A stretch of DNA of 64,000 bases from Ramazzottius varieornatus (taxonomy: Eukaryota > Animalia > Tardigrada). The notes under the pieces were generated by a model. That model searched no databases. It was given only the letters and a program-made list of their open reading frames with translations, and was not told where the DNA came from. The stretch is from positions 2,297,663 to 2,361,662 of the forward strand of contig BDGG01000003.1 of the NCBI GenBank assembly GCA_001949185.1, in the 5' to 3' direction. The position numbers and the translations under genes are program-made. Shown piece after piece: positions 1 to 64,000 of the stretch (position 1 is the stretch's first letter; each line of letters begins with the position of its first letter).

Positions 1-635
1 CGACGAGGTCTTCGATGAGCGTTGTCAGAAACAGTCTTGTGCGCGTCTCGAACCTGATCACTGGAATATATGCTTTCGAACAAAGTTTACTGACCGGAAC
101 TGGAGAAAAAAGAGTCTAGGTCTTCGACAGGGTGCGCCGTGCCGGTACGGTTTGTGCGTGGAAGAGCGGAAACACTGCCGTCCGGCCTTTTATTTCGAAG
201 CGTTATCCGACTGATTTATTGTTTTTATGAATAGAACAGAGAATCGTGTTCGTGAAGGGCTTTTACCATCGTATGTTCTTGTTCTGGCAGTTATGGGTTC
301 TTCGTGTGGGAAAGGGGAGTTGGATGGCTCGTTGTTGAATGTTGACCATATCGGTCCACAGTTTGAATACACAGTACGAGTAGTACTTGCCGTGTCACAC
401 AATCAACCTTTTCTCAATCAACTCATAGCAGTGAGGCGTCGCTCACGTAATCGCAATCTCATCGTTGTGGAACGTCGAGTTGGAATTTTCGGTTCTTCGG
501 TTCTTCGTTGTTACAACTTCTTACGTAATCCCAGCCTCTTCTCCTGGTCGATCCACGTGAGGTTGTTGATCGAAGTGGTGTCTGGCTGATTCTGCGATCG
601 TGTAATTCTTGGCCTGCCTGTGTGACGGAACTATC

Positions 636-1829
636 ATGGCCGATCTGGATGACTTCTTCGCCAAGAAGGACAAGAAGAAGCCGAAGAAGAAGGATGATAC
701 CCTGAAAGCTGCCGACCTCTTCAAAGCTTTGGACAACGCTGCCCTGAACATTGAAACAGAGGAAGATGAGGAACGACGGAACAAGCGCGATCTTCAGCTG
801 GGCGCTGTCCTGTCGGAAGTGGTCAACGTGGAAGAGTTGTCTAAATGGAGTGAGCCTATGGAAGAGGAACAGCTGCCAGACTTGTCTAATCTAAAGTTTG
901 AGTCCATCATCACCCCTGACGAAAGTGAAGAGACGGTCGAGGCTAGTAAAGAAGAGGCTGCCAGGACAGCTAAACCAGTGTGGGGTAACGTCAAGACGGA
1001 AGTTGAGACGACATTGGAGAAGATAAGTGGAACACCGGCTGACTTTGCCCCAGTTGTTGAGGATGTCAAACTTGTCGAACGGACTAAGAAAAAAGACGTG
1101 ACAAAGGAGGCTGAAGCTCTGAAAGTGACGATTTCAGACGTCCAGGCTGGCAGTGAGGGTAAAGAGAAGGGAGCGGAAGAAGGGAAGGCTGATATAGCAG
1201 TGAAAGAAGGAGATTCAGCGGATCAGCACCAAGGAGGCATTCTGGAGTCTGTGGCTAAAGTTGTAGGTAACGCGGCTGGTACTCTCGTTGGAACTGCGAT
1301 AGGTCTTCTTCAGAGTACTACCACCACTGACGAAGGCAAAGGTGATACAGAAAAGGCCCCTGAAGCGGATAAAGAGAAGCCAACTGGAGAAGGAAATAAG
1401 TCAGATGAGCCGAAAAAGTATATTCCCCCATCCTTAAGAAAGAAAATGGAAGAAGAAGCTGCTGCTGCGAAACTGAAACCAGCTGCTCTAGCTCCAGCTC
1501 CCAATACGGTCGTAACAGCAGCTCCAGTTTTTCCTTCAGCTGAAGGGAAGTACATTTCGCCAGCAGTTCGGAAAGCGATGGAAGAGGAGGCGAAGAAGGC
1601 GGCTGTTGCTCCTTCATCGTCTTCCCCGACACCTCCAGCCGCTTCCACTCCCTCGGCTCCCGCGTCTTCCGGAGGAGCGTACGTCTCGATTGGACAGAGG
1701 AAAGCGATGGAAGAGGAACGGATGAAGGCTTCTGGTGGAACTGCAGTGCCCAGACAGTCCTACAAACAGCCGCAGTTGGACAATAAAGAAGAGTTTCCAA
1801 GTCTTGGTGGTCCTGCCAGAAAGAAGTAG
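636..1829 (+). CDS. CDV3: CDV3-like protein, intronless and expanded (~397 aa)
   Basis: ATG at 636 gives MADLDDFFAKKDKKKPKKK, the CDV3 N-terminal signature (LDxFFAKxDKKK). It also has a PVWG motif, a KYIPPSLR motif and C-terminal EEFPSL, in CDV3 order. Low-complexity acidic/Lys/Ala-rich body. Confidence 0.85.
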   Translation: MADLDDFFAKKDKKKPKKKDDTLKAADLFKALDNAALNIETEEDEERRNKRDLQLGAVLSEVVNVEELSKWSEPMEEEQLPDLSNLKFESIITPDESEETVEASKEEAARTAKPVWGNVKTEVETTLEKISGTPADFAPVVEDVKLVERTKKKDVTKEAEALKVTISDVQAGSEGKEKGAEEGKADIAVKEGDSADQHQGGILESVAKVVGNAAGTLVGTAIGLLQSTTTTDEGKGDTEKAPEADKEKPTGEGNKSDEPKKYIPPSLRKKMEEEAAAAKLKPAALAPAPNTVVTAAPVFPSAEGKYISPAVRKAMEEEAKKAAVAPSSSSPTPPAASTPSAPASSGGAYVSIGQRKAMEEERMKASGGTAVPRQSYKQPQLDNKEEFPSLGGPARKK

Positions 1830-2296
1830 AGAGAGTTTGGTTGGTCGGATGTTGTATTGGTCGGTTAGAGAAAAGTCTATTCTTTCTAGAAGGTTTTGAT
1901 ACTTTGCTAGTTTGGAGTGACTCGGTCGATGAGATTCTCCAGTTGATATAGCCTGAACTTGGTCAGAAGATTCCATGTTGGGCACGTGGTGCGTTCCTTA
2001 TGCAACCCGAAAGAAGTTTTTGGAATGTCTGCCATAAAACAAGGAAGTATTCGCCGGTACAGCGCCTGTCTGATATTACTGTAGTTCGGTCATTTGTCCA
2101 TGGATGAATACGGATCGGTCCGTGTTTGCGGGAGCTGCGCAGGTTTTAGCCTTGTTTACCACAGGAAGTCGGCGATAAAGTCAAAGTCCAATTACTATGC
2201 GCTGTAGCTAGACGTTCATTGAGTTCATTCAGCTTCAGTTATTCAACTGGTCGAACTTCCTTTTCTTTCATGAAAATGTATGCCATTTTTTTCCAG

Positions 2297-2425
2297 ATTC
2301 CGGGCCGGGCTTTCCACCTATTATGGAGGAGCGTCCTTGCGCCGTACTTTTTCCAACCGGCACCACCGGAAATGGATGAGAAGAAGCAGAAGAAGATGGA
2401 GCGAAAAGGAAACAGAAGACAGTAA
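2297..2425 (+). CDS. TMEM208: TMEM208 (SND2)-like last exon; upstream exons not cleanly recoverable
   Basis: Acceptor ttttttccag at 2296, then IPGRAFHLLWRSVLAPYFFQPAPPEMDEKKQKKMERKGNRRQ*. This matches the TMEM208 C-terminus (PGRAxxLLW...PWF...EKxQxxxER). A fragment VFAGAAQVLALFT at ~2122-2160 resembles the preceding TM segment. Confidence 0.7.
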   Translation: MPGRAFHLLWRSVLAPYFFQPAPPEMDEKKQKKMERKGNRRQ

Positions 2426-2650
2426 ACTGCTCAACGAGGTACTTTCCCGGTTTCCCTATAGTCTTAATTTATTCTTTTCTTTTTCTGACAAAGTCTAAAA
2501 CCTCTATAGAGAAACTGACCGTTCGAAAACCGTCCTGTGAAAACCACACACCTTCCCAAGGCTTTCTACAAATAACAGTTCAAGTGTAGAGAAACTGGAT
2601 CTATTACTGGTTAAAATCAGGCCGTTTTCTTCGATGTCTAATCGAGTGGA

Positions 2651-2775
2651 TTGGGAGGTCGACGAAAGAGTTGACCCAGATCGTTTTCCCAAGTGACGCG
2701 CGCACTCAGCCAGTGACACAGGAAACGTGCGCGACTTGAGACAACATCGGGTGAAATCATTTGCCGCCGTCCCAA
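2651..2775. repeat. ~125-bp palindromic dispersed element, copy 1
   Basis: TTGGGAGG...CCCAAGTGACGCGC-spacer-GTGCGCGACTTGAG...CATTTGCC...TCCCAA. Confidence 0.8.
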
Positions 2776-5735
2776 CTAAGTAAAAATTTCATTGGCTACT
2801 TTATAAACATTCAGCAAAGGAATTTACATTGGCTAATGTTGCAATGTTGTCCGCTATTGTTACCGCCACTCATATCTATGAGTCTATTTAACCTACGAGT
2901 AGCTATCGAATATGGGTCTTGCCACTCTTGTACACTCCATATTGGGGTAGATAATGTTGCTCGTTCCCAATTGGTCACGACAGACACATTTCAAGGACTA
3001 CGAGAGTAGCGGTAGACCTAAAAGAATATTGCTGTCGAGTCTCCGCGCTACGCCACAGCATCACGCTCGTGGAGCTCTCAGCTGTTACGTGCGGAATACG
3101 GGCTTTTGCATCAGAACACTTTCCGCTTGGTGTGCATGGAATAGCGAATGTTTCGGATGGTGTCATCTCTGTGCAAGTGATTGAATCTGGAGAGAGGCAA
3201 AAGCGAGCCAAGTTGCGTAAAAACGTTTTGACGGGTGATGGGAGGCATGCTTGCAGTGTTGGAATGTGATTATGCGGTGAAGCTTGCTGGCCAGGTGACA
3301 TGCATAATTAAGCTATTTATCTACTGAATGCAAAGTGTCATCTCTCCATACAGCCGCCAGACACTTCCGAGTTATCAGTTCTGACGTGACTTGCCGTAAT
3401 TCCTATCGACCGCCCATATCATAGCCCGAGTGCTGCCTCGAAGTATTTTTGGCAGCTCCGGCAAAGCCTTCGGTTCGGTATGTCCACTCACGTGTCTTTC
3501 CTTCCGGCTTTGTTATGGCAAGTTCAAATTTCTGCTTTTTTCCCTGTTTTTTGCCGCTTCCTGTTCCAAGTTTCCGAATGTTTCCATTGCAGACTTTGAA
3601 GAAGGAAACGTCAGCTCATGAATTGGCATTTCGGCTTCAAGGATAGTTGACGCCAGTACAGCGAGGAGCCTTCGAACGGTGTCGCCTGTTAGTGATTACT
3701 GGCGAAGTCAACCTTGGTCTTGATTATATCTTTGTCCCCTTTCAAGTTTCACATTATGCTGACATTCGAAATCATGGATGTTTTACTGATGAAACTGCTT
3801 GCAGGACCCGGAAGTGGAATAAGCTGAAGAAGAACGATGGACTACCGGAAACAACCTTGAGGCGAGCCGGAAGTCAGTGGACAGCTGCATTCCTCCACGA
3901 TTCATCATGGATCCAATTTGGACTGGCATGATCATCTTTTACAGGTAAGCCTTATGGATAGGTCTGTAAAGATTCCAGACACTGGCGCTTAGTCGAAGTC
4001 AAGTAAAAGGGTTTGGAACCTTTGGCGGTTTCTGTGGTTTCGATACGGGAAGGAAAAATCGAAAACCAAGTCCTTTGTTGATCGCTTGCTCCATTTTATC
4101 CCAATGAATTTTTAAGTGACGAAGCGTGTTTCGAACAGAAAGACCTGCCGGTAAATGGGGCGTCGAAGGCCATGTTTGGAACACACAAGTCCTTTCCGGC
4201 CATGAAACTAGGCCCTACCGGCGTGGGACTATTCGATTGCTGTTGGTATTGTCGCAATCGATGGCGTCATACATTATACCGTGCATGAGTCGAAAGAGAA
4301 AGGGCTGTACCGCTGCTACGCTTGGTTTACACTCGCAACGTCAACCAGGAACTCTGGTTGATCATCGAGGCGACGGGCGAACCAGAGTACACGGTCGATC
4401 CCACGGTGAAGCAGAAGTGCAGTAGGTTAGGTTATCGATGGCTACGAGTATAGTCGATACTAACACTTGGCACAAGTTCGCCGAGTCGGGCTGAGCAAAC
4501 ATTATATCGAGGAGAAATGTGTGTCAGTGGTGCTAGTCAGATCGAGTTTACATTGTTAGCCTACAGTCTCAGGTGAATATTGGAGTAATCAAATATGATC
4601 ATTGCGGTATGTGTACAGTGTACACCGATGCCAGAATTGCCATCGAGACCTGCAGACTAAGCATGGCAACGTATGCCTTCGTATGCCTTCCCCCTCTTTT
4701 ACGCAATGTTTCACTCTCTTTTGTAACCCATCTTGCCATCCGCCATCATCCGTCTTCGAGGGTCCTGTGTTTGTACAAGCACACTCTTGATGACAGCCAC
4801 TTCGGGCCGGAAGTCTCGCTCGCGCCCTCCTTTCCACTGACCAGAAATGGTTCGCGGGTTCTTCCTCATCTCCAAAGTTCGAATTTTGCTTACTCAGTAC
4901 TTTTGATGATGGGACTCTAATCTACTGAAGCGATGAATATTTCACGATGGAATTCAGGGAATTCATCGGGCCGTTGACCCTGTAAGTGCTTTAAAGAAAC
5001 TCATTTCGTTGCAAATTATTGATGATTTAATTTCTTTTTTTTGACGATTCCTGCTTGGCTCGTAAATTAAGATAGAGAGACACCATCGATCGAATTACTT
5101 TTCCAGTATTCTCAATCGATAATCCTTGCACGCGATCGTCGATATCGTAAGACGGGCTTTGAGGAAACCTGAGAGTGTTAAGCTCAATTAGTAGGAGAAA
5201 TTTCTATTGAGATGATTTATTTTTTCTAATGTTATGTTTGTGTCGCCTTGAGATTTGAAGTTGCATCTGCAGCGACTAAGCGAAACAAGAAGGTAGTTTT
5301 AGAAGAGAATATTAGGCCATTGCCAGTCTTTGTGTTCGTGTTCCATTATTCGCGCATGGTCAAACATTGGTCGTAAGGCGCCGGTACTTTAGTAAGGTAT
5401 ACTTCCTGATGAATCATTTTTTAATGGCGATCATGCTCCTTGTCGAAGGCAAGGTTAACTGGCTAGCTAAGACAAGCGGTCAAGCACGACTTGCGACGAG
5501 AGCGATGGAGATTATATTTACCATGCTAACTCCACCAGATCCGACTCTAATCAAACCGGTCGACACCATTTTTCTTTTCCGGCATTTCATCAGAGACGGA
5601 AAAATCTCAGTGTAAAAAATACTCACCATAGTAATTCCGCATTCCTAACTTTGCATTTCATAGTTTACGTAAAGGAATTTCCCTCTATCCATCAGTATCA
5701 TTCCTCCACTTGTTCATTGTGCTATTCAAGGAGAA

Positions 5736-6347
5736 ATGTTTAACGTGGTGGCTTTTGTTATCTGTTTCAGCTTATTGTTCACGGCGGCCTTACTCCTATT
5801 CACGTGCCTCTGTATCCTCTGTAAAAAACGTAAGCGCAAACAACGGAGGACTCGCGATGTCAACCAGATCGTCGTCAACGGCAACAACACCAGGAACCGA
5901 CCCAGCCTTGCCAACCTCTGCAACAGTGATACGGACAGCGTAGGCAGCAGTGAAGACGGAGGACCTCCTCGAAGCAGCCAAAATACTCTACAGATAACCA
6001 TCGGGCGCCCTACCAGCTTCCCTCCAGTCCCACCGGTACGTTCACTGGCCAGCTCCCCAAATCGGCCTAGTGCCCCGAACCTTGACTTGTTCCCTCCGGA
6101 CTACGAGGAAGCCTTGAAGAGTAAGTATGCCAAAGTGTATCATATCTATGAGAACAGCGGGATGATGAGCAGAAGGTGTTCGGCGCCGGCTGCCTTCTTG
6201 TCCTCGCCTTCCTCGTCGGGCTGTTCGTCGCTGTCACTATCGGAGGAAGTACTGGGTTCCAGGCCGAATAGTGTGGCGGAAAGTCCACCGCCGCCTTATG
6301 AGATGGCGGTCTCCATACGTAGCATTGATTCGAGCGGGCATCTATGA
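5736..6347 (+). CDS. Single-pass membrane protein with PY motifs (NEDD4-family adaptor-like)
   Basis: N-terminal hydrophobic helix (FNVVAFVICFSLLFTAALLLF), juxtamembrane CLCILC plus a polybasic KKRKRKQRR stretch, and a disordered tail with PPDY and PPPPY motifs. Confidence 0.7.
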   Translation: MFNVVAFVICFSLLFTAALLLFTCLCILCKKRKRKQRRTRDVNQIVVNGNNTRNRPSLANLCNSDTDSVGSSEDGGPPRSSQNTLQITIGRPTSFPPVPPVRSLASSPNRPSAPNLDLFPPDYEEALKSKYAKVYHIYENSGMMSRRCSAPAAFLSSPSSSGCSSLSLSEEVLGSRPNSVAESPPPPYEMAVSIRSIDSSGHL

Positions 6348-7293
6348 CTTTTTTCTCCCGACTTGAGTGATATGGTTTCCAAAGGACTTTCCTGCGACCA
6401 AACTTGTATGCTGTACATAGTTGTTTTCCTTTTGTTGGTGCGGTACTTATTGTTTCTGTTTTATCTGCTGTTCCTGGTTATCCAACTTTAGGGTTGTTTG
6501 AAGTTGACGCTTTACTAGAGATGCCAAATCATAACGCGTGCTGTACGTAAACTCAAGTCGTCAATCACGAAGTACGAGTACTCGTAGTCGACATTATTCT
6601 CGAGGCTTACGTGAAAGATTACAGGAAAATCTCGTGTGTACGTATTAGGGACGGACGATTAATGGTTACTCGAGTTCCGCCGGAATTCACTTTCGGAACG
6701 TTAATGTAGTTTTCGAAGCCAGTGGAAGTAAGAAAAGTAGTGCCAGAACTCGCGAAAGTGAAAGCCAAGTATGGATTGTACATGTGGTTTCCTTCCGAGA
6801 TATGGGTGCGGTTCGTGACCGTTCGCGAAATCAAAGCGAAACACCACAAAATCAAAACGCGAAATACCATTAATTTCGGGAGTCTCTAGCACAAGCTCCG
6901 TCTGCTCTTCGGACCGTGGTTTCATGGATCGCATTGACGGACTCAGTTGTCAGATAACTGAAGTTTTTGGCTGCAAGGGTAGTCCCGATCGTCCGAAAGT
7001 TACAGGAACACGTCCAGTTTTTCGCTGCAGTATAAGTCAGTCCGAGTCAACTGCGCTTCGTTAGTACGAGTGCGACGAGTATGCGCCAGAAAGTATTTAC
7101 TTATGACGTCAAATCCAAATTTCAACCTGGCCTTCTGCTTTGATTGGAATAGGTGCTTCGGCTTGATTGCTGAAGATGCCTTGTTGAGTGTTGACTTCGT
7201 TTTCATGGAATTCGTACTTTCCACATCCACTTTGATTTGATCCAGCTTTCAAATACCTTTCCCGATACAATAATCTCCATCGCCGTTCACAGG

Positions 7294-10200
7294 ATGCCTC
7301 CTCCACTGAAGCGGAAGAAGGCTGACGCTGGATTAGAGCGCACGTCTCCAACTTCGCATGCAGTGACCGAGGATGAGTATAGCGTAGTCTATAGTAAAGG
7401 TAACTTAAAAGAGCAATAACTTGATTCATTGATTGCTGCGCAATTTCGGTTCGATTCCCCAAACCGTAGCTTTTCTTGGTTTGTTCCAGGTGAAAGCGTG
7501 TGGGCCTATTGGAAGGACAAATGGTTCCAGTCTAAAATTATGGGAACTTCATCCTGTCGTCATCCTCATGACAAGAACCGATCCGTTCTGGGCTACAAGG
7601 TGCACTACGCAAACTGGGGATCCAAGTAAGTTTCCGATATCCTAAATTATTGTGTTTAGGCTTCGGTTGATTATTGATCGAGAGAAGCTGTATGCTTAAA
7701 ATACGGTACAGTAAAACAATCAAACTGTTGAAGAACTCAGTAATAAAAAATTCAGACTTTGGTTGTACTCGAAGACCGAAGTCACGAACAGCTGACAAGG
7801 GATTTACGCCGGTCGGTCCACTGTGATCCTCAAACCAATACGACCGAGAGGTAGAGGGGAGTTTGCTCCACAAACTGAGGTAGACTGAATCGGCGGAAAA
7901 ATCCTGCAATAAAATACGTCTGTTTCACTGCACGCTCTTGCATTCGCCCAATTTCACTCCGAATTGGCTCAAACTATGCCCAAAATTCAGAAACGTGGCT
8001 GTTTTTCTAGTTTTCTATCTGGTGGTACAGTTTTCATGTACCCTGCATGGTTTCATAATGCAGCGTATTGCCTAAAACACTAGCAACTAATTTAGGCCGC
8101 TCCTTCCCCGATCTCTGTATGCGCTGCCACATAGATCTTCGAATTCCTGTGGTACTTTTCTCGATAGTCACAAGGGAGGAACTCGACAAGGTTCGTCCCA
8201 GTTCCCTGCACTATTTGAAACTTGGTGGTTCAGACCTACTCGAACTTCACCTGTTTCGCTGATCTAGTGTTTCCGAGGAAATATTTTCCCAGCGGACCGT
8301 ACGTTCCCAAATTCCCCATGTAAAGCTGTAGACCGTGTTCGGTGGGCTAGATATTCCCCGAAAGTTTGGTGCACCACTTTGGCGAAATCAGCCTTACCAA
8401 ACAAACGAGCTCCAGAACTTCCCCGGTACCCGCATAGCCTTGGGACAGTGCAACCAAACTGCTCGAATTTTTCTGCTAGTTTTGCAATTCCTCTGTTGAG
8501 CACCTAGCTGGAACGAAAGTTCAAGAACAGAACTGCATTTCGCTCGGAGTAGTGGCCGCATTCCTAAAACAGTTTCACCAGGTGTATCACGACTTTGAGC
8601 TGGCACAGCAAATACCTGGTAATTTAGAAATCTGACTGCAGATGCAGCAGATCGGTCTAGGTTTGGTAGATCGGTTCGCTAGAAACCGAAGCCGAGAAAG
8701 CACTACTGTCACTAACTAGTCGAGCTCTTCCGGCTCGGATTTCACAAAAGACCGAAAAGTGGCTGGTGTACTGAGCTAGGTTACGGGTTTCAAGATATTT
8801 AGTCTGCAAGCGCGAACCGTCAAAGTCGCGACAAACTTTCTGTTTCCTGGTCGACATCACTGGACATCTAAAAAGAGATCCGGTTTGAAATCAGAGTTTT
8901 ATAGTTGCTCTTCTGCGCTGCCCTTTTCCGTTCTAATAATCGACAAGCTGCGAGCGAGTCGAAGGCGAAGCGAACAGCTTATAGCATGGTAATTCATGAT
9001 TCATAAAGAGTTCAAATGACACGTAATGTGACTAACCGTAGATTACACTTGTTTGTACAAGTTGTGTGTTAACTACTTACGGTAAAACTCTGCAGCGATT
9101 CGTATTCAGGTGCTTGCCGGATCTCTGTTGAAACGACAGGCACCTCATGTACGTGCATACGTATACCTTGCACAGCGTACGTAACGTACGTACGCGTTTT
9201 TCGACAGAGTCTTTGCTTCGGGCCATTATCACTCTACTCTTGGTAAGATCGGCACAATCAGGATTCGAAGGGGATGATAACATCTACGTCCGGACCCTGA
9301 TAGGTACCGATGAGTCCGGCACGAATCCGATGCCTACAGTTTAGAGTAGGAAACTCAAAAGTGCCATGCGCTGGCGCGCGGTCACGACTCAAACCGTCAA
9401 ACTAGCGCCCTCATGACTTCCCGTCGGACGTTTCTTTTATCCAGAGCTGATTGAAACCCGAATGCCATCCTGAAATGACTGCTGAATATGCGCTCATATT
9501 TGCGAATTACTAGTTCGCTAACAATTCTTGGTAATATGTCGAACCGTAGGTGTGAATCGTGAAGCACACCGTGGCAGATTCAGGACCTCCTGGAGGACGA
9601 ACAGCTCGGAACTTCCGTTGCACCTTCTGGACACAGTGTCTTTTTGTAGGTGTTCTGTAGTCTGAGTGATGTCTGATCCATGTTCGTAATGAAGTAAGGT
9701 GGTTGATTTATGAACCCAGGTTTGTAAATCCTGTGTAGAAGAAACTCCTGGATTTGCAGGACGGAAATGCAAATGGCTATTTAGTTTGCGCATCACGTCA
9801 CGTCTCGTAATGTCAAAGCAAGTACGTTCGCATCGCTCAGAATGTATACAGAGTGTTCCAGCTTCAAAACTTGAAAATCAATCAGTTTTGACTGCACTGC
9901 TGGCTATACCCACACAGCTTGAGATCTGCAGCTTAATTCCTTGATTAAATCAGCTGAAGTACTGTGTAAGCGTAGAGATGGGATAAGTGTGATTAAGTTC
10001 GGTGTGGTATTTTCCGATTTGGTAAACTCTCACACCGAATCGAAAATTTCAGTATGAAATCCACCCCGATATTTTTGATTGGGTAAATTGCTGCACCCAA
10101 ATTTTGATTTATCACACCAAATCAAACCGAAGAATCGGTAAACCGAAAAATATAAAGTTTCTGTTATTAACGGGAAAAACCAGGTAAAACTGGCGCAAAA

Positions 10201-13200
10201 CGGGGCGAGCCGCAAGCGTACAACGTTTGGCGTGTCTTGAGATGTTGGGAGGTTTTCCTCCACCGGATGGCTGTCTATCAAGCTAGCAGAAATACAGTCT
10301 GTAAGCCGAAAACGTTCTCGAGATCGCTCAGAAATCTGTCAAACTCTCATCTTTCTGGGCCTTTCGGTATGCTTCAGTTTACCGAAAAATTTCGATTTGG
10401 TGTCGGTTTGGTGCGAACGCACACCGAAATCGGCTTTTCGGTGTGAGACTCACACCGATAATTTCGGTTTCGGTAATTTCTCATACCAAATCGATAAGTT
10501 CGATTTATTTACGGTAAATGTCGGTGAATCACACTTATCGCATCTCTAGTGTAAGGTATGTGCATGTAACTTCGGCCTGTAGCTTGGCGGGCCGCGCGGT
10601 GAGCGTTTAGCAGGCCGGGGCCGAAATTAAAGCCAAAAAGGGGCACAGACGGTGTGCCGGAAGCTCACCGCTTGGGAAGTCGTGGGGTCTATCGTTGGTG
10701 AAACAGAGCTCACCAGGAAATGACTTATTGGATGTGGCGTTCCTAAATGTTTTCAGTAATGGACAGATCAAATGTTTACAAATCTGCTCACCATGCTGTG
10801 TGCCTGAAGCCAATCAGCTGATCGGACGAACGGTTTATTATGATAAAGTATAGCGAGAACAGCGAACTGATCGACCGCCTATGGTGCGCTTCGTGTGGTG
10901 AGCAAGCTCGGGTTAGAATCGCTGTTCATTGCCAGAAGAAGCGATTATTACATCTGGGATGCTGAGGAATGCCCTGCTTTAGCAATGGAATAACCCTGGA
11001 AGATAAACTGGACTGAGAAGCGAACTGGTGAAACACCGATGTTGTACCGTTTCCCAGGAATTTGAATTAAGTTTACTCCAGTTCGAAAAGAACTCCGTAG
11101 CCTGCCGAATTCGGTGTCGGCAATGGGGTTGCACCTGCCCACGACGAAACCTGTCGGTCAGCGTGTCGTTGACGTTCGATGACTGGGTTTTCAGTCTAGA
11201 AATTGAAACAATGAACGACACATCAGACTGCTTGATGCAACTGTCCGAAGCGCTTACTCATCCCAAATTTACCCGCGCGCCATCAATTTCCAGATTTACC
11301 GAAAGTTAACACCGTAATTTGGACATACGAAAGAATTTTTCTATGTGTAAAGGCTGGAGCACAATAATCACAGTAATCTCGAGCAGAATATGGTTTAATA
11401 AACCCCGTGAACTGCGACCAAGGGGTGTTTTTCAGCATTACAGGCCGTAATGCTTGAAAAATAGCATTGCCTCGCCAACCAATGGTTTTAGATCCGTTTA
11501 TCCTGGAGTAGAGAAACGTTTCCGCTATTGTCCCACTACAATTACTCTTTGCCAATCCTTCGACAGCTGAATGATTATGATCGTTGTAGGTACGACGAGT
11601 GGGTGATGAGCGACTGCCTGATGGCACGGAGTGCAGAGAACGACCTGCGGGCGAAAGCGGAGAATGAGGGACGCCTGGAAAAGTGGTAAGTTTCAAGCTG
11701 TAAGCTTATGGTCAAATGCTAGTTTAGTTAAGGCAAGGCCTATAAACTATATCTCAAAGTTGTATCAACTCCTGCATTGAGGTCCGCGGACAACCCGATT
11801 TGTATCAACTCAGTTTATCCAGAACACCTGGCCAAACGAGAATTGTCCGTTTTCCTTGTCCAGCTTTCACAACACGCCAGCGCTATGGTGCTTACTTTGC
11901 TTTGACTGAACTAGGGAGTGCTCGGTACACCGCGGCGAACTATTTCCTTCATTCCTCGCTGACCCAGCGAAAATTTTACTAAGGCGGTGAAAAACGGTGA
12001 AGAAGAAGAATGGTGAAAGATGTGTATGTGTTTCATTAATCGATCAATTACCTTGTTCTGTTGACTGGGATGCGATCAATCAACCAAGGTAGAAATGATC
12101 GAGCAATCAATGGAACACGCTCACATTTCACCATCCTCCACTCTTCTTCCCTGTTCTTTACCGCGTCAGCGGAAAATTCACTGACGAGGGGATTGGCACC
12201 GTCCTCCCGTCTTGATTCAGAAACTGAGACGGTAGAAAGGTAGAGGAGAGTTTTCTCCATCGACTGAGACAGGCGGAACCGGCGGAAGAAAATCCTGGAA
12301 GACACAGCAGCAAGCGGAAGTGACGGCAGAATCTGGGCGGTGCATGGCTATTCCGTTAATCAAGAGGTTTAATTACCTGATGGATGATTGGCGTTTTGAA
12401 TGACCAAACTGCACTGTATCGCGTAAGATCAGCTTGTGTTCACCAAAACGGTGCGCTTGCTGATGTATACCGTGGACATTCTTCCATCTTCTTCTTCTTC
12501 ATAACTCGAGCAACTGTCGATATGGATTCCGTCAATCCTATGAACATTCGCAAGCTTCTGGAGACGGAATAAGAACAGCACTTCCAGTCAAGCGACACTC
12601 CAAGTGCAGCAGATCAGTTGTTGAAGACGCTCACCAAAGGTACTAATTATTACTGGTGATGTTCGCATTGTGGAATATACGGGTTGATTTTATTCTTTTA
12701 GGATTTCTGGGAACTCATATCAGCCAGGGTGGCTGTCCAGTCTTGGCTACCGAGGAGGACTTGCAATACGAGGTGCCGAATAACTTGTCGACATTCGATG
12801 AGTCGGAAAAGTCCATTGCAGAAACCAACCTGTTGAATGGTGATACCGAAGATGATTTCGAGGCTGCTGCAGACGACCGTCTCACGAACTACGAACCTGC
12901 ATCCAACGAAACTGAGCCGTCGTCGCACGAGCTGTTCTCCCCTAGAATACCGGATCCCAAAGTTCCATTTGACCAAGCAGCCGACGTTGACTACAAGGAA
13001 CGGGCCTTGAATTTCTGGACTGAGCCAGTCACCAAGAAGCGTCGCAGTCTGTCCAGCGTCCAGACTAAATTTAAGAAGGTCACTAGTTTACGTCAGCTGA
13101 TCGAATGGAAGCGACAGTTAGCCGAAGGAGGTTCACGAATCGATAAGCTGAAAGCGATACGTTTGGAAACGGGAAAACAGTTCTTCCTCGCTAAGCAGCA

Positions 13201-16200
13201 ACCTCACGTCATAACAGACATGGACATCCAGCGATGGGCAAACACAGTAACCCGAGAAATCGGTCTGGTTGGCTTTACGGCTTCGTCTCGGTGGGCTGCG
13301 AAATTCAAACGGTATGTGTGAGTCGAGAAACAAATACGGACACTACCAAGCGAAATGTCATCCTATTGTTCTCTCTTGCAGACACTATGGCATTTGTGAC
13401 AGGAAGATCGCGAAGTTCGTCACTAAACAGTATCTCAAAGAAGAACCGGAAATGAAGAAAAGTGCGGATGAATGCGTTGCTCTAGTCAGATCACGCATTC
13501 AAGCCTATGGAATGGACTGTCTGAGGAACGCAGACCAATCGGGCAACGAATATGAGATGCGTCCAGGTCGAACTCTGGATTTTGTCGGCGCAAAGCATGT
13601 TTTGGCACTAACCCGGTCACAGAACTCGATGACCACAGCTATATGGTGATGATGTGCGTGTCTCCAGGTACTCGAAAGTTTCTCCCAGTTCTCTTCCTCA
13701 CGCTGCAGGAAGACAAGGGTGTCTTTGGGCCGATCGTGAAACGAACCATGTTCAAGGCTAGCAATCTGCATGTCACCGCTTCGACTTCAAGCAAGATGAC
13801 CAAGCATCTGTTCATCGAATGGTGCGAAAAAGTCTTCCCGCGTATGAATGATCACTGTATATTTCTAGCCGATTCTTGGCCGACGTTTGCTGATCAAGAC
13901 GCTGTGGAAGAAGTCAGACCCGAAGAGCTGGAGTACGAGATGATCACAATTCCGCCTAAAGTAACCGGTCAAATCCAGCCACTTGATGTCCTCTGTTTCC
14001 GCATGGACAAGGGATACTACCGAAAGATTTCCAACTGGATATTTCTGAAGGATCAGCCGGTTCAAGTCCACCACCGAGACGTAATTCTTAAGCTTCACTC
14101 TTTGATCTAGCGACAGTTTACTTCTCCCAGGTTCGAGAACCTGATTGCTCAAGCTTGGCGCTTATCAGAATACACTGACAAGTCCTTCACGTATGTGAAC
14201 CCTACCGAATACTGTTATGACGGACTTACTGGCCATTGTGATCGTGATAATTGTAAGCGCTCTCTGCTTCTCAAATGCGGTTGGTGTAAGTCTCCTTCGT
14301 GCTTCCATCACGTTTACGAAAGATATCACTTCTGTAAAACTTATCTTCCTTGATACTTTCGGCTCAAATTTTGTTATAGATCGAACCGGTCTGATAAACC
14401 AGCCATGTACCGCCCAGATTCTGCCGTCACTTCCGCTTGCTGCTGTGTCTTCCAGGATTTTCTTCCGCCGGTTCCGCCTGTCTCAGTCGATGGAGAAAAC
14501 TCTCCTCTACCTTTCTACCGTCTCAGTTTCTGAATCAAGACGGGAGGACAGTGCCAATCCCCTCGTGAGTCAGTGAAGACTGGTGAAAACAATTCACTGC
14601 ACTGAGCCATCCCGAGACTGAACGATGACAAAAGAACCTAGAGACCCTACGCTACCTGGGAGTTTTCAGTATTTGATATCCACGTTGACAGAGTGTTAAC
14701 AGAGCGGACCTTCATCGGTATGTGGAGCCTGGCTGATAACTTGGGATATAGCAGGCGTTCACGGTAATACAGTACTTGAACGGGTCTGATGTGTGAAGTT
14801 CGGTGTGTTTGAGATGGGATATCTGCCAGGTGATGCATATACGGAGGCCAAATCCACCAGTGCAAAAGCGATAACAATCAGCGCTGTTCCGATACAATTA
14901 TTTTAATGCATATTTTAATGTATTTTAATGCATAATGCAGAATTTAATTCCGATATGGTCCGCTGTAGCCATAGACTTAACATGGGCGACCGGATTCGAA
15001 TTAGTTCCGCTGTCGTATCGGAACAACACTGATAACAATACTGTAATGCATCATGAACTTGGCGAATCACGTGATCGTACTCGTAAACTTCACCCGCCGG
15101 GCATCAGTTTTTTACACTCTGTCGAATCAACAATCCACCATACACTCAGCTACCGCTGGAAATATTCAGCGCGGCAGGTTAGTTGTCTTCTATAGAAGTG
15201 GAACTACATTCAAAGGTGCAGTCAAGATCCTCAACATTCTCGTCAGCTAGCATTTAGAGTGGCTCAGGCAAGATACTGGCAGCGACAAAAGAGTTTTCAA
15301 CAGTGGACGTTTTGGTTTTAGACCAGGCTTCAGACACGAAGTAGAGAAACTCTTGGCACGATGGCTTCTTCAAGTACCCTTTCTTGGTATTTCCGTGCAC
15401 TTGTCCCTCCACTCGTGGTAGGATTTATTCAGGTAACACTTAAACGGATAGTTAACTTCAACATAAAGAGGCTGGTACTTGCCCGTCAGCCCTAAAAATT
15501 TGCTCCATTTCCTTGTTCTCCAGCAAAGCTCGACTCTCGTAACTCAGGTGCGCGGGTGCGTGGTCTCGAAAAAGGTAGCTACCTTTTTCCTTCTCGTCAA
15601 ACGTGGACTCAATCCACTGGATATCCAAGCTCGACTGCCACCCACCGGAAGCTGCAATTACCTAATAACATAATATTATAGTCGAATTGATTTTCGACCG
15701 AAAATGCTGTTTGACAGAAAAAACGAAAAAGCCGCACTTGTACTGAAAACCACCACACTTTCGGGAATATCCAGCTTTTTCAGAATGCTCTAGGATAGCT
15801 TGCCGGTCTTCTTATTGCCCTTAAAAATCACCACGGCCGGAAATTTATATCCGTCCGCGGCAATGGCCAGGCCCACTGTGAAGTTTTCTTTCGGTGCATT
15901 CGGATCGATCACCGTCACATCTTTTACTCCCTTCGGCGAAAGAGTCTTCTTGTGAGTATAGAAGGCTCGGCGAAGCTAAAATAAGCCGTTTTAGCCGTTC
16001 TTAGCCGTTCTTAGCCGTGGCTAAAAATATTTTAGCCGCGGCTAAAGCAGCTAAATTACCTTTGGCCACGGCTAGAATGTATTGTGCGTTCGAATGATTT
16101 ATTGATGCTAAAACTATTTCAGCCGACTCAACATCAATAAATCAATCAAACATACAATACATTTTAGCCGCGGTTAAAATATTTTTAGCTACGGCTAAGA

Positions 16201-19200
16201 ACGGCTAAAGCGGTTTATCTTGGATTGGCTGAGCCTTGAATACTTGTGAGGATTCTGGAGTTTCACAGAGGTTTCGTCGAAATTGATCATTCTGCAGGGC
16301 GGGGTATTGTTCAGGGTTACGATTTCTTCGACCATATCCAGAGACTGAGCCTCTTTTTCCTAAAATTAAAATAGGCATTTCGCAGACGCATGACGTCACG
16401 CCATAGATGAAAAGAAATGAGGACGGTTTACATCCTGCTGTTATTCATACTTGACGTCACGGTATTCACTATTTGGTATCAAAACATAAGCTTACAATGT
16501 CTTCCTCGGTCATGCTGAATTTCCTTCCTACGTGCGTAGGAGACCGTTACACTATGCTGTGTGGTTTCTGGTACCTGTAAAGCTAGCCCCTGGTGGCTTT
16601 ATAGTCTTTGATTCCCCTTTCTCTGGATACCGGTAGAGCGATTCGTTGGATGTCACACTCCTGAACTCCCTGCACTGTTTTCCAAATTTCTTCTTCCATG
16701 TCCGACAACAGCGGCTCCTTTCCACCTGTGATCTTCGCTGGCAGTCTGATCCTGAAAGCAGGAAGGTTTCAAAGATGGATGTTGAAAGAATAGGAAAAAT
16801 TTTACATCCACCGGCGAAGCGTAGAATCCGGAATTCCATGATCTTTTGCGAACTTGTGCAATGACATTCCAGACTTTGAAAACGACGCCATACTGCGGTT
16901 CGCTTCTTCCTCTCCATAAGTTTTGCGCTTTCTAGTTTTCACCGCTTTGTTTGCAAAAAACGAGAAGACCTAGTCACTGGAGTTGAACATCAGCCGAACT
17001 CGAAAAGTGGTGTTACAACTTCGAAACGAGATTTTGAAGTCCGACCCTAAAGAACGGCAGTTTCATACTGAAAGACCTTATTCTTCCAGGAAGATTACAG
17101 AGATCACGATAGACGCGGCGTAATCGGCGAACTGGGTAGAAGAAACTTCTAGAGTAACAGAAAAAAGCAACGCAAGTTACCGACTTCCGCCAAGCACCTC
17201 ATTTCGAAATTCCAAGCTTGCAAAAAAACATTGGGTGGCGAGATGTCCGCAGACAGTCTTGTCCTTTTCGTCCGCTAGTCCCCTGATCCCTGCGCTTGAC
17301 GTTCCACGGAAGTTTCACGTTCGTTTGACTCTTTCTGTATTTGGGAAACTGTTAGTTTGCAGGGCTTCGTGGTTCTCAGAATCACCATCTGCTCTTTCAA
17401 ATTTTTGATTTTGTTTGTTGTATTTTTCGGTCGTGTCACTCATATGGTTTTGTTTTTGTAACAGTGCTCGTGCACCGAAGTCAGGGAACCTGGCAGAGAA
17501 GCCAGGTGATGCTGTCAGTGATGGGAGGGACCTGCAAGTGGCAAACAAACCCGCACCGGAAAAGAGACTGAAAGGTATGCTGATCAAATCTTTCTTAACA
17601 CTCTGCGTACAACCGTCCTCTTTGTGTATACAATCACTCAGTTTTATTCATCTCCCAGTTTTAGCTTTTGGTCTCTCGGGTTTAGGTCTTTTTGTTTGCA
17701 TGTACCTCGGTCTTCTCTCCAAAGCAACACTAATGACCAGCGGTCAGCAGAACCCCAGCACGCTGGAAATGTTTTCTATGTTTTCGGGTGGTTTTGGTGA
17801 AATTTGGTGTTTCGTCTCTTCGCGCGAGACACGTGCACGGTATTCGCTTAGAAAAAAACTGGAGCACTGGGGACAGTCTTATCTATCGAAGCCGAGCCTG
17901 GGATAAATTTTGTAGTCATCATTGCGGTCAGAAGAAAACTAAGACGGCCGGTTCTCCATTTTGAGATTTGGCGTCATGACCTGCCAATTATCGGAATTTT
18001 AAAAGGTTGAAAATTGCCTGTTGGTTGGACCTGCCTCTGCAACACGGTAACAGCCAATAAGATTCCTTTGTACACAAAGAGGACGGTGGTATTCTGCAAA
18101 CATGAAAACGATCGTGCTGAAAGTGTTGACTGTAGAAGAACGTTCCAAATTTCCTGCATTTCGGAGTTCCCTCCGTTGTTCAGACATAAGAAATTCCGAT
18201 TTAGACCGGAACTTTGCGTCTTTCCCACCTGACGTTTCTTTGCTGTTACCGCATACCGTAGCTCTGCTGGAGTTTGATACTAAATCTAATTATCTAATCA
18301 TAAAATTCATTCGGTGGCCACACCCCGTGCGTAAGTCGATCCAACGTGCACTTAGGAATCGAAGTAGCGAGGCTCGCCGATAGCTATCGGCTTGAGCCCG
18401 TTGTTTCTCGTGCTGAGTAGCGCACTGCCCTGGTGCTGTTCGAGATCACTGCACGTCCTGTTTGTCTTTTCAGAAGAACCGAAAAAGGAACCGAAGAAGG
18501 AACCAGCAGTGGAACCATCTCGCCCTGTAACTCGGAATGGCGGACAAAAACAGCGTAAGGAAGGGACTATTATGTACTCTGAAATAGAAAAGGCCGTTAG
18601 TACCATGATCAGTAGTCTACGTAACGAAATTCCAGAAGAGTTCGCAGAGAACATTTTGTGACGGTTTTCTAGCCTTTAATACGAACTTGTGTATATTAGA
18701 ACCTTATTCCATATTTATCAGTCATTCTCATAATAAGCAAGCTGTTAGCTTGAGTAATATTAACGGGCATTGTTTTCAGCTGCTCAAACTCCGGAGAGCA
18801 AACCACAGAGAGACGTTCCTCAAGAGGCATTACCGAAGAACGCGCAAAAAGAAGTCCATGTGGAACTTTCCGAGAAGAAACCGAAGAAGGAAGCTCCTGC
18901 TAGCGGTTCCGAGAAGAAAATGGAGAAAGACGGTCCAGTTACGAAGACCGACAAGAAGGCTGCCGTTCCAGCTGCAGTCTCTCAGTCGGCTAAACCAAAG
19001 AAACCACGAGCCGACTCTCCAGAGATCGAGTGCTTGGGCTCGGGGACCTTCACCGCGTTCCACAGCGACATTCCAGCCGAAGAGGAGGAAGAGATACCGA
19101 CGCCTGTCGTTCGTACCAAGAAGACTAAGCAGGTGAAACGACTGAGCGGTTCCACGAACCCAGTGAAGTCGACGAAGGAAGTCAAGAAGGAAGCTCGGAA

Positions 19201-22200
19201 GTCAACGAAAGCAACACCGACGAAACCACCGCTGAAGAAGCCTGCAGCGGTGAAGCTTCCAGTCGCAAGCAAAGTGGTTTCTCGCGATTCTTCGCCGGAG
19301 ATCTCAGCTCCTCCGAAGCCACCGAAAAGACTTAAAGTCGATGAGAAAGTGGTGAGGGATACGTTGACCGAGTCCATAGCAGAGACGGTCGCGTGGGAGT
19401 CGAACTGCACGCAATGCACTTCCCAGCAGCAGTGCAAACTACACGCTGCAGCTAGTGCCTCGGGGTATTCCACCAAGACTAACGCGCGTGAAGTCATGAA
19501 GGCGGCTGGAGAAGCATCGAAGGAAGTACCGATATACACTACTAAGACTAATGGTTAGTCGGTTAGAAGTAATTCAAGACACCGGCAGACGAATTCATCC
19601 AGGTCGCTGTCCCAAGTGGCGCACGTTTTCGTTGTTAGTGGTCGAAACCGGGCGTCACTCAGGGAAATGCTCCTGACAAACTCATTTGCCGAGGCTCCCT
19701 TTGTGAATACCGGTATTCAGTCTGTACTCGTACTACAAAACCCTCGTCCTTCAGGTTATTTATTGGTTTAACCGTAATGCGCTGTTTTACCAGGTTCTTT
19801 GATTGTGAAGCCTTTGCCAGTTCCAAAGACGCTCAAAGAAGCCACGAAAGAACCTGCGAAAGTTGTTCAGAAGTTGACCGGAAGCTCTCCAGTCGGTCCA
19901 AGCACCACGTCAGCAGTAACCAAGTCCGCGAAGCCGAAAGAACTGAAGTTGGGCGACAAAGTCGTCGCAGTGCAAGTCGTCGACACCCAAGCGACCACCT
20001 CGAACAGCCTTATTGGTACAAAGCAAATTTCGGTGAATGGAAAACAAACCAAGTTAGTGCTCAAATGCGCTCCGGCTAAACGCGAAGACAAACGTTCCCC
20101 CAGAGATGTTGTTGCCCTGAAGTCTATTGTCAAAACACCGGTCAAGATCTTCACAGTCAAAAGCGCGACGAGTTCGGCTAAGGGAGCGAATAAACAGAAA
20201 CCTAAGGGGTGCGTGGTTACGGGAACGAATACCCAACCCACGGCTTCGGTGGTCATTCCACTGCACCTGGCATCTCCAACTCAACTGAGTACTCCAGCGG
20301 GGCAGCTGGGTACTCCAGTAACGGCCAAGTGCTCTCCGACTGTGACAACGAAGATGGCAGTTGGTAAAGTCGCACTTCCCCTGAAGGCTGGCGTTACGGT
20401 GGGGCGATCGAGCCAAGTTCCAACGGTGTTGAAGAAGTCACCAGCAGGTTTGTTGTGTTTTGTTTCATTTTGTGACGTGTTTCCAATTTATCAAATTCTT
20501 ACGTGGTACTCATATTTGGGATGTCGGGAAATGAAGTGTGCATGATCGTTTTCTCATGTGGCGCACATTCTCATTCTTATTGGCTGTGCGCCACTTACAA
20601 TTGAACGACCATGTATTCATGTCCAAGTCACTTGACGACATCTCGTTTCGCCAGCTTTTATCGATTGTTTCTCGAACTAACCCAGACCAAGACTTCATTA
20701 AGATCGGAAAAACTAGTTTGGTTTTGTTTTGTGTTTTAGCTACTGTGACGCCTCCAGCGAAAGTGCCGCCTGCTCCGGTCGTGGTGAACCCGGAAGAGAT
20801 CAAGCGGAAAGAGAAGGGAGAGAAAGAGAAGGAGAGATCTAAACAGGTGGCCGCCGGACTGATTTCTCTCTTGGCTGTCAGTGTCAAGGCCCCAAATGCC
20901 ACGGGGATGTTGGCTAAGGCGTTTCAGGAAAAGATGGCATATGCCGATGAGGAACTCGACAACGTGTCGAGAGCCGGTTTGCACCATATCTTCGTGAAAC
21001 ACATAGCTTTCGGGACGATCTCTATTCGTAAACAGGCAGATGAACGGTGGCTCTTGTCAGAAGAGCCTCATATGGCTGCTGTACCTTTCTTGAAGTCTCT
21101 GACGACTTATGCCATTCAAGGACTGAACATCCGTAAATACAGAATTTCGATATAATTGTTAGATACTAATTGATTAATCATGGGACATTTTCAGGTCTTC
21201 ATCCTTCCATCCAGTCTCTAGGTGTGCATCGGCAAGTGAAGCTGATGTTCGAGATTCCCGAGACGTTCTTGCAGTCTCATAGTGCTCCCAATGACACCAC
21301 CTGTATGCTACTTCGCTTCTGCCAGAACAGCGGAGAGCTACCGGCTCCGGAGCGCCATCCGCGAAACTTGGTGCTGACGCTGAACTACGGACAACGTCTC
21401 ATCGAACATTTGGTACGTGCACAAACGTTCAAGTTCGGTTTCGTTCGGTACGTACGTGAAGTGAGTATTGTCGTCTTGAACACAGTCTGCAATTACGCTT
21501 ACAGGAACACGGTGACTCGAGCGTCGAGCAAACGTTCAAGCGCTTCTGCTCACCAGTGGAAGTCCCGAAGGCTCTGCTGAAGAGCCAAAATCAGCTGGTC
21601 ATTGAGTGGACGGACTGCTTCGACATTGTTGATCCTGCCAAGGTAAGTTGAATACAAAGCTTTCTCATCACCAACAGCGATTTCATCGTTTTGTTATCAC
21701 TGGCAGGATTTCCTCCTGTTTGTGGAGTTTGCAGAACGTCAATCGCAGGCCACCATCTTGGAAGAGATTCAAGCACGAAAGGTTGAGATCGGAGACACAG
21801 TCGCCAAGTGTAAGTATTTCCATTTGAGGAACAGTTAATGATTTCCAGTAATTACTGATATTTGGGTTGTTTTTTGCAGTGCACAGCCTTCTAACGCCTA
21901 TGAACGCTCCAGGCGTCAAAGAACCCATCCAGCCATCCATGATCTTCACGCTTCTCTGTCCAATGACTAAGAAGCGTCTGACGATACCTGTTCGCTCCCG
22001 AGCTTGTCAGCACAACGAATGCTTCGACGCTCCTGCCTACCTGGCCGCCAACGCAGCGTCTCGTTCAGCGTGGATCTGCCCACTGTGTAACAAGATTGCC
22101 CTGCCCGAAGACCTCGTCTTGGACGAGTAAGTCTCGTTACCTTCGTTCACTATTTAGAAGGACGCAAAATAAACTGAGACAGGATCGGTTTTTTCAAGTG

Positions 22201-22537
22201 GCGCACGTTTCCAGCCAGTAACACTGGTAAAGTGCGCCGCTTAGGAAAACAGTCTTGTTTGTCGAGTTCACTTTCCTTGGATGTGTCTGATGACTTTTCT
22301 TTTACTTATAGGTACGTGGAACTGCTTCTGCGCTTCTCCGCCATGGACAAGCTAGAGGTGGTTCGTGACGGGTCGACCGTATTCGTGCGAGAGATCGACC
22401 CGAAGCGTCCACCCAAGCTCGTGCCGAAAGCCGTCGAAGGTGCGCCGTTGAGCAGTCTGAGCTTAACTCAGCTGGTTCCTCAGTACCGAACGGCTTTGTC
22501 CACCAATGGTACTTTTGTGATCAACTTTCAACAGTAA
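7294..22537 (+). CDS. Chromo-barrel (Tudor-knot) + Lys-rich linker + PINIT + SP-RING: PIAS/Siz-type SUMO E3 ligase fusion, ~1093 aa, 13 exons
   Basis: Phase-compatible GT-AG exons: 7294-7399, 7490-7625, 11590-11685, 17465-17574, 18474-18554, 18780-19553, 19794-20447, 20740-21132, 21195-21412, 21505-21642, 21707-21809, 21880-22126, 22312-22537 (3282 nt). Exons 1-3 give KGESVWAYWKDKWFQSKI...YKVHYANWGSK|YDEWV (chromo barrel). Exons 9-11 give LLRFC...HPRNLVLTLN...KRFCSPVEVP...NQLVIEW (PINIT). Exon 12 gives LLCPMTKKRLTIPVRSRACQHNECFD...WICPLCNK (SP-RING). The domain calls are strong; the 11685->17465 join is inferred. Confidence 0.75.
9260..9760 (-). pseudogene. Degenerate pogo-family (DDE_1) transposase remnant A
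   Basis: Minus-strand fragments FITNMDQTSLRLQNTYKKTLCPEGATEV, RDRAPAH and IRAGLIGTYQGPDVDVIIPF carry the three catalytic-Asp motifs, broken by frameshifts and stops. Confidence 0.75.
9973..10548. mobile_element. hAT-type MITE (~576 bp)
   Basis: Terminal inverted repeats TAGAGATGGGATAAGTGTGATT / AATCACACTTATCGCATCTCTA. Interior is rich in CACACCGA/TCGGTGTG and ACCGAAA subterminal repeats. Flanks GTGTAAG(C)G and GTGTAAGG form a near 8-bp TSD. Confidence 0.8.
12185..14565 (+). mobile_element. Tc4/Tc5-like (pogo superfamily) DNA transposon, copy 1
   Basis: ~165-bp near-perfect TIRs (12185-12349, 14401-14565) starting CGAGGGGATT, a 3-bp TGA TSD on both sides, and an internal spliced transposase. 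Confidence 0.92.
12522..14353 (+). pseudogene. Tc5-like transposase pseudogene, copy 1 (2 introns)
   Basis: Introns 12640-12701 and 13312-13381. HTH region, NADQSG/LADSW/QPLDV and C-terminal CGWC...CFHH...HFC are present. Disabled by TAA at 12570, indel(s) near 13635 and TAG at 14108. Confidence 0.88.
15254..16920 (-). pseudogene. Degenerate pogo-family transposase remnant B, interrupted by a MITE
   Basis: Minus strand reads SGMSLHKFAKDHGIPDSTLRRWM (HTH), MINFDETSVKLQNP|HKKTLSPKGVKDV...ENFTVGLAIAADGYKFPAVVIFKG, RDHAPAH, GLTGKYQPLYVEVNYPFK and TKKGYLKKPS...VSEAW...NSF. Contains stops and frameshifts; the third catalytic Asp appears as Tyr. Confidence 0.85.
15957..16242. mobile_element. Palindromic MITE (286 bp) with 8-bp TSD
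   Basis: Ends TATAGAAGGCTCGGC / GCTGAGCCTTGAATA, TTAGCCG/CGGCTAA subterminal arrays, and a perfect TSD CTTGTGAG (15949-15956, 16243-16250). Removing it restores the pogo reading frame. Confidence 0.9.
19574..19700. repeat. Palindromic element, copy 2 (intronic)
   Basis: CCCAAGTGGCGCAC...GGCGTCACTCAGG...CATTTGCC. Confidence 0.75.
20516..20630. repeat. Palindromic element, copy 3 (intronic)
   Basis: TTGGGATGT...AAATGAA...CATGTGGCGCAC...GTGCGCCACTT. Confidence 0.75.
22154..22280. repeat. Palindromic element, copy 4 (intronic)
   Basis: TTCAAGTGGCGCAC...GTGCGCCGCTTAGGAAAAC. Confidence 0.75.
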
Positions 22538-22825
22538 TTTGGTTTTGTGATATGGATCGAGAAGCCGACCGACGTATTTTACCAGCTTGTGATGTGTTTT
22601 TCGTTTCTTTCACTGTTATTACATTCATGTGCATTTACTGTAACAAGTTAAGACTTTATTTATAATAATCAGTACTGAATGATTTTTACGTTGAGCAATG
22701 AAGATTCGGCCAAAGGTGCTGCTTTTTTGCTTTTCATGGACTAACGCTGTGCTGTTTCGCAGCTTTGAAATACGGTTTTCATTTGTGAGCAATTATCGAG
22801 TACGGGATATGGAATACCTTTACGT

Positions 22826-25800
22826 CTACCGACGAGCTTGTTTATTTTGCTTTTCTGATTCAGCCGCTGTCTGTTTTGTGGCGACATCTTCTATCTCTAT
22901 TATTACGTCTTGGTCACCGACGGTTTCACCGGGCTTGAAGTTTACCTTTTTCACCTGTAATAGTGAAATTACGTAAACGAAAAGTTTTGTCGCATCGAGC
23001 AGAATTGTAAGAAGGGATTTACCTTGCCAGTTACCGCTGCTGTTAGTCCATTCTGCATCTTCATAGCCTCGATCACGCAGACTTCCATTCCTTCCGATAC
23101 CATATCGCCAACAGACACTGCTATCGACTTCACTAGTCCTGGCATAGGTGCGAGTCTAAAGAAGAGTAGGTTAGACATGAGGTGCCGGCGGAAAGTTAAA
23201 GGAATGTACCGTACTGCCGTTGCCTACATACTTTCAGGCGCAACCTCATCGTGAAAAGAAAGTATGCAGGTTCATGACATACCGGCGAATTGTGCGTGGC
23301 CGTCCCTCAGAGTACGATTTTCCACACGGAAGACAGCATAACAAGGTGGATTAAGAGAAACCCAGACTTACACTTGTCGACTAGTGTCGGCGACTTTCTT
23401 GGCCGGCATCCAGTGCAGATATTTATGAACATCTTCCTGGTAGACATGAAGCGGGAATACTGAACCCAGGTACTGCAGCTCGATCTTCCCCACTGCATTG
23501 CGACTGATCAGCTGCAGGACTCGTTGTTGACCATTAACGGTCACCCGAATGACTGGATCTGCTAGGTTGATGGAGTCGCTGATTTCCAGTTCCGTGTCCT
23601 GGATCCTGGCTTTGAACGTCTTGGCGGCTTTGTTGTACTGTACGGATACAGGCTCGCTGGTCTCCCCGACGCGAATCTGCAATCGATCTTGTTACGGACT
23701 TGATCAAGACGAGAAAAGATAAGGAGTTATTACGTTTAGATTATAGACGCGTTCACGAGATGAGTGCTTCGATCCTTGTGTGGAGTTGAGGAACTTTCGG
23801 TCACGAAGTTTATCGGTAACGTAAAGGCAGCCGGCTACGATGGCAAGAATTTGCTTTTCTTTCGCTTCCAACTGTTTCCCACGGAAACCATTTGGGTAGA
23901 CGGTGGGCAGGTAGGCTGTGTTAATGTCGCCCCTAACGAACCTATCGAAGAAACCAGCATGGAAGATCGTTGTGCGGTTCACAAATCCAGGAATTGCTAC
24001 CTTTCAGGCACCTGCATACACTTCACCGCACGTTTAGCGAAGTTCTCGCGTACTCAGGTCCGAGCAAAAGCAGAAGGCAGCAGAACACGGCCTTGATTAC
24101 CACTCTATTGTGGATCAAGGCTGTGTTTCCTTAATACTTTCATCAAAAAAGCACGAACCTGTCTTCGGTGACGATGTCTCGTAAGAGGGGAATGTTATGT
24201 GTAACACCTCGGATGACATATTCGTCAAGCGAGTCGGCAAGGAGGTCCAAGGCATGCTGGCGGTCTTTGCCAACGGTGATCAGCTTGCAGATCATCGGGT
24301 CGTAGAAGAGACTGATCTCAGAGCCTTCGGTAATACCCGTATCGCACCGAATATACCCATCCTGAGGCACTTCCCCTATGGACTTGTTCTGCGGTTCTCG
24401 GTAGACCTTCAGCCGACCCACCGAAGGTAAGCCAAAGGCTTTGAAAGGATCCTCCGCGTACACTCTTGCTTCGAAGGACCATCCGTGGATCTTGATGTCG
24501 TTTTGTGTGAAACGGAGAGGGTAACCACGAGCTGAACGTAACATGTGGTAAACGATATCGACGCCTGCACCAAAAAAAACCCATAATTTTACAGCAAGCG
24601 TATCACTTGAGAGCTCGGCAATCAGACTGTATCACATTGTTTTCCTACGTGACGTACGTTCTCGATGATAATAGCTGGAAGTGTACGTCACTTGCAGAAA
24701 CGATGTGGTCGAGCTCGTTTGCCGTGCTCCCATTTTTAAGGAATGGACGCAGCGTACCTGTGATAGATTCTGTGATGGGATGCTCGACTTGTAAGCGAGT
24801 ATTCATTTCGAGAAAGTAAAAGTTCTTGTGCTTGTCCACCAGGAACTCTATGGTCCCCGCGGAGTCATATCCGACGGCTTTGGCCAGAGCCACAGCTTGT
24901 TCACCCATTCTCTTCCGTAGTTCCGGATCGACAAACGGACTGGGCGCTTCTTCGATCACCTTCTGGTTTCTTCTTTGAATGGAACATTCGCGTTCGTTCA
25001 GGTAGATCGCGTTTCCGTGCTTGTCCCCGATCAACTGAAAGCAGTTTCAGGGTCGTACGCTAAGGTGGAATTAGATTGGTGAAAGTATGTAAACATACCT
25101 GGACTTCGATGTGACGGGGTTCTTCGATGTACTTCTCAATCAGCATCCGATCGTCGGCAAAGCTGGACTTGGCTTCTTGCTGGGATAACCTGTAACCGTC
25201 CCGAGCTTCATGATCGTTCGTTGCGATACGCATGCCTTTTCCACCACCTCCGGCTGATGCTTTGATCATCACAGGATAACCGATTTCCTTTGCAAGTTGA
25301 ACGCAATGGTCGGCGTCCTAAAAAAGGTCATTAAGAAATGTTACCAAATTAGTCTCTACCAGTTATCATTCGCAAACTTAGCTGGTAGCTTACTTTGACT
25401 TCCCCTTTGAAACCTGGAATGGTGTTCACTCTAGCCTTCACGGCCAACTCCTTGCTGTGAATCTTGTCCCCGAGAGCGTTGATGGCAAAACTGTTTGGTC
25501 CGACGAAGGCGATCTTCTCTTTCTCGAGATGCGCGGCAAACTCTGTGAAACAAAGAAACTCCTACTCGTATATAAATCAAGGGCTTCCGGATACCTAGAA
25601 ATTCGGAAAAACATCGTTACGAGTACCTGTGTTTTCGGAGAGGAAACCATAACCGGGATGGACGGCTTGCGCTCCCGTCTTCCTGCACGCATCGATGATC
25701 CGCTCCCATCGTAGATAACTATCCGCGGTCTGCGCTGTTCCGATCAAGATGGCTTGGTCCGCCATACGGACATGCATGGCGTTGGAATCGACATCGCTGT

Positions 25801-26108
25801 GGACCGCTACCGTCTTGATCCCAAGCGTCTGCAATATTTATCAGGTATTGATGGAGTAACGACTTTCGTTCTTAGTACCAGACGAGGCTTACCTTGCATG
25901 TCTTGATGATCCGACACGCAATCTCTCCGCGATTGGCAATGAGCACTTTGTCGAAGAGAGGTTCCTTCTTGTCATAGTGGTCGTTGAAGTACAGGGAAAA
26001 CAGGCGTGCGGAGTGAAAGCTGGGAAAGGAAGCAGGGGAGCTTTGATGTGTGTATATCCTGCCGAGACGAGGCAGCCAGTGAGTTCGGCTGGCACTCAAG
26101 AGCCGCAT
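22826..26108 (-). CDS. PCCA: Propionyl-CoA carboxylase alpha chain, mitochondrial (multi-exon)
   Basis: [72 protein letters not shown] and the biotinyl motif EAMKMQN. Arg/Ser/Leu-rich presequence. Start codon choice is uncertain. Confidence 0.93.
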
Positions 26109-26780
26109 TTGCGAAGATGTCCTGCAGGTGAAGAGTGCGGTAAGGCTACAAAGAAGAATGGGACGTACCTGCAAGCTGGATTTCTGCTGGGAGGCACTGC
26201 AGGAAGCAAGAAATGGGGGAATCTCTAGGAAAGATTCTCAATCGATCAGCTGATCGCCGATCCGCGGTAAGCTATGTATAAACACATAGTAATGTAATGT
26301 GACATGATATTACGTGGCCGTACATTACTATATGAGTAAGTACTCGTACCTGATACTTCCGGTTCGTACTCCGGTAAGTGTCGCGGTCTTGGACTCTTGT
26401 ACTCTCTGGTCTGGAGAAATTCTGCTCAATGCATAAGCATGTGAGCGTCGGCTGTGATCTTGAATTCTTGATCGTTTCATAACTGACACCTTTCATCTAG
26501 AAGGAGTTCAACATCCGACTCATCGGGAAGAAAGATAACACGCACTCTGGGTCCGCAAGGGCGCCGAGGATACCTCAACGGTACGCAACTTATAAAGTTT
26601 TTTAATGTGAACATCAGCTTACGCTCAAGGTGGTTCAAGCGGATCGGAAAAGAAGACCGAAACAACAAAAGTCAGTCAACGTTTTGGGAAAAATGATAGG
26701 GCTCATCAGCTGACCGAGCACAACTAACCGAGTTGTGTTGACACATTTCACCGGAAGTCAGAAGAAAAAGATGAGCAAAA

Positions 26781-28863
26781 TCACCGGTAAGAAGGATTGA
26801 GAAATTGAACTACATTATAATGACCAGAAGTGAGCCAATCGTTCGCCTCTCTGTACACCGTCTCAGCTTGTCCTCCCACTAGACCCACGACCACTTCCGC
26901 CTTCAGTCCGCGCAACGCGCATAACGGAGCTGGATGGAAGGACCGCAGCGCCGTCCTAAAGGGCGTTGTATGGGACCATTTCAAATCTCCCGTCAGTTTA
27001 CGATAGTTGAGGTCCCCCTTTACGATGATTAAAGACGATTGTTGCAGGTACGAATACAGCTTCGGTGCTCTCGACTAAAATCGAAAATCCCCAGATGACA
27101 GTCAATCAATCGAATAGATTTGCTTGATTGGCTCACCTGCATGTAATCGAAATCGTACGGCATGGTCCAGAAAGGATCGGTCGTCAGGACGAACTTCCCC
27201 GTCATCAAGTAGTTTCTCCATTTCTGTCCATACTTCCCACTGTGATCGTCGATGATGTCCAGCATGCGAAGGAAGTCCGCGATGGTGGTGTCAGAAACGA
27301 ACCAGGGAAGACCTTTGACGTGATAGCAGACTTGAGTGGCCAATCTGGAAGCAATGAGGAACTCTCCAAAGATCAAGTCAGTTACCAGCTCCTGGCCATA
27401 ATTATCACAGATGATGTCAACTCGCACGTGACTCTCTCGGGAACGGCCTTGATGGCAGGAAAGGAGGTGCGCCCATACTTGCTCGCTATCATCAACCAGG
27501 ATAGCTTCACCCATCTTGTTATGTGTGTCGCTATCGTAGGCGTCAGATTTGAACGGTTCTCGACCAGCCGACAGTGAAAGATCACCTTTGTTTCCCCACA
27601 AGGATAACTATAAAGAAACAGGACATTAATAATTTACTTTCTATACGAAGGCTAACGTGGAACTAAGCAAGGATAATATAATCTACAAGGGAAACCGGAT
27701 GAAATCCAATCGATTTCGGTTTTGCGATGACATCGTTCAAGGGATGTCGTCCGTAATTATGATGGACGACAAACAGTCGTTGTGAATTTCAGCAGGAGCA
27801 ATCAGCCTGACGAGCTGTAATCTCAAGCTCAGTCACACAAATGGCAACACTGATTAGTTCCCTTTTCTAAAGCGTAGTTCGGATGAAGGCTATTCGGGAC
27901 TTGGGAGAGTTTCTCGATATAAATCACCCGCAAAAACTGGTGGAAGCTGTCTTCGAACGTCTCCGGGCCAGACTTGTCGGAAGCCAAGGCTTTTGCCATG
28001 ATGGTGGAAAGGTTGTTCAGCAGTGAATGGATGGTCTCCGTACAGTCGCGTAACGATTCAGCTTTCTGCCATTTGAACGGATCCAGTCGTTTCAAATGCT
28101 TCCTGCAAAACGAAAGCTGAACTTAGAGCAGCGAAGAAATTCGCACTTCTCAGTTCTACCTACGTTTCTTGGATGGCAAGTGATATGCGACGGTACAAGT
28201 AACATTCGGCAAAGAGGAAGGACACTTCGAACCATTTGGGTAGGTCTTCTGGATTAACCACGTTTTGAGCAATCTTCGTAGTAAATGCATGGTTCCACTC
28301 TTCCAAGTCATCCGTGATGAACTCGTCCGCGGATGCGGAAGCTGGTGTAAGGCTTCGGGACGACGGAAAGGGAGTCATCGTCTTGTTGGTCTGCATTTCA
28401 TTGCGAAGCTTGGCTAGTGCACCCAGAACATACTTCAGGTCTTCCTCCGCCTCCTGCAACAGACTCTTCAGATTATGTATGCACAACAACGTCAAATGCC
28501 CCCGAATGTACCTGTCGTCGAACGTTCCACGCCTCTTGTGGACCACCTGGATGAGCGTGATGTGCATCCTCGAGCTCCTTCTCGCCGTAGACTTGCGACT
28601 TGTATCGACTGAGGTGATCAACGATTCTGGTCAAAATGATGGGAAGACGTGTTTGGATGGTATGATAAGCAAAAGACCTGCAGAATACCAAGAGCAGGAC
28701 TTAACAGTAAATATCAAGAGCATAAATAGTTCCGAAGACGATAATTACGCTATATATATGTGTACTTGGTATCAAAGGCGGAAAGTGGGAAGGGAGTTTC
28801 GTTACGGTTCCGAGGATCGTGGCTCTGTAGACTTTCATGGTGGGTGTTCGCCACTTGTGTCAT
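26781..28863 (-). CDS. ARMT1: ARMT1 / DUF89 damage-control phosphatase (multi-exon)
   Basis: PLSAFDTK|SFAYHTIQTRLPIIL, WFEVSFLFAECYLYRRI, DPFKWQK, LWGNKGDLSL, DIICDNYGQELVTDL, HVKGLPWFVSDTT, KGDLNYRKL and LRGLKAEVVVGL. Confidence 0.92.
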
Positions 28864-29455
28864 CTTACTGTCCAAGAATCAACAGCCGAGAACTCCGGAT
28901 GAAACACGGTCGAGCTTGGCAACGTACAAATGACCTCGGCTGTCAGCGATGCCGCGTAGAAGTGACTTCCGGTGCTCACTGGGCGTGTTGTAGATCGGCT
29001 GTGAATGGTATCTCTGGAGCGAGCTGCAGCTTGTAGTCCGCACAACGTTACCCTACATCCGTTCCAACACTCCAGCTCTAGGACAGCCCTAAACGGTAGA
29101 AATGCAGACCGAAATGTTAAGGAAGATGGGAATAGAGCCAGTGCTACTCCCGAATCCCGATTCCCGATTCCCGACTGGGTCGATTGACAATTTGACATGT
29201 CATACAGTTTCATGTCATGTTATATAAGAGAAGTACATGGCAGGACATCACCAGAACATCACATGGCACAACAGTGTCCTTCCACACCATGTCAGAGTGT
29301 CTGCAAAATGGCAAATTATGGCTTTATAGAGAAAAATTGTGGCTTCATAGGGGAAAATTATGGCTTTATAGGGGGCCAGATTTCTGTTTGCTCTTCAAAC
29401 TCTAAAGTCGCTCATCAGGCTACTTCACTTGTGTTGCAGCTGGCACATACCCATC
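28864..29455. promoter_or_regulatory. Putative bidirectional promoter between ARMT1 and the SNAPC2-like gene
   Basis: Divergent ATGs are ~590 bp apart, with an ETS-like GAAGTGACTTCCGGT at 28959-28973. Confidence 0.45.
29313..29375. repeat. 3 x 21-bp tandem repeat
   Basis: AAATTATGGCTTTATAGAGAA / AAATTGTGGCTTCATAGGGGA / AAATTATGGCTTTATAGGGGG. Confidence 0.9.
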
Positions 29456-31395
29456 ATGAATTACCTTCGGAAGCTAGCCCCACCACCTGCACAACTAGAA
29501 CCGGGCCCGGACTACTCTGGCAGCTCCACAAGCGAAGCAGGACCAACCACTTCCGGTGAGCCTTCCTTCGATCAGCTTGTTAATGAGTGCCAACAGACCA
29601 TCTCGCAGTATCCCATCGTGCCCGGCAAACTTCCCGTCGGATGCCCGAGTCAGGCCGGCAGAGAGAAAGCATCCCCCATCGTACCTGGCAAACGTCCAGT
29701 TGGACGTCCGAGAAAGACGAATGAAGGGAAAGCCCAGGCGAAATCACTGAAAGCAGCCAAGCGTCGCTCAACTACCGCACGCGAAGACATCAACGAAGGC
29801 ATTCAGCTCTTCCCATCTCCCAAGCGCAAACGTGGACGTCCTCGAAAGTCTGATACTGTCACCATCAGTCCACTGCAGGACGATGAAGTTGAACCGGAAG
29901 TACTTCCTGTAGCTGTGCGAAACCCTGTTAACGGTGTGGGCGAACTGTTGCAAAGTTCCGCTGGGCAGTCCATCAACGGGCCGCGTGTCCTTCGTCTTAA
30001 GCGCTCTCAGCTGAAAAATCCCGACAGCAACGGCGAAAGTACGGAGCAGAACGTGGGGAATGAGGTGGTGGATGAAGATGACTGGGGGCCATATCAGTTA
30101 AGAGACAGGTAACATATACAAACGATAATTTCGGTCCATGCGAAGGTTGTCGTTGATCTCTTCCTCTCTTTGGTTTAAGATCGGCCAAGAAGAAGAAAAA
30201 GAAGAAAAAAGATGGCATCGCAGAGAAGAGAGGAAGGAAGCCTTTGTCGCCACCTCGATACGATCCTGAGACGGGAGCGTTGCACAACTTTGTTGGGCAG
30301 TCGTTCAAGGGGAAGCGCGGAAAGAAGGTTGCGGTGGGCGATAGTGCTTCGTACTGCTGGCTGAACTTCTGGACGGAACAGGAGAAGAATGGTTTGATAG
30401 CTACTGTGCAAAAGTATGGTATCGATGCTCCGGCGGAGAAGCTGCGGAAATTCGTACCGCTGGGCGGAAGTCCTAGACCTGTTCGGGATGTAAGTTCGTC
30501 TCACAATCACAGTGCACTCCCCAGTCCAATCACATCTTTCTGTTTAGCTAACTTCCGTCCATGTTATCCCTTAAGGTGGATGTCTTTGTTCAACTTCTGA
30601 GAAGGAAGTCCAAGAAACTGGTTTATGGCGCGAAGAACTTCGATCTGGACTGTGGCCTCAACAGCCAGTATGTCATGGTAAGATTCCCCTCTCTTCAGCG
30701 ATCTCTCTTCTTTTTATGATGGCCTTTTCTGACACCCGCATGATCCTATGATTATAACGAAACCACCACAGTATTTTATCAGCCGATAAAGTAATGGTGT
30801 TCTTCCCACAGGCGACCAAACTACCCTTCGCCCGGAATCCGGTGGGATATATGCACGCGAACACTCCCGAACTGCCCACGCTTCTGAAACAGGTATGGAT
30901 GATCTGACTGATGTTGAAAGTTTCTTATACATTTTCAGTTCCTTGTGATTTTAGGCCTTTCTTCACGCTGTGGATACACCAGAGAAGAGTGAAGAACCGA
31001 TCGAGGAGAACAACCTGGACTTCGACCGCGTTTACCGAGTTCTCGGCAAGTGTTTCGATCCGAAATCCACCCCAGAATCTCTGGCAAAGCTGGTGTCGCC
31101 AGTGGACATCCGCATGCTGCGACATCTCTTGTCGCGCATCGAGACCACGGCGGCGACTCTTTCCGAGCAGAACGCACCGCTGGTCCAGACGACCGTATCA
31201 CGAATGAAAGCTGTAGACTCACCGGCTTCTGCTCATAAAGAAAGTCTGGAGCGCTTTCCGTTCAGTACCGAGGCTCCCGCTGAAGGGGACTTCGGCCAGA
31301 TAGCGCAGCAGCTAGCCTGCATACCTGACGTGAATAACCTTCGCCTACGACCTAGCGATTTGCTTTTTAACCTTCACGATGCGGCTGCGTCGTAA
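29456..31395 (+). CDS. AT-hook-containing SNAPC2 (SNAP45)-like protein (multi-exon)
   Basis: AT-hooks KRPVGRPRK and KRKRGRPRK, then PPRY...WTEQEKNGL (SANT-like; cf. recalled SNAPC2 PARY...WSAREKRQL). Also LDFDRVYRVL...VSPVDIRMLRHLL (cf. VDFEKIYKYL...LSAAESAVVLDLL) and C-terminal VNNLRLRPSDLL. Confidence 0.6.
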
Positions 31396-31425
31396 ACAAG
31401 TGTTTCTTTATGTCTGTTTCAGGGA

Positions 31426-31550
31426 TTGGGAGGTGGACAAATGATTTGAAGCAAATTGTTTTCCAAGTGGCGCACACTTTCAGCCAATAATATGAAGCCC
31501 TGCGCCACTTGAGCTAACGTTCTGCCTCCATTCATTTGCCTACATCACGA
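31426..31550. repeat. Palindromic element, copy 5 (between convergent 3' ends)
   Basis: TTGGGAGGTGGACAAATGA...CCAAGTGGCGCAC...TGCGCCACTTGAG...TTCATTTGCC. Confidence 0.8.
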
Positions 31551-31885
31551 TTACGTGGTTTCCAGCCAGATAAAAGCTTTTCTTTGACTGAAAAGCGTAC
31601 CGCAGGATACTTCTTGTTTAGTAGTTGACTTCATCCATAGGATACATGAAAATAAAACAGAACATCTGATGCCGTAAAACAACCCAATGCAAACACTAAT
31701 TATGATATTTTCAGATTCAAATAAGCGTCAGTAAACAGGAAAAAAAACGTCTGATAAAACAGCTTAAACCTTGGCATGTCTAACTTTGCTACCAAGTACA
31801 CAAACTGCACAAATCTGGAAACCACGGCGAGACCAACCGGAAATTAGTTTTACGAAGCTCACATTCGGACATCAGAGGCTCGCTC

Positions 31886-34800
31886 TCATTTCCTCACCAA
31901 CGGTGACGAGCGATCACGACACTGTTCCGGCCTCACTTTCCTCAGCGCAAAGGTTCGATTCTTAATTTGGTCCATCACACAGGTTCGTGCATCGTTCCCA
32001 TTCTGTTGACTCGCCGGTGAGTTCCCGGGCGGGCGCTGAATCGGTGCGGGAAGCCTGTGCGCCACTTCACCCTGGTTACTGCTACCATTCCCCCACGCAT
32101 GCAACGGCTGCGAGGACGCCGACGCATTTGGTACGCTGTTTATCCGCGCGCCGTTACGAAAGCGTTCTTGTAGGCTGTTTATCATATTGGAATGGTTGAT
32201 TGAACTGTTAAACTGTGTTCTGTTTTGGCTGGTCATGTTTAACTGAGGCGCGACGTTCGCGCTACTGTTTGGGATGTTGGGTGTGTTAGTGTACTGTGGT
32301 CGCTTAGGAGCGGGTTGAGACATCGCGCTGGGCGTTTGGTCGTCCATGTCGTAGATGGACTGATGAAGGCTGGGAGTGCGGCGGATGGGGAGAGGCGGAG
32401 GCGGTGCGCGGTTCTGTCCACCGGGAATGCCGTAAATCTGCTGGCTTAGCCGACGCTGCGAACGCTCGATCGACATTGCCCCGTGCTTCCGCATCACCAC
32501 TGCAATCCGAATTAACTCTCTTCGAATCTTCTAGTCAAACAGATTGGAAGAAGACAGCCTACCTTCGGTTTGAGAGTTTTCTGAAACGCTGATGGAATCA
32601 CAGTCTTTGGCTTTTACTCGGCGAATGGTCATGGAAGCGTGGGGCTCGCTGCCGTCGTTACGGGGCGAGTAGGAACGACCACTGAACTGCCCACTACCAC
32701 TGGCGAACTGGCCACCTCCGTCGTCGTTCTGGTCCAGGACCCAATTTTCAGGTGGCGGTGGCAAGGAGGCAGTGTCACTCATTGAGTTGGCGTAGATCAC
32801 AGCGTCATCTGAGCGAGGAGGAGGCGGCGACGGAGTAGCTTTCCCGGCATCATTCGTTCGATGCAAAGCTAAAACCAATCCGTACAGTTCAGCACATTTT
32901 CAGCTACATTTCTATGTGGTAAAAAAACTTCGGGGAATCAAGCTCAAATATCTGCGCACACGGAATCATTCGATTGCGACGCCTGTGTATGCAGGCGACC
33001 GAGAGCGGCGTCGAACCAAACATCACGCTCTTGTATACCGGTACACGCCATCTTTGCCACCACACAGCGGTTAACCGTATGCAGGTTCATCAATCATGAG
33101 GAGTCATGAAAACATCAGATTCATTTTTCCGGATCTTACCTCGATGCGGGAACGCATGTCCAGGTGGCAAGAACGTCTCCTGCGTCAGCGGTGGTCGTTT
33201 AGCTGGATAACCGTTGTACGAGATCGTGTGTGCTCGTTCGACAGCTCGTCCACCAGACTGTCCGATGTCCGAAGTATCGTGCAAAACCATGGACTGCGGA
33301 GCTTGCTGGCCTAACCAGCCCGTCATGGAACCATTTCGCGCTGACAGAGGTGGTTGCGTCGTCGGAGTCAGCAATTTGTCTGGCGAACCTTCTGCCGTAC
33401 CTTCCGGCTGAAACCCTGCAACAGCCACCAAGATGCAGCCTACTTTCAACGAATATAATTCATGGTCCTTCCCAAGATCATCATCTCAAGTGGCGCACGT
33501 TTTCATTACCGTTGGCTGGAAGGCTGCGCCACTTCAGGGTAACGAGAATGGACTTGTTTGTCCAGCTCTCGTCTTTAACTGGATTAGAGTATTCGTATGT
33601 GAAAACAATTACCGTTTACATGATCGGGATGCGAAACGAAGCCAGAGTCGCCGCTGGAAATACTGCTAAACCGAATGGTCGAATAATACTCATTACGGAC
33701 GGCCAAGCTCAGCGGATGGTGTCTGTTCACCGATCCACCCTGCAAGTCTTCGGACCTCGACAAACTCGCTCGTCGAGGTCTCCGCTTGTGGTGAGCGGGC
33801 AACAGCGTGTCGTTGTTCCCTTCGTCTTCCCCGTCCGAGTCGCCATCATGTTCAGCGATGGAGGATGTGATGGACGAGGGGTAGTAGTGCTGTTCGTGGC
33901 CGTTGTTATCGCTGTAGCAGCGTCGGTAGGTCTTGTTGGGACCAGCGGCTGTCAGGGTCTTGTCCAGGTTGTCCAGCTTGATGCCACCGTAGGAGGAGAC
34001 GTCGGAAGAAGCGTAGGACGACGTGGAAGCGTTGCTGATACTGCAGATACTTCCTTGTCGTTCACCCATCACAGTGGGATCGTGGCGACCGGGAAAGTTG
34101 GTCTCTTCGTCTTTACTTCCGGAGAACTTTGTCGAAGAGACTCGGCTGGCGGAAGTGGGTTCTTCTAACAACGGTGAACCCGGCGGACTCTGTGAGAAAA
34201 ACTCCGAATTTAACGTACGAGTTTCAGTGTGCTGTAATTATAACCATCCAAATGTTAACTGATTTAAGCTACATAAACTGAATAAGTGTGCTGATTCCCT
34301 TCCCATTGTCCGAATTCCTTATTAGGTGAAAAAAAATTTACAAGAACTTTGAAGTGTTGTCCGGAAACTCACGCAACAAAAACAAAACTTCCAAAAAGAT
34401 CTTGTTCAATAAATATTCTTTATTCAGATATTATAAATTTAGTGGTACGACGAGACGAGAGGAATACGAATTGGAGTATCAAAATTTTGGTTCAGTACAA
34501 TATTTCGTATAAATTTGTACCATGTAATTGCCCCAATGATTGGAGCCGGAGCTACAGCTGCTGCTGTAATAGGTGTCATTAGCAAGATGGTCCTGGGTGG
34601 GCAAGTCGACCGAGGAGCACGTGGATTTGACGTCTTGCAGCGCTTGAACGGAGGCGGCCGGAAGTTGAAATGGATCGGCCGAGTGTTGCATCAGCAAGTC
34701 CGTAATCTCCTCCAAATGCACCATTTCACTCAACATACCCAATTCCTCATCCTGAAAAAATACGGACCGGAAGGAAGCGTCAGTCAGTTAGGCGCGAGGC

Positions 34801-37800
34801 TCCACTATCTTTTCCCATCATGTAATTGTTTGCCGAGGATCACGTACCAAGAAGGGCTTCAGACAGGAAACGAAGAGGCAGAAGCGCGAACGCTCCTCAA
34901 TCATGGCTTGGCGGACTGCTTCAGATTCCTTGTCCTGCAACTGACGCTTCATCTCAACCAGGTCGTTCCAGGCATCGTTCGCCTTACTGGAGCCACTGCC
35001 TGAATACAGTCCTTGCTTTATCGTTCCTGATGACCATAGAAAAAGAACCTTTAAAGCAGAAGTCTTGCTACTCCTTGGAATCACTTCTGAAATCTGTTGC
35101 ACTGAGCGTATTTCTAGTTCAAGCAGCCACGAAGACTGACGGTATCGCTGACGATTTTCTTGGTTCTTTTCTACAGTATTTTGTACATGAAATTTGATTC
35201 AGAAACGTGTGAGAAACTGACGAACCTTTCTTGGCTTTTTTCTGGAGGCGAATGGTGTCATTGCTTCGTTTCTTAATTTCCGTCCGACACCTTTTATACT
35301 CTGAAGAAAGAGAGCATGGTGAAACTTATAACGCAGAGAAACCTTTTCAATGATCTCATAACGTCTTTCATTTTACTTTTAGTCTCCAGAGGGCAACTAA
35401 AAGTTATCACTGTATTGGAAGGAACTACATGCCTTTAGCGTGTTCCTTGTCCATGTATCCGCAAGTCTTTTTCCAGTCCTCCATCTTATCTTGCAATGGT
35501 GTCACCAAGCAGTCCATCAGAGCACTGCAATCGACAGAAAGAAATTAGCGTCCTTCCATCATTGTTGCATCAAGTATCAATAAGGCTTCACTCCTTAGCT
35601 ACGCCTCAATTAGCCCGTATCGTTGCACAAGACAACCACAAGGTAACGATAGCTGTAGAAACTGTCAAGCCGCACGAACCGTGCCGCCACTCTACGACAA
35701 AAGTGTTACCTGGTGAAAGTCTTCATCTTTGCTTCAATGCTCCGCTGCCGAAGCACCATCCGTGTCAAGCACTTGCCAATCTCCTTGGTGGCTCCTGAAA
35801 CAACAAAGATCCAGTTACATCACCATCCTCAAAACCACGGCATCACGAACTTTCTGATTTTCGCTTCAAACAGAAAAACGCAACCGTCAACACGGCGAAT
35901 ATGATTTCTATTTGATGATCCACACACGTGTACTTTTCCCCTTTTTTACTCATGAAATTTTATTTTATTCCGGAATTTTTCTGCGAACTCCTTCACGTTT
36001 GGTTACACTTTTCTTTCCTTGCAAGTATTCAAATCAAAAGAGTCTTCTCGAAAGACAGGTGCCGCATGTCCAAGCTCATATTCTTTCTTACGCCAATATT
36101 TGCTCAGCTACACGTTTCTTTCTCCGCCATCTTCCCCGACATAAGACAAGCATGTAATGCGCTGTTATCGTATCACTTGACCTGCAGCCAGATTGACAAG
36201 CAATTGCCCTACAAATCCGGCTACTTTCCGCCATATTTCATTCAGTCACTTTTTCTTCACCGTCAACCGACAAAAGGATCTAAAGAAACGCCTGACAAGA
36301 ACGGCTGTTTTTTAGCCTGTAAGCTTTCGCTCCACTATTTATCCACCCTCTTCAAGCTCTTCCACAAATATTGGCCAACTACTCCTTCTTGCGCAGCCTT
36401 CCTCTCGAACGTAGCATTTCATTACACCACCTCCACATCGATCTTCCACTGTTTACCCACAAAGCTACTTCCTAACCTGAACCATCAGACACCTGCGTAA
36501 AAATTACGTCCACCGTTCTCTTCCCGACAGGTTCGCGAGACGAAAGTCTTCTAGGCATACCGAAAGACCCATGATTCTCTGGTGTAAGCCTAAAGCTGAA
36601 AATAATGGATATTTATGATCGCCGCTCCAAACGGCTTGCAATTTCTTGATTAAACGCAGTTGGCTTGAAAGCAGCATTAGCCTCATCTAAACTACGCTCG
36701 AACAAAGCACATAGGAAGCCAAGCTGCCTCGTCCAGCCGTATGCTTGGGGACCCGAAACCATTACATCCGACGCGATGTGTTATCCATCACTCACAAGGA
36801 TCATACTTTACTCGCTCATCTGACCGCTGCTCCCGTTTCCGAGAATTCAACGACCCAAGCCGAAATATGCCCTCTGAAAAACTCTATATCCCATCAATCT
36901 ATGATCGAGACGCAGAAAGAACTGAGAGGTCGGCAAACAAAGTGAATGCGGTCGCCGATTCCAGTGGCGCACGATGTCGTGTTACTGGCTGCAAGAGTGC
37001 GCCAATCGGGAAAACAACCATGTTCAACTCATTTGCGACGACGCCGACGTCCCCACTTAGGAAAGATACCAATATGAAAAGTTTAGGAAACGGATCTTGA
37101 GGAAATGGAAGGTTCAGTTTCGTTCCCAAAAACTGCGTTTGAAAATTGTCGAGTTTCATAATGCGTTTTATCATATCATATGATTTCTCCCCGCGGTTCG
37201 TCAATATGTACTCAGGCTGAAAGTTGGTCTTTCTTCCACGATTTTGCAACGAATGTTGCAGTGCTTTTCTTGAATTTTGACACACTTTCTGGTTGAATGG
37301 GGCATATGGGATGTTGAAGGAAGCTTTATATTGCTAGCCCACAGCATATGGCCGGTATAATTGCACTCTGAGAAGCCAGAGCAAGCTAAAGAGAAAGATG
37401 AGGGCGTACAATCCGTTTGGTCGATGGAGGATAAAAACACACAGCCTTCCATCTCCTGACCTAGAATACAAGCCCTAAAAAATTCCGCCCTTTTCCACAG
37501 AAAGTCTCTGCATGCAAAGCATGATCGATTACCGACCGACCGAAAGAAAGAGGAAGCGCAAAAGCGAGGCAAGAGTCCCATCTGCGCGATGGCCGCAACA
37601 GTAATACTACATCGCTAAGTTAATCAATACTCTTACAACCTATACAAAATCTGCGCGCAGTGCCTTTTGCCTCATTTGAATGGCTTGTACCTCAAAGAAA
37701 TCTTCCGCGCGGAAGACTATGATCTATATCCCCTTTTACCACCTCCCGGAGACCCACATTCATCATCGGGAAGCCAGTAGGCCCTTCGTTCGACTGCTGG

Positions 37801-40800
37801 CTGAAGGTCCTCAATTATTCGAGAGAATTCAACCAGAAAAGTCCCACAAAGGCAGAGCTGTTCAACAGAAAAACCCATCCATTTGTAAAAGCTTACGATA
37901 TAAATCACCAAAGATAATTTCGAAAATATTTTGGGACCTGGACAAACGAACTGATCGTAATAGTAACTGTTGTCTCAAGTGACTCATGTCTTCATCGTTA
38001 GCGGCTGGAAATGTGCGCCACTTGCAAAAAAGATCTGGTTCCAAATTATTTGCCCCACTGTACAGTTTTCTGGTGCAGTGCAACGGGAGCCTCGTCCTTT
38101 TTTGGCACTCCTCTGGACCTCAACCCGGATATTCTGAAAGAACTTGTCGAGGAGGGAAGAGAAATCTCAACGACCAAAGCGCACGCGACATCCATATTGG
38201 TTTTGGACAAGGAAGAGAAATGTGGGGCACATGCGAGACATTAAAATCGACTTGAGAAAAGCCAAGGAAAAGACGTCTGGAGGCGAGAAAGCGACGATTG
38301 AATATCATTAGAATATACAGAAGAGATCTGCGGACAGGCATATGAGGCTATTCTCTCTGATGGTTACACAAACAAGTATTTAGCCGGCCTGTCATATTCC
38401 TCATTTCAAGATGAAGCTGACCACCATCAGCCGCGACGCCATTTCATTCTCATCAATGTGTTCCCTATAACAACAGACGTAACGTCCGAAAGCTGCCTTT
38501 TCAAGCCTTAGCTCAACATCCGCTTCACTTCCTCCCGCCTCCAACAACAATATTCTCGATGCAGAAAGGACACTCTTGTAACTGCATAAGCCCCTGTTAC
38601 ATATTCCATCAATCCGTCTTGGAATTTCTAGCTACAGTAGATAGCGTTTGTCTTTCTCACTGACAAATCTCTCGTCGAGGCGCGTCTTCTAAAATTCAAG
38701 CTGATCTGAAGCCTCCAAGGAAATCAATGTAGCATCTGCGCAAAACAAATTCCAACAGACAGGAAGCTCCAGCTGAAAGACCAGAGCATTCCATACAAAT
38801 CATGTCAAGTTCAACAGTTGCCAACAGTCACTTGCTATCAGTGCTCTAATTATTTTAAAACTTTTGAATTTCCGAACAATATTTTGCCTCACTGCCACTT
38901 TCGTCCAAGACTGCTGAAAATTATTCAAATTCGCTTTCGACCTTCCTAGTCTTGAAAAGCTGCTTCTCTGTTGTTTACTCTTCTGGTGATATCTTAAAAC
39001 AACGGGATGCGGGCAACTGAATTGAAGCAGGTCGTCTTCTCAAACGGCGCACGTTTCTATTGTTGCTGGCCGAAAGTGTGCGCTACTTGGGCAAAAAATT
39101 TGGTTCAGATCATTTAATAATATCCCAAGTTATCTTACAGGCGGACATTTTTCGAAAATGGGAATCTCATCCTACCCATCAGTTTTGAGAAAGGTTTTGG
39201 CCATTCAACTCCACAAGTTTTCAATTTCATTCCCTTACGGCACGTAAGGGCCGCGGTCTTTCATCACAGCTGCATAGTGGATATGCTCCATCGACGTCCA
39301 CTTTGAGCCTTCAGAAACATGTCCACTTTATAATCTCGGCTCTCGTCCATGCATGCATGGCCAGAGCGAGTCTCAATGACCAGCGCATGGACGAAGCAAG
39401 TCTCAAAACATTACTAATTGAACACGAAAGGAAACGGCACTCGCCTTCATTTCCTCGTCTGTCACTTTACTCTTTCTATATTTGAAACGTAAGCATAAAA
39501 ACGTGATGGACGCCGGGTTATATTATTATCGTTAAAGAAGACCGTCGGTCTCTGCTTAAAGCAACACTATTTACCTCGTGCATTAGTCGCCACATCTGCC
39601 ACTCGTTGAAAGGCATCCAAGAAGGCCGAACTGGCCACGAGCGTCGATCTGCAAAGTAAACAGCATGTCTGAGGTTAAAAAACATCAGAGATATTGCCAT
39701 TATCTGCCAGTGGCTCAAATGAACCATCTTGTAAGCTGTTCCAGCACTATGCTCCATTGAGAAACGTTGCAGGCACAGTAGCACTTCATCAAGGTGGCAC
39801 TGCATCTACTGTGGGACCAGCATGCGACAGCTGTCAAGTGCTCTTGCGGTCGCCATCTCCATACTTACTGATCACTGACCGATGTCGTAAATAAACAAGA
39901 AACGCGCGTCGTATTCTACACTTGATATAGTGGCCTAAAGAAAGCAGCTGGACGAGCAAGCTTACCGTAATGCTCCGTGAAGGCGACTTGATTTCCCCAG
40001 AAAATCCTCCCATACAACCGTACTTCCCTGCAAGAACAAAAACCCAAAATCAGTTTTCCGTAGAGTAAAATGTATGCTGAAAACTCAGGCCTATCTCCAA
40101 CGGGCTTCCTGTTCGCTTTCCATATCCTGATGAAGCTTTTCTTGCTATTGCGAGCTGTGCGAACGTAACGTACAAGATGGCCATACCAAGTGGCGCACAT
40201 TCTCGTTGTTACTGGCTGGAAGGGTGCGTCACCTTGTATGTTTTGTTTACCCAGCTCCCAGTTCTTCCCGGAATCTCCACGAAAATACGGCATATCGTCA
40301 GAACGAAATATCAGATTCCCTTTTTGTAACTTTCTGCGCGAAACTACTGCCTGCTGTTTTCTCAGAGTGTTCTTCAGATTCTTGTGAGGAGTTCTGACAG
40401 ACTTAGTCCCGCCAGTTTTCGATTTGCCTGGATCAATAGACTGTTTGGTTTCACCGCGTACAGAGGTGTTGTGGTCAAACGAGTGAGTTTGTAACTTGTT
40501 ATGAAGTTAGGAGGACTCTCTTTGTTTTCGGTGTGGGCATATTTGATTACTCTATCAATATACATCATTATAATTGCCCCGAGGCCGCGATTCCCGACCA
40601 TCAACGCTATTAACTTTTCCCTCCTGATCGACCCAGAGTTTCCCCTCACGTTCTAGAGCGTGCTTGACCGTTGTCCTACGGGATTAATATCGGTTGGAGG
40701 AAACGCCAGGCAAATTTCAATATTTATCTCATTTGGCTCTAGCCAAGCGTGGGAATTCGTGCTTAGTTTGGCTAATCAATAGCTCGCACGTTTGATACGT

Positions 40801-42464
40801 ATTACTGCCTTCCTTGCTCGATAAGCTTTCCCGTAGACCGCGACGCCGCCGAGCACTTTTTACAGATGACCGGATTATATTACGAAGATAAGAGACGAAA
40901 TTGGTGCCGTTTGCCACGTAATTCGATTTTCTGTTGGCATACTTCAAGTCGAGAGCGAACCCAGCGAGGTTCGCCGTGGCACAATGCGATATTCAGCTTG
41001 AGAGAACCCCAGCTGTTCATCCTGATGCAATTTAGAGTTCTCTGCGGTTCATTTTTCTCACCCATACGGTAAAAGAACGACAAACAGAAAAGAACGCGCA
41101 TTATGAAATACGCAGATTTTCCTATTGTGGAACTTTTGTGAGAGAACAAATTCCCAAGACACATTTTCTCCGCCGATTATAAAATCTTTACAGCCTGTAA
41201 ATCCCTCGCTTTTCCTCCACGCCATAGCAGATTCAAAAAGTCAGTTTTCCGCCCACCAAGAAAAATTCAATATCAACTGAGACCACCGAAGATTCAACTG
41301 TTCATTTCGCATGCTCCATGGTTCCCCAGCGAATACCGAAAAAGTTACCAGAACTGTCAGAACTTCTAGCTCACTAGCTCGGCTTTTCGACAGCTTTAGA
41401 ATTTCCACGCTGAATATTTCCAACTACGTACTTAGTGAGGCGAGGAATGCTTTTTTGCGGCATCCGGCCCAAGCTGCAAATTGTTTTCGGTTTTAAATTT
41501 TGAAATCTATAATTTCGTGAGGCATAATGATAAGAGGGACTTTTCAAGCGAGACAGCTTGGTGGGGAGAGAGTCGTGCTTTGAAGGCTCTTGGTCAGAAA
41601 GCAATAATCAAGATTTTAGAGAGTTCAGCAGCACGTGCCATGCTTGCAGACATATTCTGCACTTCAGACCCTTTAGATACAGGGAAAGGACAGGAAGGAA
41701 GCTGCGCGTCTATAACTAATCTCTTGCACCTGCATTAAATTCGGCCCAAACAAGGCCGGCTTTATCTGTTTCCAACCATAACCTATGACCAAGGTTATGG
41801 TAGTAGTAAAACGCTGCGGCCTTAAAGAATTTACTTTTGATAATCTAGCCACTTGTCGAGCCTTTCCCTCAAGAAAAAAGGCGAAGCATGCTGGTCTGAA
41901 TTTCATGTCGTCGACTTGGATATAAAATCGAAACTATCCTCGTTATGCAATTTTCAAGATTGCGAAACTCGATAACCTCGCTTCCACCAAAGCAGACCTT
42001 TGAAATTCTACCGCTCCAACTTATACACTAGGCTTTCTTTCTCCTGTCCCTGCTTAAGGCTTGGGCTATAGCGAAAACACTCAATCACAGTAGTTACAAA
42101 GGTATCAGGAAATGGGACGTGGGCATATGAACTAACTAAGTGCTTTTCTCAAGTAGCGCACAGTTTCGTTGTCGTCGGCTGATGGTGTGCGTCACTTGGG
42201 ACAGCCATCTGGCTTAGTTCATTTGCCCAGTGCCAAAATGAGGAAGGTAGAACGAAAGCCCACCTTCATATCATTCATGATCTGCTGGAAGAGCTGCGCC
42301 AACGCGACGTTGCAGTGATCCTCCGAGCCATTGGCCGTGGAGATGCCAAAGCCCAGGCTGGAGGAGCAGGAGGACAAGGAAGTAGCGACGGAAGACGAGC
42401 CATGGTGAAGAGTCCCTCCGACCGAGTCCACTCTGTCCCGTCCTCCGGAAGTCAGCGTCGCCAT
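31886..42464 (-). CDS. MTSS1: MTSS1/MIM (I-BAR/IMD + WH2), multi-exon with large introns
   Basis: Exons give LAQLFQQIMNDMK|GSTVVWEDFLGKSSRLHGALR|STLVASSAFLDAFQRVADVATNAR|GATKEIGKCLTRMVLRQRSIEAKMKTFT|...LQDKMEDWKK...EERSRFCLFVSCLKPFL and SISSGDSGFVS. C-terminal WH2 VMDQIKNRTFALRKV...DRSSP. Confidence 0.93.
33465..33570. repeat. Palindromic element, copy 6 (MTSS1 intron)
   Basis: CTCAAGTGGCGCAC...TGCGCCACTTC. Confidence 0.7.
36924..37050. repeat. Palindromic element, copy 7 (MTSS1 intron)
   Basis: CCAGTGGCGCAC...GTGCGCCAATCGGGAAAAC...TCATTTGC. Confidence 0.75.
37931..38058. repeat. Palindromic element, copy 8 (MTSS1 intron)
   Basis: TTGGGACCTGGACAAACGAACTGA...CTCAAGTGACTCA...GTGCGCCACTTGC...ATTTGCCC. 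Confidence 0.75.
39003..39129. repeat. Palindromic element, copy 9 (MTSS1 intron)
   Basis: CGGGATGCGGGCAACTGAA...CAAACGGCGCAC...GTGCGCTACTTGGG...TCCCAA. Confidence 0.75.
40152..40260. repeat. Palindromic element, copy 10 (MTSS1 intron, right arm deleted)
   Basis: CCAAGTGGCGCAC ATTCTCGTTGTTACTGGCTGGAAG GGTGCGTCACC. Confidence 0.7.
42113..42237. repeat. Palindromic element, copy 11 (MTSS1 intron 1)
   Basis: TGGGACGTGGGCATATGAAC...CTCAAGTAGCGCAC...GTGCGTCACTTGGG...GTTCATTTGCCCA. Confidence 0.8.
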
Positions 42465-45128
42465 TAATTACGTGATGGAAGAAGGGATGTAGTAATCCGA
42501 CTGGTCGAACCAATGGTCAACATTGTGAGGGGAAACTATTCCAATGTATCTGCAAACAGAGAAAGAAGAGACCATCATTCGAGAACGAGCCGGACTCTGA
42601 CTTGGCTTTGATAATATTGCGCATTATACTGACACGCATTTTAACGGCAGCAGCTATCAACATGATGACAGCCAGATTAGACCAAACAACTCCCCGCTCA
42701 ACGGCCCGACATTGATGATATCGAAGAAGAACGAACGTCGCTTCACCCTGAAGGCCGAGAACTTCTTCCATGACTTCATCGAGAAGCGCTGATCAATCAA
42801 CAATCAAAACGCTATCCAAGCTTGATTGTTGATTAACAGAAACGACATTTTCACACTGAGATGTTGGTTGATTTGATGTGCTTGATTGAATAACAATGAC
42901 AAAGCAATTTGCGAAGAGATTTTGCAATACGGTGAATAAAATGGTCGCGTTTGTTTCTGGCCTTACAGATGCCCTGAAGAGCACAAGATAAAGAGTCTAA
43001 TTTACATAAGAGGACGTACCTGTCGCTCAGATCAATATTGCAGGATGAGGAATGCCATTCATCAAAAGAGCCTTGTCAAACATCGATCTGAACAATTAAA
43101 TCGTCGGTGGCGAGGCTGGACCGTCCACAACGATCATGTCCTGCCTCTGATAAGCATCAACGATGGCAGGAAAGATTCGTCGGACGTCTCGGATAGTCCT
43201 TTACCCGTGAAGGAGTGACTTTGACAGCCGTCTGCAATTTCAAAGCAAACAAGTGCGTTGCGGCGTATGTTTCGCAATAAGACACAAATCACACGCTCAA
43301 AAAACTTTTCCCGCGCTTCACAAAGAGCCAGGGTAACACGGTTGACGTAAACCTGCTACATCTTCAACAAGCCCCGATCTCCATACAGTATTTTTCCACA
43401 TCCAGATTTAGCTCCAAAGGGAAGAGATCTCTCCGACATGTGAAACGCATTTTGTGCTGAAGTGAAGCAGCAATCGATCACAGTTCAGTTCTCCAGAGGC
43501 CCCTATCAATTTGTCTTGGGCGTGGTCCCGTCCGTGTCCACCAGCCGGTTCCAACTCGGCTGAGTCGGCTCGGCACACTCCGTCGCCTGCTTTCCCACGG
43601 TTTTTCGGCTTGAATTTTCTATACCCTTTCTAAGAAACATGATCTAAGCTTTTTGTGGTCATAAATGATAAAGAGCCTCATAATCTGCGTACCTCGAGGA
43701 ACAATGTTGACTTTCGGATTACAGTTGGTTCGGGCGGGACCGACCGCGCTGACTGTTGGGGCTGCTGGCTGCCCCACATTCCTCAACCAATCCCATGGTG
43801 CACAGCTTAATCCAACAAAAGGCTGCACCGCCTCCGCAGATTACCCGGCAGTGCGTAGTCGCAAGAGCAGATGGCGAGCCGCGTTTCTTTCCTCCTCTGC
43901 AGGAGTTTGCACTGACTTTTCAGCAATTTCACACACTTGAAATGGAGAGACAGGGGCAATTTTGTTTGCAGAATGTCGATAGCGTATCAACTTATGACAG
44001 TCCATGGGTCAAAGCATAAACTGACCAATATTGGACCCCCGCAACGTTCCAAATTGGATAAAAGCTGAACTCGACTGTGCTTCCTTCAGCAATCAAACTC
44101 CTTTTTGATGCCTTTACACAATTCGTCTAATAAAGTCCCATTGTTTCCCACCGTAAATGCTCTCTACACCCACAACGACCATCTGGTGCTTCGCCACTTG
44201 CATGTCAAGAACCCCGCGGTGTATCATTACTGCCGAACCCGGAGAACCTTTCGAAGTTCCTAAGAGCCACCAAACTAACTCGTACCACAAATTCCCTAAT
44301 ATCAGTCACAGATTACTTCAGCGGACACTCAGAAATACAAGCCAACTTTGTCATGTACCTGGTACACCCAAATTTCACTTTGTCCAGAGTGGATAAGCCA
44401 TTTCGGTACGCAGCGCGTTGCGACCGGAAGTACCTGAAGATCGCGGCTACGTCGCGCCATTGTTTCACTTGCCGTTTCACAACAGCCTTCCAGCAACTGG
44501 TTTGCCACCTTACGCAATTCTGACGGAGTCCTTAAGGTGTGGAAGAGTTTCTGGCAGCAACTGTACATACATATTCAGCGGTTCAAGATAAAACCACAAC
44601 TTGAATTGCTGACACTCTTGTCAAATCTCAAGTTGTTTTCCAGCTGATAACACGGCGTTTAGTTCCACCGCACGCACTAACCGGCATCTCCACCTGTAAA
44701 CTTACCTACGTAATCAGTGCTGCTCTTTACTTCTTTTCACTTTCTTGAACATGATTGTTTCCGGCTGTGAACTGGCATCAAATTCAGAGTAACTTCAGCC
44801 ATGCGTAACTCTCGGTCTTGCGCACCTTCCGTCAACCTTTTCTGCGCTCGACCAATTAACTTCACGTGACATAAAAGAAATTTCTGCCGGCTCGAACTCG
44901 TCATGAGGCCGTTCTCATTATCAATCTGAGAACCGGACCCATTACGAATATGATTTACGATATTTGAAAACTGTTCACCGAAGAAATATTGAGAGTACTT
45001 CGGACGTGCGGCTTCTCCGCCGGCGATCTCTCCACATTTTTCCTTGATACCTAAAACACAAACCTTGGATGGTTAATTCTCTCGGAACTTCAGGCGCATA
45101 GAACAGAAAGAACGCCTCGGTGAAAAAC

Positions 45129-46213
45129 ATGGCAGTTGTATCGAAATTTCTGGAGCGTAACAATTTGTCATTGTTGAAGTACCGTCAAGGCATATTCGGT
45201 CAAGTGGCGCACTTTCGAGCAGAGTACTTGATGGAGAGATGGGTCCACAATGATCCCCACAATTCTCTGTTTAGACGTTTAGCTCTGTCTCCAGCTGTCA
45301 CGTCCGTACGAATTAAAAGTATCAGGGAAACGTTTAAATTCGATAGTTATTCTAGAATGTGGGTCGACGATATTGCTGGAGAGCTTATGACGTTGCCCGA
45401 TCATCTGCACAGCCATTATGTTGCCTTAGAGGTTCTCTTGTCTTTATCAGGATTAACCGCCTTTATCTGCATACTGACAGCGTTCTCCGGAAACTACATC
45501 GATGACGAGAATGTCTTTCACGCGGTGGTTATGTTTTGTGTCTTCCTCGTGGAGGGTTTCTCGGTTCTTCTGGCTCTTTGTAACTTCTGGAACCGAGGTT
45601 TTCGCCGACCAAAAGATGTGCACTTTATCGTGAGCTTTTTTCCATTTCACCGTCTACACCAGACAAGACTAATCGGGACGTGGCGTCGACACAAGCGTTG
45701 AACCAGCTCTTTATCCCAAGTAGCGCATGCGTTCATTGTTTTTGGCTAGTGGTGTTAGTCGTTTTGGAAAACAACCTGGTTCAGTTCATTTGCCCACTTC
45801 CCGATTAGGCACATGCAAGATATCCCTGTTGGTTCTCTAGTGAATATGCTGTATTTCGTTCACAGAAATTAATCAAAGGTTGTACCGGATTATTCTTCAG
45901 CTTCCTCAGCACGTCGTTGGTAATCGGCTTCTACTTGTATCGGTGGGAGGCGCGCTGCGTGCTCGAGCGGGGACGAAGAAACTTCCAAAAGTGCGATTGC
46001 ATCGTTGCAAGCGCGGTGAGGTTTTTGAGTTCACAAGGGACCGCTTCTTTAAAGTTCTGAAAATAAATAAACATAAACAAGGTTACGATCTGAGATATTC
46101 CAATAATGCCTGGTACCGAGTTCTGATGCGTGCTTGCACTTCAGGTTTTGGGTGGTGTTATCACCTTTTTATACCTCGTCAAAAGTATGAAGGCCTTCCG
46201 CATGAGAAAATAG
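45129..46213 (+). CDS. Four-TM MARVEL/CKLF-like protein, paralog 1 (3 exons; start uncertain)
   Basis: Exons end 45629, ~45866-46015 and 46144-46213 with phase-0 GT-AG introns. Four hydrophobic helices (VALEVLLSLSGLTAFICIL; AVVMFCVFLVEGFSVLLAL; LIKGCTGLFFSFLSTSLVIG; IVASAVLGGVITFLYLV). The true start may be 45357 or 45387. Confidence 0.55.
45673..45804. repeat. Palindromic element, copy 12 (intronic)
   Basis: TCGGGACGTGG...TTGAACCAG...CCCAAGTAGCGCA...CTGGTTCAGTTCATTTGCCCACTTCCCGA. Confidence 0.75.
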
Positions 46214-46683
46214 CCGACCCTGGAAGCACGGAAGTTTACCACACTTACCATGCAAGGGACTTCGGAAGACCGCCTCCGGACCGGCACGTCAACTGCAACA
46301 CTTCTTGTACAAAGAACTCGTTCTTCCTCCAAGAATCCGCGGGACCACAAGCTTGCAAAGCGAAAACGGACTTGAGACAAAGAACCGATCCGATAACATT
46401 ATTCATCTTGACTTCTCTAATCTACTGTTCGACAAGATATGAATTCCACACAAGTAATATGCTTGGCTGAGATGCGAGCTGGCGAGTAAGGAAAATATCA
46501 ACCGTCTCAGCTGGCTCTTCCAAACCTCCACATAGTCTTTTGCTTATGTTGCAGAAATCACAATTTTGTACCGGAACATGAATAATTAATGGTAGAACGT
46601 TTATTCGTTGCTGTGGTAAGATGCGGAAATACTTTGTCACAGTTCATCGGGATCCTTGCTGGACCATCTATGGTCGGAACAAA

Positions 46684-47358
46684 ATGGTCCTTCTTTCCAT
46701 ATGCTCCTGTTCCCTAATTTGCAGCGTGGCAGCCTACAACACATGCACCAAAAGTCAGCGTCATGAGGCAGTGAACGACTTCAACGCATTGTTCCTCATC
46801 AGTGGCCTCACATCCACTTGGCTCATTAACCTCCTCCTTACACTTGTCCATGTTGGTCAGGCGTTATTCCAGGAAAAGTTCATGCTGCGGACAAAAAGGA
46901 TGCTCCTAACTGACACCCAGCACTTCCGGCTGCTAGTGAGCCCACATACGAAGTATCGAACCTGCTTGAACTGAAATCTGAAAACAAGTTTCGCTTGCAG
47001 GAGTTCTTTCTGGGGATCATCTGTTCCGTATGGGTACTATCGAGTACCTGCCACCTGATGTTCACAGACCGTAGTCTGGTATATCAGTGCAGAGAGCAGG
47101 CTTCCTGCAGGTTCCTGGTTCTGGCAGTGGTAAGTCTACCATACCGAAGTTTCACGCCATTCAGAAATCTGGAATCACCTGTTAATCTGGAACTTTACAC
47201 AGATGCTCAGCTTTGCCACGGTGATAGCCACAATGGGCAGCATCGTCATTGCCCTTTGTGAATCTCTGCAGGGAGTAGAGTTCGAGAGACTAGCCATACC
47301 TCGCAGAATGCCCCCTACGACTGTATCGACGAGCCACAATCTCCTTCGGCTAACCTAA
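46684..47358 (+). CDS. Four-TM MARVEL-like protein, paralog 2 (3 exons)
   Basis: MVLLSICSCSLICSVAAY...FLISGLTSTWLINLLLTLV...|EFFLGIICSVWVLSSTCHL...C..C.FLVLAV|MLSFATVIATMGSIVIAL. Same exon layout as paralog 1. Confidence 0.5.
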
Positions 47359-50300
47359 TTTCATTTTTGTGACTACCCTCAACGCCGGTTAACTACAAGT
47401 ATCTTAAACTTATTAGCCCTTCTGAACAAAAAGGGGAAAATCGTGTAGTACTCAAGCGTTGTTCGTCCGAATCTTCTGGCTTGGGGTGGTTCGTAACGTT
47501 GCTTCATCGTGCTTCTGTCCTCATGCTTTCTCCCAATAGGGGCTCGAGTTTCTGCAAGGACATAAAACAAGATTCAAGTGGATGAAAATGGCGTATCCGT
47601 AGTGAGGTCGAAGTCCAGACTGCTGACTTCCGGTCCGCGGACTGCCGAACCCACGGGCACAGAAACCAATCGAATCACCAATAAAATCCACCTAGCCAAC
47701 CAGAATAAGTTAAGCGGGAGGACACGCCTTGATTGGTCCAACCACAATGGAGCACCGCCCACGTAGTTTCCTGGCGGCCATTTTGTCATTTAATTTTGAA
47801 GGTTAATTAGCCCGTTATCCTGGTTTCCCATCCAGAATCCATGCAAAATCGCGCAAAATTTCTGAAATTTGAGAAATTTATGGACTCACCTCCAGGAAGA
47901 CGTATAGAAAGATATTTTCAGGTGCGACATGAGCTGAGAATTCGCATACGAATATCCAACGTGGAAGATCTGACTTCGATTTTAGACACCAAAGCAGGCT
48001 GTGATATGCAAAGATGCCTCCTCTTGTTCCAGTCCAACGCACTCTGAGAAGTTCCAAAGTCACGCAGATGGCTCGAGAGGGTTCATTTTTTGCAACTGCA
48101 TTTCACTAGCTCGTCTGGTGGATAAAACATGCGAAGTCGCAACATGAAGATGCCATCAGGAAATCACGCTGAGCAAAACGTCTAGTCGATAATACTCCGT
48201 CGAAATTCCAGCTGGTTCAGAAGGTATTTGCCTCAGCCTGGACTAATTACAGAAGTAATCCAACCAACTCGAGTTTCGAGAACAATATTTTACTGTTTGT
48301 ACAAACTGATATTCCCACAGGTGCAGATGTTCCATCGATCGCGAGGCAATAAGCGGCAGTTCCGACCAACTTCCAGCCTTGCAAATTCGATCGTCCATCC
48401 TGCAAACTCTCCTCCTCAAAGATCCGAAAGTGGGAGATCTGCAAAGAACAAAAGTGGACAATGGAAAACAAAATGTTGTTGTTGACGAGATGGATAAAGT
48501 GGACGACAAAGAGACAGCCTGCAGTTGGCTGATTGACTAAAAATTTGAACTGCGGAGGAAAATCTAAAATTCCAATCGCGCAGCTGGTGCGTGCAGTGTG
48601 CAATACAGTTGTATCTCTAAACTTTGACTCAACGTTTGGCCACAATCCAGTTCGACATGCACCATTTATTCTGTAGCGACCAGGTTGTGAAAATGGCTGG
48701 TATTGAATAGAATTAGGTGATCAGTTTAAGACACACAACTGTAACACTTCATGCGCATTCGGAGTTGGGCGGACTTTCTCCACTTGAGCACTTTTTGATT
48801 CGTCCAAAAGACAATGCGTCACCTCGCTCCGGTTCACGGCTTGGCAGATGGCGCAACGGTCGATCGGCTGGCCTCTAAAGATGGCAGCACAGGCGGTCTG
48901 CTCTCATTGCACAAAATGTTTTCAGTTCACAGACTTCGTGCGTTTCCTGTTTCATATGGATTAGAAAATGGGACAACAAACATCGATTCTGACATCACGT
49001 ACTGAAGTGAAGCGCTTACATCAATATACCCGAACATCCATCTTTCGAAGCTAGCAGAGGTTAATAACTGTCGTAACGCATTGGTAAAATGTTTTCGTCA
49101 CTCTCATTGGAAACCGAAAACAGAAACCTTCCATGCTACGTAAAACGTTGGCCAGTGCCTGCAGTCTGCAGTGCGCAGTCTCCTCGACGGCACCAGTGTG
49201 GGTTGACCATAGTGTAAAATGTTCTATCAATCAGCAGCTAAATCAACTCCAGCTTTCATCGAACACAGCAGCAAGGCTATGTCGCCGATAGGTTTGGTTA
49301 AGTTTTTGATTACTGATTATCGCTGGTGGTGTATAGCATTAGATCGTCGGCAGGTTACGAGATCTTCTTGCCCTCCGGCATCCCTTGCTATCTTCGTCCC
49401 CTGTGTCCCCCCATTGCTGTATGCTCTCCCGAAATTCACGTACGTCACTGGCTCTCAAATCATTGGGGTCTTACCGTCTAGTTTTACACTCTGAATAGAG
49501 TGACGTACGTTAATTTCGGGAGAGTATACAGTATCCCTCTGCCTCTGTTTACCGATTAAGTCCATGGTTCGAACCTTTGACGGTGGAGAGTGGACCGTCT
49601 GCTGGCTAACCGTCTGTTTCTCGCAAGCTTGTTGTGGTGGGCCTCGACTTGTCCCATCATCACCTTCATCGCTGTTGTCATCTGTCTGGCCCCTTTTGTC
49701 GCCGTCTGTTCTGCTGCTGACTCTTCCCTAGAGTCTTCCCTTTGTTCTGCGCCGCTCTGTGGGTGTTTCCGTTGCAGGTTAGTGAACATCTGAGCCGAGT
49801 CATATCCCGCTAACCTGTTTGTATGCATGTGCGCGTTGCCGAATGGCGCATGTATCGTGGTGCTTGACAGCCAGGCAATTTGGGCACGAGTGCGACAAGC
49901 ACGTAAGTACTTTCTGCTCTTGTTTGTGCATGTGCAGTGTACGCGTCTGCTGGTCGCACTAACGCCATAAAGTCCGAGCTATCACGCACCACAAAACATT
50001 ACGGTGGGCCGGGGCTTTATGGTTTCAGCAGTGTTTTGATTGATGGAGACACACATCTTCTGAGCAACGAAATCATTTTCCAGGTCCGATGAAGTTCGCG
50101 GCGAAGAAAGTACGTAATGTCTCATTTGTTTCTACAACTTCGTTAATCATCTCGGGGCTTGTTAATACGAGAAACACGTTGTCCCGAGGTGATAATACTC
50201 GTTACAATTGCGTATCGAGCTTGGGCGGTTCCCCAACCGTCCAAGTTACGACTGGATCCCTTTCGGAACATCCATAAATTCAGTTTTCTAGTAACTTACG

Positions 50301-50898
50301 CGTGCCCAAACCCGAAACTCATTCCTCCACAATCGCAAAGTGGGTTTAGCGTCTAGACTGTGGTGGGCTGCTTTATGGAACGCCGTCTTTCCTTTCGTTC
50401 ATTCGCGATCTCGAGAACATCTTCCGGTCAAAGTTCGATGGCTTTAGGACACCCCCTCATGCCTTTCACTGCGATCTCTTCGGAAAAGATTCTGAAGATT
50501 TGGAAAGAAGATAATTTCGGCTCTGTAGACTGTTCTTGCGGTATTTTCGAACGTGATCTTCGGACTTGCCGAGTTTCTCTACAAATTCCGGTTGTATTTC
50601 TACTCCAAGGGTTGCACTCAGGTTGAGAAGCTCCCGAAACCTAAAGAAACAGGTGTTGTTAGGTAACCTAAGGATAGAATTCACCTGTGATCCCGTCCCA
50701 TGAACTACGTTTGTTTCCTACATTTTTTCACCTGTTTTACAATTTATTTTTCAGTTAAGCGTGACGTCATCCCATCCAACGGGCGTGTCGGGCTTCTTCT
50801 GCCTCTGCTCCAACCAGCGTTCAGACTGTTGTTGTGCGACGTTTTCAATATTATTGGTCCATGCACATTTTACACTATGGTGAACCCTCACTGAAAGC

Positions 50899-51315
50899 TC
50901 ATGATGAGCATTACATTTTACATCACTTTACATTTTGCATTACAGTTACACTTTTACACGACATTACAACCACGGGGAAGTTGTAATGTAAATGTAAACT
51001 GTAATACAATTTTCTCCTGCCAGAATCTGCGGTATTTTTGAGTATCTTGCCGCCAGAGATCTAAAATCCGGCTGACTTACGCGGAGAGATGTCAGAAACT
51101 TCTTGAGTCATTTTGCAACCGTGTTTTTGTCTTTGTCTGGAAGACAATTACGAAGTTCTATACTTTACTCTATGTTCTATTCTCTTTTAGGCGTTGTAAA
51201 TCGCTCGGTCTGTAAAATATAAACTAGTGTAAAATGCAATTACACTTTTACAATTACACTATTTTACATTACCCTTTACATTACACGGACCATCTGCGTG
51301 TTATGCTCATCATTA
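50899..51315. mobile_element. Putative MITE with TTACA/TGTAA subterminal arrays
   Basis: Inverted ends ATGATGAGCAT / ATGCTCATCAT and dense TTACA repeats near both ends. No clear TSD. Confidence 0.6.
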
Positions 51316-51493
51316 CTGGCTTTATATATCGATATATCACTGCAATAAAATTAGATATATCAACAATAAAATATCAGAAACGTATCATATCGAAATATTG
51401 ATATGTGGTCAATATCCAAAACGAAATATAAATATTGACAGATATCTACCAGAAAATATTATATCGTATTTTATCGAATTTATCCCAGCACTA
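51316..51493. repeat. AT-rich GATAT/ATATC repeat tract ending in a hAT-like terminus (MITE fragment)
   Basis: Repeated ATATCG/GATAT motifs; ends CCCAGCACTA (reverse complement TAGTGCTGGG). Confidence 0.45.
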
Positions 51494-51595
51494 TCTTCGA
51501 AACACGGCCAAGTCGATCAAACCATCTTGCTGATCGCACTTATGACGTCCCGTCTGCTAGCTCAGCTTGAGCAAGTCAGGCTGCAGCCTGGCTGA

Positions 51596-53952
51596 CGAGG
51601 GGATTTAGCCAATGCTCCAGTCTTATTTCACAAACTGAAACGACAGAGAGGTAGAGGAGAGTTTTCTCTATCGACTGGGATAGACCAGGCCGGCAGAAAA
51701 AAAATCCTGGAAAACACAACAGGAAGCGGAAGTGACGTCAAAATCTGGGCGGAACATCGGCATCAGTCAAGTAACTTGAATTTGTGCTGGTTGATTCGCC
51801 ATTTGATTGGTCTGTAACACTATATGGGTAGAAGAGCAGCTGATCACTACAGTTTTGATTGTTGTGTCAAACTTCGTTCTCTTTTCTCGTTTTCTCTCCT
51901 CCTGTTATCGCAGACATGGACTCTATTAACCCCTGGAACATCCTAAAGCTTTTGGAGATGGACTATGAACAGGATTTTCCACCCAACGACTCTCCAAGTG
52001 ACCATGACAAGTTGCTCAAGGCACTCATCAAAGGTATGGTAGGCTCGTTGATAAGGTACACACTTGAAGCCTATCCGAATCCATCATTCGCTTGCAGACT
52101 TCCTGGATATTCGCTTCAACCAAGCTGGAAGTCCGATCTTGGCCATCGAGGACGATCTTCAGTACCAGCTACAGATCAGTATGCCGACGTTCAAAGAGTT
52201 CGAAATGTCTGTCGCAGAAAACAACCTGTTGACTGGACATCGCGAAGCTGATTTTGAGCCATCCCCAAACGATCGCCTTGGAGAACCTGACTCAAGCGCA
52301 ACTGAACCTTCTACGCATGAGCTGTTTGTGCCTAGAATTCCCGATCCAAAAGTGCCGTCGAACCAAGCGGCTGATCTTGATTACAAGAAACGCGCCGTAC
52401 GATTCTGAAGTAATGCCGTCACAAAGAAGCGACGTAGTCTGTCAAGTGTTCAATTCTTATTCAAGAAAGTTACCAGTGTGCGTCAGCTCAATGAATGGGA
52501 GCGGCAGGTAGAAGACGGTGGTTCGCGTATCGATAAGCTGGAGGCGTTGCGACTCGAGACTGGAAGACAATTCTTTCTTGCCAAGCAGAAGCCTCACGTA
52601 GTGAAGGACATAGACATCCGGCGATGGGCTGTCACGGCGAATCGCGAGATCGGCCTTCCTGCTTTCGTAACGTCGTCATATTGGGTTAGCAGATTTAAGC
52701 GGTAAGTGCCATATCGTTTTCTAATTTTATTTGGTGATAGGGACGCCTGAGTGAACCGTTTGTTGTCAATATTCCTCAACGAATTAATTTGCGCTTTAGG
52801 TACTACGGTATCTGCGACCGCAAAATCATCAAGTTCGTGACACAAAAGTATCTGCAGGAAGTACCAGATAGAAAGAAGAGTGCCGACGAATGCGTTGCTC
52901 TCGTCAGATCAAGGATTCAAGCATATGGACTGGACTGCCTCTGGAACTCTGATCAGTCTGGATTCCAATACAAGATGAGGCCAGGTCGGACTTTGGATTG
53001 GGTGGGCGCAAAGCACGTTCTTGCTCTCACTCAGTCTGAGAATTCCATGACTCACAGTTACACTGTGATGATGTGTGTTTCACCAGGTGCTCGAAAGTAT
53101 CTTCCCGTTCTTTTCATTACACTGCAGGAAGATAAAGGTGTCTTTGGACCGATCGTGAAAAGAACGATGTTTAGAGCGAGCAACCTTCACGTTACCGCAT
53201 CAATATCCGGCAAAATGACAAAGGAGCGTTTCGTCAAATGGTGCGAAGAGGTTTTCTTCCCACAAATGGACGGACATTGCTTGTTCCTGGCAGATTCTTG
53301 GCCGACGTTTGCCGATCGAGACGCTGTAGAGGAAGTCAAGCCAGAGGAACTGGAGTACGAGATGATCACGATTCCTCCTAAAGTCATCGGTCAGATCCAG
53401 CCTCTAGATGTGCTGTGTTTTCGGATGTACAAAGGATACTTTCAAAAGGCTTCAAATTGGATATTTCTGAACGATCAACCTGTACAGGTTCACCATCGGG
53501 ACGTTATTCTCAAGCTGCATTCGCTGATCTATCAGCAGTTCACTTCTGGTAGGTTCGAAAATCTCATCGCACAAGCCTGGCAATTGTCTGGATGTATTGA
53601 CAGGTCTTACAAGTACGTAAATCCTGCGGAATTTTGTTTTGATGGACTTGTTGGTCCTTGTGACCGTGTTGACTGTAACCGCTCGTTGCTGTTGAAGTGT
53701 GGCTGGTGTAAGGCTCCATTGTGCTTCCATCATTTTTACGAGAGATATCCTTTCTGTAAAACTTATGTTCCTTGATGGTCTCTATCTTTACCATGTTCCG
53801 CCCAGACTCTGACGTCACTCCGCTTCCTGTTGTGTCTTCCAGGATTTTTTTCTGCCGGCCTGGTCTATCCCAGTCGATAGAGAAACCCCTCCTCTGCCTC
53901 TCTGTCGTTTCAGTTTGTGAAATAAGACTGGAGCATTGGCTAAATCCTCTCG
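51596..53952 (+). mobile_element. Tc4/Tc5-like DNA transposon, copy 2 (different subfamily)
   Basis: ~160-bp TIRs (51596-51757, 53793-53952) starting CGAGGGGATT, with TGA TSD at 51593-51595 and 53953-53955. Confidence 0.92.
51916..53775 (+). pseudogene. Tc5-like DD37D transposase, copy 2, nearly intact
   Basis: Introns 52034-52097 and 52702-52799. WNSDQSG, LADSW and QPLDV (37 residues between D2 and D3), plus a C-terminal Cys/His cluster. The only lesion I found is TGA at 52406 where copy 1 has TGG. Confidence 0.88.
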
Positions 53953-55436
53953 TGAATTTGGAAATTCATTCTGGAAATGTAATTTCAACGGCTCAGCTTT
54001 TCGTTTATTCTCGTTTGCTTCTTGTTTCTCCTTCTCTCCAAATCATCTTGCCACCATCGGAAGCAGACAACTTGGAAATGGAAACCGATAGTCCAGAAGA
54101 GCTGGAGAAATTGCTTTGCGAGCTGAGGGGATCGCCCCAAATGGTACAGCTGTTGTCTGGTAAGAATATCTGTTGGGATTTGTCTAAGGATGCTAGCGCT
54201 TCTTGCGTGCTTTGTCTTGACCTGTCTGTCTTGTTTCTTGCAGAGTATGTTCTCCCAACTCCCGAGCTCAGAGTAGAGGAAGAAAGCAGCCACAAAGATT
54301 ATCAAACCAGCCAAAGATGTCAGAACCAAAACCGAGCGGTAAGAATTCAACCGCTCCGTACAGTACCATTCTGTTTTCCTCACTGAAGCGGGTTAACGAA
54401 CAATGTTTCTTTCTGTTACAGACGGAAGGCCTCTAGACGTTCCTATCCCTGCTAGGCTGCTAGAGAGTCTTGAGGAGGAGGAAGATAGGCTCCAGCATGC
54501 AGATTTGTTTATTATGCTTGCCTTCTGTCCGATCGATCAACAATCCGAGTTCGATTTTCGATTGAGCCTAAATTCTCGGCACAGCCTTGACCGGGCTAGG
54601 GGGGCGTGCGTCAAGCCCTTTCTTGCCGTTCCATACTCTGATCTTGGTTTCTCTCCTGCAGGCCAAGGCTTGCTGGTCAGAGACTGGTAGCGGAAGGGAA
54701 GAACTAACGCTGATACTCGAGAACGGAACAGGGTGGGGAAGGGTGGAAGCTGCCGTGGTGCACATCATGAGACCTTCATCCGGCAAAGAGATCGGTGAAG
54801 ATCGGTGTCGTCGGTGCTGAAGGGCTGTCTCAGATGTTGCGTTGCGTTTAGCTTGATATGGTAATTCTGTGCCTGTTGTTTTGAAGAGACTGGATCCGTT
54901 TAATACTGAAACGGGCATTTCTAGGTGGAAAAAAGTTTTTTCTGCTGTTTTTCTTTGTCAGAGTACTTTTCTGATTATAGGAAAATCTTCTTACGACCTG
55001 CGTATATTTTTGCGGTCTCGGCCGGCTTTTGCAGTAGATTCTGCCTCTGTATCATGTCCAAGTCTCGGATAGAAAACGTCCAATCCTTGTAACGCAAGCC
55101 GTGTCGTGAAGACATCAAAACACACGAACGGCTTCCAATCCGCCGTTCAATCCGTGTTCGTTTTCCAATGAGGGCAAGGTTGTCCAACGAGTTTTTCCGG
55201 TGAGCATGTGCGACTGCTGTGCACTGCATAATATGGATCATCAAGTCCGCACGGTACTCCCCGGAGACCGTCGTAGTATCAGTATAGATCCAGCGGTTCC
55301 GTCGACAAAGGTGTTTGTTTTCTTTTGGTGGTGGCTGGTAGCTACCTTTTCGGACAGTACTAGTGCAACTTCACCAACTCGCGGAGCTAGGGCCTCACTT
55401 TGTTGTGTCGTCTGAAGGAAACAGCTCGGCTTGAAC

Positions 55437-58400
55437 ATGTACTTCGACCTTGGAAGGTTCCTGCTTCTGGCAAGTTTCGTACTACTTGTAAAAGCGAAGA
55501 ACCCTCAAGGGAGCATCTGGCATGAGTTCCCTCAACTCTGGCGTGCAGTGAATCCGCTAGGTGGAACACCGGTGACGGAAGTCTCCAATCAGGTACCCAC
55601 TGTCAGATTTGCATATCTTGCGCAACCAGAGATTAGAAAAGCTTATTTTTGTAGAGAAACTTTGATCTCTGGTTGAATTCCAGAACCATCGCAGACGCGT
55701 TTACAAACAGCCTTGCGTCCCAAAAGATCTACGATCGCGTGAGGTTTCTTTTGGCGTCGGATGCGGCACCTTCGCTGGTAAGTGGGTTAACTTAGTTCTA
55801 ATTTGTCAGGAAGTTTCCTTAATGCTTTTAAAAAAGATGCACCAGTTCAAAGGCAAAAACATTTTTATTTACCATAAGAGTCCACGAACGACTTTGGCGT
55901 CACTTGGAGCACTCGGAAATGTGCAGTCCCAGGTGGGTTCAGCCCGCTATTCCTTCACGACTCTCTATCCAGAGTTTCAGTCAATCGCATCCGCCACCGA
56001 ATGGTATAGCGGGTAAGTTCTGCTTTAGCTAAGTTCTCAGATTTGATCTCGTTCCTAGATATTCCGGCTATCTTCTTTTAAGAACCAATGTCTGCGTGTA
56101 CCGGGAAGAGTTTGACCTGAGCAAGAATCAGCATCTTCTGCTTCCTCCTTCAAGCGGAAGCTACGACGCCTTCAATAACGTCGCCGACCATTCCAGCTCC
56201 TGTGATTTCACTCCAGATAGCGAAGCTTACGTTTGTATCACCGAAATCCACCGACCAGATCTTCACCGCCGGTACACGGCTACCTACCAGTGCTGTTATG
56301 GGTTTTCCCGAGAACCCGGGAAAGCTGGTTGTCCGAAAGGTAAAGCAGTATCTGAGACGTGGGCAAATGACCTGAACCGGGTCGTTGTCTCAAGTGGCGC
56401 GCGTGTTCATTCTTTCTGGATGACAATGTGCGCCATTTGGTAACTAATGTGGTTCCGTTCAGATGCGATCTATTCTCCATCAGTTCATCCTCAAAATCGC
56501 TTGGATTCAAACTATGCGCTTATTGTAGCCATTCCACTGACTAGAAATTCAGACACCTTGAAGAACCTGCGCTTGACTTCCTTCGATCGAGCCATGGCTG
56601 AAGCCGGAATGAGTTCGCTTCTCGACATGGGGAACTACACGGTCTTCGCTCCATCCAACGAAGCATTCGAGAAACTTCAGCGATCGACGAATGTACAAAC
56701 GTACAACCAATCTATAGTCTTACAACATGGCCCATGATATAACTTATGTTTTGTGACTTAGAACAATGAGGTCGATGTGAGAGCGAGCGTGCCGTCAAAC
56801 AACATGCGCGCAACCTTGAGGAGCCACATCGTCAATGGGCTTTTACGTAGTAGCGGCATCACGGATGATCAGTCCTTCGATACACTCGACGGCCCCTCGA
56901 TCCGTATAAACCTTTTTATGACACCTACGCAAGTCTTCACGGCTAACTGCGCAAGGGTGATATCAGCGAACAACATCGCCACAAGCGGGGTGGTCCACGT
57001 CGTGGACAGCGTGCTTCAGCCGGTGACCGACACTCTACCTGAAGCGCTGAAGAAAGATGGCCGGTTTGGAAGTTGGATGGCTCTTCTAAACGACGCGGGG
57101 TTGCTGGAAGAACTGAATCGGCCAAGTGGGCAATGGACGCTGTTGGTACCCACTGACGACGCAGTTCGCAGCATTGACCGAAATATAAAACGAAGACTAA
57201 GCAATGACAAGACCTGCCTGAAACGTGAGCATTCTCACCGTGTTTAAATAAGTCCGCCTGAAGTAATGTTTCAACCGATTGTTTTTTTGATTCAACAGGT
57301 GTCCTTCAAACGCACATAATACCGAAAGTAATCTGTTCAACGGTCATAGAAAATACAGCGACCACGAAGAACGTCCTTAATCGCACTATGCGTTTTACTC
57401 GCACCGGAAGTGACTTGACCGTACAGAATCAGACAGTACTTAGTGGGGACCATATGACGAGAAACGGGATGTTTTTCGTCTTGGCTGACGTTATCATCCC
57501 GGAAGAAGGTACCAGTACCAAATAAGCCCTGAGTTCTCTCCGCACATGTACTAGTAGTTACTAAGTAAATGTTGATTCTGATTTATAGCGAAGAGCCTAT
57601 TGGAAATCGCGGCGGATGCCGGACTGACAGCTTTTCTTGGTATGCTGACAAAGACCGACCTGTCGTCCAAGATTGACGAGATGAAGAATGGGACAATATT
57701 TGCACCGAGTAATCGCGCTGTGGAGAAAATGCCGGAGACTGCGCGAAGACAGTTGGGTACTTTGGGCGGAAGCATGACGGATGCTTTGAATTATCTGACG
57801 GTTCAGCCCGCCGTTTTGCTTTCGGACTTCAAAGACAATCTAGAAATGAGTTCTACGCTACCAGGCTTCAGCCTGCGTATGAACATTTACGAAACGGTAA
57901 GCCCAAAAAGACTGACTTTCGGTCCATGAGAAATGAAGGAAATCCGTTTCTGTAGTTTCCCTATGGCAAGAAAATCTTCACGGTGAATTGCGCCAAGATT
58001 GTAATAGGGAACTTCCGGGGCTGTAATGGCAACATCCACGTACTAGATCGCGTCCTACTTCCTCCTTCGGGAAATATTCAACAAGTCCTTCAGTTCAGTG
58101 GAAACTACACTACGTTCCTGAACGCAATGAATATGACGGGCTTGGACAGTACTTTGAGAGCTTCCGGTCCAATGACGGTCTTTGCTCCGTCAGATCGGGC
58201 TTTCGCGGCATTGGCTCCAGAGGACCAGAAACTGCTCTTTACCAACGCGAGTTTGCTTCACTCTGTCCTTCAGCTGCATATCCTTCCACGTAAGATTATA
58301 TGTGGCATACCCTCAATCTTCTTCACATTAATAACAGTTACTTTACAAACAGCTGATGACTGTTTGCTTTTACAATAGGAGAAATGTGTTGCGCTGGAAT

Positions 58401-58590
58401 TATGACGGACTCGGCATTTTTCGGACAGTACACGCGCTCTATGAATACACAGTTCTCCCTGCCGTTGCATCGTAGTCAAGCCGATGGAATACGGATCGCT
58501 GGATCAACTGTGGATCTGTGTGACGTCATTGCGACCAATGGTGTCATCCATACCATCGACAAAGTTATTTTTCCCACGAATTTTTTATGA
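55437..58590 (+). CDS. Secreted EMI + tandem FAS1 protein (TGFBI/periostin/midline-fasciclin-like), multi-exon
   Basis: Signal peptide MYFDLGRFLLLASFVLLVKA and EMI-like GTNVC...YQCCYGF...GCP. Four FAS1 H1 motifs (YTVFAPSNEAF, WTLLVPTDDAV, GTIFAPSNRAV, MTVFAPSDRAF) and H2 motifs GVVHVVDSVL, GNIHVLDRVL, GVIHTIDKVI. Confidence 0.92.
56353..56480. repeat. Palindromic element, copy 13 (FAS1 gene intron)
   Basis: GACGTGGGCAAATGACCTGAACC...CTCAAGTGGCGCGC...GTGCGCCATTTGG...GGTTCCGTTCA. Confidence 0.8.
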
Positions 58591-58749
58591 GAAAAAAACA
58601 TTCGTTTCATCTTGGTTTTGGTCAGTTATTAATATATTTGACTGGCAGAATTTAAATGCAACGAACCAGGGACAGCCGGTGCGTAGTGGTCCACTGGCTG
58701 ACTGGTACCAAGGGTTATAAATTCAGAATACCGACGGCGGAAAAAAAAC

Positions 58750-61700
58750 CTACTGGTCACACTGCTCTGGAGGGATGTTATCAGGGCAGACACATTTGGG
58801 CCGACTTCCAGGCATTGGAAGGCAGATGTGTCTGCATCCTCCGTTTTGATTCGAGCACAGGTTTTGTACTGCAAAATACAGAAAATTGCCATAGGAAAAA
58901 TAATCCAAACGAAGTTGGACGACGGCTAGGAGACCGCGGTGCCAGTACTTACGCCGTGGGCAGACATCAGGAACGGATACAATGCCGTAGACTTTGCCGC
59001 TACTTCCAAGCGGCAGTTCGTGCGTCCTCACATCAGCACCATTCTTGCTTACGCTCATGATGTTATTTCTGTAAACCAAACCATTTTTGCGTAATGATTA
59101 CCGCCAAAACAATCTCGGCTGGTCACAGTACTTACGCTCCCCAATCGGTCCAGTATAACCGCGAATCATGGACTGTCATACTGAAAGGATACTGCGCTCC
59201 GAAGTACACCATTCGCCGGTTGTTACCATCAAGCGTTACACACTCGATCTTCTGGTTCCCTGCAAAACGAGCCATTCCCCCATGGCGCAACAGCCTTATG
59301 TTACTAGTTCGTTTTACTCCAGTCACCAGTATACGTACCGGCATCCGCCCAACAAAGGTCGTCAGTGGTATGGTCCACAGCCAGGGCGTTAGGTAGGCCC
59401 AGGTCGCGGTTGACCAGTGTTCGGCGGTCAGATCCATCCATGTTAGCCGTTTCGATCTTTGGATTGCTACGAACCCAGTCAGTCCAATAGATGGCACTAT
59501 ACAAGACAGCTCACTGTCAATTGACTATCAGACTTGCCACTTGCCAGGCTCCACTATCACTACACCTACCCTCGTTCCGGATGGACTGCGATGGCTCGTG
59601 GATTAGTCAAGTTCTTGCTGATGACCACCTTGTACCCAGCCTTCATATCGGTCAGCTTGGCGACAGCGATGTGGTCGTTCTGTGAATCTGTCCAGAAGAT
59701 GTTATGACTGGCATGGTCGACGGCCAGCCCTTCGGCCGATGGGACTAAACGGCAAATATTAAGAATTACACAGTAGGATAATTTCTCGAAGCTTCTTCAT
59801 GGAGCACGAAAAAGTTATGGTACCTTCTCGAAGAACGGCTTCGATCTCAGTGCCGTCATACCGAGCGCGGTTGATGGTGTTACCGGCGATGTCGGACCAG
59901 TACAAGAAGTTATCGGCGCAGTCCACGCTGATACCGACAGCCGTCTGTCCTGGCACGATGGCCAGCTGTCCGCCACGTTCCATGGAGTTGCGGTCTGTGG
60001 AAAGCTTCACGACGGACATGCCTTGGGTGAAAGCCAAGAACCCTCCGCGACTCGTTGGCTTTGCTACATGGAACTTCCAGTTGGACCATGTTTCTCATGA
60101 GGTATTTGCGAAGGGACAAGGAATTACGCACCGCGACAATTTTGGCCATTTCCTTCAAAGCCAGGAAGGCATTGACAAGCGAAGGCTCCATCAGCTCCGG
60201 GAATGCATGCGGCATCTCGACCGCATTGTCGTGGGTCGTGGTAGCAGGAACCTGGTGGCGCCACCGGCTGACTTTGAGCGCCTAAGAAGAAACAAAAATT
60301 AATGTTAACAATACTCTTCTACCAAACGAAAAAATTGTTGTATAAACGAGCGTTGCGGACACTGCTTTAGTGTCTTTTACGAAAATGTTGTGGTGCAACA
60401 GAAATTTTACCGGCGTGGCCAAGTTGACACTGTCGTCCATTTCCAACATAGCCGGCGAAACAGGCACAGACTGGGCGACCTTGGCTGTCACGCTGACAGC
60501 GGGCGTTGACGTCACAGATTTCCGGCTGACTGGCACAATCGGCTTCTTCTGTTCAAAACATAGGGAAGACCCCGTGAAAAACAGAAGACTTGCAGACATT
60601 AATACTGTCGAAACTTACCGTTGATTGCAGATCCTAAAGTACAACGCATTCCATCTCCCGCGAATCCTTCTCGGCATCGACAGACTTGACGTTGCGACTG
60701 CGGATCGGCCACACAGTCGGCGTTTGGGTCGCAGTTGTTTACCATCTCGCAAGAGCCTTCTGCAATATTCCGAACGTCAAAAATATAGCCAAAGTACGCT
60801 TCTTTCCCAGTGAAGCAAGGCCAAAATTCACCTGACTCTTCCGCTGTTCTGCACTGTCGTCCATCTCCAATGTAGCCGGAAAGACAACGGCAAGTGAAAG
60901 ACCCTTCATTGTTAATGCATTCGGCGTGTGGGCTGCACTCGTTTCTCACAGCGCACTCATTTACATCTGAAGACAAACCACCACTAGATTTTCCGGGGAA
61001 AAAAAGTTACTGCAGAAGGTCATACCGTAGCAGTCGAGAGGTTTTGCGTTGGCATCACTTCCGGGTCTTGGTTCATATCCTTGTCTGCACATACATTGGG
61101 CTTGGTCGCCTTGAGGGAGGCAGTTGGCGTAGGTTCCGCAGTCAACACCAGCACAAGCATTGGTACCACCTATATGACAATACAGCCTGATGAAGCCTAC
61201 TTTCCCCTGGTCGGTGTGCACAGGCCTGGAAGGACTTACCCGCTCCCAGCTCGGTAATCTTGGCATCCATGCCGAACCTCGATGCCTGTTCCTGTTGTTG
61301 GTACAGCGACACCAGGCGGGTGATGTGAAGACGGACGGACTTGCCCACCGAAGCTTCCTGGTCGAAGGGACAGGGCGTGTAAGTGATGGTCTCTTCCACT
61401 GTGTACGGGACGGACTGGTCTCCGCTCTTGACGTTACTCCTCGAGTACGACTGAATATTGCCTGTAAATGGACGAGAGCTAGCTGCCAACTAGACGAATC
61501 CATAAACGATATTTCAGCCAGATTGAATTACCCGCTGAGACTTGTCGGTACTCAACATGATGGTCTTCATATTCCGTCGTCTGTCCAGCTGCGATGGCCG
61601 GGGCAGTCCCCGTGATGTACAGTGTACTGTGTAACATGTTGTGTTCGTCCAGGCCGGAGAACTTCTGCGAGACGTGGACGGACTGGCCGGAGTTGGGGAA

Positions 61701-64000
61701 GCGGACAGTCGCCGTGTGGTTGAAAACTCCACCTGGCGAAAAGGCGATTATTGACTGTTCCAGTACTGCAAGAATGAGAACGAGAAAGGGCCAAAATACC
61801 CAACCTGTGACCGACAGGCCGTTCTTCAGTCCGCTGTCGGGAAGCGCAAAGAGCCATCCGACGATGGAGGCAACCGGGAGGACAGTCTGAAGTGTGTCGC
61901 CCACGTTGTTGGGGATGGGACTAAAGGCCACGTAAACTCGCCCTTCGTTGACCACGATGTAGTTGTGCATCAAGGCTCCACCAAAGTTCAGCCCGTTCAG
62001 CTGGCCGGAAACTTGTCCATTCATACGCTGAGGCTCATCTGCAAAATTTGTGCACAGAATGACTATAAATATTCGGCTAGGAGAAGGCGGGGGACCCGAC
62101 GAGAAGCGTACCTTTGTTGAAGCAGATCTTTCCGTTGCCATAAAACTGAGGCCCGCATTCACAGCAGCTGCCACCGTTCTTTGCCGCGCATGTGGCCTCT
62201 TGATGGCACTGCGAGCTACTTTGACAGACAACTTTACCGGCGTCCTGTTGACCATGGCTGTTCGGCGTTGGTGGCTGGACGGGTACTCGATATCCCTCGG
62301 TCGCTGTAAGCAAGGAACCAACACTAGTGGTGAAATTTTTACGGAAATCAGAACGGTCTCTGCTGACTGGGCCGAACCTGTTGGATAAGTTGGAGCTTGT
62401 TCAGGTGGTCTTTGTGCATGGTTAAGATTAGCGAAAGGATGCCGGTCGTCGATATCGTCCCTCGTCAGAGGTGGTGACTGCTCGGCATCATGTCGGCTTG
62501 CTTCGTCATCATCGTTGGCACCTGCTTCTGATTCGCGGGTGGGCGTCGCCGCACCTTGATCAGGTAGTCCGATGTGGTACGTGTGGATACCATCGGAAGT
62601 GGCTCCGTCTGGAGTACTCCGCCTGTAAAATGCCTTTCGCATTGATCGTGACTACTTTATACAAATTGCGAGAGTTGCACACTTACGTTGGTAAGAGTCG
62701 AAGATAGTCCGAGTTTGATCCATCTAAGGTCTGGAATTTGGATTCCGACTCGAAGCCAGCCTGGCCATAGAGCTCCGCTTGGCCTTCGGTTCTTGGCAGG
62801 GTCTTCGCCCAGACGAGCGCGCCGATGGGATATAAGAAGAATGCGAAGCTGTCCTCCCCACTATTTGCGACAGCCAGCTGGAATGTGTTGGTCTACCCAA
62901 TATCAGAAGGAGCAGGTTGTTACTCCAGAAGACTCGAATATATGGCGATAAAAGTAAGCAAGCTTCGTACATAGGTTGTAGGAAGACCATAGCCGATCAC
63001 GTCATCCCATGTTGCGATAAAGACACTCCGAGTTTGGAAGGCAGTTTCGGTAGGGTAGGTTTGATGGACCAATGTATTGGCTTTGTCCAAGATCTCTTGC
63101 TTCGTGGACTCCCTGCAAAAGAAGAGCCCGACGCTTTACGATTGTTCGGTATATCTTCCTGAGCGGAAACACAAACAAAATCTCTTCCATACCGGTAACT
63201 GACAACCCCAGCATCTTCTCCCAGAATGTCGGCGTAGAATGGTGCGATTGCCGGTACGTTTAGAGGAAACGGGCGGATCGGCGCATTAGCGTCCAGTTCC
63301 TTAGTGAATGTCACGATACCTTTCGTGCTGACCTAAAGCACGTAGTGAGGATTATTGTGCTAACTTATATGTCACTGTGGTGCCCATTTCCTTCGCTATA
63401 CGTCCTTGGTTGGTTTCGAGCAAGGCTTCATTTGTGTAATGATTATCGACCTCAAAGAACACCAGCTCGAAAGGAAAACATAAGAACATACTCAGGATCC
63501 AATTTAATTTCTGCTATCTGAACTTTTGCATAAAGTTCTTCACACGGCGCAAAAGAGACCTTCGTCATTCCCGGAACGAAGAGAGATTTCCCAGCGATTA
63601 CAGTGGGAATTTAAACTACCAGACATCTGCAGGTTAAAGGTCACATCAGATGGCCTCGAATAGTAAAAATTCGCAAGATGGGTCCATTTTCCTATCAACG
63701 TATCCAGCGTTTGCACGGATCGTAGGTGCTGTCCGCACCTGACCCATAACAATTTACTATGAATTTTCGATTGTCAGTTCGCCAATGTTCAAATATTGGA
63801 TATTTGAAATTTCACTCACGTAGACGGTGGAGTATTTCTTTCCGTAAAGAACAATCGGATAGGTTAGCTGCAATGGTCCACCTGTCGCTTCCGCCGTCAC
63901 AAACTGATCGATTTCTTCACCGGAAACTTGCCCATAGGGAAACAGTTCCTCCTTGGTAATCGCATCGGTCCTGCTAACCAGCAATAACACATATAGAGAT
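58750..64000 (-). CDS. Ndg: Nidogen/entactin (5' end just beyond window)
   Basis: Signal-peptide end at the window edge, NIDO (LFPYG...IAPFYAD), EGF, G2F ([13 protein letters not shown]...VGWLFA...NGLSVTG) and several EGF/cbEGF ([26 protein letters not shown]). YWTD/LY repeats (LYWSD, IFWTD, IYWTD, LYWTD) and a terminal EGF follow. Confidence 0.95.

Follow-up and report, generated by a model that had tools for sequence, protein, structure and literature searches.

Does the chromo barrel encoded far upstream of the annotated gene RvY_07228 of the tardigrade Ramazzottius varieornatus belong to the same protein as the PIAS-type SUMO ligase module that follows it, and what would such a protein do? 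The candidate gene spans 7294-22537 on the + strand of the window, the whole 64,000-nt stretch of DNA analysed here. The first-pass annotation had joined 13 GT-AG exons into one reading frame and had read the product as a methyl-histone reader fused to a PIAS ligase; the public model (GAU95642.1, 293 aa) comprises only the last five of these exons, E9-E13. An independent reconstruction returned the identical exon set, which sums to 3282 nt with all phases fitting, good consensus at every GT..AG intron and a terminal TAA (22535-22537) as the sole in-frame stop. The predicted product has ~1,093 residues. A splice-site chain finder was also tried on the exon model and was discarded for over-splitting long exons. 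The exons and what they encode are as follows.

7294-7399, + strand: E1, start ATG at 7294 with the frame open thereafter, donor GTAACT; basic KRKK stretch (7309-7320) resembling a nuclear localisation signal
7490-7625, + strand: E2, predicted to encode the first two thirds of the chromo barrel, GESVWAYWKDKWFQSKI ... YKVHYANWGS
11590-11685, + strand: E3, predicted end of the chromo barrel, YDEWVMSDCLM, followed by a helix
17465-17574, + strand: E4, beginning of the basic disordered linker
18474-18554, + strand: E5, linker with an EPKK repeat; frame and splice sites fit
18780-19553, + strand: E6, 258 stop-free linker codons rich in K/P/S/T/A; acceptor TTTTCAG, donor GTTAGT
19794-20447, + strand: E7, 218 stop-free linker codons; flanking junctions deduced
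20740-21132, + strand: E8, ~100 unconserved residues, after which the PINIT-like domain begins (VPFLKSL..., from ~21066)
21195-21412, + strand: E9, part of the PINIT-like beta domain, spliced as in GAU95642.1
21505-21642, + strand: E10, part of the PINIT-like beta domain, spliced as in GAU95642.1
21707-21809, + strand: E11, part of the PINIT-like beta domain, spliced as in GAU95642.1
21880-22126, + strand: E12, SP-RING, zf-MIZ core at ~21948-22094 with complete zinc ligands
22312-22537, + strand: E13, SP-CTD-like segment, tail, SIM-like strand TFVINF (22511-22528) and stop codon (22535-22537)

The junction 11685->17465, which links the chromo barrel exons to the rest of the gene, had been set beforehand as the test that could refute the fusion. 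It is present in RNA-derived contigs as a GT..AG junction that skips 5779 nt and creates a TGT codon, and it occurs in two runs from separate studies (X1, study P1; X3, study P2), which supports the proposal of a single transcript unit carrying both the chromo barrel N-terminus and the PINIT/SP-RING module. RNA contigs also cover 11590-11685. Upstream of 11590, contig ends from X1, X3 and X8 (three studies) match the final 29 nt of E2, and the X3 contig reaches 168 nt upstream of this position, a length matching E2 (136 nt) plus 32 nt. The 7625/11590 junction splits the motif VHYANWGSK/YDEWV exactly where the first-pass annotation had placed it, with AAG as the split codon. Downstream, the contig end after 17574 corresponds to the first 30 nt of E5 (X1 and X3; two studies). 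From E9/E10 to E12/E13 the splicing agrees exactly with GAU95642.1, and E8/E9 is colinear with the Hypsibius exemplaris ortholog BV898_05300: the last 22 residues of E8 align to its residues 368-389 and E9 resumes, gap-free, at 391/392. For E1/E2, E5/E6, E6/E7 and E7/E8 we infer splicing from frame, splice consensus, two long exons free of stops (258 and 218 codons) and the share of sequence words of 17465-22537 that occur in the RNA runs, which is 0.54 where exons make up 0.58 of the interval; the same word share of 0.54 suggests that E6 is present in the RNA contigs. Young transposon insertions account, at least partly, for the two large introns, which are unusual for the compact R. varieornatus genome.

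These data bear on the possibility that the locus makes two products, the chromo exons and linker yielding a separate protein or a non-productive transcript and the PINIT/SP-RING part being produced independently, as the annotated 293 aa or in a longer version, with the full fusion rare or absent. Such an arrangement would agree with the public annotation ending at 293 aa, with E5/E6 to E7/E8 being deduced rather than observed in RNA contigs, and with the fact that contigs over shared exons cannot prove that E1-E13 lie on one molecule. It is nevertheless improbable. All thirteen exons are in phase, stop-free and bounded by consensus sites; E7 has no Met within its first ~190 codons, so that its independent translation is hardly possible; and the E8-E9 intron, only 62 nt long, interrupts the PINIT domain itself. 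Furthermore, both domains occur together in the single models of the H. exemplaris ortholog and of two other tardigrade proteins, and among the SP-RING loci of the R. varieornatus genome upstream chromo exons are unique to this one. The 13 exons thus very probably form one protein-coding gene that lengthens RvY_07228 by ~14 kb upstream, a correction of the annotation from 293 to ~1,093 residues. Searches limited by length and shared words did not find a long protein model for RvY_07228 in the protein database. Under the same limits, an E7 query had no relatives among proteins of 119-380 aa, BV898_05300 aligned with the window exons returned only BV898_05300 itself, and BV898_10226 returned three proteins.

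Comparison with known ligases places the C-terminal module firmly. By phmmer the 293-aa protein aligns with PIAS2 (4fo9) over residues 18-245 of 293, the PINIT part included (E 1.7e-19), and it matches PIAS3 by sequence at 8.3e-19. A Foldseek search of its AlphaFold model retrieved PIAS3, PIAS2, Siz1 and Siz2 at E 1e-13 to 1e-10 over 223-261 columns, and the top ten hits were all PIAS or Siz structures. E8 modelled from its single sequence has a pLDDT of only 51 and is uninformative. The SP-RING had been read as intact and is so: E12 scores 65.8 bits against the Pfam zf-MIZ cut-off of 33.5 (E 2.9e-18) and matches PIAS2 in the PDB at E 5.2e-15, while C163, C179, H181, C184, C203 and C206 (293-aa numbering) are invariant in 22 PIAS-type sequences. 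In the full product the PINIT-like domain would lie at about residues 765-936 and the SP-RING at about 960-1008. The eponymous motif has diverged as described, to PVEVP, aligned against PLNIT of PIAS2. The 293-aa protein did not reach the Pfam PINIT profile; clade member P0107 does so at 31.6 bits, and a search of the genome with this profile found no match anywhere, the controls being unmatched as well, which makes that search uninformative. The PIAS2 alignment extends into the beginning of E13. At the C-terminus, TFVINF lines up with the SIM cores (VIDLT in PIAS, VIVID and VIIIE in tardigrade paralogs) and forms a short strand of low pLDDT in the structure model; it has no acidic residues and looks like a degenerate SIM-like strand. 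The C-terminal portion is, as judged from alignments and models, a true PIAS/Siz module (PINIT-like, SP-RING and SP-CTD-like), and its ligase function is predicted.

Conceivably the protein is a pseudo-E3, a scaffold that uses the SP-RING fold for binding only, and the diverged PINIT motif with the unreached Pfam profile, the degenerate SIM and the long branches of the tardigrade clade are compatible with this. We regard it as very unlikely: the SP-RING zinc ligands and flanking invariant residues are all kept, and the structure model of the whole PINIT/SP-RING/SP-CTD module can be superposed on those of active ligases. The product is still predicted to be a SUMO E3 ligase of the PIAS/Siz family. 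It belongs to a tardigrade-specific PIAS clade (support 97/93 in a tree with ZMIZ proteins as outgroup), which agrees with its description as a derived paralog, and its sister within the tree is BV898_05300 (OQV20718.1; support 95/93). A ZMIZ/tonalli identity was rejected, as neither the GBD-like ZMIZ domain nor Zmiz1_N matched any exon piece in Pfam and ZMIZ proteins form the tree outgroup; the genome-wide search with the ZMIZ GBD-like family profile gave no match anywhere, its controls included.

An intron splits the N-terminal domain, which was compared exon by exon or via database proteins. The split domain was not picked up by a genome search with profile PF22732. E2 alone, as an exon piece rather than the joined domain, covers positions 4-51 of 78 of Pfam MSL3_chromo-like at E 0.018 and 15.5 bits (cut-off 28) and has no PDB match; E3 alone, likewise an exon piece, matches nothing in Pfam or the PDB. 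The relation emerges through a second H. exemplaris protein, BV898_10226 (OQV15639.1). Its chromo barrel passes MSL3_chromo-like (29.6 bits against the cut-off of 28), matches Eaf3 (7e-5), MRG701 (1.7e-4) and MSL3 (2.5e-3) in the PDB and, in its Atlas model, superposes on MSL3 (TM 0.85) and KAT8 (0.71). Local alignment of E2 covers residues 106-140 of this domain (z 11.2; none of 200 shuffles reached the score) and E3 continues contiguously across the split codon at residues 142-166 (z 10.2); by tblastn the same domain matched E2 at E 1.3e-5. E3 also shares 70% identity with residues 30-39 of BV898_05300. Against the chromo profile, the half domain of BV898_05300 reaches 21.4 bits, and Paramacrobiotus P0104 reaches 19.1 bits over the full length. 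The E2+E3 domain (residues ~36-105) is, on these alignments, a homolog of the BV898_10226 chromo barrel and probably of MRG15/MSL3/Eaf3 type. Its nearest solved relatives are the chromo barrels of MRG15, Eaf3, MSL3 and MRG701, with which it shares an H-Y-x-x-W signature as well as a D-E-W-V strand; unlike them, it has a loop insertion of ~15 residues between strands (SSCRHPHDKNRSVLG). Pfam finds no MRG domain on any exon piece, the C-terminus being PINIT/SP-RING, and the protein is therefore not an MRG15 or MSL3 ortholog.

The chromo barrel appears to sit where other PIAS proteins have their SAP domain. With the exons scanned separately, no SAP domain was matched by Pfam on any piece at E up to 1, in line with the SAP-less architecture proposed at the outset. 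The genome contains five zf-MIZ (SP-RING) loci, and its SAP matches all lie far from them; by these profile positions, no SAP-type PIAS is detectable in R. varieornatus. No chromo exon was found within ~16 kb upstream of any of the remaining four SP-RING loci. The statement that a reader has "replaced" SAP holds as a reading of architecture, not as an order of events. Sequence and fold relate the PINIT-like, SP-RING and SP-CTD parts to animal PIAS1-4, Drosophila Su(var)2-10 and yeast Siz1/Siz2. The R. varieornatus protein differs from all of these in lacking SAP, in its N-terminal chromo barrel and in the basic disordered linker of ~650 residues between chromo barrel and PINIT-like domain (K+R 0.16-0.27; in E6, P+S+T+A 0.40 and K+R 0.19), as well as in its PVEVP motif, its SIM-like strand without acidic residues and its place in a separate tardigrade clade.

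The same architecture recurs in other tardigrades. BV898_05300 carries half a chromo barrel and zf-MIZ within one annotated model, which begins inside the chromo barrel and is therefore probably truncated, and Paramacrobiotus metropolitanus LOC129581399 combines a full-length chromo-like match with zf-MIZ. Like the R. varieornatus protein, these two and BV898_10226 are predicted to join a chromo barrel to PINIT-like and SP-RING domains; they are shorter (483-700 aa), differ in their cage residues and are uncharacterised database proteins. Chromo barrel and PIAS module in one protein is thus, by these domain matches, an architecture common to three species: R. varieornatus, H. exemplaris and P. 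metropolitanus. Gene structure at the key junctions, domain identities and conservation in other tardigrades are together best explained by a single PIAS-type gene with a chromo barrel, a reading to which we give a probability of about 0.75.

What the chromo barrel binds is less certain. Eaf3, MRG701 and MSL3 are methyl-lysine readers, and chromo barrels of MSL3/MOF type bind nucleic acid too. The aromatic pocket of MRG15 consists of Tyr26, Tyr46 and Trp49, and a Y-x-x-W spacing is described for both MRG15 and Eaf3 (PMC1747190). In our alignment these positions are F, Y and W in the R. varieornatus protein and the spacing is kept. The cage is not conserved among tardigrade homologs, being L/F/W in BV898_10226, Y/F in BV898_05300, whose model covers two of the three positions, and lost in Paramacrobiotus P0104 and P0006; for this reason the claim of a methyl-histone reader is reduced to a tentative proposal, with the odds somewhat against it. 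The same architecture might instead direct the enzyme through DNA, RNA or protein partners bound by the chromo barrel, a serious possibility that we would still not bet on. The variable cage speaks for it, as do the Pfam label of the related Tudor-knot family (RNA-binding knot of a chromodomain), the partial blocking of even the MRG15 pocket by His21 (PMC1747190) and the very basic linker, whose composition favours nucleic-acid contact. Against it, R. varieornatus has an aromatic residue at each of the three cage positions, with the spacing of MRG15/Eaf3, and the closest solved relatives of the BV898_10226 domain read methyl-lysine.

Whichever the ligand, a chromo barrel-PIAS protein would be ordered from its N-terminus as nuclear localisation signal-like stretch, chromo barrel, linker, PINIT-like domain, SP-RING, SP-CTD-like segment and degenerate SIM-like strand. 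The chromo barrel would tether the enzyme to chromatin, either by way of nucleic acid or by a histone tail bearing methyl-lysine. By analogy with Siz1 and PIAS, the SP-RING would bind Ubc9~SUMO and the PINIT domain would position substrates, and the tethered enzyme would deposit SUMO on neighbouring chromatin proteins. The first-pass annotation took the combination to be undescribed. We found no paper coupling an SP-RING with a chromo barrel in the literature searched, and the ESM Atlas held no large cluster with chromo and zf-MIZ together, which is a lead only; the architecture is nonetheless already present, unnamed, among the H. exemplaris and P. metropolitanus entries of public databases, and mark-guided SUMOylation has a functional precedent in Arabidopsis SIZ1 (SAP-PHD-PINIT-SP-RING), a PIAS/Siz ligase with its own histone-mark reader. 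SIZ1, a plant protein, differs in using a PHD zinc finger as its reader and in keeping SAP, and the domain was acquired independently.

Tardigrades are known for chromatin protection and DNA-damage tolerance. The ancestral tardigrade PIAS might have lost SAP and gained a chromo barrel, giving a reader-writer that places SUMO at a histone methyl mark (e.g., H3K36me3 or H4K20me1) within a multi-paralog family contributing to both traits; this scenario is speculative and, as a whole, unlikely. The absence of a detectable SAP-type PIAS is nevertheless notable in R. varieornatus, an animal in which the protection of chromatin against desiccation and radiation is a subject of study. The recruitment of the SUMO machinery to chromatin sites is only partly understood, the known routes being the SAP domain of PIAS1, a histone binder (PMC8496182), and the PHD finger of SIZ1, which recognises H3K4me3 and is required for function (PMC6954211). 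Unlike the chromo barrel, the PIAS1 SAP domain has a helical fold, and it is not known to depend on histone modification. A natural fusion of chromo barrel and PIAS, apparently kept in three tardigrade species, would offer a simple system for mark- or nucleic-acid-guided SUMOylation.

The 13-exon chain at window positions 7294-22537 very probably forms a single gene. Rebuilt independently from the sequence, it returned the 3282 nt of the first-pass annotation, with a frame that stays open up to the TAA at 22535, a compatible phase at every exon junction and introns that are all GT..AG with good consensus (donors GTAAG in 7 of 12, the others GT variants). The R. varieornatus assembly (55.8 Mb in 200 contigs; the window is C3:2297663-2361662) already carries a public protein here, GAU95642.1 (RvY_07228, A0A1D1V6G0), which is labelled "hypothetical protein", has 293 residues and is 100% identical over the SP-RING exon. 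This model comprises only the last five of the 13 exons, takes a Met within exon 9 as its start (21245-22537) and thus lacks about 800 N-terminal residues. The model of the Hypsibius exemplaris ortholog, BV898_05300, is probably truncated as well, since it opens part-way through the chromo barrel. The junctions from E9/E10 to E12/E13 are those of the public protein, and the 62-nt E8/E9 intron interrupts the PINIT domain at a junction that is residue-for-residue colinear with the H. exemplaris ortholog. Those of E1/E2, E5/E6, E6/E7 and E7/E8 are predicted from phase, splice consensus, two long stop-free exons (258 codons in E6, 218 in E7) and a run of ~190 codons in exon 7 that contains no Met. 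The gene and its surroundings include the following features.

12180-14570, intron 3: pogo/Tc5-type DNA transposon
15254-16917, minus strand: remnants of a second pogo-like element (ORFs 15254-15412, 15790-15918 and 16552-16917)
22969-23682, minus strand: biotinyl/lipoyl exon and PCC_BT exon of a convergent neighbour gene

The neighbour, of which these exons are the 3' end, encodes the alpha subunit of either a propionyl-CoA or a methylcrotonoyl-CoA carboxylase, and it ends ~430 nt from the ligase stop codon.

The contested step in the chain is the junction 11685/17465, which creates the codon TG|T. Exon 3 might instead splice elsewhere, with the PIAS part transcribed from its own promoter near 17-18 kb. 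The RNA-derived contigs on 11585-17580 favour the fusion through exons 2 to 5. Contigs from two studies (runs X1 and X3) join 11684/5 to 17464/5 across a GT..AG intron of 5779 nt. In both runs 11590 is preceded by the final 29 nt of exon 2, and in X8, from a third study, by its final 27 nt; past 17574, X1 and X3 continue with the opening 30 nt of exon 5. No alternative joint out of exon 3 occurs in these contigs. The RNA label of the runs is a guess, supported because a GT..AG intron is removed and intron words are nearly absent, and a contig that spans several exons is no proof of one molecule. Exons occupy 0.58 of 17465-22537, and same-organism RNA-type runs contain 0.54 of the words sampled from it; this share would be ~0.2 if exons 9-13 alone were expressed, so exons 6 and 7 must be in RNA. 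We put the probability that the complete 13-exon mRNA exists at about 90%.

Much of the 5.8-kb intron 3 is accounted for by the pogo/Tc5-type element at 12180-14570, which is bounded by 170-nt terminal inverted repeats (98% complementary) and whose ORFs match HTH_Tnp_Tc5 and DDE_1. Its terminal repeat occurs at at least 40 genomic sites (195 candidates), some pairs lying ~2.2 kb or ~1.1 kb apart. RNA contigs with 95-99% identity to the element show a 70-nt GT..AG intron (13310->13381) as well as a form with a 1073-nt internal deletion (12872->13946). It looks like a member of a young, expressed family. Nested inverted repeats of 46-59 nt break up the second pogo-like element; their hairpins at 15955-16244 mark the highest contig depth within the stretch.

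As first read, the chromo-barrel signature is interrupted at 7625/11590; the codon split there is AA|G. Exon 2 alone, a single-exon piece of the split domain, matches MSL3_chromo-like at E 0.018 and exon 3 alone has no Pfam match, so the case for the domain rests on homologs. Residues 86-170 of H. exemplaris BV898_10226 score 29.6 bits against a Pfam cut-off of 28 (MSL3_chromo-like), with Tudor-knot at 7e-4; this domain matches the PDB chromo barrels of Eaf3, MRG701, MSL3 and ARID4A, and its Atlas model superposes on MSL3 with a TM of 0.85. Exon 2 aligns to residues 106-140 (z 11.2) and exon 3 to residues 142-166 (z 10.2), scores that shuffles never reach, the split codon corresponds to residue 141, and tblastn with the domain hits exons 2 and 3 at 1.3e-5 and 7.5e-4. 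The split N-terminal domain is thus assigned, by homology, to the chromo barrels. Human MRG15 has pocket residues Tyr26, Tyr46 and Trp49 (PMC1747190). In our alignment to this protein the corresponding positions are F, Y and W here, and L/F/W, ?/Y/F or absent in tardigrade homologs; given this variation, a conserved methyl-lysine function is not implied.

In the catalytic half, exon 12 scores 65.8 bits to Pfam zf-MIZ, all SP-RING zinc ligands are invariant in the alignment with relatives, and residues 18-245 of the 293-residue protein align to crystallised fragments of PIAS2 (1.7e-19) and PIAS3 (8.3e-19). PVEVP aligns opposite PLNIT, in agreement with the diverged PINIT motif proposed at the outset. 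When an AlphaFold model of the 293-residue protein (22 relatives in the input, pLDDT 76.8) is compared with the PDB, the top ten hits are all structures of PIAS3, PIAS2, Siz1 or Siz2 (223-261 columns, E 1e-13 to 6e-10), with ordinary RING domains appearing later, only at E > 1e-3. The C-terminal TFVINF falls in the alignment column of PIAS SIMs and has lost the acidic residues. The first ~100 residues of exon 8 (20742-21040) are more hydrophobic than the linker, with a low-confidence helical prediction, and have neither a counterpart in the H. exemplaris ortholog nor a family match. The predicted ligase carries a chromo barrel, PINIT and SP-RING in this order, with intact catalytic residues.

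This domain architecture is a genuine one and is conserved among tardigrades. BV898_05300 combines the C-terminal half of a chromo barrel (2.7e-4) with zf-MIZ in one annotated protein, and P. metropolitanus LOC129581399 combines a chromo-like match over full length (1.4e-3) with zf-MIZ, which places the combination in two eutardigrade superfamilies. When 21 PIAS-type proteins are placed in a maximum-likelihood tree, all ten tardigrade sequences form one clade (97/93), separate from the PIAS proteins with a SAP domain that other animals have, and BV898_05300 is sister to the R. varieornatus ligase (95/93). Among the best 150 of 2,632 SP-RING hits from 1.8 billion representatives searched, the chromo signature is confined to tardigrade proteins, and the Atlas holds no large cluster combining chromo and zf-MIZ families. 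The best non-self match of the SP-RING exon is CAG2106647.1 of the oribatid mite Medioppia subpectinata (1519 aa), which has four tandem PINIT/SP-RING units and is probably a tandem gene array fused into a single model. The genome search revealed five zf-MIZ loci in R. varieornatus, the four further SP-RING loci being these.

C1:7009810, best H. exemplaris match BV898_15676
C1:235433, best H. exemplaris match BV898_14551
C4:1925504
C3:1509059

No chromo exon lies within ~16 kb upstream of these four. None of the SAP matches of the genome falls near any of the five loci, and R. varieornatus therefore seems to lack a canonical SAP-PIAS.

The first-pass annotation is mostly confirmed. The chromo-barrel version is new: the literature searched yielded no SP-RING coupled to a chromo barrel, Tudor-knot or chromodomain, and no paper on tardigrade PIAS or SUMO ligases. 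The general type, in which a PIAS/Siz ligase carries a chromatin reader of its own, is known in plants: in Arabidopsis SIZ1 the reader is a PHD finger recognising H3K4me3 (PMC6954211) rather than the chromo barrel of tardigrades. PIAS1 uses its SAP domain to bind H3 and H2A.Z (PMC8496182). By analogy with established Siz1/PIAS knowledge, SP-RING and SP-CTD would hold Ubc9~SUMO while PINIT orients the substrate. The KRKK stretch of exon 1 may direct nuclear import, and the chromo barrel, on a basic flexible linker of ~650 residues, would tether the enzyme to chromatin through a methylated histone tail or nucleic acid. As judged from sequence, the tardigrade protein is plausibly a chromatin-guided SUMO ligase.
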